Source of the DNA: Mizuhopecten yessoensis
Taxonomy: Eukaryota
Assembly: GCF_002113885.1 (NCBI RefSeq)
Contig: NW_018404383.1
Span: 66,965-130,964, forward strand
Length of the DNA: 64,000 nucleotides
Direction of reading: 5' to 3'
The translations under genes were made by a program, and so were the position numbers. Each line of letters begins with the position of its first letter. Positions within the stretch are counted from its first letter, which is position 1. This document shows positions 1-64,000 of this stretch, in pieces. The notes below the pieces were generated by a model that was not told where the DNA came from, ran no database searches, and saw only the letters and a program-made list of their open reading frames with translations.

Positions 1-15619: not shown

Positions 15620-16420
15620 GAGCCATCAAACAAAATCATGTTTAGAAAAACAACAAGAACTTTGGCGACATCAAATAAAGAGTAGAGACAACAACATGAA
15701 CTATGGAGGCATCAAACAAAGTATAGACAATAACATGATATATGGCGCCTTCAAACGAGCTCAAGCTATAGACAACAGCAGGAATTATGGCGACATCAAA
15801 CAAGCTTAAAGTATAGACAACAGCGGGAACTATAGCGCCATCAAACAATCTCAACATCTTGACAACAGCGGGAACTATGGAAACTTCAATATCAAACTTA
15901 GGGTATAGACAACAACAGGCACTATGGCGCCATTAAACAAGCTCAAAGTATAGACAACAGCGTGAACTTTGGCGCCATCAAACACGTTCAACGTATCGAC
16001 AACAACAGGAACTATTGCGCCATCAAACAAGCTCAACGTATAGACAGCAACAGGCACTATGGCGCCATAAAACAAGCTTAAAGAATAGACAACAGCGTGA
16101 ACTTTGGCGCCATCAACCAAGTTCAACGTATAGACAACAGCGGGAACTATACCGCCATCAAACAAGCTCAATGTAAAGACAACAACAGGCACTATGGCGT
16201 CATAAAACAAGCTCAAAGAATAGACAACAGCGTGAACTTTGGCGCCATCAACCAAGTTCAACGTATAGGCAACAGTGTGAACTATGGCGCCATCAAACAA
16301 GCTCAAAGTAAAGACAACAACAGAAACTATGGCGCCATCAAACAATCTCAACGTATAGACAACAGTGGGAACTATGGTGCCATCAAACAAACTAAATATG
16401 AAGACAACAACAGGCACTAA
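15620..16420. repeat. Minisatellite, 45-bp unit, ~18 copies
   Basis: Unit approx. ggcgccatcaaacaagctcaacgtatagacaacagcgggaactat; gives 15-aa periodic ORFs on both strands. Confidence 0.95.
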
Positions 16421-17704
16421 AAAGATCCTAGTTAAAACAATAACAGGAATTATGAAAACCTGAAACAAACGGAAACATACATTAACTTCCACATTGCACA
16501 TATCAATACCCTAAACATATAGTTGTCTGACATGAAAACTCAAATATCTGATATACAGAAACAGATAATGGCAGACTCTTAAATTGATGTCGTGATGAGA
16601 GCTGTACAATAGGGTAGGCTATGATAAAACCTTTCGGTAGATAACCGTGGACGCATCTATCCTCAAAATCCTCATGCTAAGAAATACCCTTGAATTTTCA
16701 AATTAGCGGTTTATCATTATAAACCAATGTAATCAATCCTTTTTTAACATAATTTTATTTTTGTTAAATACATATTTTTGAATCTTTATTGTGGAAGACT
16801 CAACAACGACGATATTTTGTTCAAGCTTATCCTATTTAGTCCGTGTCTGAGGCCATACGTAATGCAACGTGACAAATATGAATGCTGCATGTGATGTTTA
16901 GGAAAGAACTTGATATAAACTCAAGTGGGCGATATTAAATGTCTATTGTACAAAATGGAATCCTAGAACACTAAAACACATCCTGGTGATGACGTATGGT
17001 TTATTATTTGCTGCTGTTTTTATTATCATTAGAAATACATTGAACGCATACATAAAGATATCATTGAATTTAAATATCATTTTGTAGCCTAAAACTGAAT
17101 CAGTTATTGCTATACGCAAGTTTTATGACTGGTCCTTTATCAATGTATCCATTTTTATTGCGATTTCATATTTAGTGTTCTTATACATCTGTATTGATAC
17201 CAATCACATTTGGTTGCACCTATTGCTCAAACCGCAATATGACATTAACACAGATAGATAGGTTTGAGTAGCTAGCTTTTACATGTATATAATATCTAAA
17301 TTTCTTCCTTACATCAACATATACTGTATAGGTTATTCAAATTGACGCATACAGCAATTTCTACATCAACTTGCAAATTTCTTTCCGCATTCTTATAAAA
17401 CTAATTTTGTACCAGGCTATTAAATTTTGAAAATCATAAAGATTTCATGATTCGGTACATTGATGCTTTTCCTCGAAAAATAATCACATCGAGAAATATA
17501 ATATCACAATTATGATCTATATTTCACCTCAACATCAAGTAATATCAAATTATAGTCCATTCCTTGTTCTTGGTATCAGATACTTTGGATGGACAGATCC
17601 TCTTGATGAAAAATAATGTTCGTTTATGGTTTTACTCGATGAAGTCGCTTTAGGTCGCCCGCAATACCTTTTTTTCTGGAATCTTAGTATTTGCCAAGAC
17701 AAGA

Positions 17705-18525
17705 CTAATAGAATCTTTCATCCCCTTGGGGGTAAGATAGGAGAATCTCAACCCGAGGGGAAGGATTCTTAAGTTGCCAAACACGAGGCTTTGCCGAGTG
17801 TTTGGCAACTAAAGAATCTTTCCCCGAGGGTTGAGATTCCACTATCTCACCCACAAGGGGGTGAATGATTCTTTTTCTCTTACCATGTTCTTCATTGTGT
17901 ATCATATGCACAATGTAATGATAACGTTACATGCTAAATTCAGGGTTGACGTGACGTTGATGGATTGTTGACGTGACGTCATTGTATTGTTAAAGTGACG
18001 TCATGCCATTGTTAGGAATAGGGGATTCCCCCGTCTCAACCCTAGGGTGAGACAAGGAAATATCACACCAGTAAAAATGCGGATACACCTGTCCAGGGTA
18101 AGAGAAACACTTTTCTCCCACCCTTCACAGGTGTGTCTCCCGTTTTAGCCGGAAAAGATCAGCTTGTCACCACCTAGGGGGAGATAGCCTCGTGCCGACT
18201 AGCACGTGTTAAATTGTGACGTCATTAAAATGTGTCACCGCTGTTATTGTGACGTCATCAAAAGTGAATGACGATATCCATACCCCGTATGTGTTTTTGT
18301 TTATAAACATGGCAGAACATTGTCGGTGGTGTTGTGATTTAAATAATAGGATGGGAGAAAAATAATCACCCCTACCTTGAGGATGTAAAAGAGAAATTTC
18401 CTACCCTCGGGGTAATTTTTGTTGGTTGTCTAACCTTCGGCAGAGCTTCGGGTTAGACAACAACAAAAAAATCACCCCTCTGATCGGAGATTTATCTGTC
18501 GGAAGGAGAAGATTATATGAATCAT
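17705..18525. mobile_element. Non-autonomous element with a long palindrome at each end (Crypton-like)
   Basis: Imperfect ~160-bp palindrome at 17711-17871 (core agttgccaaacac / gtgtttggcaact). Second palindrome at ~18390-18500 (gttgtctaacc / ggttagacaac). Internal tgacgtca-rich segments. The family assignment comes from remembered architecture, not a search. Confidence 0.6.
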
Positions 18526-19061
18526 TCCGGAGCAAATGGTTTTGTCTCCTTTTAAACCTGCATGTAATTTACTAAATCTTTCTTTCGTTTTTGTTTGGCA
18601 TCGCTGTTATCTTCAAGCGAAAACAATAAAAATATATGTGTGCACGTATCGGCTTCGAGCATACAATTTTTTATATTTTAAAACCTTACCAGCTAAGTTG
18701 AGCTTCAGGTCTAGAGTTTCTGAAAGAATTTGAGCTTTGGTATATTGTTAGACGTAACTTCGATTTCCGATGTCGGCCGCAACTCTAAGGAACGGAATGA
18801 ATTAAGGCAGCTTTATTTTCGTATTCCTTTGAGGCTGGCGATAAACAAGTCTTTTTCTTGCAATACAATAGCTTTGAAATATCACATAGTCAAGTGTTTG
18901 TAGTTTTTCATAAAAATGCCTTAGATGAATTTTAGTGACATGCATTCATGTAACGTAATAGTTATCATTATGATTTTTGTTTTTCAGAGGAAATTGTTTC
19001 GCTTATGTTCTGAAGCAAATCGCGATGTTTTTTTCTTTCCTTAGTTACCGTTGTTGTTGTG

Positions 19062-19300
19062 GACGATTTCGACCTTCCTTTCGTGAACTTTCCCTTTCTG
19101 TTTTGTAACATCTCTGTTTTTCCTACCAACGGTGTGTTTTATGTCGCAGTTAATCTGGTATTCAAGAACTTGCTCAGAATATCATGACTTCGGTGATGGA
19201 TGTCGACAACACAGGGTATCCAAAGATGCAGGTTGATCAACTTTCTGGTCGCCAATGGGATCTTGCAGGGAAATGTGATATTTCTTTGTTTGATATGAAG
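19062..19300 (+). pseudogene. Decayed Penelope-like retroelement RT C-terminal fragment
   Basis: Translates as DDFDLPFVNFPFLFCNIS..NGVF, then after a frameshift SQLIWYSRTCSEYHDF...QGYPK. This matches the PLE motif DDFxFxIVNFPFLxSNIP..YGVYISQLIRYxRACSxYxDF. Confidence 0.75.
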
Positions 19301-19482
19301 TTCATTTTTTTAATTTTGCTCATAAGAGTGCCTTGTGGTTTGTTTGTGTTGTCACTACATGAGTTCTAGATGTGAGGACGTGACATAACTTGAAATTTAT
19401 CTAGATTAACATGGCAGTTGTTGTCAATGAAAAAAGAAGACGCTTACCTTTGAAGAAAACACGGTCTGATTCTCCTCGTTCA

Positions 19483-20040
19483 TTTAGTTTAACGTTCCAT
19501 TAGCACCTTAAGTCATTTAAAGACATGCCTTCATGTGTGTTGAGTATGCATGCTTGCATTTATGTGTGTCGGAGGCAGGGTATATTGGTGTATTTGCCTC
19601 CTTGTGATAGCGCGGACCTGATGCCGACTTTATAGTGCTATCTCACTGAAATGCCATGCCTAAGGCACCAAGAACAGCATTCCACCCGTTGTTGCAATTT
19701 CTCTTAAAGCTTAAACTCGGAATAACAATTACCATTTTTAAGGACTTTGATATTCCCAGTCTGGGGACAGAACGCTTTGCTTTCCTCACCAAGACGAACG
19801 TTCAGTATTAAAGCCAAAAGTGAGGATTTGCCGAGCAAGGCGCTAGGAAATAAAAGGTAGTCGGAGATTGGGAGAAATATAAAGATCCCTACTATTGCAA
19901 TGGGTGCTGCAGGTTTATTTTGGTAGCTCTTGAATCCAAAAGTAGAGGGCACAAAAGCGGATCCCAAATTCTGCAGGGGGTTCCCATTAGTCGCCTCGTA
20001 CGATAAATGCCGTGGGTAACAGCAGGTATATTCTTCTCTT
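19483..20040 (-). mobile_element. SINE copy (Meta-domain-type bivalve SINE), degenerate
   Basis: Core tttatagtgctatctcactgaa...ccacccg. 19570-19690 is clearly homologous to the reverse complement of 63910-64000, and the tail is homologous to 27935-28035. Confidence 0.75.
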
Positions 20041-23000
20041 GATCTCCGACCTAAATGGGTATTTTCAAGCGTCTCCGTGTACATTTTCTATTGTTCATAT
20101 TTTACCCCAGTTTCATCGATTTCGAGTTCGAATTGTGGTTATGCAGACACATAGATATTCTCTTGTATCAACTTGAGCTCCGATCCTTATTTCCTTCCGT
20201 TGACGTGATAGAATATTTTGTCCAACTGGTCTGACGCTATGCTTTATTTTGTCCCTGTGTGTATATCGTTGATATTTAATATTTGCTTTACAAATGGGTC
20301 TGGTGAAATTTGTATTCAAGAAGATCCGTGGGCCGTTGGCGTTGTTAATGCGTGTATCTGAAAGTTTTAAATCACAGACAAACCTGTAGATGTTCTTTTG
20401 CAATGTTAGTAAATATTTGGATTTTGGTATGTACAAAAAAACAATGAGGAAAATTGTCCTTTTCCGCCAGTTCATATGTATCATTTTGTAAATTTAACGT
20501 AATTTCTTTGAAAAACAAATCTTCAGTAAGTATAAATCAACAAATTACTGTTATAGGAAGGACATACTTACTACATGTATGTGTAGCCCTAGTTTTGAAT
20601 AAGATTAATTACAGCAAAGATAAGGAAAAACAAGAAATCATAAACACCCATACAGCTATCGGGTTTAACTTTAATCAATTTTGAAAATGAAATGGTCATT
20701 TCCAAACAAAACAAATGGTTTAAATTCTTTCTCCTATTTTTTTTAAAGACAAATATATTATGGAAGGTAATCATGTTGGAACGCCCGTGTAGTTTCAAAC
20801 TTACAACAGGAATTGTATGGGATTTGTGTACAAACGTTTCTGAAATATCACCGTTTTTCCCTTTTTGCATTAAACAACCTTTTTATGTGAGTAACATTTT
20901 TTCGAGTGTATGAAAACACGGAGACCACTGGTATTTGTGCTAGGTTCGGCAAGGAGCTTATTAAACGTGCTATAGTAAAGATAATTTAATAAATAGTTTA
21001 TAGAGTTTCATAAGATAATTGTTAATCACAAGTTTTGTTTCGATTTTAACTTACAACGTATAATGCTACATGTATGAATGTGTAACGAACATTGAATAGG
21101 TCTTTTGATGGTACTTTATACAAAACGGGGAAATCATATTAATTTATAGCTAATTGCATCAACTCACATATAAAACCCAATCGGATCGATTCTCGGCCTT
21201 ATTTAGTTCTTATTATATTAATTTATATGAGCCTTCACGTTTATAGATATCTAAATTATTTTCAACAAGTTTAAGAATACCATGAATAGCGATTTAAGGG
21301 AGCTATGTATTTGCTGTCTTTATATACTAAGAAATGTATTTCCGTCGTTCATGTAGTTTGCATATTGAATATTAATGACCGACATCTTTCTGTCGTCAAA
21401 TGTTTTGTGTAAAAACGTTTTAACGGTGCTCATCTTTATATACTTGGATTTTAACTGCCTGTGTCACTAACAATCATACCGAAATTAGTTCGTGTGTATT
21501 ACGTCATATTTTGCAATTGTTTTGTGACGTCATATTTATGTTTCATGCTTTCTTATTTTGTGTGTGTATTTTTTTTTTTTTTGTATACATGTACCTATGA
21601 AACAAATGAGACACGATAAAGCTTATATTTTACAAATGGATACAAAGAGTAAGAACAATCTATACAATCAAACATATAAGACACTGTTTAGAACTCCGGC
21701 AAAAATTCCTCTGGAAGTTGGGGGTCGAATCTATACCTACAGATGTACCAGTTGATCCGATTGCGATTACTGGCTATCGCTCGTGCCCTTGTGATGTATA
21801 TTTCGACGTAATGTTCAATGGAAAATGCATACAATTTGACAGATAACTGTATATCCTGCGTTAAAAAGTGTTGGTCACATTTTTTCATTCGTTAAGGAAA
21901 ACAGATCTTTCCGATTGATACGGGAGGAATGAGATTCAACTTGAAGGCTTTGAATATAACCACTGTGGACCGCCACTTTGTGATGTAAGTACTACTATGA
22001 GGGCTACGATAGACTTGTGTGTGGAAGAGTATTATCGTCAGATGATTAGAGTATAAGTAGAGGTCCTCAGACATACAATGTCGGCCAATCGAGAGTCGAG
22101 GGTAACGAGCTTGGCTCTGTCAGGCCTGACAATAGGACAAGATAGACCCATACCTGTCTCAACGCTTAAGGAATTAAAGTCTTATATCTAATAAACAGTT
22201 CACAAATACTTTTTCCTGCCACAGTGATCACGCGCCATGTCAACTTAGCCCCACGAAAGAGAAAGGATTCTTTTAGGTCAAATGTTCTGAGCGTCGGATC
22301 GGAGACGATTCTATGTATAGTTTCTACTACGTGAACAATAACATCATTTTTTTTATCAAAATCTAAGCTACGCTTACACGTTTATCATGTCTTCAGAGTG
22401 TTTGAATTCTGCTTTAAGCTGACTATGAACGAATACTTTGCGGCTGAACCGTGCAAATCAATTAACGAGCGGGGTTATTTCTATCATTGGATTGACGGCC
22501 GATAAGATACACTTTGAAGAAGATGACTTGCAGTTTGGTTGTGGTCGGCCTCACAATGGTGACCACCTTAGCCACGGTGGGTTGGCCTTGATGAGGCATG
22601 CAAGATACTTACTCCGATGTTTGTTGGATTAGGTCGCCTTGTCATGAACTGCCGCTAATGGATTGACAAAAAAACTCCTCAGGGCAAATAATTTTGCTCT
22701 ATCACCGATTAAATATAAATTTGTTTTCAGTATGATGCGAATAATTTGCTTTTGACTATGTTATTTTGCATGAATATTTATATATACAAGATCGAATATA
22801 TTGTAATAAACAGAATTAAAATACATACAGGAGCATTCAAACTATCGTGTGTATGTATTAAGGGGCAGAATTTGTTTAGACTCTTTAAGTAATGAGGACA
22901 GATAATATGCTAACGAGGGACATCCAATACAGTTATATTAAGTAGTGTGTGCCTGTCACAAGTTACAATGTAAATATACATATCAATGATGTTACGGTAA

Positions 23001-23720
23001 ATACATCGAATATAGGGCTATCTGAATTTTTATTTATCCAACAACTGTGTGTGGTTTGTGTTTACCATATTTGTTGGTAATCATTCCGACTACATTCCCT
23101 TTTTTATTTATTTATTTATTTTCCTCTTTTCTTTTTCTTTTAGAGACACATTCTTAAAAAAAACACGGTAGAAAGAGTAATTAGTGATCTAACATAATTT
23201 ATTGATACGTTTTGAGGTAGCAGAACCACAAAAGAAAGCATTTGCAAAGATAATGTTATTTGTCTGAACACGATAGTTTCTGTAAATTAAATGGAAAATT
23301 CATTACAGACATCGATTGCTGAAATGTTTGAAAACAGTCGAGTTTGAATAAGCATAAGTGAACTTTCTGCAACGGGTGTTGTTAACAAATCAAAGATTGT
23401 ATGTCGGTCAGCAACGGTCAAACACAAAGGAGCACACATCCTCTTTAGTTAAACATATACTAATATGATGTGTATATTGTCAGTTAGTGTAGCGAAGCAA
23501 CTGTACAACTAATAGTTTGCCTCTAAGGAAAGAACATTTAACAGTTGTGATATGACGTCATCACAATCGTAGTTGGATGTGTGTAAGTTAAATAGTGAGA
23601 TTACCATTAATGTCATGCAGTATATTTAGTTTCGTTTTGTATTGAGCTGGCCGTTAGATGCCAAATTGTAGGTTCATTTATAAATGATTTAGCATAGAAG
23701 TAATTCGACAGTTAGGTAAA

Positions 23721-26200
23721 TGTTGGGTTTTGTAGTAAGGTGACCGTTATTGCCATACTGTAGATAGACGTGTTGTATTTTTTAGTAAGGTGACCATTAT
23801 TGCCATACTGTATATAGACGTGTTTAGTTTTGTAGTAAGGTGACCGTTATTGCCACACTGTAGATAGACGTGTTTAGTTTTGTAGTAAGGTAACCATTAT
23901 TGCCATACTGTAGATAGACGTGTTGAGTTTTGTAGTAAGGTAACCATTATTGCCATACTGTAGATATACCTGTTTAGTTTTGTAGTAAGGTAACCATTAT
24001 TGCCATACTGTAAATAGACGTGTTTAGTTTTGTAGTAAGGTGACCGTTATTGCCATACTGTAGATAGACGTGTTTAGTTTTGTAGTAAGGTGACCGTTAT
24101 TGCCAAACTGAAGATAGATGTGTTGAGTTTTGTAGTAAGGTAACCATTATTGCCATACTGTTGATATACCTGTTTAGTTTTGTAGTAAGGTAACTATTAT
24201 TGCCATACTGTAGATATACCTGTTTAGTTTTGTAGTAAGGTGACCGTTATTGCCATACTGTAGATAGACGTGTTTAGTTTTGTAGTAAGGTGACCGTTAC
24301 TGCCATACTGTAGATGAACGTGTTGAGTTTTGTAGTAAGGTGACCCTCATTGCCATACTGTAGATAGACGTGTTCAGTTTAAGAGTAAGGTAACCATTAT
24401 TGTCATACTGTAGATAAACGTGTTGAGTTTTGTAGTAAGGTGCCGTTATTGACATACTGTAGATAAACGTGTTGAGTTTTGTAGTAAGGTGACCCTTATT
24501 GCAATACTGTAGATAGACGTGTTTGGTTTCGTAGTAAGGTGACCCTAATTGCCATACTGTAGATAGATGTGTTTAGTTTTGTAGTAAGGTAACCATTATT
24601 GCCATACTGTAGATATACCTGTTTGATTTGTAGTAAGGTAACCATAATTGCCATAATGTAGATAGACATGTTAAGTTTTGTAGTAAGGTAACCATTTTTG
24701 CCATACTGTAGATAGACGTGTTTAGTTTTGTAGTAAGGTAACCATTATTGCCATACTGTAGATAGACGTTATTAGTTTTGTAGTAAGGTAACCATTATTG
24801 CCATACTGTAGATAGATGTGTTTAGTTTTGTAGTAAGGTGATCGTTATTGCCATACCGTAGATAGACGTGTTGAGTTTTGTAGTAAGGTGACCATTATTG
24901 CCATACTGTAGATAGATGTGTTTAGTTTTGTAGTAAGGTGACCCTAATTGCCATACTGTAGATAGACGTGTTGAGTTTCGTAGTAAGGTGACCATTATTG
25001 CCATACTGTAGATAGACGTGTTTAGTTTTGTAGTAAGGTGATCGTTATTGCCATACTGTAGATAGACATGTTGAGTTTCGTAGTAAGGTGACCATTATTG
25101 CCATACTGTAGATAGACATGTTGAGTTTTGTAGTAAGGTGACCATTATTGCCATACTGTAGATAGACATGTTGAGTTTTGTAGTAAGGTAACCACTATTG
25201 CCATACTGTAGATAGACGTGTTGAGTTTTGTAGTAAGGTGACCACTATTGCCATACTGTAGATAGACGTGTTTAGTTTTGTAGTAAGGTAACCATTATTG
25301 CCCTACTGTAGATAGACGTGTTGAGTTTCGTAGTAAGGTGACCATTATTGCCATACTTTAGATAGATGTGTTTAGTTTTGTAGTAAGGTAACCATTATTG
25401 CCATAATGTAGATGGACATGTTAAGTTTTGTAGTAAGTGACCATTTTTGCCATACTGTAGATAGACGTGTTCAGTTTAAGAGTAAGGTAACCATTATTGT
25501 CATACTGTAGGTAAACGAGTTGATTTTTGAAGTAAGGCGACGTTATTGACATACTGTAGATAAACGTGTTGAGGTTTGTAGTAAGGTGACCATTATTGCC
25601 ATACTGTAGATAGACGTGTTGGGTTTTGTAGTAAGGTGCCGTTATTGACATACCGTAGATAAACGTGTTGAGTTTTGTAGAAAGGTGCCGTTATTGACAT
25701 ACTGTAGATAAACGTGTCGAGTTTTGTAGTAAGGTGCCGTTATTGACATTCTGTAGATAAACGTGTTGAGTTTTGTAGTAAGGTGATCATTATTGCCATA
25801 CTGTAGATAGACGTGTTGAGTTTTGTAGTAAGGTGATCATTATTGCCATACTGTAGATAGACGTGTTGAGTTTTGTAGTAAGGAGACCATTATTGCCATA
25901 CTGTATATAGACGTGTTTAGTTTTGTAGTAAGGCAACCATTATTGCCTAACTGTAGATATACATATTTAGTTTTGTAGTAAGGTGACCCTCATTGCCATA
26001 CTGTAGATAGGCGTGTTGAGTTTTGTAGTAAGTTAACCATTATTGCCATACTGTAGATAGACGTGTTTAGTTTTGTAGTAAGGTAACCATTATTGCCTAA
26101 CTGTAGATATACGTATTTAGTTTTGTAGTAAGGTAACCAGTATTGCCATACTGTAGATAGACGTGTTTAGTTTTGTCGTAAGGTGACCATTACTGCCATA
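23721..26200. repeat. Minisatellite, 50-bp unit, ~49 copies
   Basis: Unit tgtagtaaggtgaccattattgccatactgtagatagacgtgtttagttt. Confidence 0.98.
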
Positions 26201-27907
26201 CGGTCTTTTTTGTTTCGTTCGATCTCACCTAGTATTTACTGAAACATGATCCGTGCTCTATCTTTTGAGGTGCTTTATTTGTGGGTGGCAAATAATGGCG
26301 ATGCCAGCGCCATTTCTCAATTAAATTGTCAAAGTAGTTTTATCTGCGTAATAACCCCGCAGTACAATGACACGTCTTAATTGTTTTTACTGGGGTGGGA
26401 AGGTGTTTGCCACGTTATGACTGCCAACATTTATATGTCATATATAGAATGTGTGTCGCATGTGCTATGTATGATATAAAAAGTGCACGAGACCAATAAA
26501 AAACATTTTCGACCGACAATAATAGCGATAAAAACGTTTATCTTACCCAATTATTACAGCAAAGACGCATTAAAAATATTTAATGTGCATTTTGGAAATG
26601 AGAAATTCTGCAACATGTAGTAATTTGCATAAATAGAGGTTGTCTCCCTTCGTATAATCAATTCCCCTCCGCCTGCTGGGTAGTCGGTAATTCATCCTTA
26701 CTTATTTAGCAGCTACTTGAAGCAATTCAGTCTGCACCACACTGATGTATGTGCACTTGACATGGACAATGGTGATCTCAAGTGCCCGTGGATTGCACGT
26801 CCTTGACATGATGTACTCTGGGGATCCCCTTGAATACGCGATGTTTAACCACAAAGGAGTATTTATGTGCCAATACTTACGGATTAAGTTAAATCCGTAT
26901 CATAAAATCTCAATAAACAGTACTTCTAATATTACTCATGTTTGACCAGATATAGTACTTGCATTGTATGTATATTTATAAAAGCGTCAGATAAGATGAT
27001 CATTATAAGTTGACAGCTGTGTATATACTACAGAGACAATAACGGCCGTTTTATGCAGATAAGGATATATGAATTGAGCTGGTCAGAGCCACTCGACCGT
27101 CCTGTGTTTACGGACCCCTACAACGAATAACCTAGTTCACAAGCAAGATCCTCAAGATATATTTGGCAGTTTCAGAAAAAAAATCCTCTTATGAATTTTG
27201 ATAGGGAGGCTTTGGATGGGTATCAGTGTGTTTTGGGCAGCGATGCAGAAACGGGTGTTTGTAAACAATGGCGAAAAAGCAAGGTGTTTGAAGATCGACA
27301 AGAACTGCTATGACAAGTGGGGCCCGACGGATCCTCCAATTATTTGGGGTTAATCACGTGACAGCGATCTATCTGCCTGGATGGACAATGGTTCTACTTA
27401 CCAACCTTACACGTCAAGGTCGCACGCTCACCTCGCCTCAGACTCGGGGCCTTTTGTTGGCAGACTTCTCGCTTAGTTTGTTCCCCTCTCTCTTGCCACC
27501 ACAGTAGATTTTCACAATCTAAACACGGCTTCGTCATGCATAAAATGTAGATTTTATAGTTAGACCATATCTATGGCCGCGCCTTACTACGACGGGTGGA
27601 AACATAAGTTGATGCTCAAACAGACGGGTGATGTAAAGTATTAGAAAACAGGTGTTGATCGCGAACACACCAAGGTTGCTTCAAATTTCAAAACAAGTTT
27701 AGTATACTGTATATAGAGAGGGGTCCTCGTAAAACATTTGTCTATAACCATGTTCAATGGCAGCATTTTATAATTCCTTTTAACTGCTTAATCGTGAAGT
27801 ATGCTGAATAGCAAAAAGGGTTAAATCTGTCTGCCATAGAGCAAAAGTATTAAGCTGAGGAGATTGTATTGAAATGAGAATGCGACATTCTGAAACACAA
27901 CTTACGT

Positions 27908-28045
27908 TGTTTGGTTTTGGTTTGGTTTTATTTTATTTAACGTCAAATTAACAGCTAAGGTCATTTAAGGACGGCCTCCCATGTGTGCAAGATGCATGCG
28001 TGTAGTGTATGTGTGTGTATTTTGGGAGGCTGCGATGTTTGTATG
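27908..28045 (-). mobile_element. 5'-truncated SINE (3' tail only), same family as 19483-20040
   Basis: (gtttg/gtttt)n tail followed by tttaacgtc..ttaacagctaaggtcatttaaggacggcctccc..gcatgcgtgt..gggaggctgcg. Confidence 0.7.
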
Positions 28046-28129
28046 CATTGTAAGTTCCGTGCTATCGTGTGTCATATACAATATACATTGTAACTCCGAA
28101 GCATTTGTAGGTTCCTAGGTACGATGTTA

Positions 28130-29440
28130 TTGTTCCGTGGTATGATGTTTCATTTCTATGGTAAAATGATAAGTTTCTGGTGTTTGATGTTTACGTTCCG
28201 TGGTATGATGATTCGTTTCTGTGGTATAATGATACGTTTCCGGTGTTTGATGTTTACGTTCCGTGGTATGATGATTCGTTTCTGTGGTATAATGATACGT
28301 TTCCGGTGTTTATGTTTATGTTCCGTGGTATGATGTTTCGTTTCTATGGTATAATGATACGTTTCCGGTGTTTGATGTTTATGTTCCGTGGTATGATGAT
28401 TCGTTTCTGTGGTATAATGATACGTTTCCGGTGTTTATGTTTATGTTCCGTGGTATGATGTTTCGTTTCTATGGTATAATGATACGTTTCCGGTGTTTGA
28501 TGTTTATGTTCCGTGGTATGAGGTTTCGTTTCTGTGGTATAATGATTAGTTTCCGGTGTTTGATGTTTAGTTTCCGTGGTATGATGTTTCGTTTCTGTGG
28601 TATAATGATACGTTTCCGGTGTTTATGTTTATGTTCCGTGGTATGAGGTTTCGTTTCTGTGGTATAATGATTAGTTTCCGGTGTTTGATGTTAAGTTTCC
28701 GTGGTATGATGTTTCGTTTCTGTGGTATAATGATACGTTTCCGGTGTTTATGTTTATGTTCCGTGGTATGAGGTTTCGTTTCTGTGGTATAATGATTAGT
28801 TTCCGGTGTTTGATGTTAAGTTTCCGTGGTATGATGTTTCGTTTCTGTGGTATAATGATACGTTTCCGGTGTTTATGTTTATGTTCCGTGGTATGATGTT
28901 TCGTTTCTGTGGTATAATGATACGTTTCCGGTGTTTATGTTTACGTTCCGTGGTATGATGTTTCGTTTCTGTGGTATAATGATACGTTTCCGGTGTTTAT
29001 GTTTACGTTCCGTGGTATGATGATTCGTTTCTATGGTATAATGATAAGTTTTCAGTGTTTTTTGTTTAGTTTCCGTGGTATGATGTTTCGTTTCTGTGGT
29101 ATAATGATAAGTTTCCGGTATTTGATGTTAAGTTTCCGTGGTATGATGTTTCGTTTCTGTGGTATAATGATTAGTTTCCGGTGTTTGATGTTTACGTTTC
29201 GTGGTATGATGTTTAGTTTCTGTTGTATAATGATAAGTTTCCAGTGTTTATGTTTACGTTCCGTGGTATGATGTTTCGTTTCTTTGGTATAATGATTAGT
29301 TTCCGGTGTTTGATGTTTACGTTTCGTGGTATGATGTTTAGTTTCCTTGGTATGATGTTTCGTTTCTGTTGTATAATGATAAGTTTCCGGTGTTTGATGT
29401 TTACGTTTCGTGGTATGATGTGTAGTTTCTATGATATTAT
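28130..29440. repeat. Higher-order minisatellite, 62-63-bp unit made of three ~21-bp subunits, ~21 copies
   Basis: ttccgtggtatgatgtttcgt / ttctgtggtataatgatacgt / ttccggtgtttgatgtttatg. Confidence 0.97.
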
Positions 29441-30194
29441 TTGAAGGTTCTGTGGTGTTTATGTAAACAGTTGTACCCGCGGTAATGCTTAGCTAGCTCA
29501 AGTATTTCATGCTTACATGTTTAATAGACAAGCACTCGGTGTGTGTCTTTCTATGTCAGTCGTGTGTGGAATCTTCAAAGGTTTATTCTCATAATAATAC
29601 AATCTGCTCCTCGTAAAATGTAAGCGAGGACGGATGTAAATATCATTATTATTATTTCATCTCAAAACCTGAATGGAATGAAACTTAATGAACTGCGAAA
29701 ATTGTGAAAAATATGTGTACAAACAAGGAATATTCTACAACGTGTATTCTGTATCGGAGGATATATCACTTTATAGTTTTGCAGAAGTATGGTGGTTAGC
29801 TATCGAGGGCAGATAAAAGGATGGACTCGAGGTCCTTTCTTCTGCCGTAGTAAGTGTCTTAAGTGAAGGAAAAGTACTAGACAAGTGAATGGCGATCTTC
29901 GCCCCGTCCCGTAAAGTGATGTTGACAAATCATCACCGTATCTGATTCAGATCAAACAACCCACACAAAACTCTTAAATGGGACTGTTACCAAACACATT
30001 CACAAAAGGTCATAAACCAAGTTCGTTTATAATCCCCAGAAGAAGACTGAGTAGCCCGGTTGTTACATCAAACCATGTGTATACAGTCTGTTCTTGTTTG
30101 GAAACTACATCGTAACAACACGTTTAGTTGGTTTGTTTTCTATTTTGTCGACGGAAATGGTGTTACTATCTTTCAATGATCAGGTGAGATGCAT

Positions 30195-30352
30195 TCAGCC
30201 CCGCCCATCTCTCCCCGTCCCTTTCTTCTAGTATTAAAACGTCGCCATTCTAATCGAAACTCAAAAAAGTGCCACCCAGCCCCGCCCACTTTCGTCCTGT
30301 CCCTGTCCCCAGCCATTATTACATTGTAAATTGCCATTCTCATCGAAACTCT
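30195..30352. repeat. Diverged two-copy tandem duplication (~85-90 bp), each copy with a GC box
   Basis: cagccccgccca...gccattct(a/c)atcgaaactc occurs twice. Confidence 0.7.
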
Positions 30353-33179
30353 CGTCTGTTCGGATAAAAGTACACTTTAGTCCTTGCATTAGACATCATA
30401 TCGTCAGTTGATTGAGTGCCGATACATATCAACAGCAAGACACATATTACATTTTTAATCTTTGAAATTGGCCAGCCCTGAGCATAAAGCCTTCTATGGG
30501 GGAATATCAATGTTTTTTTCTTCACGCTGCTGGCATCTTGTAAGGCGATGATTAAAACCCAAAACAGTTTATGTATATTTAAATGAAAGATGGAATGGCA
30601 GATAAGTCCTAGTACATTATGTCAATTATAGATAGTGAAGCGATTTATGCGGAACGCTTACATCACTGCGAAATTGATTATACCAAACTTTCCCGATTCC
30701 AAAAAAGTAGCGACAACCTGCCGATGAAGTCGTCGATACGAAAAACGTGAATGAAAACAAGATATATTGCCAGCCCTTTAATATATTCGGACATAACCAA
30801 GTAATCGAATCATCTCATTTCTTGTTTAACTGATGAAATCTCGTCAGAAAAAAAAAACATTTTCATTATTAACATATTTTGCAACGCGAAAACGGCGCTG
30901 TTGTAAATGATTTTTGTTATCGACTAGACATGATGTTTTTATGACCGTGACAGTGTAGTTGTATCATGAAGCTGATGTTCATTGCACATGAAACGTATTT
31001 ACTGATATGTATGTTATTTTCGGAAAATAAATTGTTAATGTGATATGAAAATTTGATAAGATCATTTTCTTTATAGGTGCTTGTCCGAAGGATGGTCTTT
31101 TGTTTGAATTTCTAATAAATTAACATTCGTTTTTTGTAAACCGTTAGTTATGTTAGAGTGTATATGTTAACGATGGACTCGGCCAGGGTGGTTTGTTTAC
31201 TGTGAAGTCTGTTGTTTACTGGTTACATTTTGTTGACATTGGGTTCAGTGTGGGTTGTTTTGTATTCACCTCAGGTTCTGGTCACATGCTTTGTTAATCC
31301 TGGCCTCTGTTCGGATGAGTTCTTTTCTGTATTCCTGATCAGTTGGCATGTTTTAATGACAGTAAGATCCGTTCTTACCAATGCATCGTTTCCACAACCA
31401 AGACTTATTTGTCCACGGTTTTCTTGTAAATGGTGTCTCTATCCACACCCCAGGGTGCAGACAACATACTTCGCGATGAAAACAATAAAATGATGTCATC
31501 TTTTATAATCAGAAAACGTCATATTAATGATGGGGTTTTGACGTAGAGAGCATCTACTTTTGTCGTAACAATTTGTTTTAAGGATGGCGGAAAGCCGATT
31601 TCTGCTTTTTCGGGTGAGACAGAAATTGTAACTTGGAATTATTAAGCCGTTTGCAGAACCTCGATATCACAACTGTTCAGAATAGTGCCACTTTGCATGA
31701 GTTTCTTTTTAGTTTCAGCTCATAATCATGTTGTTCCTGGATTGACTACAACATCTAAATTTGTATATCATCATAATCTTTTTATCATTCAGTCTTGCTT
31801 ACTTTAGGTATAATTAGTTTCTGACTCTTGTTAAACTATATGATGCATGAATCTAAATCGCTTTTTTCACAAGGGGGCTTCAATACTTGATTTCGGACGC
31901 CTGCAACAAATAATGAAACTCAGTTCGAAGACTAACGAACGTACTTCTTAATTCGTTTGGCCCTGAATTAATTCATTGAAAGCGATCATCCGAATAATAG
32001 TGACCTTTCTGTTGTATGATTCACGATGCAACTAAAGCGATGCTGTATTACTGCAATTAACACTTGATGGGTTTAATGGTACTGTATTCAAGATGATGCA
32101 GATAAGAAAATGAATTTTACTCAATAAATCTGTTGGAATTATTGTATTATACTGTTCATCCAGAAATGTTTGCCAGATTCTCAATTTCGCCCTTGTCGCC
32201 TTTTCTAATCGGGTTGAATTTTGGGTAGCATGCGGACGGACAACAATGCTCTGTCTGCTAGACCCATTGTATTTCTCATGTGAAGGATGAAAATAACACC
32301 GGACTAGTTCGTATTTTATCCGCCGAAATTGATAATATATTACAGGACTCAACTGTTCCAGTATACAGTATTACAATAAAATGTGGCGACAAGTGATATG
32401 CCATAAGTCTTTTAAGTTACACCATATTCCCATTGGTTCTATGTTGATTTGCTTTTTTCACAAAGTTATCTCGACTTTTTTCCGATGAATTTTGAAGAAA
32501 TTTGGCACACACCTAGACAATTATGTTCGTGATGTTAATATACTACCAGTTCATTGGTCAAAATGATTTCACGGCGAAATCTAGAATTGCGTTTATGTAT
32601 CAACGCCAAAAGGATCTTTCATGCACGGGTGAAAAATGATATCTTAGTAATAACGACAAATTTAATTATATCAATATTACGAATAGAAGCAAGTTGCAAA
32701 ATTCTCAAGTTATGTACTAAATTATATCGCAATGTGATGATAAAAAACCTATAAGCATCAAAGGGGAGCAAAACATTAGCATATTTTGATAACTTATCAA
32801 AGTTATAAATACTGCATTGTATTTGTTGATGGAGAAATGCCGAATTACCGTAGCTCTTCAGTTAACAAGGCTTTTTGAGTTTATTCAGTTTGTGTAACTG
32901 TTATCTGAGTAAGTCCAACGTCATCTGACTTGTCTAAAGATTTAGGCAGACCTCCAATATCTCAGCCATATATACCAGTTCGAGATTTTACAAATACGTT
33001 AAGTTAAACTCTTTTTTTTCTCCTTACTGTCCATCAAAACTGAGGTCGGAATTGCAAATGTTTGGTTTGTTAGTCGGATTGCCCATGCATTGCTCTATTC
33101 TGCCTATGGACTTAACCACACTCTGTAATAATATTTCCAGGAATTATCATTCTGCTCTGAACGCACATTAAAAACATTG

Positions 33180-33250
33180 AGACATATAATTTTTTTCAGT
33201 GTTTTTTATATTATATTTTATGTTTTGTAGAAATTTTACAATAATTTAAA
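33180..33250 (-). other. Possible 3' end / polyadenylation region of the trunk-like mRNA (~1 kb 3' UTR)
   Basis: A-rich block on the minus strand with only variant hexamers (CATAAA, AATATA, TATAAA); no canonical AATAAA. Confidence 0.25.
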
Positions 33251-33866
33251 TAGTCATAACAAATACCACTTTCATAACGATAACACAGCTCTCACCCAAA
33301 CAGACGCATACATACAATGAACAACACTCTACCACGCCGCGCACCAGCATGCACGTGCTGCTGCCAGCCCGAAATGTTCTACTCACTATGGCAAATATCA
33401 ACTACAATGGTTCGTAAAGCCATTTGTGTCGTCTCGTCAGTGTCCAGTGTTTTTTTCTTAAACTTCCTTAAATGACTGGTAGCGTTAAACTAAAAAGTTT
33501 GGAAAGACCATGTTGTCTTTCCGCGTTGGATTGTGTTTCTGTCTTTAGCGTGCTTAAATGTATATCGGACGAATAACTCGCCCAGACGTGCACACAAGAC
33601 GGACACCAGCGTCCGTTACTGAACACATAAATCTACCTTGGTACTGCTAGCACGAAATGCCTGTGGATTTCTGGGAGACGCTGCCTCCCGCGCACACTTG
33701 TCATGCTTTTTGCTTGAATGTCCGCCGCCACGGAGCCTTGTGTTACAGGGAATGTTGACAGTACTGGCAGTACGCTCATCCAATAACAACAATAAATGCA
33801 GTATTATAATATTCATAATTAATAATATATCACAACACATAAGCACGGGTCTGTGTCTTTAGATCA

Positions 33867-33928
33867 TTGCACGCATCCTTATCACGACACCGCCCGTGCA
33901 CAAGTCCTGTCTCGACGGGCGGTCTATA
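33867..33928 (+). repeat. 62-bp inverted repeat, copy A (downstream of the trunk-like stop codon)
   Basis: ttgcacgcatccttatcacgacaccgcccgtgcacaagtcctgtctcgacgggcggtctata is the reverse complement of 36402-36463 with 3 substitutions. Confidence 0.95.
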
Positions 33929-34197
33929 TTTACTGGCTACACAACGTCGTCCCCTCCCCCCATCCCCGGCCCCCACTGGATTTCATAACATATGTAATAA
34001 ATATATGGACTCTGGGTAGTACACATAGGCCGCAGAGTCAGCCAGGCCTGTCCTTAGTAGCAACAGGTGGAATGGAACCTCCTTCGAGAGAAATATCTCT
34101 GCTAAAAGTAATCCATTGGGTTGCGGCACCATTGTATCACAGTTGGCGCATGCGCAAGAACACGTCACTGTCACGGAAAATCCCTAGTTTATAAATA

Positions 34198-35124
34198 TCA
34201 CACGTCCCTCGGCCGTCTCCGTCGGTTTTTCCGCTTACGTTTGTTTTTAGGATTGCCACATTCGCACCAAACGTTAACATGTAGTTTCTCGAACACCCAA
34301 ACCTCCTCATACGTCGTGTTGACCCCCACTGTAGGGACCGGGTTACAACGATTAGGGTCCATCTTAAACAAGTTGATTGTGTATCCCTGCTCAACGCATT
34401 CGTTTAACTTATAATAACACAATTTTGTTAAACATTCCACGGAATTATAATACTTGGGAAAATACCCTGGTTTAGTTTTATTCCATATCTTTTTCATCTT
34501 ACACTTCCATGACAAGTGGTCTTTCCTTTTAAGTTTTTGTTTTTGTTTTCGCCTCCTTCCACTGCGGGGGCCCGCTCGCTTATGTCTTACATTTAATTGC
34601 ATTAATCTTTGGTAAAATGTCACATCCTCGTCGAAATCGTCATCGTCATCGTCCTCCTCCTCCTCCTCAACAACCGCTCGTCGTTTTCTCTTCCTCATGA
34701 ATTTCATAGAATCTAAATACGCAGAGTCCTGCGTTTGAACCGTTCTGTCTTGTGAGTTTCCATAACCACCATCACTCATCATTGTGTTCGAAATCGAATC
34801 AATATTCGAGTCGAAATCATCCACAGAATCATCGAATTCATCATCATCATCGTTCTCGAAATCATCGTCGTCCTCTATAGAACGCTCTCGTAACGTGCTT
34901 CTTTTCATATCCTCCTCGTCCATTGCCATCCTCGACTCGTCGTAGTGTCTGCCCATTCGGTAGCGCAGATGATCTGGGTCGACAGGACGACAACGGGGCA
35001 CGGTTATTTCCGTGATGTTATTGAGCTTGGTTGGCGGCGGGCGTTTTCTCGGGTAGGCCAACACGGGGCTTGTCAGCATCACAAAACAGATCACGAGGAA
35101 CAGAAACTCGCTGGTTCTCTTTGC
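34198..35124 (-). CDS. trk: Trunk-like (Trunk/PTTH/Noggin superfamily) secreted cystine-knot ligand, main coding exon (308 aa + stop)
   Basis: Hydrophobic signal segment FLFLVICFVMLTSPVLA. N-terminal motif CRPVDPDHLRYRMGRHYDESRMA matches the Trunk/Noggin C-x-L-x-LG-x-F-x-YMS helix motif. The C-terminal domain WKCKMKKIW..GYFPKYYNSVEC..KLCYY..NEC..YTINLFK..C..YEEVWVFEKLHVNVWCEC follows the insect Trunk pattern (WxC, YFPRYxxSxEC, CWY, WxxE, CEC). Furin-type sites RKRKRR and RHKR. The ORF track gives 34198..35160, but the first 12 codons read as an intron 3' end (cttctctcctgtttgctgttgcag|GCA). Confidence 0.9.
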   Translation of the reverse strand, partial: AKRTSEFLFLVICFVMLTSPVLAYPRKRPPPTKLNNITEITVPRCRPVDPDHLRYRMGRHYDESRMAMDEEDMKRSTLRERSIEDDDDFENDDDDEFDDSVDDFDSNIDSISNTMMSDGGYGNSQDRTVQTQDSAYLDSMKFMRKRKRRAVVEEEEEDDDDDDFDEDVTFYQRLMQLNVRHKRAGPRSGRRRKQKQKLKRKDHLSWKCKMKKIWNKTKPGYFPKYYNSVECLTKLCYYKLNECVEQGYTINLFKMDPNRCNPVPTVGVNTTYEEVWVFEKLHVNVWCECGNPKNKRKRKNRRRRPRDV

Positions 35125-36401
35125 CTGCAACAGCAAACAGGAGAGAAGACATTTAATCATTGTGGATCATTTGAAATATAACAATGTATAAAGAAAAAGA
35201 ATCATAGATGGTTCCATTGGTGTTTACCTCATAAAGATTGGTTTCTTGAGTCGGACAAGAGTGGGTGTGTTCCTTATTGCGAAGCAGTAAGTACAGAAAC
35301 AACGACACGCCTATTTGGATAGTATTTGTATTAGCTAAACTCAATCACATGCTTACGATAAGGCCAAGAGTTTACATGATTGCGATACGGTCATACTGGG
35401 GTGACGATTGAGCTAATTTAGCAAATACGAAACACGAGGCATAGCTTTGATTAACACTATAATGCATTTTGAGACAACAACAAACCAATTCCTTCGTTTT
35501 CGATCTGATCTTCATGCGAATGAAAATAAGTCAACTGGTAGGACCACTCACACTTTAAGGCAAACTAGTACAGAGTGTATCTAAAAGCTGCTGGTCTTGT
35601 CAAGAACAACCATATGCCATCACTATTGTAGAAAATAGAAATGACAAGATGAAGTTGATATCTGCAATTCACTGTTTTCGCTAAAGTATTGGATAGAGTA
35701 GGGACGTGCTGTGTGTCGCATCAACTTCAACTTTCTGATAAATTATCATGAATATCGGCGCGCTCTTGATGTCTCTATCAGATCAAACTCTCTTGTCAAA
35801 GGTCACCTCGTACCAAATTCACAAGATATGTTACAACAGTTGCTTGTTGTTCTCCGTTTATTTTCTAATTTGTATACATAATGTTTGTATAAGATCATTT
35901 CTACTTATTTGAATGGAATAGCAGTGATAAGGGTAATAAATCCATGATCAATTAATATGACGTTACATTACAGATGGTTGTGTAGGAGGTGTGCGACAGC
36001 TTTCATCGTTATGTTCACATTTTCTTATTCAGGTTAGCGGATTTTGGCTAAAAAAAAGTCCGAATGTTGTCTTTTTTTCCAATTCGATTTAAAACTTTGA
36101 TTCTATATAATAAATGTGATGTAAGAAACATGTCATCTTCTAAACTACATCACAACATAAACAATATACATCCAATAATTATTTAATTGATAACGTTTGC
36201 AACATTACGCTGATAACTGACTTTCAAAATAATTTGTAAGCTTTCATATTGAAAAATAAGCAAGTTTCAGTTTAAAGCAGCTCAGATTAATACGATTCAC
36301 GTCACATTTAACGAATCACCTTACCCATCCCCAACTATGTCAAATGGTATAAAGGTTGTACAGGATGCAATATGCACACATATTCGTCACAGGGATGTTG
36401 T

Positions 36402-36463
36402 TATAGACTGCCCGTCGAGACAGGACTTGTGCACGGGCGGTGTTGTAATAAGGATGCGTGCAA
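36402..36463 (-). repeat. 62-bp inverted repeat, copy B (in the predicted intron)
   Basis: tatagactgcccgtcgagacaggacttgtgcacgggcggtgttgtaataaggatgcgtgcaa; 59/62 identical to the reverse complement of copy A. Confidence 0.95.
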
Positions 36464-39400
36464 ATGTTCGGTTTCTGTTTTATCTTTAAATGTTCAATAG
36501 GTTATCATAATATCGTCAGATACTACTATAGTAGTATGCACATTCAGTTCGGCAGAACTCGTGTACGACAATGGCTTTTAGTGTAACATGTGTACAAATG
36601 TTTGCAAGATATTATCCGGAATCGACCAATATATGCTAGTAGGTTAACATACATATTCGTTCCGCGTTTTTTTATTCTGCTCGAATTTTAGGATTTTCAT
36701 ATCCGTTTCATTACCCAAATAATCTTAAAAGGCGTGAAAAGTCATGCAATCAAGATTAATTGATTAACACCACCCAAAACTGCAGAAATTGCGAAATAGT
36801 CAGTATATGTACACTTGTGTAATATACGAACACAAGAATACATCTGTGTAATATTATATGAAAACGTTTTAAAGGGACAAATCATGATCACTCCAAGAAC
36901 ATATTTGCGAAAAAGATTTCAACTGAAAGAAAATAGTTTCAGAGTGTTGTATTTTGGAAATATGATTCCATATTTCTTAGTATACGTGTTTTCTTAGCCA
37001 AGTTGATAATTCGTGTCCCCCTATACAAACGTTGGTTAAATGACAGAATTCTCAATAAACTGATTCGTACGTGTATGATATCTGTCAAATATACCTTTGA
37101 AACTGTGGCGTTCCAGGTATTATTGTAAAGAATGTCGAGATTATTTTGCATGAGCGGAAAATGAAACGACTGAAAATGTGGTGAATACGTGATCACACTC
37201 CAAAGATCGTCTCTAGTGCCTCAAGGAGAAAACACATTAACTTCGACTACGACTTAGTATCACTTGAGTTCAGCTGTGCGTGTAGAACGATCGGCATGTT
37301 TGAAAAAACGGCCGGAACACTGATAGAAAATGTTACTATCCACACGTATTATACGGTTCGAAGACTTAAAACAATTACTTAAATTTAATTCTTAATTTGT
37401 TTAACGAGGATTACGAACAGCCCAGGGGCTACTAGCCTACTAACTCTTCACACGTATTCAACTGATATGCAACTGCTGACTGATAAAACGCGGGTTGGAT
37501 ACATTTCAAAATTAGAGAAAAACATTACCGAAAACTGATTCCAAACACTCATAACTTAAAAATAGATATGAATATCCTAAAAATGTCAGAGAATGTTAAT
37601 TCCTGGTGTAAGTACCTGTGCACCGTCGTGCGGTTACAACGGTTTCATACCAGTCAATGTTTACCAACCTTTAACGTGCGGAATTCAAAAGCTAGGTAAA
37701 TATGAAATATATGACAGGTGAAACTCATGTTTTAATTGATTTATACACATTTTTATTTATATTTTACATCTAATTATTGACTTTTTGAGATGTTTTGTTT
37801 GTCACTTGATGTAGGAACTTCCATTCCATTACAACGACCCCTTGAACCAGATTCATATTGATATCCCACCTTTGCAGGTTGTGGCGACTACGACCAACAC
37901 ATCCCAGTGGGGGTGAGAAGGGAGGACTTCAAAACTCTTTATGTAGTATTGATACTCCAAGCTCCTGTAGAAACTTAACTAAATCTTAGTTGACATTCAT
38001 GGTAAGCCTTTCTTGGATGCACCCAATTGAGTATTTTCTGACTCCCGGGGAACTGTTAAAATATCCCATCGATATTCAGGGAACGCCTCTCTAAGTAGCG
38101 CCCACTAGCACGGAAACTGGTACAATTTTACCCTCGACACTCATAGGACATTCAGAGAACACCTCTGTATGATGTACTAAGTAGTATGGTCTGACCCCGG
38201 GGACACTTATAAATTCTTACTCGACATTCCCACTATCATCATCAAGTATTACCGGACGCCTGGACCGGAATACGATAACATTATTAGTCATTCAAGCAGA
38301 TAATATATACATGCAGAAAACAGTTCGATAAAGTCTGATGGCAGTGCATGTGTAGCACGGTGACGTCAGCTAAAGAGCATGATCTAATCAAGCTAGTATC
38401 TAATGGTATTGTCACAACAGTAGACGACGTCATCAACAAAACAATGAAATGGTAGGAAAATATGGTTTTATACGAATATTAATATAATAACGATTTTATA
38501 TTTATAAATATCAACCACTTAACTTAAAAAGATTGTTTTTGATTTGACATGGTGAAGTTTGATCTGTATCTATATCAATATCTTAGTCTTTATCAAATCA
38601 TCGATTTTTGGGGAATGTAAATTTTCGATTATTCACATTGAGAAAGAAGTTTTTTTAGAATATAATAGTTGTAAGTACAGTTGTACTTTAGAAATAAGAG
38701 GACAACAGAAAATATTATAAAATATTACCCAAGTGGCGTTACCGTTAAGTTTCCCGTGTTTCCCATGTCTGTCCATTCGTCCAGTTATAAATTGACACTG
38801 ACATTGTTTTATAATACTACTCGCACGAGACCGTTCTCTTATGTGTCGAGAATCTCCAGCAGGTTGTCTATTTATCTCACGATTTGACTGTGGTCTGAAG
38901 TACTTTAAATACGCCCCCTAATCTGTCGTAACTCAATGTAATATAAAAATAAGTATGCGTCATCACGTTAAAAAGAAGGTTTCCCCAGCATACTTCAAAT
39001 TCTCGGTTAAAGACAAGATGTCAATACAATCCCATATATAGCCTGGAGTGTTTGTAGTGACTTCGCTAAAAAAAGCTTCCGAAACCAGCGAGCAACTCCG
39101 ATAAAAGGGTTTATTTAAATTTGGGTGTTGGCCGTTTCAATTAAAGCGATATATGTGAAGGGTACTCCACGCTATTTAACGTACGGAATGCTATTTTCTA
39201 TTTTACCGTTATAATTGTTCATGTGACTAAATCCGCATGTCAAATTTCAGATTTCATCAGCTTTCAAAATATCAGAACAGTGGGTTCAAGCGTGTGATAC
39301 AGTCGGATTGGCGTACTTTAATAACACCTGGATTAACCTATGAATCAGTTAAAATGTGTTCTTAAGAGTTACAGGCAGGTGAAATTACACACAGTCTGAC

Positions 39401-39759
39401 AAATACAGTTTGCGTGAAAAATCCCAGTGTTTTGAGAATAATTCAAACGTATCAGAAACACATGCATCATTATAGGCCCGTTGTTCTACCGAGGTGAGAT
39501 TTTGAATCATACGTGATGTTTGTCGACAAAACAGTATCTGATTTCCCGGTGTATAGGGGCCTCGACACCCTTTCTCTGTGACCAATAATAGCGGAATGTA
39601 TTGGGGATCAAATGTTAAATATCATCTCAAATACCCCATCATCATCATAGACCAAGCAAATGTATCCCACTATACATAGCAAAGCAACCTACGGCAAACA
39701 ATGAAACGCTCATACTAAACATTACTAACCGCAAAACCCCAACTGTCGGTAGTTCAAAC

Positions 39760-39985
39760 ATGCAATACACACCGCAATACTGAAACACTTAACATTCTAC
39801 CGATCATATATATACCTTACACATCGCGATCAGAAACACTCGGCAATTTTTAAAACCAAACATCGCACACATCGCCATACTGAAACACTCGGCAATTGCC
39901 CAATTATACCACACAGCTTACAACACTGAAACACATCACACACACATCGCAAAACTGATATGCTCGTCAATATACCAAACCAAAA
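39760..39985. repeat. Degenerate short tandem repeat
   Basis: Recurrent acatcgc..actgaaacactcggcaatt motifs. Confidence 0.55.
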
Positions 39986-40553
39986 CCCGTCATGAGCCAA
40001 ATAAGAGCTCACAAGCTCTTTTATCGATCTGTTTGATGCATTTTAACATTTTCCTATTGAGTTTTTCTTAAGTCAATTGCGATGCTTTTGAAACAGATGT
40101 TTGCATCATACAAGATAATTATCTATTTTCTTTCTCCGGTATCGACTATTTTTGTTTCTAAATTTTATTCTTTATCCAACAAAAGAATAAAAAGTACTCC
40201 CAGTTTATATAAATTACACGGTACCTTATACATCGGTAACTGCTTAATGAAAGTTTTAAAAAAATATAGAAATAAAATTATTCAGACAATTCTCTTTCAT
40301 GAAGAGTTTGTTTCTTTAAATCGCGTTATAGTCGACTCTGAAAAAACGTTGTTTAATCTTTGTGTTTGTCCCTTGCTTGCTAAAGTATTAACGGATCATC
40401 AAAATAATCAGGTCGTAAGGTGCCACACAGTAGTAAACAGGTAGACAGTAGATGTACAAAGAGAAAAGCTGGACCAAACTGTCACAGAAAAACAAGCCAG
40501 AAAAGGTCACAAGGATTTAAAAGAATCCAACGTATTTGTCGTGCTCAAAATTC

Positions 40554-40617
40554 ATTCCAGGGGTTACGCTAACCTACCCTCCGCAGAGAGAATTGTTGAG
40601 AACGTAACCCCTGGAAT
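40554..40617. repeat. Perfect 15-bp inverted repeat with 34-nt spacer (intronic hairpin)
   Basis: attccaggggttacg (40554-40568) and cgtaacccctggaat (40603-40617). Confidence 0.85.
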
Positions 40618-42773
40618 TTTGAAGATGCATTTTAGTGTTAAAACTCTAATGACCGGAGGAACTAAAACATATCTACCGATTCAGTAGGGGACCATAACCT
40701 AATGGCAATCGCCCCTTATCATCATTTTGGAGGACTTGCAACAATGTCGTAGTTCAGTTTAATTTATCAAAGCCAACAGAAATGAGCATTAAACGCTATG
40801 ACCAAAAGCCAACACTAAAACTAACTGTCGTACATCCAGCTATATATTCTACAATCTAAGTTTACATACACCATTCACTCCCATATGTATCCCTTACATG
40901 AACTCACCCAATCACTGTTTTACACTCCATTCACTTATTTACAGTGTTTAACCTACTGTTCCACTCCTAACAACATGTATACATCTACCCTTTGTTATGG
41001 ACTAACCATCGATCAATGAATCAGAATGATTGCTCAAAGATAAGTTACTTGTAGTCTATAGTGACCTAAAAAACGGCCCATCACCACACAAAAAGGTGTA
41101 CACGTATAGTACACACAGAATGAGTGCCATTATAAAGTATCTATGCATAGTTGGATCAATGAAATACCACAATTTGGGCATGGTGGGCATGAAAGTATCA
41201 GTCTGCTGTAAAAGACTGCAAGGCAACAAGAAGTTTCAAAGGGAGAAAAAGCAGATATAAAAAAACAAGAGATGTGCGAAGTTGCAGACCCCCAAATATT
41301 GCAAGGAGAACAGCATATCAGTATTGGTCCCTTTGGTATACCAAATAAAGGGAAAATAAAGAAAATACTAGAAACTCGTAGAAAATTCCCCATTACAGTG
41401 CCCGAAGTACAAGTCAAAGATAATACATATGTTATTCATGTGTTCAACACAAACCCCCTCATAGTAAGTCGGCAATGAATAACTGGTATAATATGTTTCA
41501 CGAACATTCCTTTTCTTAATGAAATTCTTTAATTTTACGACTGCCAAGAAGCTAAGAAATTAAATGATACATTGCTAAAATTAATGAAAACTTTTTTTTC
41601 TAAACCCTATTTAAACTTGTCTATAAAAAAAGTTCATTGTTGTCATTATGAGTTAATGAACGACCATAAAACTTGGGCCAGCAAACCAAGACTAGACCCA
41701 GACTAATATCTCTGAACGTGTTAGAGGGACGGCAGTGAACACTGCAAATGTTACCCATCTCAGTTAACTAACTCTAAGCGGGAAGGAGTTTAGAATTGTG
41801 TTTACCCATATATTTTTCGTTTTGCGGTTGCAAATCATCATTATTACTGAAGAGATTTTTAAAAATTATTTTCTAAATTTTATGTACACATGTTGTGGGA
41901 TAGAAAAATAATAGGATATGTTGTGGGATAGAAAAAGTAGGATTTGCGGATTACATTAGATCTACCTTGGTGGACAATCAGTTAAATGATGACCGTTGTC
42001 ATCTGACCTTAGCTGTTACAGAACGTGAACCTAAGCAGTGAAACTGTTGCCGTCTGCCAAGATTAACAAAACATGTGCTTATCTCAATCTCGGGATTAGA
42101 ACAACAACCTTTTGTCGATAAAACTGACACTGAAATCACGAAACCATACTCTAAATACCCCGAACATGGAATCATTGTCACCAAACCATCGCTGCAACGA
42201 TAGTCTTTTGGTACAAATGATGTTTGCATAGAATTTGTCCCATTTGAAAATTGCTTTGTCGTAGCAATTGGCCTACTGAGGGTAAAGAAGAAAAACAATA
42301 GTGAACACATGAAGAGAAAAAATACCACAACGTTGACAAACGAACACAAAATTTACCCCTGAGTTAACGCACCAGGACAGAATATACCACAGCGTTACAG
42401 GTGCGGTCAAAATTGGAAATTCAAAAACCAGACAATAGAAACAACAAGAGTAACAGAGGAGACACCAAAATAAAGGCAGAACAACATGAACTTTCATAAT
42501 GAACGAAAACCGATAGCAGTGGTTCAGGAATGATAAGCATAAGCTACACCTAACGGACATCTTAAAGTCATATCGTAGTCTCGACGATATCGAGCTTGAG
42601 GGGAACGACCGTGTCTCTGCAAAAAATGAATAAATCTTACAAATGGCTCTGACATATGAAGCTAGTTAAACTTTTATCTGCCCGCTTGGACAAGTTAAAA
42701 AGTATGCAGGCTGAAAGTCGTTATTGTTCTTTAGTATAACACCTATGATTTTACATCGTAGGGCAATACGTAC

Positions 42774-42869
42774 CTGTGTCACAATCAAAGGAGAAAACAT
42801 TTCACGACCATTGGAACAGTAACAAGGACTTCTCACAACTGTGTTGGTTAGCAGTCTATGTGGAATCAT
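42774..42869 (-). CDS. Predicted first coding exon of the trunk-like gene (MIPHRLL...MFSPLIVTQ; alternative in-frame ATG at 42800)
   Basis: Donor CAG|GTACGT at 42774/42773 is phase 0, matching the phase-0 acceptor at 35124. Splicing gives (M..)MFSPLIVTQ-AKRTSEFLFLVICFVMLTSPVLA. It lies ~300 nt downstream of a TATA/Inr pair in a GC-richer, repeat-free stretch. Predicted intron 35125..42773 (7649 bp). Confidence 0.6.
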
Positions 42870-43152
42870 ATCAGGTAGCGCAAGAGCGCCGGGGTGTCGG
42901 CTCGCCGGTCTCACCCACGGGAAGCGCGGCCATCACCCCAGGGACACACAGTCTCCCTAGCTCGTATTTAATAAAACAAATAATAATTCCCAAAATCTGG
43001 TTATATATCACAAAATAATGATAACTGGTATAATCCCGAATATACTACGAGTCACATCTAGGCGCGTGTTTCGTTCCTCCGTTCGGAAGACCACGGGACG
43101 CCGTGGCTCTCTCTCTCATTTACGTTGTACACTTCGGCAATCCTCGGCTCAC

Positions 43153-43187
43153 AGTAATGATCCAACACTGAATTATAACTTATATAT
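43153..43187 (-). promoter_or_regulatory. Core promoter of the trunk-like gene: TATATAAG (43186-43179) and Inr-like TCATTAC (+1 near 43158)
   Basis: Minus strand reads ggaTATATAAGttataattcagtgttggaTCATTACtg. The TATA to Inr A spacing is 28 nt, and the orientation matches the gene. Confidence 0.55.
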
Positions 43188-43744
43188 CCTCGGAAATAAA
43201 AATTCCATTTCAGAATTAATCCCTTTCTATTGTCACAGCCTTGAACGTCCGTGAGGTCCTTACTACGCCACCCACGCGCGTTCTGCAGGACAACCGCAAA
43301 ATCGATGTCATACACGTGCAGTGTACTTGGTCATATCTGGAAAATATCAAACACAATTTCTTGATAAAAATTTGAAACAAAAGTAATATGCATACATATT
43401 TTACCAAATTGTTTTTATATTGAAAAGGTTATCTATGTAATTTGTTTTTTGTAGAAAGAAATGTCTTTATCTTAGATTTAATAGAAGTCTTGTGAAACTA
43501 TCAGGCAAGTCGGCGTACATGTGAAGCCAACTTATGATGAGTGCAAAATAAGTCCCGACAAAGCTATGTGCAATAATCAAGCAAAGAATCCATGTACTTT
43601 GTGAAAGTATTATGGCCAAAGAGTGTCCGCCAAGTCCATGACAGTTTGGAGATGTTTTTCGCTAGATAGGATTTGACCAGATACCCAGTGTCGACAGGTC
43701 TGACCACATCGGGGAGGGAGTAAACACACATACATAGCGTCCTG

Positions 43745-43764
43745 TGACTCATAAAGCTTATATA
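43745..43764 (-). promoter_or_regulatory. Second TATATAAG box with adjacent AP-1 site (TGACTCA); possible alternative promoter or proximal element
   Basis: TATATAAG at 43764-43757 on the minus strand and TGACTCA at 43745-43751. No convincing Inr at the expected spacing. Confidence 0.3.
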
Positions 43765-44513
43765 TAGGAGTGAAACAGTTCATCAGCATATCACGGAAAA
43801 TCGATGTTCATAATCAGCTGTCCACACCTCGTGGCCACGGCCCACGGTTTCCTACTGGTCCGCCCCTCCAGCAAGCCGATCCTGTCTCCTGGGCCACTGT
43901 CTAACTTCAATATCAACTTTTTCCTGTCTGAGCATAAAAGTCTTTTTAAAAGAAAAACATATGTTCTGATAAAGCAACATATGGTTAATCAAACGTGAAC
44001 TCACAGTCTCGAGAAAAATTCGCGCGTTTTTTGTAGATCTGCAATTGTTGCGCAAGTTGGTTGTAACCCGTTTCGGTGTGGACAGACCTCCGTAGAACTA
44101 TACTTGTGGTACACATTCTCCAACATGCTATTTGGCTGGGCAATCATGCGTGATCGTGGTTCTTGTCGCGTGGTATTCACTGAATACAAATTCAGCATTC
44201 CTTAACCGTACATGCATGTATTATCATTCTTATTTTTTTATGTAAATTTTTATACATTTACACTTCTTCATTATTTTGTCTACATTAAGCGTACGTTTAA
44301 AAAAAAATCTTCCGATTATGAAGAATTTGAAGGATATTATCATTAGCATTCAACACGTGCTTAACGCACGCGTGTTTGTGTGCGTTTATTATGTATTGTC
44401 ACACACTCTTGCCGCATGGTCGGGCCTTCCCACGTTTAGTCGCGATTATAGCATAGCGCGAGACGCAGAGTTTAAGGTAACTTACAAGTTTTAATTAAAG
44501 GGGACAGAGACCA

Positions 44514-44627
44514 CAGGTAAGGCATTTTCACATGTAACAGGTGTATGAGAGAGATCAGCGTACCTGTCCAGGTGACAATGTACGGAGGGAGGGGGTACCC
44601 TAAGTCACCTCAAGTAACACATACCTG
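44514..44627. promoter_or_regulatory. Homotypic CAGGTA/CAGGTG cluster (5 sites); candidate ZEB/Snail-type element
   Basis: Sites at 44514, 44538, 44561 (rc), 44569, 44622 (rc). Confidence 0.5.
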
Positions 44628-46694
44628 GGCTTGATGACGTACGGTTAGAAAATACTTCAAGAGCTCGTCATCGTCTAAAACACCAAACTTTGGTTTCTAA
44701 CGAAAGTTTCAATTCTTTTTTTATATATATTCTCTCGCTGTGTTAGCACAGTGTCTTGGTCCGTCCCTTCCACAAGGGGAGTAAACAGAACCGTAACCAG
44801 CCTATAGATCGCTATGTTAATTACTCAAGGTATGCTGCTTAACACACAAACATATTCTATTCTGAATAAATATTGAAGTTTGATTAAACACGGACTTTTT
44901 CATTCCACAATGCTTCACTTAAAGAACGTGTGGTTTGAGAAATGGGCGTTGAAGTTTTAAAAGTGAAATTCACCTGACTTGTAATTCATCATGGCCATGG
45001 CGACTATAAATAGTAAATACTTGTGCATTTCTTTGAATAAATACTACAATAACACCGATACATACGACAACATATTTCAACAGCGAAAAGGAATTTCTCA
45101 ATTTCCTAAAAGCATATATAAATAATCGACTTTGTGGCGTCAAATAATGCCACAAGGGCATACGGGGAGCCTCCTTTGGGACAGTAGCAAATACAAATGT
45201 AACATAGAGATAAATCCGAATATTGCATTAAAGCGGCTATGATTTACCTGTAAGGTAACTTCACTCTACCTGGCAGTCTGTGTAGATTACATGTCCATCG
45301 ATCGGATTAATGTATATATACATAAATATATATACAATACCCACGGAACACATAGCTGCTTACGAGTTGGTTTCTCAATAACACGTGTACGCCATACAAT
45401 GTACCCCTTGAAACGATGGCCACTCTATCAGTTGTGTTTGTCAATTATCTTCACGTTTGAGTCCAATAACACATTAGCGATACGAGGGGAATAGAGATAC
45501 ATATAAGTTTCTGATTTGATGATGTAGCGAGTATAACCCAATTGTATCCCACTCCCGATAAACAATGCTCGAGCAATTTGTGGGGGGACGGCTGGTGTAT
45601 TTACGATGGTGATTCACTAGTTCCGGGATAGTGTGTCGGACTCCGTCCCGGGTTTGGACAGTCCATCACCGGATGGTGAGTAATACAGAGAAATCAATGG
45701 CGGGTCGGCCCGGGCAGTGCGGGGAGGGGGGAATGACCACACGCCGATTGGACAAATGGAGGGTCTCCCGTTCATCGGAGGTCAAGGGATAAGATGAATC
45801 AAGGGGAAAGTGTCCAGTGTCCACTATATCGAACGTCAACCAAACAAATAGGCGTCTGGTCAATTTTCTCGGGACGAATCCCGCCGTAGATATAGTGGTC
45901 TCGAAGGATTCCAACATCTACATATCCAAATAGAGCATCATACTGTCTCTCAATATGCTCCAATATCAATGATTATAATCTAAGTCCAACCATACCCGGC
46001 AAAACGGATTCGGACCACCTTTCTGTCTTAATACATCTCAGGTCCAACGATATACCCGTCTATACAACCATATTTATTAAAATTTGCTATGCATATATAT
46101 ATATATATATATAATTGTTGCTAGAAGATCTTTGTTTTCGACATTGATACAGCTGAAGTTCAGCCATTCTCTTCGATGAACTGAATATACATATATTAAA
46201 CTACCTCATTGATAAAACTAAAGAATATGTATTTAACCATCCACAAAAGCAACTAAATTATATCAAAACATTCCACAAAAGCAACTTTTGTTTCTATCTC
46301 ACCAATCAAACCAACAAAACTAAATTATATCGTATAAAGCGTCCACGAAAATAAATTAAGTGTAGCCATTAAGGCACTATAACTCGACGAAAGAAAGAGT
46401 CATGTGGGTTTTTTTCTTCTATATATTTTTAAGCATGATAAGACTAAGAAAACAATCATGCTCACGAGAACCGAAGGCATTTTTCACAGGCAGTAGGCAC
46501 AGCAGATTAGAAGAGTTAAAAAAAACAGGAATTGTTTAAACAGGTAACATAAACTATTCACACAATACGATACCAGTTTGGATACCATACTCCTACTGGT
46601 GCATTGGAAAATCAGGGATCAACGCACCAACGAATATAAGACATATGATAGGCAACGATATATTTTTAATAATGAAGATGTACAAAAGATAGTT

Positions 46695-46804
46695 TACCTG
46701 TAGTCAACAAAGATCAACATTGCACACGGTAGTTCCCACCTGGTGTCACATACTAAAGCCGTACGGGTATCGATCCAGCGCCAGGTAACTTGTGGTAACA
46801 CCTG
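46695..46804. promoter_or_regulatory. Homotypic CAGGTA/CAGGTG cluster (4 sites)
   Basis: Sites at 46695 (rc), 46737 (rc), 46782, 46799 (rc); one more at 46541. Confidence 0.45.
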
Positions 46805-47894
46805 TACGGAAACCACAAGGGTCCCAACACTGATAATCCTTGTGGAATTCCACAAACTTTCTCCGATAAATATCCTATGATCGGAGATGTATTTTAATAA
46901 AAGGATCGTAAATCACTTAACACGTCTGGGTCCTATCCAAGGGTAAAACAATGAAACACGCTAACAGCTGCGCCGGGACGAAGTGCAGCGTGTAGACTTT
47001 CATAAGTATCGCCAATGACGGGATGTTTAAGATGCGGAAGTCGGAATTCCGTATCGAACTTTAACCGTGTACGAGTCCAGATTACTCCATACTGACTGTA
47101 CTTCTCGTAGTGGACTTATCAGGTTTTGTTTAAAATCCATCGGAATAAATGTTAAGGCTTAGAGCGCTGTTCAGTACGTCGTGTCACAAGCTCGCTATGA
47201 TACTAGGTGTGATCGTCTCGCTCGCACGCACAGGTATGTCTCCGGCAGCCCCTTCTTTAGTAGGACCCACGTACTGTCCCGTCTACTTTCGTTCTCCACT
47301 TAAACCGTCAGAACATCATTGTGGCCCATTTACCAGATCATTATAACTTCTTGACTTATTTGTGGTAATCCAAATCTAAAACGACTCGATTAGTTGTGAG
47401 TTTTAAAATCTAACATTAAGTATTTACCAATTCATTGGCGACGTCTATGTCGTGAACCATGAAATGATTAAATAGGACTGGTAAGATTAGTCTCACTGGT
47501 TAGACATATGATATAATTAATTACAGCTAATTGATGCATTACGTACACATTAAAGCAGAGCGGGACCTCTCTATACATGAACACAGACTATGATCTGTCA
47601 TCAAACTTCAAACTATAACACAGAGTGTTTGTATCGCCCCATTAGTACTCGTTTTATCGGTGTATAAGTTGGAAATTAAACTGATACATATATTGAAATA
47701 TCTCAGCTTTATAATTTGATTTTGGCTTACACTTGCAATATTGTTTTGATAACTACCGCAGCGTAAACGATTCGTCTGTTTTTCTCTTGTCATCAAAACC
47801 TGTCAAAATATGATCGCATGACATTCCTGAGGAGCGTGCACGGAAACCTAACTGGGGCAAGAGTAATGTTATAGCTTGGCCGTCTCACTGGTAA

Positions 47895-50800
47895 AACACA
47901 CTGAATACTTTTAATATTGATACAGTACCACACTCTATACTCTCTTTGCTGATACACTACCACACTATATACTCTCTTAACTGAAACACTACTACACTGT
48001 ATGCTATCTTAACTAATACACTACCACACTATATACTCTCTTAACTGAAACACTACCACACTGAATGCTATCTTAACTAATACACTACCACACTATATGC
48101 TGTCTTAACTGAAACACTTCCACACTCTATACTCTCTTAACTGATACACTACTATACTCTCTTAAATGATACACTAACACACTGTATACTCCCTTAACTG
48201 ATACATGACCACACTATATACTCTCTTAACTGATACACCACTGTATACTATCTTAACTGATACACTACCTTACCGTATACTCCCTTAACTGATACATTAC
48301 CACACTATATACCCTCTTAACTGATACACTAACACACTTTACACTCTCTTAACTGATACACTACCACAATCTATACTCTCTTAACTGATACACTACCACA
48401 CTATATACTCTCTTAACTGATACACTAACACACTGTACACTCTCTTAACTGATACACTACCACACTCTATGCTCTCTTAACTGATACACTAAAACACTGT
48501 ACACTTTCTTAACTGATACACTACAACACTAGAAGCTCTCTTGACTGATACACTACCACACTAGAAACTCTCTTGACTGATACACTACAACACTAGATAC
48601 TAACTTAACTGATACACTACCACACTGTATACTCTCTTAACTGATACACTACAACACTCTTTACCCTCTTTACTGATACACTACCACACCCTACACTCTC
48701 TTAACTGATACACTACTACACTATATACGCTCTTAACTGATACACTACCACAATCTATACTCTCTTAACTGATACACTACCATACTGTATACTCACTTAA
48801 CTGATACACTACCACACTAAATACTCTCTTAACTGATACACTACCATACTGTATACTCTCTTAACTGATACACTACCACACTAGATACTAACTTAACTGA
48901 TACACTACCATATTCTATACTCTCTTAACTGATACAGTATCACCCTCTTTACTCTCTTAACTGATACACTACCACACTGTATAATCTCTTAACTGATATA
49001 CTACCACACTATATACTCTCTTAACTGATACACTATCACCCTCTTTGCTCTCTTAACTGATACACTACCACACTCTATACTCTCTTAACTGATACACTAC
49101 CACACTATATACTCTTAACTGATACACTATTACACTGTATACTCTCCTAACTGATACACTACCACACTATATACTCTCTTAACTGATACACTATCACCCT
49201 CTTTGCTCTCTTAACTGATACACTACCACACTCTATACTCTCTTAACTGATACACTATTATACTGTACACTCTCTTAACTGATACACTATTACACTGTAT
49301 ACTCTCTTACATGATACAGTACCACACTCTATACTCTCTTACCTGATACACTACCACACTGAATACTATCTTAACTGATACACTACCACACTCTATACTC
49401 TCTTAACTGATACACTACCACACTGAACACCCTCCTAACTGATACACTGCCACACTGTATACTCTCTTAACTGATACACTACCACACTCTATACTCTCTT
49501 CACTGATTTACTACCACACTGAACACTCTCCTAACTGATACACTGCCACACTGTATACTCTCTTAAATGATACACTACCACACTCTATACTCTCCTAACT
49601 GATACACTGCCACACTGTGTATTCTCTTAACTGATACACTGCCACACTGTATACTCTCTTACCTGATACACTACCACACTATATACTCTCTTAACTGATA
49701 CATTGCCACATTGTATTCTCTCTTATCTGATAAACTACCACACTCTATACTATCTTAACTGATACACTGCCACACTGTATACTCTCTTAACTGATACACT
49801 ACCACACTCTATACTCTCTTAACTGATACACTACCACACTGTATACTCTCTTAACTGATACACTGCCACACTGTATACTCTCTTAACTGATTCACTGCCA
49901 CACTGTATACTCTCTTACCTGAAACAGTGCCACACTCTATACTCTCCTAACTGATACACTACCACACTCTATACTCTCTTAACTGATACACTACCACACT
50001 CTATACTCTCTTAACTGATACACTACCACACTGTATACTCTCTTAACTGATACACTGCCACACTGTATACTCTCTTAACTGATTCACTGCCACACTGTAT
50101 ACTCTCTTACCTGAAACAGGGCCACACTCTATACTCTCCTAACTGATACACTACCACACTCTATACTCTCTTAACTGACACATTACCATACTGTATACTC
50201 TCTTAACTGATACACTCCCACACTATATACTCTCTTAACTTATACACTACCACACTATATATTCTCTTAACTGATACACTATCACCCTCTTTACTCTCTT
50301 AACTGATACACTACCACACTATATACTCTCTTAACTGATACACTACCACACTATATACTCTCTTAACTGATACACTACCACACTATATATTCTCTTGACA
50401 CTGACACACTACCATACTGTATACTCTCTTAACTGATACAGTACGGTACTGAATACTCACTTAATCGAAACACTACCCCACTGAATGCTTTCTAAACTGA
50501 TACACTACCAGACAGAATACTTCCAATAAACTGATACACTACCACACCGAATACTTTTTAAACTGATACATTACGGCACTGAAAACTCTCTAAACTGATA
50601 TACTACTACACTGAATACACACTAAACTGATACACTACCAAACCGAATACTTTCTAAACTGATACACCACAACACCGAATACTCTCTAAACTGATACACT
50701 ACCACACCGAATACTCTCTGAGCTGGTAGAGTACGGCACTGAATACTCTCTAAACTGATAGAGTAAGGCACTGGACACTCTGTAAACTGATACAATACCA

Positions 50801-50970
50801 CACTGAATACTTTCAATAAATTGATACACTACCATACTGAATACTTTATAAACTGATACACTACAACACTGAATACTCTCTAAACTGATACACGTTCACA
50901 CTAAATACTCTCTAAACTGATAGAGTATCAAACTGAATACTCTACAAACTGACACAGTACTACACTGAAC
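47895..50970. repeat. Minisatellite, 32-bp unit, ~95 copies
   Basis: Unit ctcttaactgatacactaccacactgtatact; drifts to a ctctaaactgata..ctgaatact variant after ~50440. Confidence 0.98.
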
Positions 50971-53045
50971 AGTAGGTAGTACTAAACATTACAAATATAG
51001 TATAAGTAGTACTAAACACTACAGATACAGTAGGAATTAATAAACACTACTGATACAGTAGGTAGTACCTAAACACTACAGATACAGTAGGTAATACTCA
51101 ACACCACATATATAGTAAGTAGTACTAAACACCACAGATACACTGGGAAGTACTAAAGACCACATATATAGTGGAAAGTACTAAACATCTTAGATATAGT
51201 AGGTAATGCTCAACACCACACATACAGTGGGAAGTATTAAACACCACAGATACAGTAGGTAGTACTAAACACCACAGATACAGTAGGAAGCACTAAACAC
51301 TACAGATACAGTGGGAAGAACTAAACACCGCAGATACGGTAGGTAGCACTAAACACTACAGATACAGTGGGAAGAACTAAACACCACAGATACAGTAGGT
51401 AGCACTAAACACCACAGATACAGTGGGAAGTACTAAACACCACAGATACAGTAGGTAGTATTAAACACCACAGATACAGAAGGTAGTACTAAACACCACA
51501 GATACAGTAGGAAGTACTAAACACCACAGATACAGTAGGTAGTACTAAACACCACAGATACAGTAGGTAGTACTAAACACCACAGATACAGTAGGTAGTA
51601 CTAAACACTACAGATACAGTGGGAAGAACTAAACACCGCAGATACAGTAGGTAGCACTAAACACCACAGATACAGTGGGAAGAACTAAACACCGCAGATA
51701 CAGTAGGTAGCACTCAACACTACAGATACAGTGGGAAGAACTAAACACCACAGATACAGTAGGTAGTACTAAACACCGCAGATACAGTAGGTAGATCTTA
51801 ACACTACAGATACAGTGGGAAGTACTAAACACCACAGATACAGTAGGTAGCACTAAACACTACAGATACAGTGGGAAGTACTAAACACAACAGATACATA
51901 AAGTGGGAAGTACCAAACACCACAGATACAGTAGGAAGTACTAAACACCACAGATACAGTAGGTAGTACTAAACACCACAGATACCGTAGGTAGTACTAA
52001 ACACCACAGATACAGTAGGTAGTACCAAACACCACAGATACAGTGGAAAGTACCAAACACCACAGATACAGTAGGTAGTACTAAACACCACAGATACAGT
52101 TGGTAGTACTAAACACCACAGATATAATAGGTAGCACTAAACACCACAGATACAGTGGGAAGTACTAAACACCACAGATACAGTGGGAAGTACTAAACAC
52201 CACAGGTACAGTAGGTAGTACCAAACACCACAGATACAGTAGGTAGTACCAAACACCACAGATACAGTGGGAAGTACTGAACACCACAGATACAGTAGGT
52301 AGTAATAAACACCACAGATACAGTAGGAAGTACTAAACACCACAGGTACAGTAGGTAGTACCAAACACCACAGATACAGTAGGGAGCACTAAACACCACA
52401 GATACAGTAGGGAGCACTAAACACCACAGATACAGTAGGTATCACTAAACACCACAGATACAGTAGGTATCACTAAACACCACAGATACAGTAGGTATCA
52501 CTAAACACCACAGATACAGTAGGTATCACTAAACACCACAGATACAGTAGGTAGCACTAAACACCCCAGATACAGTAGGTAGCACTAAACACCACAGATA
52601 TACAGTAGGAAGTACTAAACACCACAGGTACAGTAGGTAGTACTAAACACCACAGATACAGCAGGTAGCACTAAACACCACAGATACAGGAGGTAGCACT
52701 AAACACCACAGATACAGGAGGTAGCACTAAACACCACAGATACAGAAGGTAGTACTAAACACCAGATACAGTAGGTAGTACTAAACACCCCAGATACAGT
52801 AGGTAGTACTAAACACCCCAGATACAGTAGGTAGTACTAAACACCAGCGATACAGTAGGTAGTACCAAACACCACAGATACAGTAGGTAGTACTAAACAC
52901 CACAGATACAGTAGGTAGTACTAAACACTACAGAACCAATAGGTAGATCTTAACACTACAGATACTGTGGGAAGTACTACATATCACAGATACAGTAGGT
53001 TGTACTAATTACCACAGATACAGTAGGTAGTACTAAACACTACAG
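50971..53045. repeat. Minisatellite, 28-bp unit, ~74 copies, directly abutting the 32-bp array
   Basis: Unit actaaacaccacagatacagtaggtagt, with a gtgggaag variant. Confidence 0.98.
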
Positions 53046-53194
53046 TGTAGGCATCCTTTGTATTACATTTATATTCGGTGCTGAGTACTTGCATTGACAT
53101 CAACGAGGGAGGTGCAAGGACCATTAAATCCAAATTTAGAGAAATTGTACCGAATTACAATTGGCCACAACTGGATGACTATGTACAGCAGATA

Positions 53195-53264
53195 TACCTG
53201 TTGATTGCATATGTATAAAGAGACAGGTAATAATACGAGACAGGTATGTACCTGTGTTCAGGTG
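53195..53264. promoter_or_regulatory. Homotypic CAGGTA/CAGGTG cluster (5 sites in 70 bp)
   Basis: Sites at 53195 (rc), 53224, 53241, 53249 (rc), 53259. Confidence 0.5.
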
Positions 53265-54852
53265 ATACATACCGATAGAAAATTGCTATAACAGTGAGCT
53301 TCTCCTTTGAATGCATCAGAATGCTTGTCATATCACTTCACTATATATGGGTATTTGGAGTCAGGCAACTATTAAAATGAACGTACATATTTATCATGCT
53401 TTTCCTTTATGTGCAATTTTTGGGTTTGAATTCCTGTGTCAGCTATGTATTGTGGGCTGTACGTGGCTAGCTTACCAACCCTGTATCCGAGCGTTGGCTA
53501 TACCTGTAAGGTTCAGCTAAGCGGATTTACGAGGATACGTTGAGTTATAGCTGAGTAAGTCCCCAGAGTTTCGGGGGCCGACACAACTCTATACTACAAT
53601 GTGTGACGTTCGTATTTCTTAATTAGGTTGTATATAAAGTTTATCTTTTTGACGTGAAATCTTTAACAGAACTTCTGACAGTTGTGATATGGTCTTTCCA
53701 AGCTAACAAGTCTCGCGTATTGGAACATTTGCTATTTGCCGCCTGGTCGCAATCACGATGGCTTAGTGCTAAGTTGCCTTTTTAATGTGATTGTAATACT
53801 GTAGAAATGACACATTTTAAAATGTCCTGATCAAAGTTTCTGACAAAATTCTACATTTAGGTATTGCTTGCAGCAAAATGTAATGGACAAGAAAAAAGCA
53901 CGTGACCTTGATTGACATTCCCTTACTCTTCATCTATGTGTACTTGCGTCAGGAATAATTTGAACGTAATGCGAAGTGGATATCCATCGGAAGCACCTCA
54001 GTATTTTTGGTCAACAAACAAAACATATATTAAGGTTTCACGAAATGACGAACAGACGACAGGCCGGTTCGTATTCTTCAATGGATTGGGAGACTTGGTA
54101 GGAAGACATCTGAATGATGATTGTACGTCAAATTCAACGGATGATAATTGAATTGTATTCAAGCTTTTTTCAGCCACTTTCCTACCTAGCCTATCGTGAA
54201 TTGTGAGTAAATTCCATTCCTTCTTTTCCCTTATCTGCTCGAGTAGCCACGCAAAAACCTCGGTGCAGGCATTTGTTTTAAACAATTAAGATATGTTCTT
54301 TCTCATTATACCGAATATAACTGAAGAAATTTCACAGCCTGGTTGTCTGTATACATGTGTGTACTGAAGAGGCACCTGCCTCTTACCGTAGGATCCGAGG
54401 GTACTGATGCGCGCCACAAGGTCAGTCATTACGCTCAGCCCTTCAACTGGCGGGAAATCTGATCCTGATGGTGTTTAACTCGCTTTATACTTCCCCTCCC
54501 CGTGCCAAACGTCGACACGACACCACAACACCCGACACGCTCTGTGACGTCACCGAGGCGGTTTATCTACATTCGGAACTTATCTTCCTTCTGTCGAGAT
54601 CGTAGTTCGAACACTTTCCCAAAACATTGCACAATACAATTTGGGATTTTGATACAGTAAAATAACAGTTGATTTCCATAGATGGAAAAAGACAATTGAT
54701 AAAATGATAGTCACTCTCAGTCCCAAAATGTCGGCCTGTTAGCCTCTAAAAACGCCATGAGGCCTAAATATTGGGATTAATAGTGAACATTGTTTTATCA
54801 TTTGTTCAGTTTACGATTTAATTTCTATCAGTAAATATATCATATAAATATC

Positions 54853-56011
54853 GATGTCCCGGGTGTGGTATGTACAGGGTAGTATGTCCCGAGTGTGTTA
54901 TGTACAGGGTGGTATGTCCCGGGTGTGGTATGTACAGGGTGGTATGTCCAGGGTGTGGTATGTACAGGGGAGTATGTCCCGGGGGTGGTATGTACAGGGT
55001 AGTATGTCCCGGGTGTGGTATGTACAGGGTAGTATGTCAGGGACGTGGTATGTACAGGGTAGTATGTCCCGGGTGTGGTATGTACAGGGAAGTATGTCTC
55101 GAGTGTGGTATGTACAGGGCAGTATGTCCCGGGTGTGGTATGTACAGGGTAGTATGTCAGGGACGTGGTATGTACAGGGGAGTATGTCCCGGGTGTGGTA
55201 TGTACAGGGGAGTATGTCCCGGGGGTGGTATGTACAGGGTAGTATGTCCCGGGTATGGTATGTACAGGGCAGTATGTAGCGGTTGTGATATGTACAGGGT
55301 AGTATGTCCCGGATGTGGTATGTACAGGGCAGTATGTTCCGGGTGTGGTATGTACAGGGTAGTATGTCTCGAGTGTGGGATGTACAGGGTAGTATGTCCC
55401 GGGTGTGGTATGTGCAGGGTAGTATGTCCCGGATGTGGTATGTACAGGGTAATATGTCCCGGGTGTGGTATGTACAGGGAAGTATGTCTCGAGTGTGGTA
55501 TGTACAGGGCAGTATGTCCCGGGTGTGGTATGTACAGGGTAGTATGTCCCGGGTGTGGTATGTACAGGGAAGTATGTCCCGGATGTGGTATGTACATGGC
55601 AGTATGTCACTGGTGTGGTATGTACAGGGCAGTATGTCCCGGGTATGGTATGTACAGGGTAGTATGTCCCGGGTATGGTATGTACAGGGTAGTATATCCC
55701 GGGTATGGCATGTACAGGGTAGTATGTCCCGGGTGTGGTATGTACAGGGTGGTATGTCCCGGTTGTGGTATGTACATGGTAGTATGTCACGGGAGTGGTA
55801 TTTACACGGTAGTATGTCCCAGGTGTGGTATGTACAGGGCAGTATGTCCCGGGAGTGGTATGTAATGGGGAGTATGTCTCGGGTGTGGTATGCACAGGGT
55901 AGTATGTCCCGGGTGTGGTATGTACAGGGTAGTATGTCCCGGGTATGGTATGTACAGGGTAGTGTGTCCCGCATGTGGTATATACAGGGTAGTATGTCCC
56001 GGGTGTGGTAT
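54853..56011. repeat. Minisatellite, 30-bp unit (14+16 dimer), ~38 copies, no indels
   Basis: Unit tgtacagggtagtatgtcccgggtgtggta stays in perfect register over 1.16 kb. Confidence 0.98.
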
Positions 56012-56834
56012 TTCATTTCAGGAAATTATTGATCAGATCTATATTCATTTCGACAAAATCGGTTTTTGACAATGTTACAAAAAGTGATACAAAAATGTAA
56101 ATCTAAATATGTTGACTTTAAACAATTAATACACATTGATGTATTTAAAAAAAAAAACACTTCCGTCAGCATCGACTCAAAATATTCAAGAAATTACGGG
56201 ATATTATCGTAAGTGTCAAACTAAAATCGTATTTGCCCATTAATGCATTTGTACACACATTCCATGATATAAATCTAGTTTTGAAATAGTCTTCACTGAT
56301 TCATGCGCGCACGTCACATGCTTTTTTTAAATGCCCACAGACGGCGCTGGCGTCAAATGCGACCCATGACCACGTGGTGGTCCGCCGGTAGGTAGAGTAA
56401 ACACAAGTTTGCATATGATTACCGCAGTATAAACAACGCAATGTCCCTTTTCAACCCAGAAAATAGATGACGGAGCCATTAACATGTGGCCTTATTTTAT
56501 GCAAATCTAGAAAAAGCACTAAATCATTTACATTTACATAAATACATAATATATGTGTTTACATGTCTACCGAACAATTGTACCGAGTGACCTTCACGTG
56601 GACCGTACACAAACTCAGTGTGCCAATGTTTGTGAAGGGGTGAAATATAAACACACACATGCATGCCAAGTCAAGAAGGTAAAATGCAGGTGGATTTTTC
56701 CAGAGCGGCGGATTTAATGGAGGGTGGTGAAAAAATTGATCCGGAATGTTGACTGTGCTTTTGAATAAGTCCAGTTAGGTGAAATATAGGTACAATGTAA
56801 ATAAGTTTGGAGCAGTAAAATGTAGATGTTTATG

Positions 56835-57125
56835 TCCGCAGTGGGACGAAAGTAAAAGAGAGAAATCAGTCCGGAGTGTGGGATTGAAAGTGAATAAGTC
56901 CGCATTGTGGGAATGTAAGTGACAAGTCCAGAGAGTCGGATTGAAAGTGAATAGTTCCGGATTGTGGGAATGAAAGAAATAAGTCCGGAGTGTGGGAAAG
57001 AAAGTGAATAAGTCTGAATGTGGAAATAAAAGTGAAGAAGTGCGGAGTGCGAAAATGAAAGGGAATAAGTCCGCAGTGGCGAAATATAGAAAAAAAATCC
57101 AGAGTGAGGGAATGAAAGTCAATGA
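56835..57125. repeat. Degenerate minisatellite, ~30-bp unit, ~9 copies
   Basis: Unit approx. aagtgaataagtccggagtgtgggaatga. Confidence 0.85.
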
Positions 57126-60100
57126 ATCTTGATTCCAAAAATGTAGGTGAATAAGTTGGAAATCTTGGCCAGTCCAATACAAGCACATATGTATTCTCTT
57201 CCTGGATGCTTTTTAAACTTTCGAAGTTTGCAACGGGATAAACTGCATTCAACGGAGCCTTACTTCCAGAGAGCTTTGTCTCCCTTATTGGTTTCTGTAG
57301 GCCTTTATTCGTGTGATAGATTTTGTGAACAAAGTCCTTGGTTCTCACGCTTATCAAGATTTGAGAGTTAATTTTCCGTATGAGTGAGCTCAAACGACTT
57401 TGTAGAATCGTCTTAATGATTAATTCAGCCATCACTCTCAAGGTCACCTCAAGGTCAAATATAAAACATATATAACAAACAGGTAAACAGCCTCATAATG
57501 GCACCTGCTCGTGTCACTTCAAACAAGTACGCCCTATATATAGAGGAGTATTTCACCTCAGTACGTTGGGATTTTCCACAGTCCGCAGTGGTCCATTATT
57601 ATTTATGGGTATTTTATGAAATTTTATTCATTTATATCCATTACGTTTAAGGGTCATTGCTCTATATTGTACGTTTACCTATATTGTACATTTAATAGCC
57701 TCCTAATATGATATATTTAATTCTCTTTGCGGAATCATATTTTTAAAACCTTGGGATTCCGAGACAGTAAATAAACTGCCCGAGGCCGCAACATAAAGCG
57801 GAGGCAGGCTTTAATGTCCGAAATAAACCGCCTTAATGCATTTATCGTAAGGTCATCTCCATCAAATACGTAGATTCCTATTAACAAAAATCATTTTCCC
57901 TAATATACCTGCGTCATACTACTATGTCAGGCCGACCCCCCGCGATGCCCAAATGACACGGTCGCCATTATTCACGTTAAGCACGGCCCTGGCGGCACGA
58001 GGCCCGGTATTAGTGAATAAAATTGTTACAATTGTACCTTCCGACGAAGTCTAACCGGCACTGCATAAAAGACATCCCTCTTAACATTGAAAATACATAT
58101 TTATATTTTCGTCCGTTCTTAAGCATCAAAGAGGAGATTTTCTAAGGTATGGCACCTGCTATTCCCCCAGTTTTGGTTGTTATTTGCAGTAAATGATGGC
58201 CAGAGAACATTTGTTTTGTTGCTGTTGTGTATACAGACTGATGTCAGTGCCGTTGCATATTTGCTGACTAGATTTTAGATATTTGACAGGAGAGACTTTA
58301 TTTTCATACAAAGTAAGAGTGGTATTGTAGAGATTTGTGCAATCAAGAAAACCTTTTCTAAAGAGAAAAAAATAATACAGTAACACTTTTTGTTATTTTT
58401 ATACTCAGTGCAATAAAGTTTCTGATACGATTAACTACGTAAGCGTCGTCTTTAATTAAGTAAAGGTATGAACATTCTATATATCGACGAGACGATATTA
58501 TTTAATCATCGAAAAAAGTTGTTTTACCATTCATTTGACCATTTTCAAAGAACCACGTTATTCGCCAAAACGATTGCCAGACATTGATTGGTACATTTAG
58601 GGAGTAACGTCATATTACACACTCGTGCTGAATAAAGAACAGTTTTAAAAACCTACATGAAGAATACTTTTATCAACCATAATAACTTTCAATAAAACTG
58701 ACTGAAATAACGTTATTTTCAACGAAACCAATTTTTACATTAAACCTTATTCAGCCTGGAAGTACTCTGTGACGTCAGTATATGTAGGCTGTTCAGACGT
58801 TTGGGTCAAGTGCATGCCTCATTGAAAAAATAATCTTCGTAACACGAACTTGCCATTCTCTGACTCAAGTTTTGGTTTCGCTGACAACACTGCTGAGATA
58901 GATGCAGCGTTTTACCACATAGAGCAACTATGTGCATTGCTTTGTTTCAATTCAAACACAAAACAAACGTCTGAGATGAATAATAGGCCTTTCTATCATT
59001 CTGGCTCATTTTGGGAGCTTGAAGTGGTAGTAGGGTCTGGTTCCCCATTTCGGTTTTTTCTTAAACAGAACTAGGGACTAGGAATTAGGAACCAACTTCA
59101 GGCTCCCGCTCATTTTTAGCTATAGAGCATGAATGTCAAGTGACTGTGCTACACTGAATAGAGGTGTGTACCTTACCGATACTGACACCATCGTTGAGCA
59201 CGTGGAGTGATCTGTGCATAATCGGGCACAATTATCTAAATAAGTTCACACGTTTGTATAGCATAATTTGACTTATCGTGAGAAGTGACACCAATTTACA
59301 AAGCATTAATGCTATAGAATTGTGGTAGGATGACATGTAATGACTTCATCAGTTACGGAAGACGGATTCTAATTTCCAGACCGAAGCTGGAGTGAGATTC
59401 CCGGATGCGTTAAATTTGCTCTATGACGTTGCTGATTGTCGCCAGTAAGTACCGATGTTACATTCCGGGCAACATACCACGGATTCCCTTCATCACTTAT
59501 ACGCGTTTTGTATTGACCAAGTACATTCTTGAGACCTCACAACTCCGAGTGTGGTAATGACTTTCGGCCCTTAAGTGTCTACGGTCCGGGATGACCAGTG
59601 TCCATCTTGTATTGTCCTCGTAGTGTCCAGCTGGGATCATTTGTTGACCACAAGTGTTTTCTAAAGGACCGAATTCAGCTACATCATCGTTTAGTATCAA
59701 AATAAACACTTGGACCGACCTTACCAGATGGACAATGTATATTAGCAATGAGCTCACCGGGAGAGTTCGATACGATGTATTTACACTCATGGTTCACGGC
59801 CTTACAAAACAGACATCATCATCACGGTTTTTCTTCAAATTCAACTACTGTAAGATAAATAAATATATTATTCCAAACATCCACAGAAAAAGCCAGCAAT
59901 CAAGGTTATGTACCTGGGGCACGTTTGACTAGGATCCCGTGAGCATGGGGTAGGTACCGACGCGAGATCTCAATGCGACAGTTCGCGCCTCATCTCACCA
60001 GCTCACTAAACATACAACACTTATTCATGAGATTATCAGCGTAAATGTAGGGCAGATGACTCCTGAAAACATGCGCCACTTATTAGGACATAAACCCTCT

Positions 60101-60669
60101 CTATTGAACACAACATTTACGCCAGCGCCCAACCGTGTCTACATTTGTGTCAAAGATATGCACTCGAATACCAGAAATAGTTATAAATAGAAATTAAAAA
60201 AACAGAAAGTACAAGTTTTCACATGTTCGTTCCTGGTGTGGGTTGCTGTTGCTGCCTTTGTTTACTAGTTTTTACAACTTTGACAAACAATTCACAAAAC
60301 AGTTATCGTCATCGTTAACAAATTCCAAAGAACTGGCCATATAACAAAACAGAGAAAAAATATCAAATGAAGATACACAACAGACTATCTAGCTCAATTT
60401 TGCAATGCTTTTCAAGTTAGACTTAAAAGACATCGTTGTTCTATTTTGTTTGAAAATACATTTGACCCATATGCATACTACTGTCTGGTTTCAATAGTCA
60501 ATCTCATTAGATGAAATTATCGCACTGTTTCGAAAATGAATCTGGAATCAGTTTGGGGGATAATAAAAACTTCCTGTTGAAAGCAACAATTGGTGAATCA
60601 GGTCATTTTCTGAAGCTGTCCGTTGTCTACGATGTGTACCTGTATCCACCACAAACGATACTAGCCCTA

Positions 60670-61240
60670 TTTGAGGAACACCTTCAGTTACAAACTTACT
60701 ACTGCGCTGGTCTGAGGATCAGATACAGTAACAGAACTACTGCGCTGGACTGAGGATCAGATACAGTAACAGAACTTCTGCGCTGGTCTGAGGATCAGAT
60801 ACAGGAACAGAACTACTGCGCTGGTCTGAGGACCTTTACGTAACAAACCTACTGCGCTGGTATGAGGCCCACTTTCAACAACAGAACTACTGCGCTCGTC
60901 TGAGGATCAGATACAGTAACAGAACTACTGCGCTGGTCTGAGGAACACTTTCAACAACAGAACTACTGCGCTGGTCTGAGGATCAGATACAGTAACAGAA
61001 CTACTGCGCTGGTCTGAGGACCTTTAAGTAACAAAACTACTGCGCTGGTCTGAGGACCACTTTCAACAACAGAACTACTGCGCTAATCTGAGGACCTCTT
61101 TCAACAACAGAACTACTGCGCTGGTCTGAGGACCACTTTCAGTTACACTTTCAATAACAGAATTATTACGCTGGTCTGAGGACCTCATTTAGTCACAGAT
61201 TTAATGTGCTGGTATGTGGACCACATTCAGCAACAGGTCT
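60670..61240. repeat. Minisatellite, 38-bp unit, ~14 copies, constant half plus variable half
   Basis: Constant aacagaactactgcgctggtctgagga followed by tcagatacagt / ccactttcaac / cctttacgt variants. Confidence 0.93.
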
Positions 61241-62339
61241 ACTGGGGCTAAACTTCGACTGTCTAAGGATAACATTCACTAACATACATTGTAAGTAACA
61301 CATTCTCATTATCCTGTTGTGTCAGGAGAAGGCGGAATGTATCATGTTCAGTTAGCAAACAGTCGGATTTACTGTAGCGAGTCTTCTTTCACCTTTACAA
61401 ACGTCGTTAGACTCAAATCGAGTGCAGCTGCATTGACGGGGATAAAAAAAAATATTTACTGCCTTTTAACAAACTGAAAGGCTTGAATTCCTTAACTTAT
61501 CCGATAGGCTTGGCTCTTAAAATGTCATTTATTCAGAATAATTTACGCTCCAATATTCGTGTGTACAGTGCAGTGAAAAGATTCGTACAGTCACATCATT
61601 TCGATCGTTTGTTCGCTTTAATCTTGATCTTTCGAACGCTCTATCTCATCACGGATGCATACCCGGTACCCAGGCTTAAATTGGAGGTTTTATATACGTA
61701 ATGAACGCACACCACAAACGACCTCTGCGTGTATAAATTTTACAACATAAACTATTCGTACGTGTGACAGGTGTGTAGGCTTAGTGCTCTAATATAAACT
61801 TCTTCTTTACCGGAATAACTGATAAAAATATACATGTAGTCAGACAAAGAACAATAAATCTACCTGGTAGACTCAAACCTTCTATGTAAATCCAATAGCG
61901 GTAATCTTATTGATATTCTTTTGCATTAGATAATTTGGAGCTGTGTTTTACGCACGACAGCTGTACAATTTTATTAACTGTTTACTCTTTTACGAGATTC
62001 AACGTCATTCATCATATGGTCGTGATGTTCGTCGACGTCAAATTATCTTTGCGGTGAAATATATATTACCGATTTTCTTTGTTGGTTTGGTTTTAATTTT
62101 ATTATGCCTACCATATTGTGACACAAATATAGGCAATTAGCATAGGCTCTGTATTAAATTCGATTGTGGACAGCTTCGTTACATTAACGATACAAGTTAG
62201 AATGTGGACGCCAATGAAAAAAATACACGCATCAATGCGTGCATTCACGTGCGTAAAGGAAAGCCTTAATTTATACAATCAAGAAATTTACCCTCCAGCC
62301 TCATCACCTGGTTCAGAGTATATATCCAAGCTAGTTCCG

Positions 62340-62640
62340 TCTCCAACCTCGTCCTCTGATGCATTGTGGAACTACAACCTCGTCCTCTGATGCAGTGTAT
62401 GTCTTCAACCTCGTCCTCTGGTGAAATGAATGTCACCAACCTCGTTCACTGGTGCAATGTATGTCTCCAACTTCGTCCTAAGACGCAGTGTGCAAATACA
62501 ACCTCGTTCTCTGTTGCAGAGTATGTATCCGAACTTGTCCTTTGGTGCATGTCCTTAACCTTGTTCCCTTTTGATATGTACGACTCCAACCTCGTCACCT
62601 GGTGTAGAGTAATTCACCAACTTCTTCCTCTGTTGTGGTG
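62340..62640. repeat. Degenerate minisatellite, 31-bp unit, ~9-10 copies
   Basis: Unit approx. caacctcgtcctctgatgcagtgtatgtctt. Confidence 0.85.
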
Positions 62641-63739
62641 TACCATTGACTAATTAACTCGCCCTTGTTTTTCGTAAAGTGAACTCTCACCGGTGACTGA
62701 AATTAATTATAACTTCCACGCCTGCTGGAATGCCGACATTTATAGAGTACGCTCCTTGGGTTTCTACATACCTGGTATGCATGTTTAAATTTTGCACCTT
62801 TCAGCTGATTGTGGTCAACGTAACGCTGTAAGGCGTCACAATAAGGGCGTATGCTAAGTGTACTATCCCTGAAACGTTTCTCCGCGCGTCATCTTATGTT
62901 GGAGTTACGTAAGGCAGCAAAATCTGGGATGAGAGGACAAATCAAAACTGCAGGCGATGTTTTCGGATTTTCATGTTTACAAATTTGGCATGCTTACAGC
63001 AAAGTTTTTCCCAGGATAATCATATGATTCTGTTTAAGTTTAAATTGATGCAAACCTATATACATGTACTTCGTATCCTCCTGCCAATATAAAGTCAATA
63101 TATCTTCCTCAGAACCTTGGGCGATTCTATGTAAGTTTATCTAAAGATGAAATGTGTAAAATAAATACTTTGTGTGTGTGTGTGTGTTTCATTATTTTTC
63201 GATTTGATTATCCTAATTTGAAGTTTTAACTTATCAGCAATGATAAGGTCCTTGAGCTAATGAAGGAATATTGATTAAAAAAACCGGCTTCAAGAACATG
63301 CAATGGTAAACCTAAGTTTAGAACTGTTAATTTAATTTCAACAAGCCAATATGTCAAGAAACTTTTATATCAGAATTTACTATATTGGTACGCACAGATG
63401 ACCGAAAAGACGAACCTCAGTATACCATCATTTCTAAACAATTTGGAGTAAAAAGTTTAAAACAAGCATCGCTGGCCAGCCAGCCAGCTTTAAAAACCAA
63501 AACTGATCATATATGCATATTACAAACAGAAATCATATTGTAATCAATTAATCATAAACAAATATTGATATTAATGTTAACTACATTTTCTGTGGTGAAA
63601 AGACAACAAAATCCAACGCCTTCAACTTGAAAACGCTGTTTATCTATTATTACAGTTCGATAAGTTTTTCGATGTAATGACTCCGATGCGAAGTTTCTAC
63701 GTTGAACTTCAGTTGGCCTATTTGTTACTACAATGCCTG

Positions 63740-64000
63740 CTTTAAGTGTTGAGCATTTACCCAGGTGGGGGTAGGTAATGGGTTTTGTACCAGGGCCGGG
63801 ACATACCAAGCTCCTTAAAATGGTAGTTGCTATTCCCTGCTTAACGTTCAGGATTTAGTGTTATCGCTATATTGTACAACTGGTTTACCCGTTGCCAGTA
63901 TAATGTGACCGGGTAAAATACTTGCTGGGGCCTTCAGCATGGTATTGCAGTGAGGTAGCTATCGCAAGGAGCAAAATACATCAACATACCCTGTCTCCGG
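63740..64000 (+). mobile_element. SINE copy (same family as 19483-20040), runs off the window end
   Basis: aaaatggtagttgct..cagtataatgtgaccgggt..gcagtgaggtagc..caaggag..ataccctgtctccg matches the reverse complement of 19570-19690; degenerate tRNA-like head. Confidence 0.75.

What the first reader, a model, noticed from the sequence alone, without database searches (positions are those of the whole stretch)
33867..36463. 62-bp inverted repeat brackets the entire trunk-like coding exon
Seen: 33867-33928 (270 bp past the stop) and 36402-36463 (intron) are reverse complements at 59/62. I noticed no other copy in the window. Each copy also has its own GC-rich hairpin (ccgcccgt..acgggcgg), so local and long-range folds are mutually exclusive. 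All three differences are transitions, two at CpG. In the pre-mRNA they give one G-U and two A.C pairs, and A.C mismatches are favoured ADAR sites. Inference: possible roles are an intron-3'UTR duplex looping out the 2.5-kb exon (splicing, 3'-end or editing control), the TIRs of an element that captured or inverted the exon, or two chance insertions of a small repeat.
Basis: partly seen in the sequence, partly recalled or inferred. Interest (0 to 1): 0.7.

Follow-up and report, generated by a model that had tools for sequence, protein, structure and literature searches.

The report
Inverted 3'UTR copy inside scallop intron
In the Yesso scallop, a 62-base piece of a conserved 3'UTR stem-loop of a trunk-like gene has been copied backwards into the gene's own intron 2.5 kb away; it looks like an ordinary, young DNA-repair scar, not a transposon or a shown RNA switch.

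Summary
Bases 33867-33928 and 36402-36463 are reverse complements at 59/62, and the genome (988 Mb, Mizuhopecten yessoensis) holds no other copy.

The two arms have different histories. The 3'UTR arm is ancestral: it sits in collinear, conserved sequence in Ylistrum, Pecten and Argopecten. It is a conservation peak of a roughly 1-kb 3'UTR (92% identity against 78% for the rest) and forms a conserved 13-bp stem-loop.

The intron arm is found in none of those three gene loci. Unique intron sequence flanks it. It carries all three differences, as derived transitions, two of them at CpG.

It is therefore most likely a young, lineage-specific inverted copy of nearby DNA (a template-switch insertion) placed in the upstream intron. 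The transposon-TIR and dispersed-repeat readings are refuted, and no inversion has occurred.

An intron-3'UTR duplex in the pre-mRNA is thermodynamically strong (-121 kcal/mol). Nothing else supports a function for it: there is no conservation, every change weakens the pairing, and the RNA contigs show no editing and no unusual joints. Only assembled contigs were available, so low-level editing remains untested.

Low interest.

The parts
33867..33928 (-). Ancestral arm: a conserved stem-loop element in the 3'UTR of the trunk-like gene (LOC110445202), 270-331 nt past the stop codon. It is the template of the copy.
   Evidence: It is present in collinear context in Ylistrum (L003 17282-17337), Pecten (L007 21016-21072) and Argopecten (L008 13654-13715) at 93-96% identity. 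Identity is 92.5% against 78% for the rest of the 3'UTR. The 13-bp hairpin is conserved. RNA contigs cover it (record 9; Argopecten RNA contig L004).
36402..36463 (+). Derived arm: an inverted copy of the 3'UTR element lying in the intron. The mRNA-sense sequence of the element is on the + strand here, so the pre-mRNA carries its antisense.
   Evidence: 59/62 match to the 3'UTR arm. It is absent from the whole gene plus 6-kb flanks in three other genera. Its flanks are unique in the genome. At all three differences the four 3'UTR sequences agree with each other and the intron copy is the odd one out. DNA contigs of two further individuals hold it unchanged.
33890..33922 (-). GC-rich hairpin core of the 3'UTR element: a 9-bp plus 4-bp stem with a 6-nt loop.
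   Evidence: -21.4 kcal/mol; 11 of 13 pairs invariant in four genera, 2 changed on one side only, none compensatory.
34198..35124 (-). Coding part of the last exon (cystine-knot, trunk/noggin-like ligand), stop codon included.
   Evidence: Open reading frame; 100% identity to P0001 residues 17-324; the acceptor site is confirmed by an RNA joint 35123/38728.
33201..34197 (-). 3'UTR of about 1.0 kb.
   Evidence: RNA contigs of X18 and X19 end at 33201/33202. Conservation with other genera runs to about 33170.
35125..38728 (-). Intron of isoform X2, with GT..AG ends; it contains the copy. The longer intron of isoform X1 (to about 42770) contains it too.
   Evidence: Joint in RNA run X19, skipping 3604 nt, ends CT..AC on the + strand.
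38729..38776 (-). Upstream coding exon of isoform X2 (first 16 residues).
   Evidence: Exact match in translation.
42768..42869 (-). First coding exon of isoform X1 (residues 1 to about 32).
   Evidence: tblastn match. The loose end of RNA contigs at 35127 encodes the end of this exon.

Best explanation
The pair is not a symmetric structure. It is a template and its copy. The 3'UTR arm is an old, conserved stem-loop element of the trunk-like mRNA. In the lineage leading to Mizuhopecten yessoensis, a 62-nt stretch of it was copied in inverted orientation into the upstream intron, 2.5 kb away. The most likely route is a template switch during replication or break repair (MMBIR/FoSTeS-type or polymerase-theta-type templated insertion). 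The copy then began to decay neutrally: three transitions, two at CpG, all in the copy. That it brackets the coding exon is a by-product of the short distance between the break and the template. Shown: the identity, the uniqueness, the ancestry of one arm, the absence of the other arm in three genera, the polarity of the changes, and the presence of the copy in three individuals. Inferred: the repair mechanism and the neutrality.
For: There are only two copies in 988 Mb. The 3'UTR arm is embedded in an alignment of about 2 kb at 80-85% identity with Ylistrum, Pecten and Argopecten that crosses it without a break. In those loci the intron arm matches only their 3'UTR element, in reverse, and no second copy exists in the gene or 6-kb flanks, even in a short-word search at E=10. 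The intron copy is closest to the M. yessoensis 3'UTR (59/62, against 85-90% to the other genera) and shares its two private states (TATAG, CGAG). At all three differences the four 3'UTR sequences agree, so the changes are in the copy. The similarity has sharp edges on both sides and the flanks are unique. Introns are otherwise unalignable between these genera, so 95% identity implies a copy much younger than the genera, if it is neutral. Independent DNA contigs from two other individuals cross both junctions of the copy, so it is not an assembly artefact. Inverted copies of a nearby template are the signature of MMBIR-type templated insertions (PMC8421209).
Against: No empty-site allele or closely related species was available, so junction microhomology, the direct signature of template switching, cannot be read. 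M. yessoensis may be the outgroup of the other three genera (my own knowledge of pectinid phylogeny, not tested here). If so, presence/absence alone cannot tell a gain here from a loss there. The 2.5-kb distance is larger than the 100 bp used by tools that catalogue such insertions. Neutral decay rests on only three substitutions, and intron CpG is not depleted (o/e about 1).
Confidence: 0.78

Rival explanations
1. Functional long-range RNA duplex. The antisense copy in the intron pairs with the 3'UTR stem-loop in the unspliced pre-mRNA. This would mask the conserved hairpin or create a 62-bp dsRNA that recruits ADAR or Dicer, or delays splicing or 3'-end processing, giving species-specific regulation of the ligand.
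For: Both arms are in one transcription unit. The duplex is -121 kcal/mol against -33 for the two local hairpins together, and 59 of 62 nt pair long-range in the minimum-energy fold of the 2.7-kb segment. The copied piece is a conserved 3'UTR element. M. yessoensis has 4 ADAR-like gene models (PMC6651903). The copy is present in all three individuals seen.
Against: The pair is absent in three other scallop genera that keep the 3'UTR element, so it is not part of the conserved mechanism. All three substitutions are in the copy and each weakens the pairing (two A.C, one G-U), with none compensatory. RNA contigs show no T>C (A>G on the transcript) in the covered part of the 3'UTR arm and only the canonical splice joint. 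A terminal exon has no downstream donor for back-splicing.
Confidence: 0.08
2. An ancient inverted pair, present in the common ancestor of scallops, kept alike in M. yessoensis by gene conversion or selection and lost from the intron in the Pecten/Argopecten/Ylistrum branch.
For: Presence/absence cannot be polarised if M. yessoensis is sister to the other three (inference). The two private states shared by both M. yessoensis arms would also fit gene conversion.
Against: 62 nt with a 34-nt perfect core is very short for recurrent conversion. The edges are sharp and there is no trace of decayed flanking homology. No remnant was found in any of the three other introns. The differences are one-sided, in the copy only.
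Confidence: 0.07
3. Terminal inverted repeats of a mobile element, or breakpoints of an inversion, that moved or flipped the exon.
For: Only the geometry: two inverted arms around 2.5 kb.
Against: The orthologous loci are collinear across the left arm on both of its sides. No other copies exist in the genome. There is no target-site duplication: the outer flanks read ..agatca and atgttc... The inside is an ordinary host exon and intron with no transposase.
Confidence: 0.02
4. Two members of a dispersed small repeat, or an assembly artefact.
For: The assembly is fragmented (82,659 contigs). A real dispersed repeat of about 55 nt lies 900 nt away, at 37373-37435.
Against: There are exactly two copies genome-wide. 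Contigs from two independent individuals cross both junctions of the intron copy and reproduce its three diagnostic bases.
Confidence: 0.02

Closest known systems
Templated insertions from template switching (MMBIR/FoSTeS; polymerase-theta-mediated end joining)
   Same: A short insertion that is an inverted copy of nearby sequence on the same chromosome. The template is left intact, the edges are sharp and no mobile-element features are present (PMC8421209).
   Different: The template is 2.5 kb away rather than within about 100 bp. Junction microhomology cannot be assessed because no empty site is available. It is seen here as a fixed germline change in a scallop, not in yeast or cancer data.
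Inverted-repeat pairs (for example inverted Alu pairs) that form dsRNA in pre-mRNAs and drive ADAR editing or circRNA formation
   Same: Two inverted arms in one transcript, with a long, nearly perfect predicted duplex.
   Different: The arms are not transposon copies. One arm is a conserved 3'UTR element. The downstream arm is in the terminal exon, so there is no back-splice partner. No editing was seen at contig level.
Inverted duplications at inversion breakpoints (staggered-break model, known from Drosophila; my own knowledge)
   Same: Short inverted duplicates flanking a segment.
   Different: The segment is not inverted relative to three other genera.
MITE / TIR DNA transposon
   Same: Inverted arms of about 60 nt.
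   Different: Single locus, no target-site duplication, host gene inside, and one arm ancestral in place.

Membership tests
Templated (template-switch) insertion | The inserted stretch is a copy of sequence nearby on the same chromosome, and the template is still in place | tested here: met
   59/62 identity to the 3'UTR element 2.5 kb away. The template sits in its conserved, collinear context.
Templated (template-switch) insertion | Inverted orientation relative to the template (MMBIR signature) | tested here: met
   the copy is on the opposite strand.
Templated (template-switch) insertion | The insertion is absent from the ancestral or orthologous site | tested here: inconclusive
   No copy exists anywhere in the gene loci of three genera. 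The introns are not alignable, so the exact empty site is not seen, and the polarity depends on the phylogeny.
Templated (template-switch) insertion | Microhomology at both junctions | not testable with these tools
   This needs an empty-site allele or a close relative. Only a weak ATGTT motif lies near both junctions, offset by 2 nt.
TIR transposon / MITE | Multiple copies in the genome | tested here: not met
   Exactly two arms in 988 Mb.
TIR transposon / MITE | Target-site duplication outside the arms | tested here: not met
   The outer flanks differ.
TIR transposon / MITE | The whole element, both arms and the inside, is an insertion relative to orthologous loci | tested here: not met
   The left arm and the inside (coding exon plus 3'UTR) are collinear with three genera.
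dsRNA-forming inverted repeat in a pre-mRNA (ADAR or circRNA type) | Both arms transcribed in one RNA, with a stable predicted duplex | tested here: met
   Gene model and RNA joint; -121 kcal/mol, with 59 of 62 nt paired in the minimum-energy fold. Formation in vivo is inferred.
dsRNA-forming inverted repeat in a pre-mRNA (ADAR or circRNA type) | A-to-G clusters in RNA but not DNA, or back-splice joints | tested here: inconclusive
   None was seen in the contigs of two RNA runs, but contigs hide low-level editing and the intron arm is not covered by RNA contigs.
dsRNA-forming inverted repeat in a pre-mRNA (ADAR or circRNA type) | The pairing is conserved or compensated across species | tested here: not met
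   The second arm is absent in three genera. The three changes are one-sided and weaken the pairing.

The most novel reading that the evidence does not exclude
The copy was kept because its antisense sequence in the unspliced pre-mRNA masks a conserved 3'UTR stem-loop, or turns it into an ADAR or Dicer substrate. That would give M. yessoensis a lineage-specific, splicing-coupled control of a trunk-like developmental ligand, created in one step by a repair accident.
Probability: 0.07. Interest if true: 0.55.

Novelty: new member of a known kind. Interest (0 to 1): 0.22.

Why it matters
This is mostly a clean negative. A striking 'exon-bracketing' inverted repeat turns out to be a small inverted copy of neighbouring DNA, a known class of repair scar, with no sign of mobility or of a conserved RNA role. 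It is a tidy natural example of how a single template switch can create a potential 62-bp intramolecular dsRNA from a conserved regulatory element. It also points to a conserved stem-loop in the 3'UTR of scallop trunk-like genes that may deserve its own study.

Tried and rejected
- The TIR/transposon reading is rejected by genome-wide copy number, the lack of a target-site duplication and collinearity with orthologs.
- The dispersed-repeat reading is rejected for the same copy-number reason. The flanks of the intron copy are unique, apart from an unrelated repeat of about 55 nt 900 nt away.
- The inversion reading is rejected by collinearity across the left arm.
- An assembly artefact is rejected by junction-crossing contigs from two other individuals.
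- Rfam found no family in 33000-39000 at E up to 1.
- I first thought the copy extended to 36469 because it matched Ylistrum there. I withdrew this once Pecten and Argopecten showed that the Ylistrum state is private.
- A search for further templated fragments beside the copy found none.
- The 3'UTR contigs of a more distant relative (L005, L006) end before the element, so they are uninformative.
- An exact look-up of P0001 and P0003 found no contigs. The longer isoforms from the cluster lists solved this.
- Earlier-findings searches gave nothing relevant beyond the exon coordinates.
- No raw-read runs were on offer, so editing levels, transcript ends and the orientation of the middle segment could not be measured.

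Full report
**What the sequence shows.** Window 33867-33928 and 36402-36463 are reverse complements over 62 nt with three mismatches and 2473 nt between them. Shuffled sequence gives no such match. This is the only inverted repeat of 40 nt or more within 10 kb in the 64-kb window. The three differences are transitions, two of them at CpG. In the pre-mRNA they become one G-U and two A.C positions.

**Where we are.** The minus-strand ORF 34198-35160 matches LOC110445202 of Mizuhopecten yessoensis at 100% identity. UniProt names this protein 'Protein trunk'. The assembly statistics also fit that species: 988 Mb in 82,659 contigs. Pfam gives only a sub-threshold Noggin hit.

The gene model is as follows.
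- The last exon starts at 35124. An RNA joint 35123/38728 with GT..AG ends on the minus strand confirms this.
- Isoform X2 has its first coding exon at 38776-38729, and isoform X1 at 42869-42768.
- RNA contigs cover the coding part and the 3'UTR down to 33201/33202, where two runs stop.
- The 3'UTR is therefore about 1.0 kb. The left arm lies inside the mature mRNA, and the right arm lies in the intron of both isoforms.
- The '2.5-kb exon' of the finding is really 1277 nt of intron, 927 nt of coding sequence and 270 nt of 3'UTR.

**Copy number.** BLAST of the arm with its flanks, and pattern searches of each half at up to 3 mismatches, find exactly these two places in the whole genome. The 1.1 kb on either side of the intron arm is unique. 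The one exception is an unrelated dispersed repeat of about 55 nt at 37373-37435. The arms are therefore not members of a repeat family.

**Orthologous loci.** I fetched the complete gene loci of three other genera: Ylistrum balloti (L003), Pecten maximus (L007) and Argopecten irradians (L008).
- In all three, one alignment at 80-85% identity runs from the coding exon through the left arm to the end of the 3'UTR without interruption.
- The arm itself is 93-96% identical to that of M. yessoensis.
- The intron arm of M. yessoensis matches these loci only at their 3'UTR element, in reverse orientation.
- A short-word search at E=10 finds no second copy anywhere in the genes or their 6-kb flanks.
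- The 3'UTR arm is also present in an Argopecten-type RNA contig (L004).
- The introns are otherwise unalignable between the genera.

**Polarity.** At each of the three differences the four 3'UTR sequences agree and the intron copy differs. All substitutions therefore fell in the copy: two C>T at CpG and one G>A. The copy also shares two states private to the M. yessoensis 3'UTR (TATAG and CGAG, where the others have TATAT and CAAG). It is closer to that 3'UTR (59/62) than to any other genus (85-90%). I first took a 6-nt extension of the copy to 36469 as real because it matched Ylistrum. Pecten and Argopecten show that match is a coincidence, so I withdraw it.

**The template is a conserved element.** Across the four genera the arm is 92.5% identical, against 78% for the rest of the 3'UTR and 85% for the coding sequence. 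This puts it in the top 5.5% of 62-nt windows in the 3'UTR. It folds into a 13-bp stem-loop of -21 to -22 kcal/mol in each species. Eleven pairs are invariant, two change on one side only, and none change on both sides. The structure is therefore conserved, but covariation does not prove it. Rfam has no match.

**Other individuals.** Only Logan contigs were on offer. DNA contigs from two independent studies (X1, X6) carry both arms with the same diagnostic bases and cross both junctions of the intron copy. They break at 33916/33891 and 36439/36414, as expected for k=31 unitigs meeting a 34-nt exact shared core. The copy is therefore real and probably fixed. The same breaks mean that contigs cannot tell the orientation of the middle segment. 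RNA contigs show only the canonical splice joint, an alternative upstream exon and one SNP that is also present in DNA. There is no T>C in the covered part of the 3'UTR arm. Low-level editing is invisible in contigs.

**RNA duplex.** The two arms would pair at -121 kcal/mol, against -33 kcal/mol for the two local hairpins together. In the minimum-energy fold of the 2.7-kb pre-mRNA segment, 59 of 62 intron-arm bases pair with the 3'UTR arm. M. yessoensis has ADAR-like genes (PMC6651903). The duplex is physically possible if the intron outlasts transcription of the next 1.2 kb, which is an inference. Nothing else supports a function. The pair is lineage-specific, every change weakens it, and a terminal exon offers no back-splice.

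**Verdict.** This is a young, lineage-specific inverted copy of a nearby conserved 3'UTR element inserted into the intron. It has the signature of a template-switch (MMBIR/FoSTeS or polymerase-theta) insertion (PMC8421209).
- Shown: uniqueness, the ancestry of one arm, absence of the other arm in three genera, one-sided decay, and presence in three individuals.
- Inferred: the repair mechanism and the neutrality of the copy.
- Not resolvable here: junction microhomology, gain versus loss in strict phylogenetic terms, low-level editing and inversion polymorphism.

No steps were left out on safety grounds.

Noticed in passing
window 33201-34197 (minus strand): The 3'UTR of about 1 kb of the trunk-like gene is 78-98% identical across four scallop genera whose introns are unalignable. 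Conservation peaks lie at 33211-33270 (98%, just upstream of the mRNA 3' end), 34111-34170 (93%), 33781-33840 (91%) and at the stem-loop 33867-33928. This suggests heavy post-transcriptional control.
   Followed up: partly
window 37373-37435: A dispersed repeat of about 55-60 nt with at least 40 copies in the genome at 86-96% identity. Depth there jumps 10-fold in every DNA and RNA run, and many loose ends occur at 37382-37435.
   Followed up: partly
window 38722-39634, 42762-45117, 45333-45888: Non-coding blocks around the two alternative first exons are 68-79% identical to Ylistrum, Pecten and Argopecten. They are probably promoters, 5'UTR exons or enhancers of the two isoforms.
   Followed up: no
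window 29508-30984: Two blocks downstream of the gene are 74% identical to Ylistrum (L003 19557-20909), and one is also matched in Argopecten. They could be a neighbouring gene or a conserved non-coding element.
   Followed up: no
window 33940-33990; L005 1430-1531: A G-rich tract (on the mRNA strand) just upstream of the stem-loop is also present, and expanded, in the 3'UTR of a more distant relative (66% protein identity). That contig ends inside the tract.
   Followed up: no
window 35125-35160: The mechanical ORF starts at an in-frame ATG at 35160, inside the intron. The real exon begins at 35124, so the 320-aa ORF overstates the exon by 12 codons.
   Followed up: yes

What the first reader, a model, noticed from the sequence alone, without database searches (positions are those of the whole stretch)
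34198..35124. Non-arthropod Trunk-like ligand with Noggin-like features and an acid/base bipartite precursor
Seen: the cystine knot has Trunk-type signatures (YFPKYYNSVEC, CYY, WVFE, CEC). It is preceded by a basic run (RRRKQKQKLKRK) at the position of Noggin's heparin-binding segment, and the mature N-terminus has an RPPP motif faintly like Noggin's BMP-binding clip (RPAP). The precursor has two long Asp/Glu tracts separated by RKRKRR, then RHKR, then a 125-aa very basic domain ending KNKRKRKNRRRRPRDV. Known: Trunk and PTTH activate the Torso RTK after proteolysis, Noggin antagonises BMP, and the families are homologous. Inference: the acidic pro-region masks the two basic patches until stepwise convertase cleavage releases a heparan-sulfate-tethered ligand. 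This may be a little-studied molluscan Torso-type or dual RTK/BMP signal.
Basis: partly seen in the sequence, partly recalled or inferred. Interest (0 to 1): 0.75.

Follow-up and report, generated by a model that had tools for sequence, protein, structure and literature searches.

The report
Scallop Trunk gene, already catalogued
This is the main coding exon of the Yesso scallop's Trunk gene, a secreted cystine-knot signalling-protein precursor that is already named "Protein trunk" in databases and listed as PTTH/Trunk in a 2019 paper, so its identity is not new, although its acidic and basic layout is real and conserved in molluscs.

Summary
Transcript contigs from four studies splice an upstream exon (42774-42869) onto it.

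The Trunk assignment is correct but already known. UniProt calls the product "Protein trunk". The identical sequence (PY_T08319) is labelled PTTH/TRUNK in de Oliveira et al. 2019, which also lists a scallop Torso receptor and a separate scallop Noggin.

- A bivalve-only profile of the knot hits only Bombyx PTTH in the PDB (E 1e-4).
- A wider family profile gives PTTH 1.5e-10 and Noggin 3e-3.
- Named dipteran Trunk proteins belong to the same family.

The Noggin-like claims are half right. The basic run does sit where Noggin's basic segment sits. RPPP is confined to pectinids and does not align with Noggin's clip. It is predicted to fold against the knot and is followed by a conserved KR-S site like the furin site needed in Drosophila Trunk.

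Acidic linker, pre-knot basic run and polybasic tail are conserved in the molluscan clade and rare in the insect Trunk clade. The charge-masking and heparan-sulfate mechanism remains untested.

The parts
42774..42869 (-). Coding part of first exon, isoform X1 (MIPHRLLTNTVVRSPCYCSNGREMFSPLIVTQ), followed by a GT donor. This is the form seen in transcripts.
   Evidence: Peptide of P0227 located in the window. Sequence with CAG|gtacgt donor. The loose ends of contigs in 4 runs read REMFSPLIVT.
38729..38776 (-). Alternative first coding exon, isoform X2 (MDRHGKHGKLNGNATW), followed by a GT donor.
   Evidence: No contig of the four runs laid covers it.
34198..35124 (-). Coding part of the last exon, with the stop codon at 34198-34200. 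The acceptor AG is at 35125-35126.
35056..35124 (-). Signal-peptide core (AKRTSEFLFLVICFVMLTSPVLA); cleavage inferred before YPRK.
   Evidence: Read from the sequence. Predicted helix 17-33 of P0001. The cleavage point is an inference.
34900..35055 (-). N-terminal module, residues 36-87. It contains the invariant Cys57, the motif LRYRMGRHYDESRMA, and the conserved K86-R87|S site (34900-34905).
   Evidence: Alignment A4. Present in 112 family sequences, including named dipteran Trunk. Best PDB hit is Noggin 35-59, E 0.09. pLDDT 96-97. Drosophila K75R76 KRSS site from PMC4640135.
34576..34899 (-). Acidic linker, residues 88-195. It has two Asp/Glu tracts and furin-type sites RKRKRR (34678-34695) and RHKR (34576-34587). 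The conserved motif is DSMKFMR+K+R.
   Evidence: Charge counts. Invariant S151, K153, M155 and R156 among bivalves. pLDDT about 50, so probably disordered.
34522..34575 (-). Pre-knot basic run, residues 196-213 (AGPRSGRRRKQKQKLKRK), at the position of Noggin's basic segment.
   Evidence: Profile alignment to 1M4U residues 107-118. Pfam Noggin stretch 168-246. 90% of the molluscan-type clade has at least 6 K/R in 12 residues here.
34258..34521 (-). Cystine-knot domain, residues 214-301, with 7 Cys.
   Evidence: PTTH 5AOQ is the only PDB hit of the bivalve profile, E 1e-4. The family profile gives 1.5e-10. AF2 model pLDDT 90-98. Best Foldseek hit is 5aoq_M.
34201..34257 (-). Polybasic C-terminal tail, residues 302-320, with 11 K/R in 19 residues.
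   Evidence: At least 6 K/R in the first 20 tail residues in 53% of the molluscan-type clade, against 1% of the insect Trunk clade.
33500..34197 (-). 3' UTR. It extends at least 303 nt below 33500 in one contig.
   Evidence: Contig record 1 of run X1 is collinear from 33500 to 35127.

Best explanation
This is the scallop Trunk gene, a member of the Trunk/PTTH branch of the Noggin cystine-knot superfamily. One of two alternative small first exons is spliced to one large exon. That exon encodes most of a secreted precursor, in this order:
1. signal peptide
2. a folded N-terminal module with one conserved Cys
3. a disordered, strongly acidic linker bounded and interrupted by dibasic or furin-type sites (KR|S, RKRKRR|A, RHKR|A)
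4. a basic run
5. a 7-Cys knot
6. a polybasic tail

The most likely mechanism is cleavage by furin-type convertases in the secretory pathway, as shown for Drosophila Trunk. This would release a very basic knot ligand, probably a dimer, that activates the scallop's Torso-type receptor tyrosine kinase and ERK signalling.

Shown here: the gene structure, transcription, family membership, and conservation of the modules and charge layout.

Inferred: cleavage at these sites, dimerisation, Torso binding, and any binding of the basic patches to heparan sulfate.
For: Identity:
- 100% match to XP_021345366.1. Isoform X1 (OWF54368.1) is named 'Protein trunk'.
- The identical sequence PY_T08319 is labelled PTTH/TRUNK in the source data of PMC6660194.

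Homology:
- The bivalve knot profile hits only PTTH 5AOQ in the PDB, E 1.1e-4.
- The 45-sequence family profile gives PTTH 1.5e-10 and Noggin 3.1e-3.
- The exhaustive profile search found 375 clusters at E<=1e-3.
- One of those clusters, P0145, matched at 4e-13 and sits beside named dipteran 'protein trunk' sequences in the tree.

Shared modules:
- The N-module is shared with dipteran Trunk.
- The KR-S site matches the KRSS furin site needed for Drosophila Trunk cleavage and function.

Receptor and separate Noggin:
- A scallop Torso orthologue (PY_T17580) is listed in the paper's supplementary files.
- So is a separate scallop Noggin (XP_021380145.1).

Expression: spliced transcript contigs in four runs.
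Against: - The protein scores below Pfam's Noggin cut-off (15.1 bits against 24.1).
- The knot alone matches no Pfam family.
- No receptor binding, cleavage or expression pattern was tested.
- My tree has no canonical Noggin or PTTH rows and is rooted only at its midpoint. It shows clustering, not orthology to insect Trunk as against 'Noggin-like' proteins.
- The N-module is predicted to pack on the knot as in Noggin, so the 'pro-region' may not simply be discarded.
Confidence: 0.78

Rival explanations
1. It is a two-chain, Noggin-fold ligand made by excising the linker. Convertases cut at KR87 and at RHKR195 (and RKRKRR161) and remove the acidic linker, much as the C-peptide is removed from proinsulin. 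The N-module stays attached to the knot, possibly through a Cys57-Cys272 disulfide. The mature ligand may then act on Torso, on BMP, or on both.
For: - The N-module has pLDDT 96-97 while the linker is about 50.
- The full-length model's best structural matches are Noggin: 7AG0 at Z 8.9, and 1M4U at Z 8.7 with rmsd 3.6 over 104 residues spanning model 61-307. IL-17 scores 6.6.
- There are eight conserved Cys, an even number. Both the N-module Cys and the extra knot Cys are present in 120 of 121 sequences that carry the module.
- Dibasic sites flank the linker.
- An aphid Noggin-like protein regulates both BMP and RTK signalling (PMC9071555).
Against: - I could not read the model's coordinates, so the Cys57-Cys272 distance is unknown.
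- Both Cys are nearly invariant, so covariation says nothing.
- From my own knowledge (Casali and Casanova 2001), a C-terminal Trunk fragment alone activates Torso in flies.
- The scallop has a separate canonical Noggin.
- No clip is present.
Confidence: 0.15
2. It is a BMP antagonist or modulator of the Noggin-like type and not a Torso ligand.
For: - Weak Pfam Noggin matches occur in 8 of 10 bivalve sequences, and some relatives pass the cut-off.
- There is a basic segment at Noggin's position.
- There is a Noggin-like N-terminal motif.
Against: - It has 7 rather than 9 knot Cys and no CxCxC ending.
- None of the 214 family sequences then held, the 150 best-scoring hits included, ends in the CxCxC of canonical Noggin.
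- The family profile matches PTTH far better than Noggin.
- The clip is absent.
- A published cluster map files it with PTTH/Trunk.
Confidence: 0.05
3. It is a multi-product prohormone. The segments between the dibasic sites (88-155 and 162-191) would be released as bioactive acidic peptides alongside the knot.
For: - There are several conserved dibasic sites. The motif around the second site (DSMKFMR+K+R) is invariant among bivalves.
- The oyster paper treats the family as neuropeptide precursors.
Against: - The acidic tracts keep their composition but not their sequence, which fits a spacer or charge role.
- There are no amidation signals or repeated peptide units.
Confidence: 0.02

Closest known systems
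Drosophila/dipteran Trunk (Torso ligand)
   Same: - Secreted precursor with the same order of parts: N-terminal C..P..L..LG..[FY][DN]..[RY]M[AS] module, a KR site after it, basic sites before the knot, then W-x-C ... C-x-C with the same Cys spacing.
- Furin cleavage at KRSS is needed in flies.
   Different: - The scallop and molluscan clade has long Asp/Glu tracts, a much stronger pre-knot basic run and a polybasic C-terminal tail. These are rare in the insect Trunk clade (acid tract 7%, tail 1%).
- Knot identity is only about 20-30%.
- The dipteran PFYVDDTY...PAWEV module is absent.
Bombyx PTTH (PDB 5AOQ, bound to Torso)
   Same: - Best and only sequence hit among solved structures for the knot.
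- Best Foldseek hit of the knot model.
- The six knot Cys align.
   Different: - PTTH has its seventh Cys two residues before the first knot Cys, where it forms the interchain bond (my own knowledge, Ishibashi 1994).
- The scallop has Trp at that position and an extra Cys in the RCNPVP loop instead.
Vertebrate Noggin (PDB 1M4U, 7AG0)
   Same: - Same superfamily.
- Basic segment just before the first knot Cys.
- The motif [15 protein letters not shown] resembles LRYRMGRHYDESRMA.
- Best structural match of the full-length model.
   Different: - No BMP-binding clip.
- 7 rather than 9 Cys, and no C-terminal CxCxC.
- A roughly 108-residue acidic, cleavable linker is inserted.
- The scallop has its own canonical Noggin.
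Oyster Cragi-PTTH3/4 (PMC8398477)
   Same: Bivalve Trunk/PTTH precursors described as having an extra peptide region with dibasic cleavage sites and broad expression across tissues and developmental stages.
   Different: Orthology to this scallop gene was not tested here. That paper's alignment used a different scallop protein, XP_021368706.1.

Membership tests
Trunk/PTTH (Torso ligands, Noggin superfamily) | C-terminal cystine knot with the family's Cys spacing and G-Y/F-x-P, W and C-x-C landmarks | tested here: met
   P, four Cys and W are invariant across 70 sequences that include named dipteran Trunk. The alignment to PTTH pairs the six knot Cys.
Trunk/PTTH (Torso ligands, Noggin superfamily) | Significant sequence similarity to bona fide Trunk or PTTH | tested here: met
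   PTTH 5AOQ at E 1.1e-4 with the bivalve profile and 1.5e-10 with the family profile. The dipteran Trunk cluster P0145 at 4e-13.
Trunk/PTTH (Torso ligands, Noggin superfamily) | Signal peptide plus a pro-region with dibasic or furin sites upstream of the knot | tested here: met
   KR|S at 86-87, RKRKRR at 156-161 and RHKR at 192-195. Actual cleavage was not tested.
Trunk/PTTH (Torso ligands, Noggin superfamily) | N-terminal conserved module of insect Trunk | tested here: met
   The A4 profile finds it in molluscan and named dipteran Trunk sequences.
Trunk/PTTH (Torso ligands, Noggin superfamily) | Binds and activates the Torso receptor tyrosine kinase | not testable with these tools
   A scallop Torso orthologue (PY_T17580) is listed in the PMC6660194 source data. 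There are no binding data.
Pfam PF05806 (Noggin, which also covers Trunk) | Score at or above the gathering cut-off of 24.1 bits | tested here: not met
   15.1 bits, E 0.021. The relatives P0023, P0029 and P0034 pass with 26-33 bits.
Canonical Noggin | N-terminal BMP-binding clip | tested here: not met
   RPPP occurs only in pectinids. The profile alignment to 1M4U starts at chain residue 35, after the clip.
Canonical Noggin | Nine-Cys C-terminal half ending in CxCxC | tested here: not met
   The domain has seven Cys. No CxCxC ending occurs in the 214 family sequences then held.
Canonical Noggin | Basic (heparin-binding) segment just before the first knot Cys | tested here: met
   The family's basic stretch aligns with Noggin KKQRLSKKLRRK. 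Heparin binding itself was not tested.
IL-17 | Knot with only two disulfides, and sequence similarity to IL-17 | tested here: not met
   Six knot Cys are present. No IL-17 chain appears among the sequence hits. There is only fold-level similarity, Z 6.6, and weak Pfam IL17 hits in some relatives.

The most novel reading that the evidence does not exclude
The molluscan Trunk precursor is not a simple pro-peptide plus ligand. Convertases excise the disordered acidic linker. The Noggin-like N-module stays bound to the knot, possibly through a Cys57-Cys272 disulfide. The result is a two-chain, highly basic ligand retained on the matrix. It would keep the ancestral Noggin fold and might act on both Torso and BMP pathways. 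The acidic linker would serve as an internal charge chaperone for the two polybasic patches during secretion.
Probability: 0.15. Interest if true: 0.6.

Novelty: already known. Interest (0 to 1): 0.22.

Why it matters
The identity is already on record, so the finding adds no new gene or family.

What could still matter is modest. Molluscan Trunk precursors share a conserved acidic-linker and polybasic layout and a Noggin-like N-module that the knot-centred literature read here does not discuss. If the N-module stays on the ligand, or the basic patches tether it to the matrix, molluscan Trunk would be a useful intermediate for asking how one cystine-knot family split into BMP antagonists (Noggin) and receptor tyrosine kinase agonists (Trunk and PTTH). 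That question was raised experimentally by Karunaraj et al. 2022.

Tried and rejected
- Single-sequence search of the PDB gave only spurious designed-TPR hits to DDFDEDVTFYQRLMQLN. I rejected these as chance.
- NCBIfam gave nothing. It is a prokaryote-oriented library.
- Pfam on the knot alone gave nothing.
- Cluster look-ups gave few names, mostly 'uncharacterized'.
- Presence/absence covariation of the N-module Cys and the extra knot Cys was uninformative, because both are present in 120 of 121 sequences.
- Model coordinates are not exposed, so no disulfide distance could be measured.
- I could not bring canonical Noggin, Drosophila Trunk or PTTH sequences into the tree, because they had no tool reference and long sequences may not be typed. 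The tree therefore lacks those anchors.
I used the database proteins P0001 and P0227, which equal the spliced products.
- The window holds no N.

Full report
**What is there.** The window contains no N. On the minus strand an ORF runs from 35160 to 34198 (320 aa). Its product is 100% identical over 96% of its length to XP_021345366.1, 'uncharacterized protein LOC110445202 isoform X2' of Mizuhopecten yessoensis, the Yesso scallop.

The two differ only at the N-terminus. The genomic sequence reads ttgcag|GCAAAG at 35125/35124, which is a splice acceptor.

Two alternative first coding exons lie upstream, each followed by GT:
- 42869-42774, isoform X1 (P0227, 340 aa)
- 38776-38729, isoform X2

Contigs from four sequencing runs of four studies cover 33500-35127. 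All continue with letters whose reverse complement reads REMFSPLIVT, which is the end of the X1 exon. The gene is therefore transcribed and spliced as X1, with a 3' UTR of more than 1 kb. For full-length work I used the database proteins P0001 and P0227.

**The observation.**
- Signal-peptide core, then YPRKRPPP.
- An Asp/Glu-rich stretch, then RKRKRR (156-161).
- A second Asp/Glu tract, then RHKR (192-195).
- A 125-aa part with net charge about +23. It contains RRRKQKQKLKRK (202-213), a 7-Cys domain with GYFPKYYNSVEC, CYY, WVFE and CEC, and the tail KNKRKRKNRRRRPRDV.
- The pro-region 36-194 has net charge -20.

This is not chance. Three other pectinid proteins are 84-88% identical, and further bivalve sequences are 30-45% identical. 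Cys, Trp, Gly-Tyr-x-Pro and Thr-Tyr-Glu-Glu are invariant in the knot.

**Family.**
- Pfam gives only a sub-threshold Noggin match for this protein (15.1 bits against 24.1). Eight of ten bivalve homologues match weakly, and some molluscan relatives pass the cut-off.
- A profile of the bivalve knot alone (A2) finds one solved structure, Bombyx PTTH bound to Torso (5AOQ), at E 1.1e-4.
- The exhaustive search with that profile found 375 representative clusters at E<=1e-3, always with the domain at the C-terminus.
- A 45-sequence family profile hits PTTH at 1.5e-10 and Noggin at 3.1e-3.
- A word-based search with that alignment returned proteins named 'protein trunk' from Anopheles, Chironomus and Bradysia at E about 1e-43. 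P0145 sits within the starred clade (96) that holds all nine named Trunk rows in the tree. The bivalve-only profile had already reached it at 4e-13.
- None of the 214 family sequences then held has Noggin's CxCxC ending, and their domains carry 7 or 8 Cys, not 9.
- In a quick maximum-likelihood tree of the knot, the scallop protein lies in a supported clade (SH-aLRT 96) of 59 rows with Octopus, Patella and Babylonia. That clade is separate from the clade holding dipteran Trunk. The tree has few columns, a midpoint root, and no Noggin or PTTH rows, so it shows clustering only.
- The AlphaFold model of the knot (pLDDT 74) has 5AOQ as its best Foldseek hit, followed by IL-17A and Noggin.

**Already known.**
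- Isoform X1 (OWF54368.1) is named 'Protein trunk' in UniProt, entry A0A210R027.
[quoted passage not shown] 2019 (PMC6660194).
- That paper, citing Jekely 2013, states that Trunk occurs in molluscs, annelids and many other phyla, and that Torso is present in lophotrochozoans.
- Its receptor tree lists patinopectenYessoensis_PY_T17580. Its cluster file lists two more scallop ligands and a separate 'noggin-like' / 'Noggin-3' scallop protein.
- For the oyster, four Trunk/PTTH precursors are described. Two have an additional region with dibasic sites and broad expression (PMC8398477).

'Non-arthropod Trunk-like ligand' is therefore correct but not new.

**The Noggin-like claims.**
- *Basic run: supported.* In the family-to-Noggin alignment, Noggin's KKQRLSKKLRRK lies on the family's basic stretch just upstream of the first knot Cys. 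The Pfam Noggin match spans it too. That this Noggin segment binds heparin is my own knowledge (Paine-Saunders 2002) and was not tested here.
- *RPPP as a clip relic: not supported.* Other bivalves have PSYIP, PSRPK or PNRPY, and Octopus has PKPIL. The profile alignment to Noggin starts at chain residue 35, after the clip.
A profile of this module detects it in 112 family sequences at E<1e-3. These include named dipteran Trunk, for example Chironomus KKCDELSALVLNDILGAAFNSRYMS.
- *Link from that module to Noggin.* Its best hit among all PDB sequences is Noggin's [20 protein letters not shown]. The hit is weak alone (E 0.09) but collinear with the knot homology. Pfam's Noggin model also extends over it in P0029 and P0052.
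- *Structure.* In the full-length AlphaFold model the module has pLDDT 96-97, the knot 90-98, and the linker about 50. The best structural matches of that model are Noggin: 7AG0 at Z 8.9, and 1M4U at Z 8.7 with rmsd 3.6 over 104 residues spanning model 61-307. IL-17 scores 6.6.

The Noggin resemblance is therefore real. However, it is a property of the whole Trunk family, not something special to this protein.

**Processing.** Directly after the module lies K86-R87|S. It is nearly invariant among the ten bivalve sequences, and 35 of the 46 molluscan-type sequences that carry the module have a dibasic site within 16 residues of it. Dipteran Trunks have a KR some 17-25 residues after their motif.

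In Drosophila the dibasic site K75-R76 (KRSS) is critical for Trunk cleavage and function, and Furins do the cutting (PMC4640135). I infer that the scallop KR-S site is its counterpart. The second site sits in an invariant bivalve motif, DSMKFMR+K+R. RHKR is pectinid-specific in that form.

**Conservation of the charge layout**.

| Feature | Molluscan-type clade (58 rows) | Clade with dipteran Trunk (72 rows) |
|---|---|---|
| At least 10 Asp/Glu in some 20-residue window | 72% | 7% |
| At least 6 Lys/Arg in 12 residues before the knot | 90% | 28% |
| At least 6 Lys/Arg in the 20 residues after CxC | 53% | 1% |

The layout is a lineage trait. Whether the acidic linker masks the basic patches, and whether the patches bind heparan sulfate, was not and could not be tested here.

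**Cysteines.** Eight Cys are conserved: one in the N-module and seven in the knot domain. The alignment to PTTH puts Trp218 where PTTH has its interchain Cys. It leaves Cys272 (RCNPVP) without a PTTH counterpart. Both Cys57 and Cys272 are present in 120 of 121 sequences that carry the module. A Cys57-Cys272 bond, within one chain or between chains, is possible. This is the basis of the rival 'linker excision' reading.

**Verdict.** The clip claim is rejected and the basic-segment claim is accepted. The mechanism remains an untested hypothesis.

Noticed in passing
window 33867-33928 and 36402-36463: A 62-nt inverted repeat, 95% complementary, brackets the coding exon. The left arm lies in the 3' UTR and the right arm in the intron. 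Transcript contigs of three runs break at the left arm (33924-34041), as assemblers do at repeated elements. It is probably two copies of a dispersed repeat.
   Followed up: partly
window 35125-35160: The ORF's in-frame ATG and first 12 codons (MIKCLLSCLLLQ) lie upstream of the splice acceptor and are intronic. A mechanical ORF call would give a wrong N-terminus.
   Followed up: yes
window 23721-26201, 28124-29420, 47918-50967, 50969-53045, 54854-56011: Large minisatellite arrays with units of 50, 63/125, 32, 28 and 30 bp and up to 96 copies. They coincide with the GC-skew spikes in the composition profile.
   Followed up: no
window 35530-37424: In run X1 only, short low-depth contigs lie inside the intron (35530-36233 and 36874-37333), and there is a high-depth fragment of about 38 nt at 37386-37424. 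These may be unspliced RNA or repeat-derived transcripts.
   Followed up: no
window 38729-38776: The isoform X2 first exon is annotated in RefSeq, but no contig in the four runs laid covers it. X1 is the form seen, and its N-terminus is the one conserved in other pectinids (P0002, P0004).
   Followed up: partly
P0013/P0159 (Octopus bimaculoides), P0050, P0057, P0058: Some relatives are far longer than the scallop protein. The Octopus precursor has an Asp-rich linker of over 100 residues and a long Lys/Arg region. P0050, P0057 and P0058 (649-799 aa, 17-25 Cys) carry the N-module only after 200-400 extra residues, so they may be fusions or mis-joined gene models.
   Followed up: no
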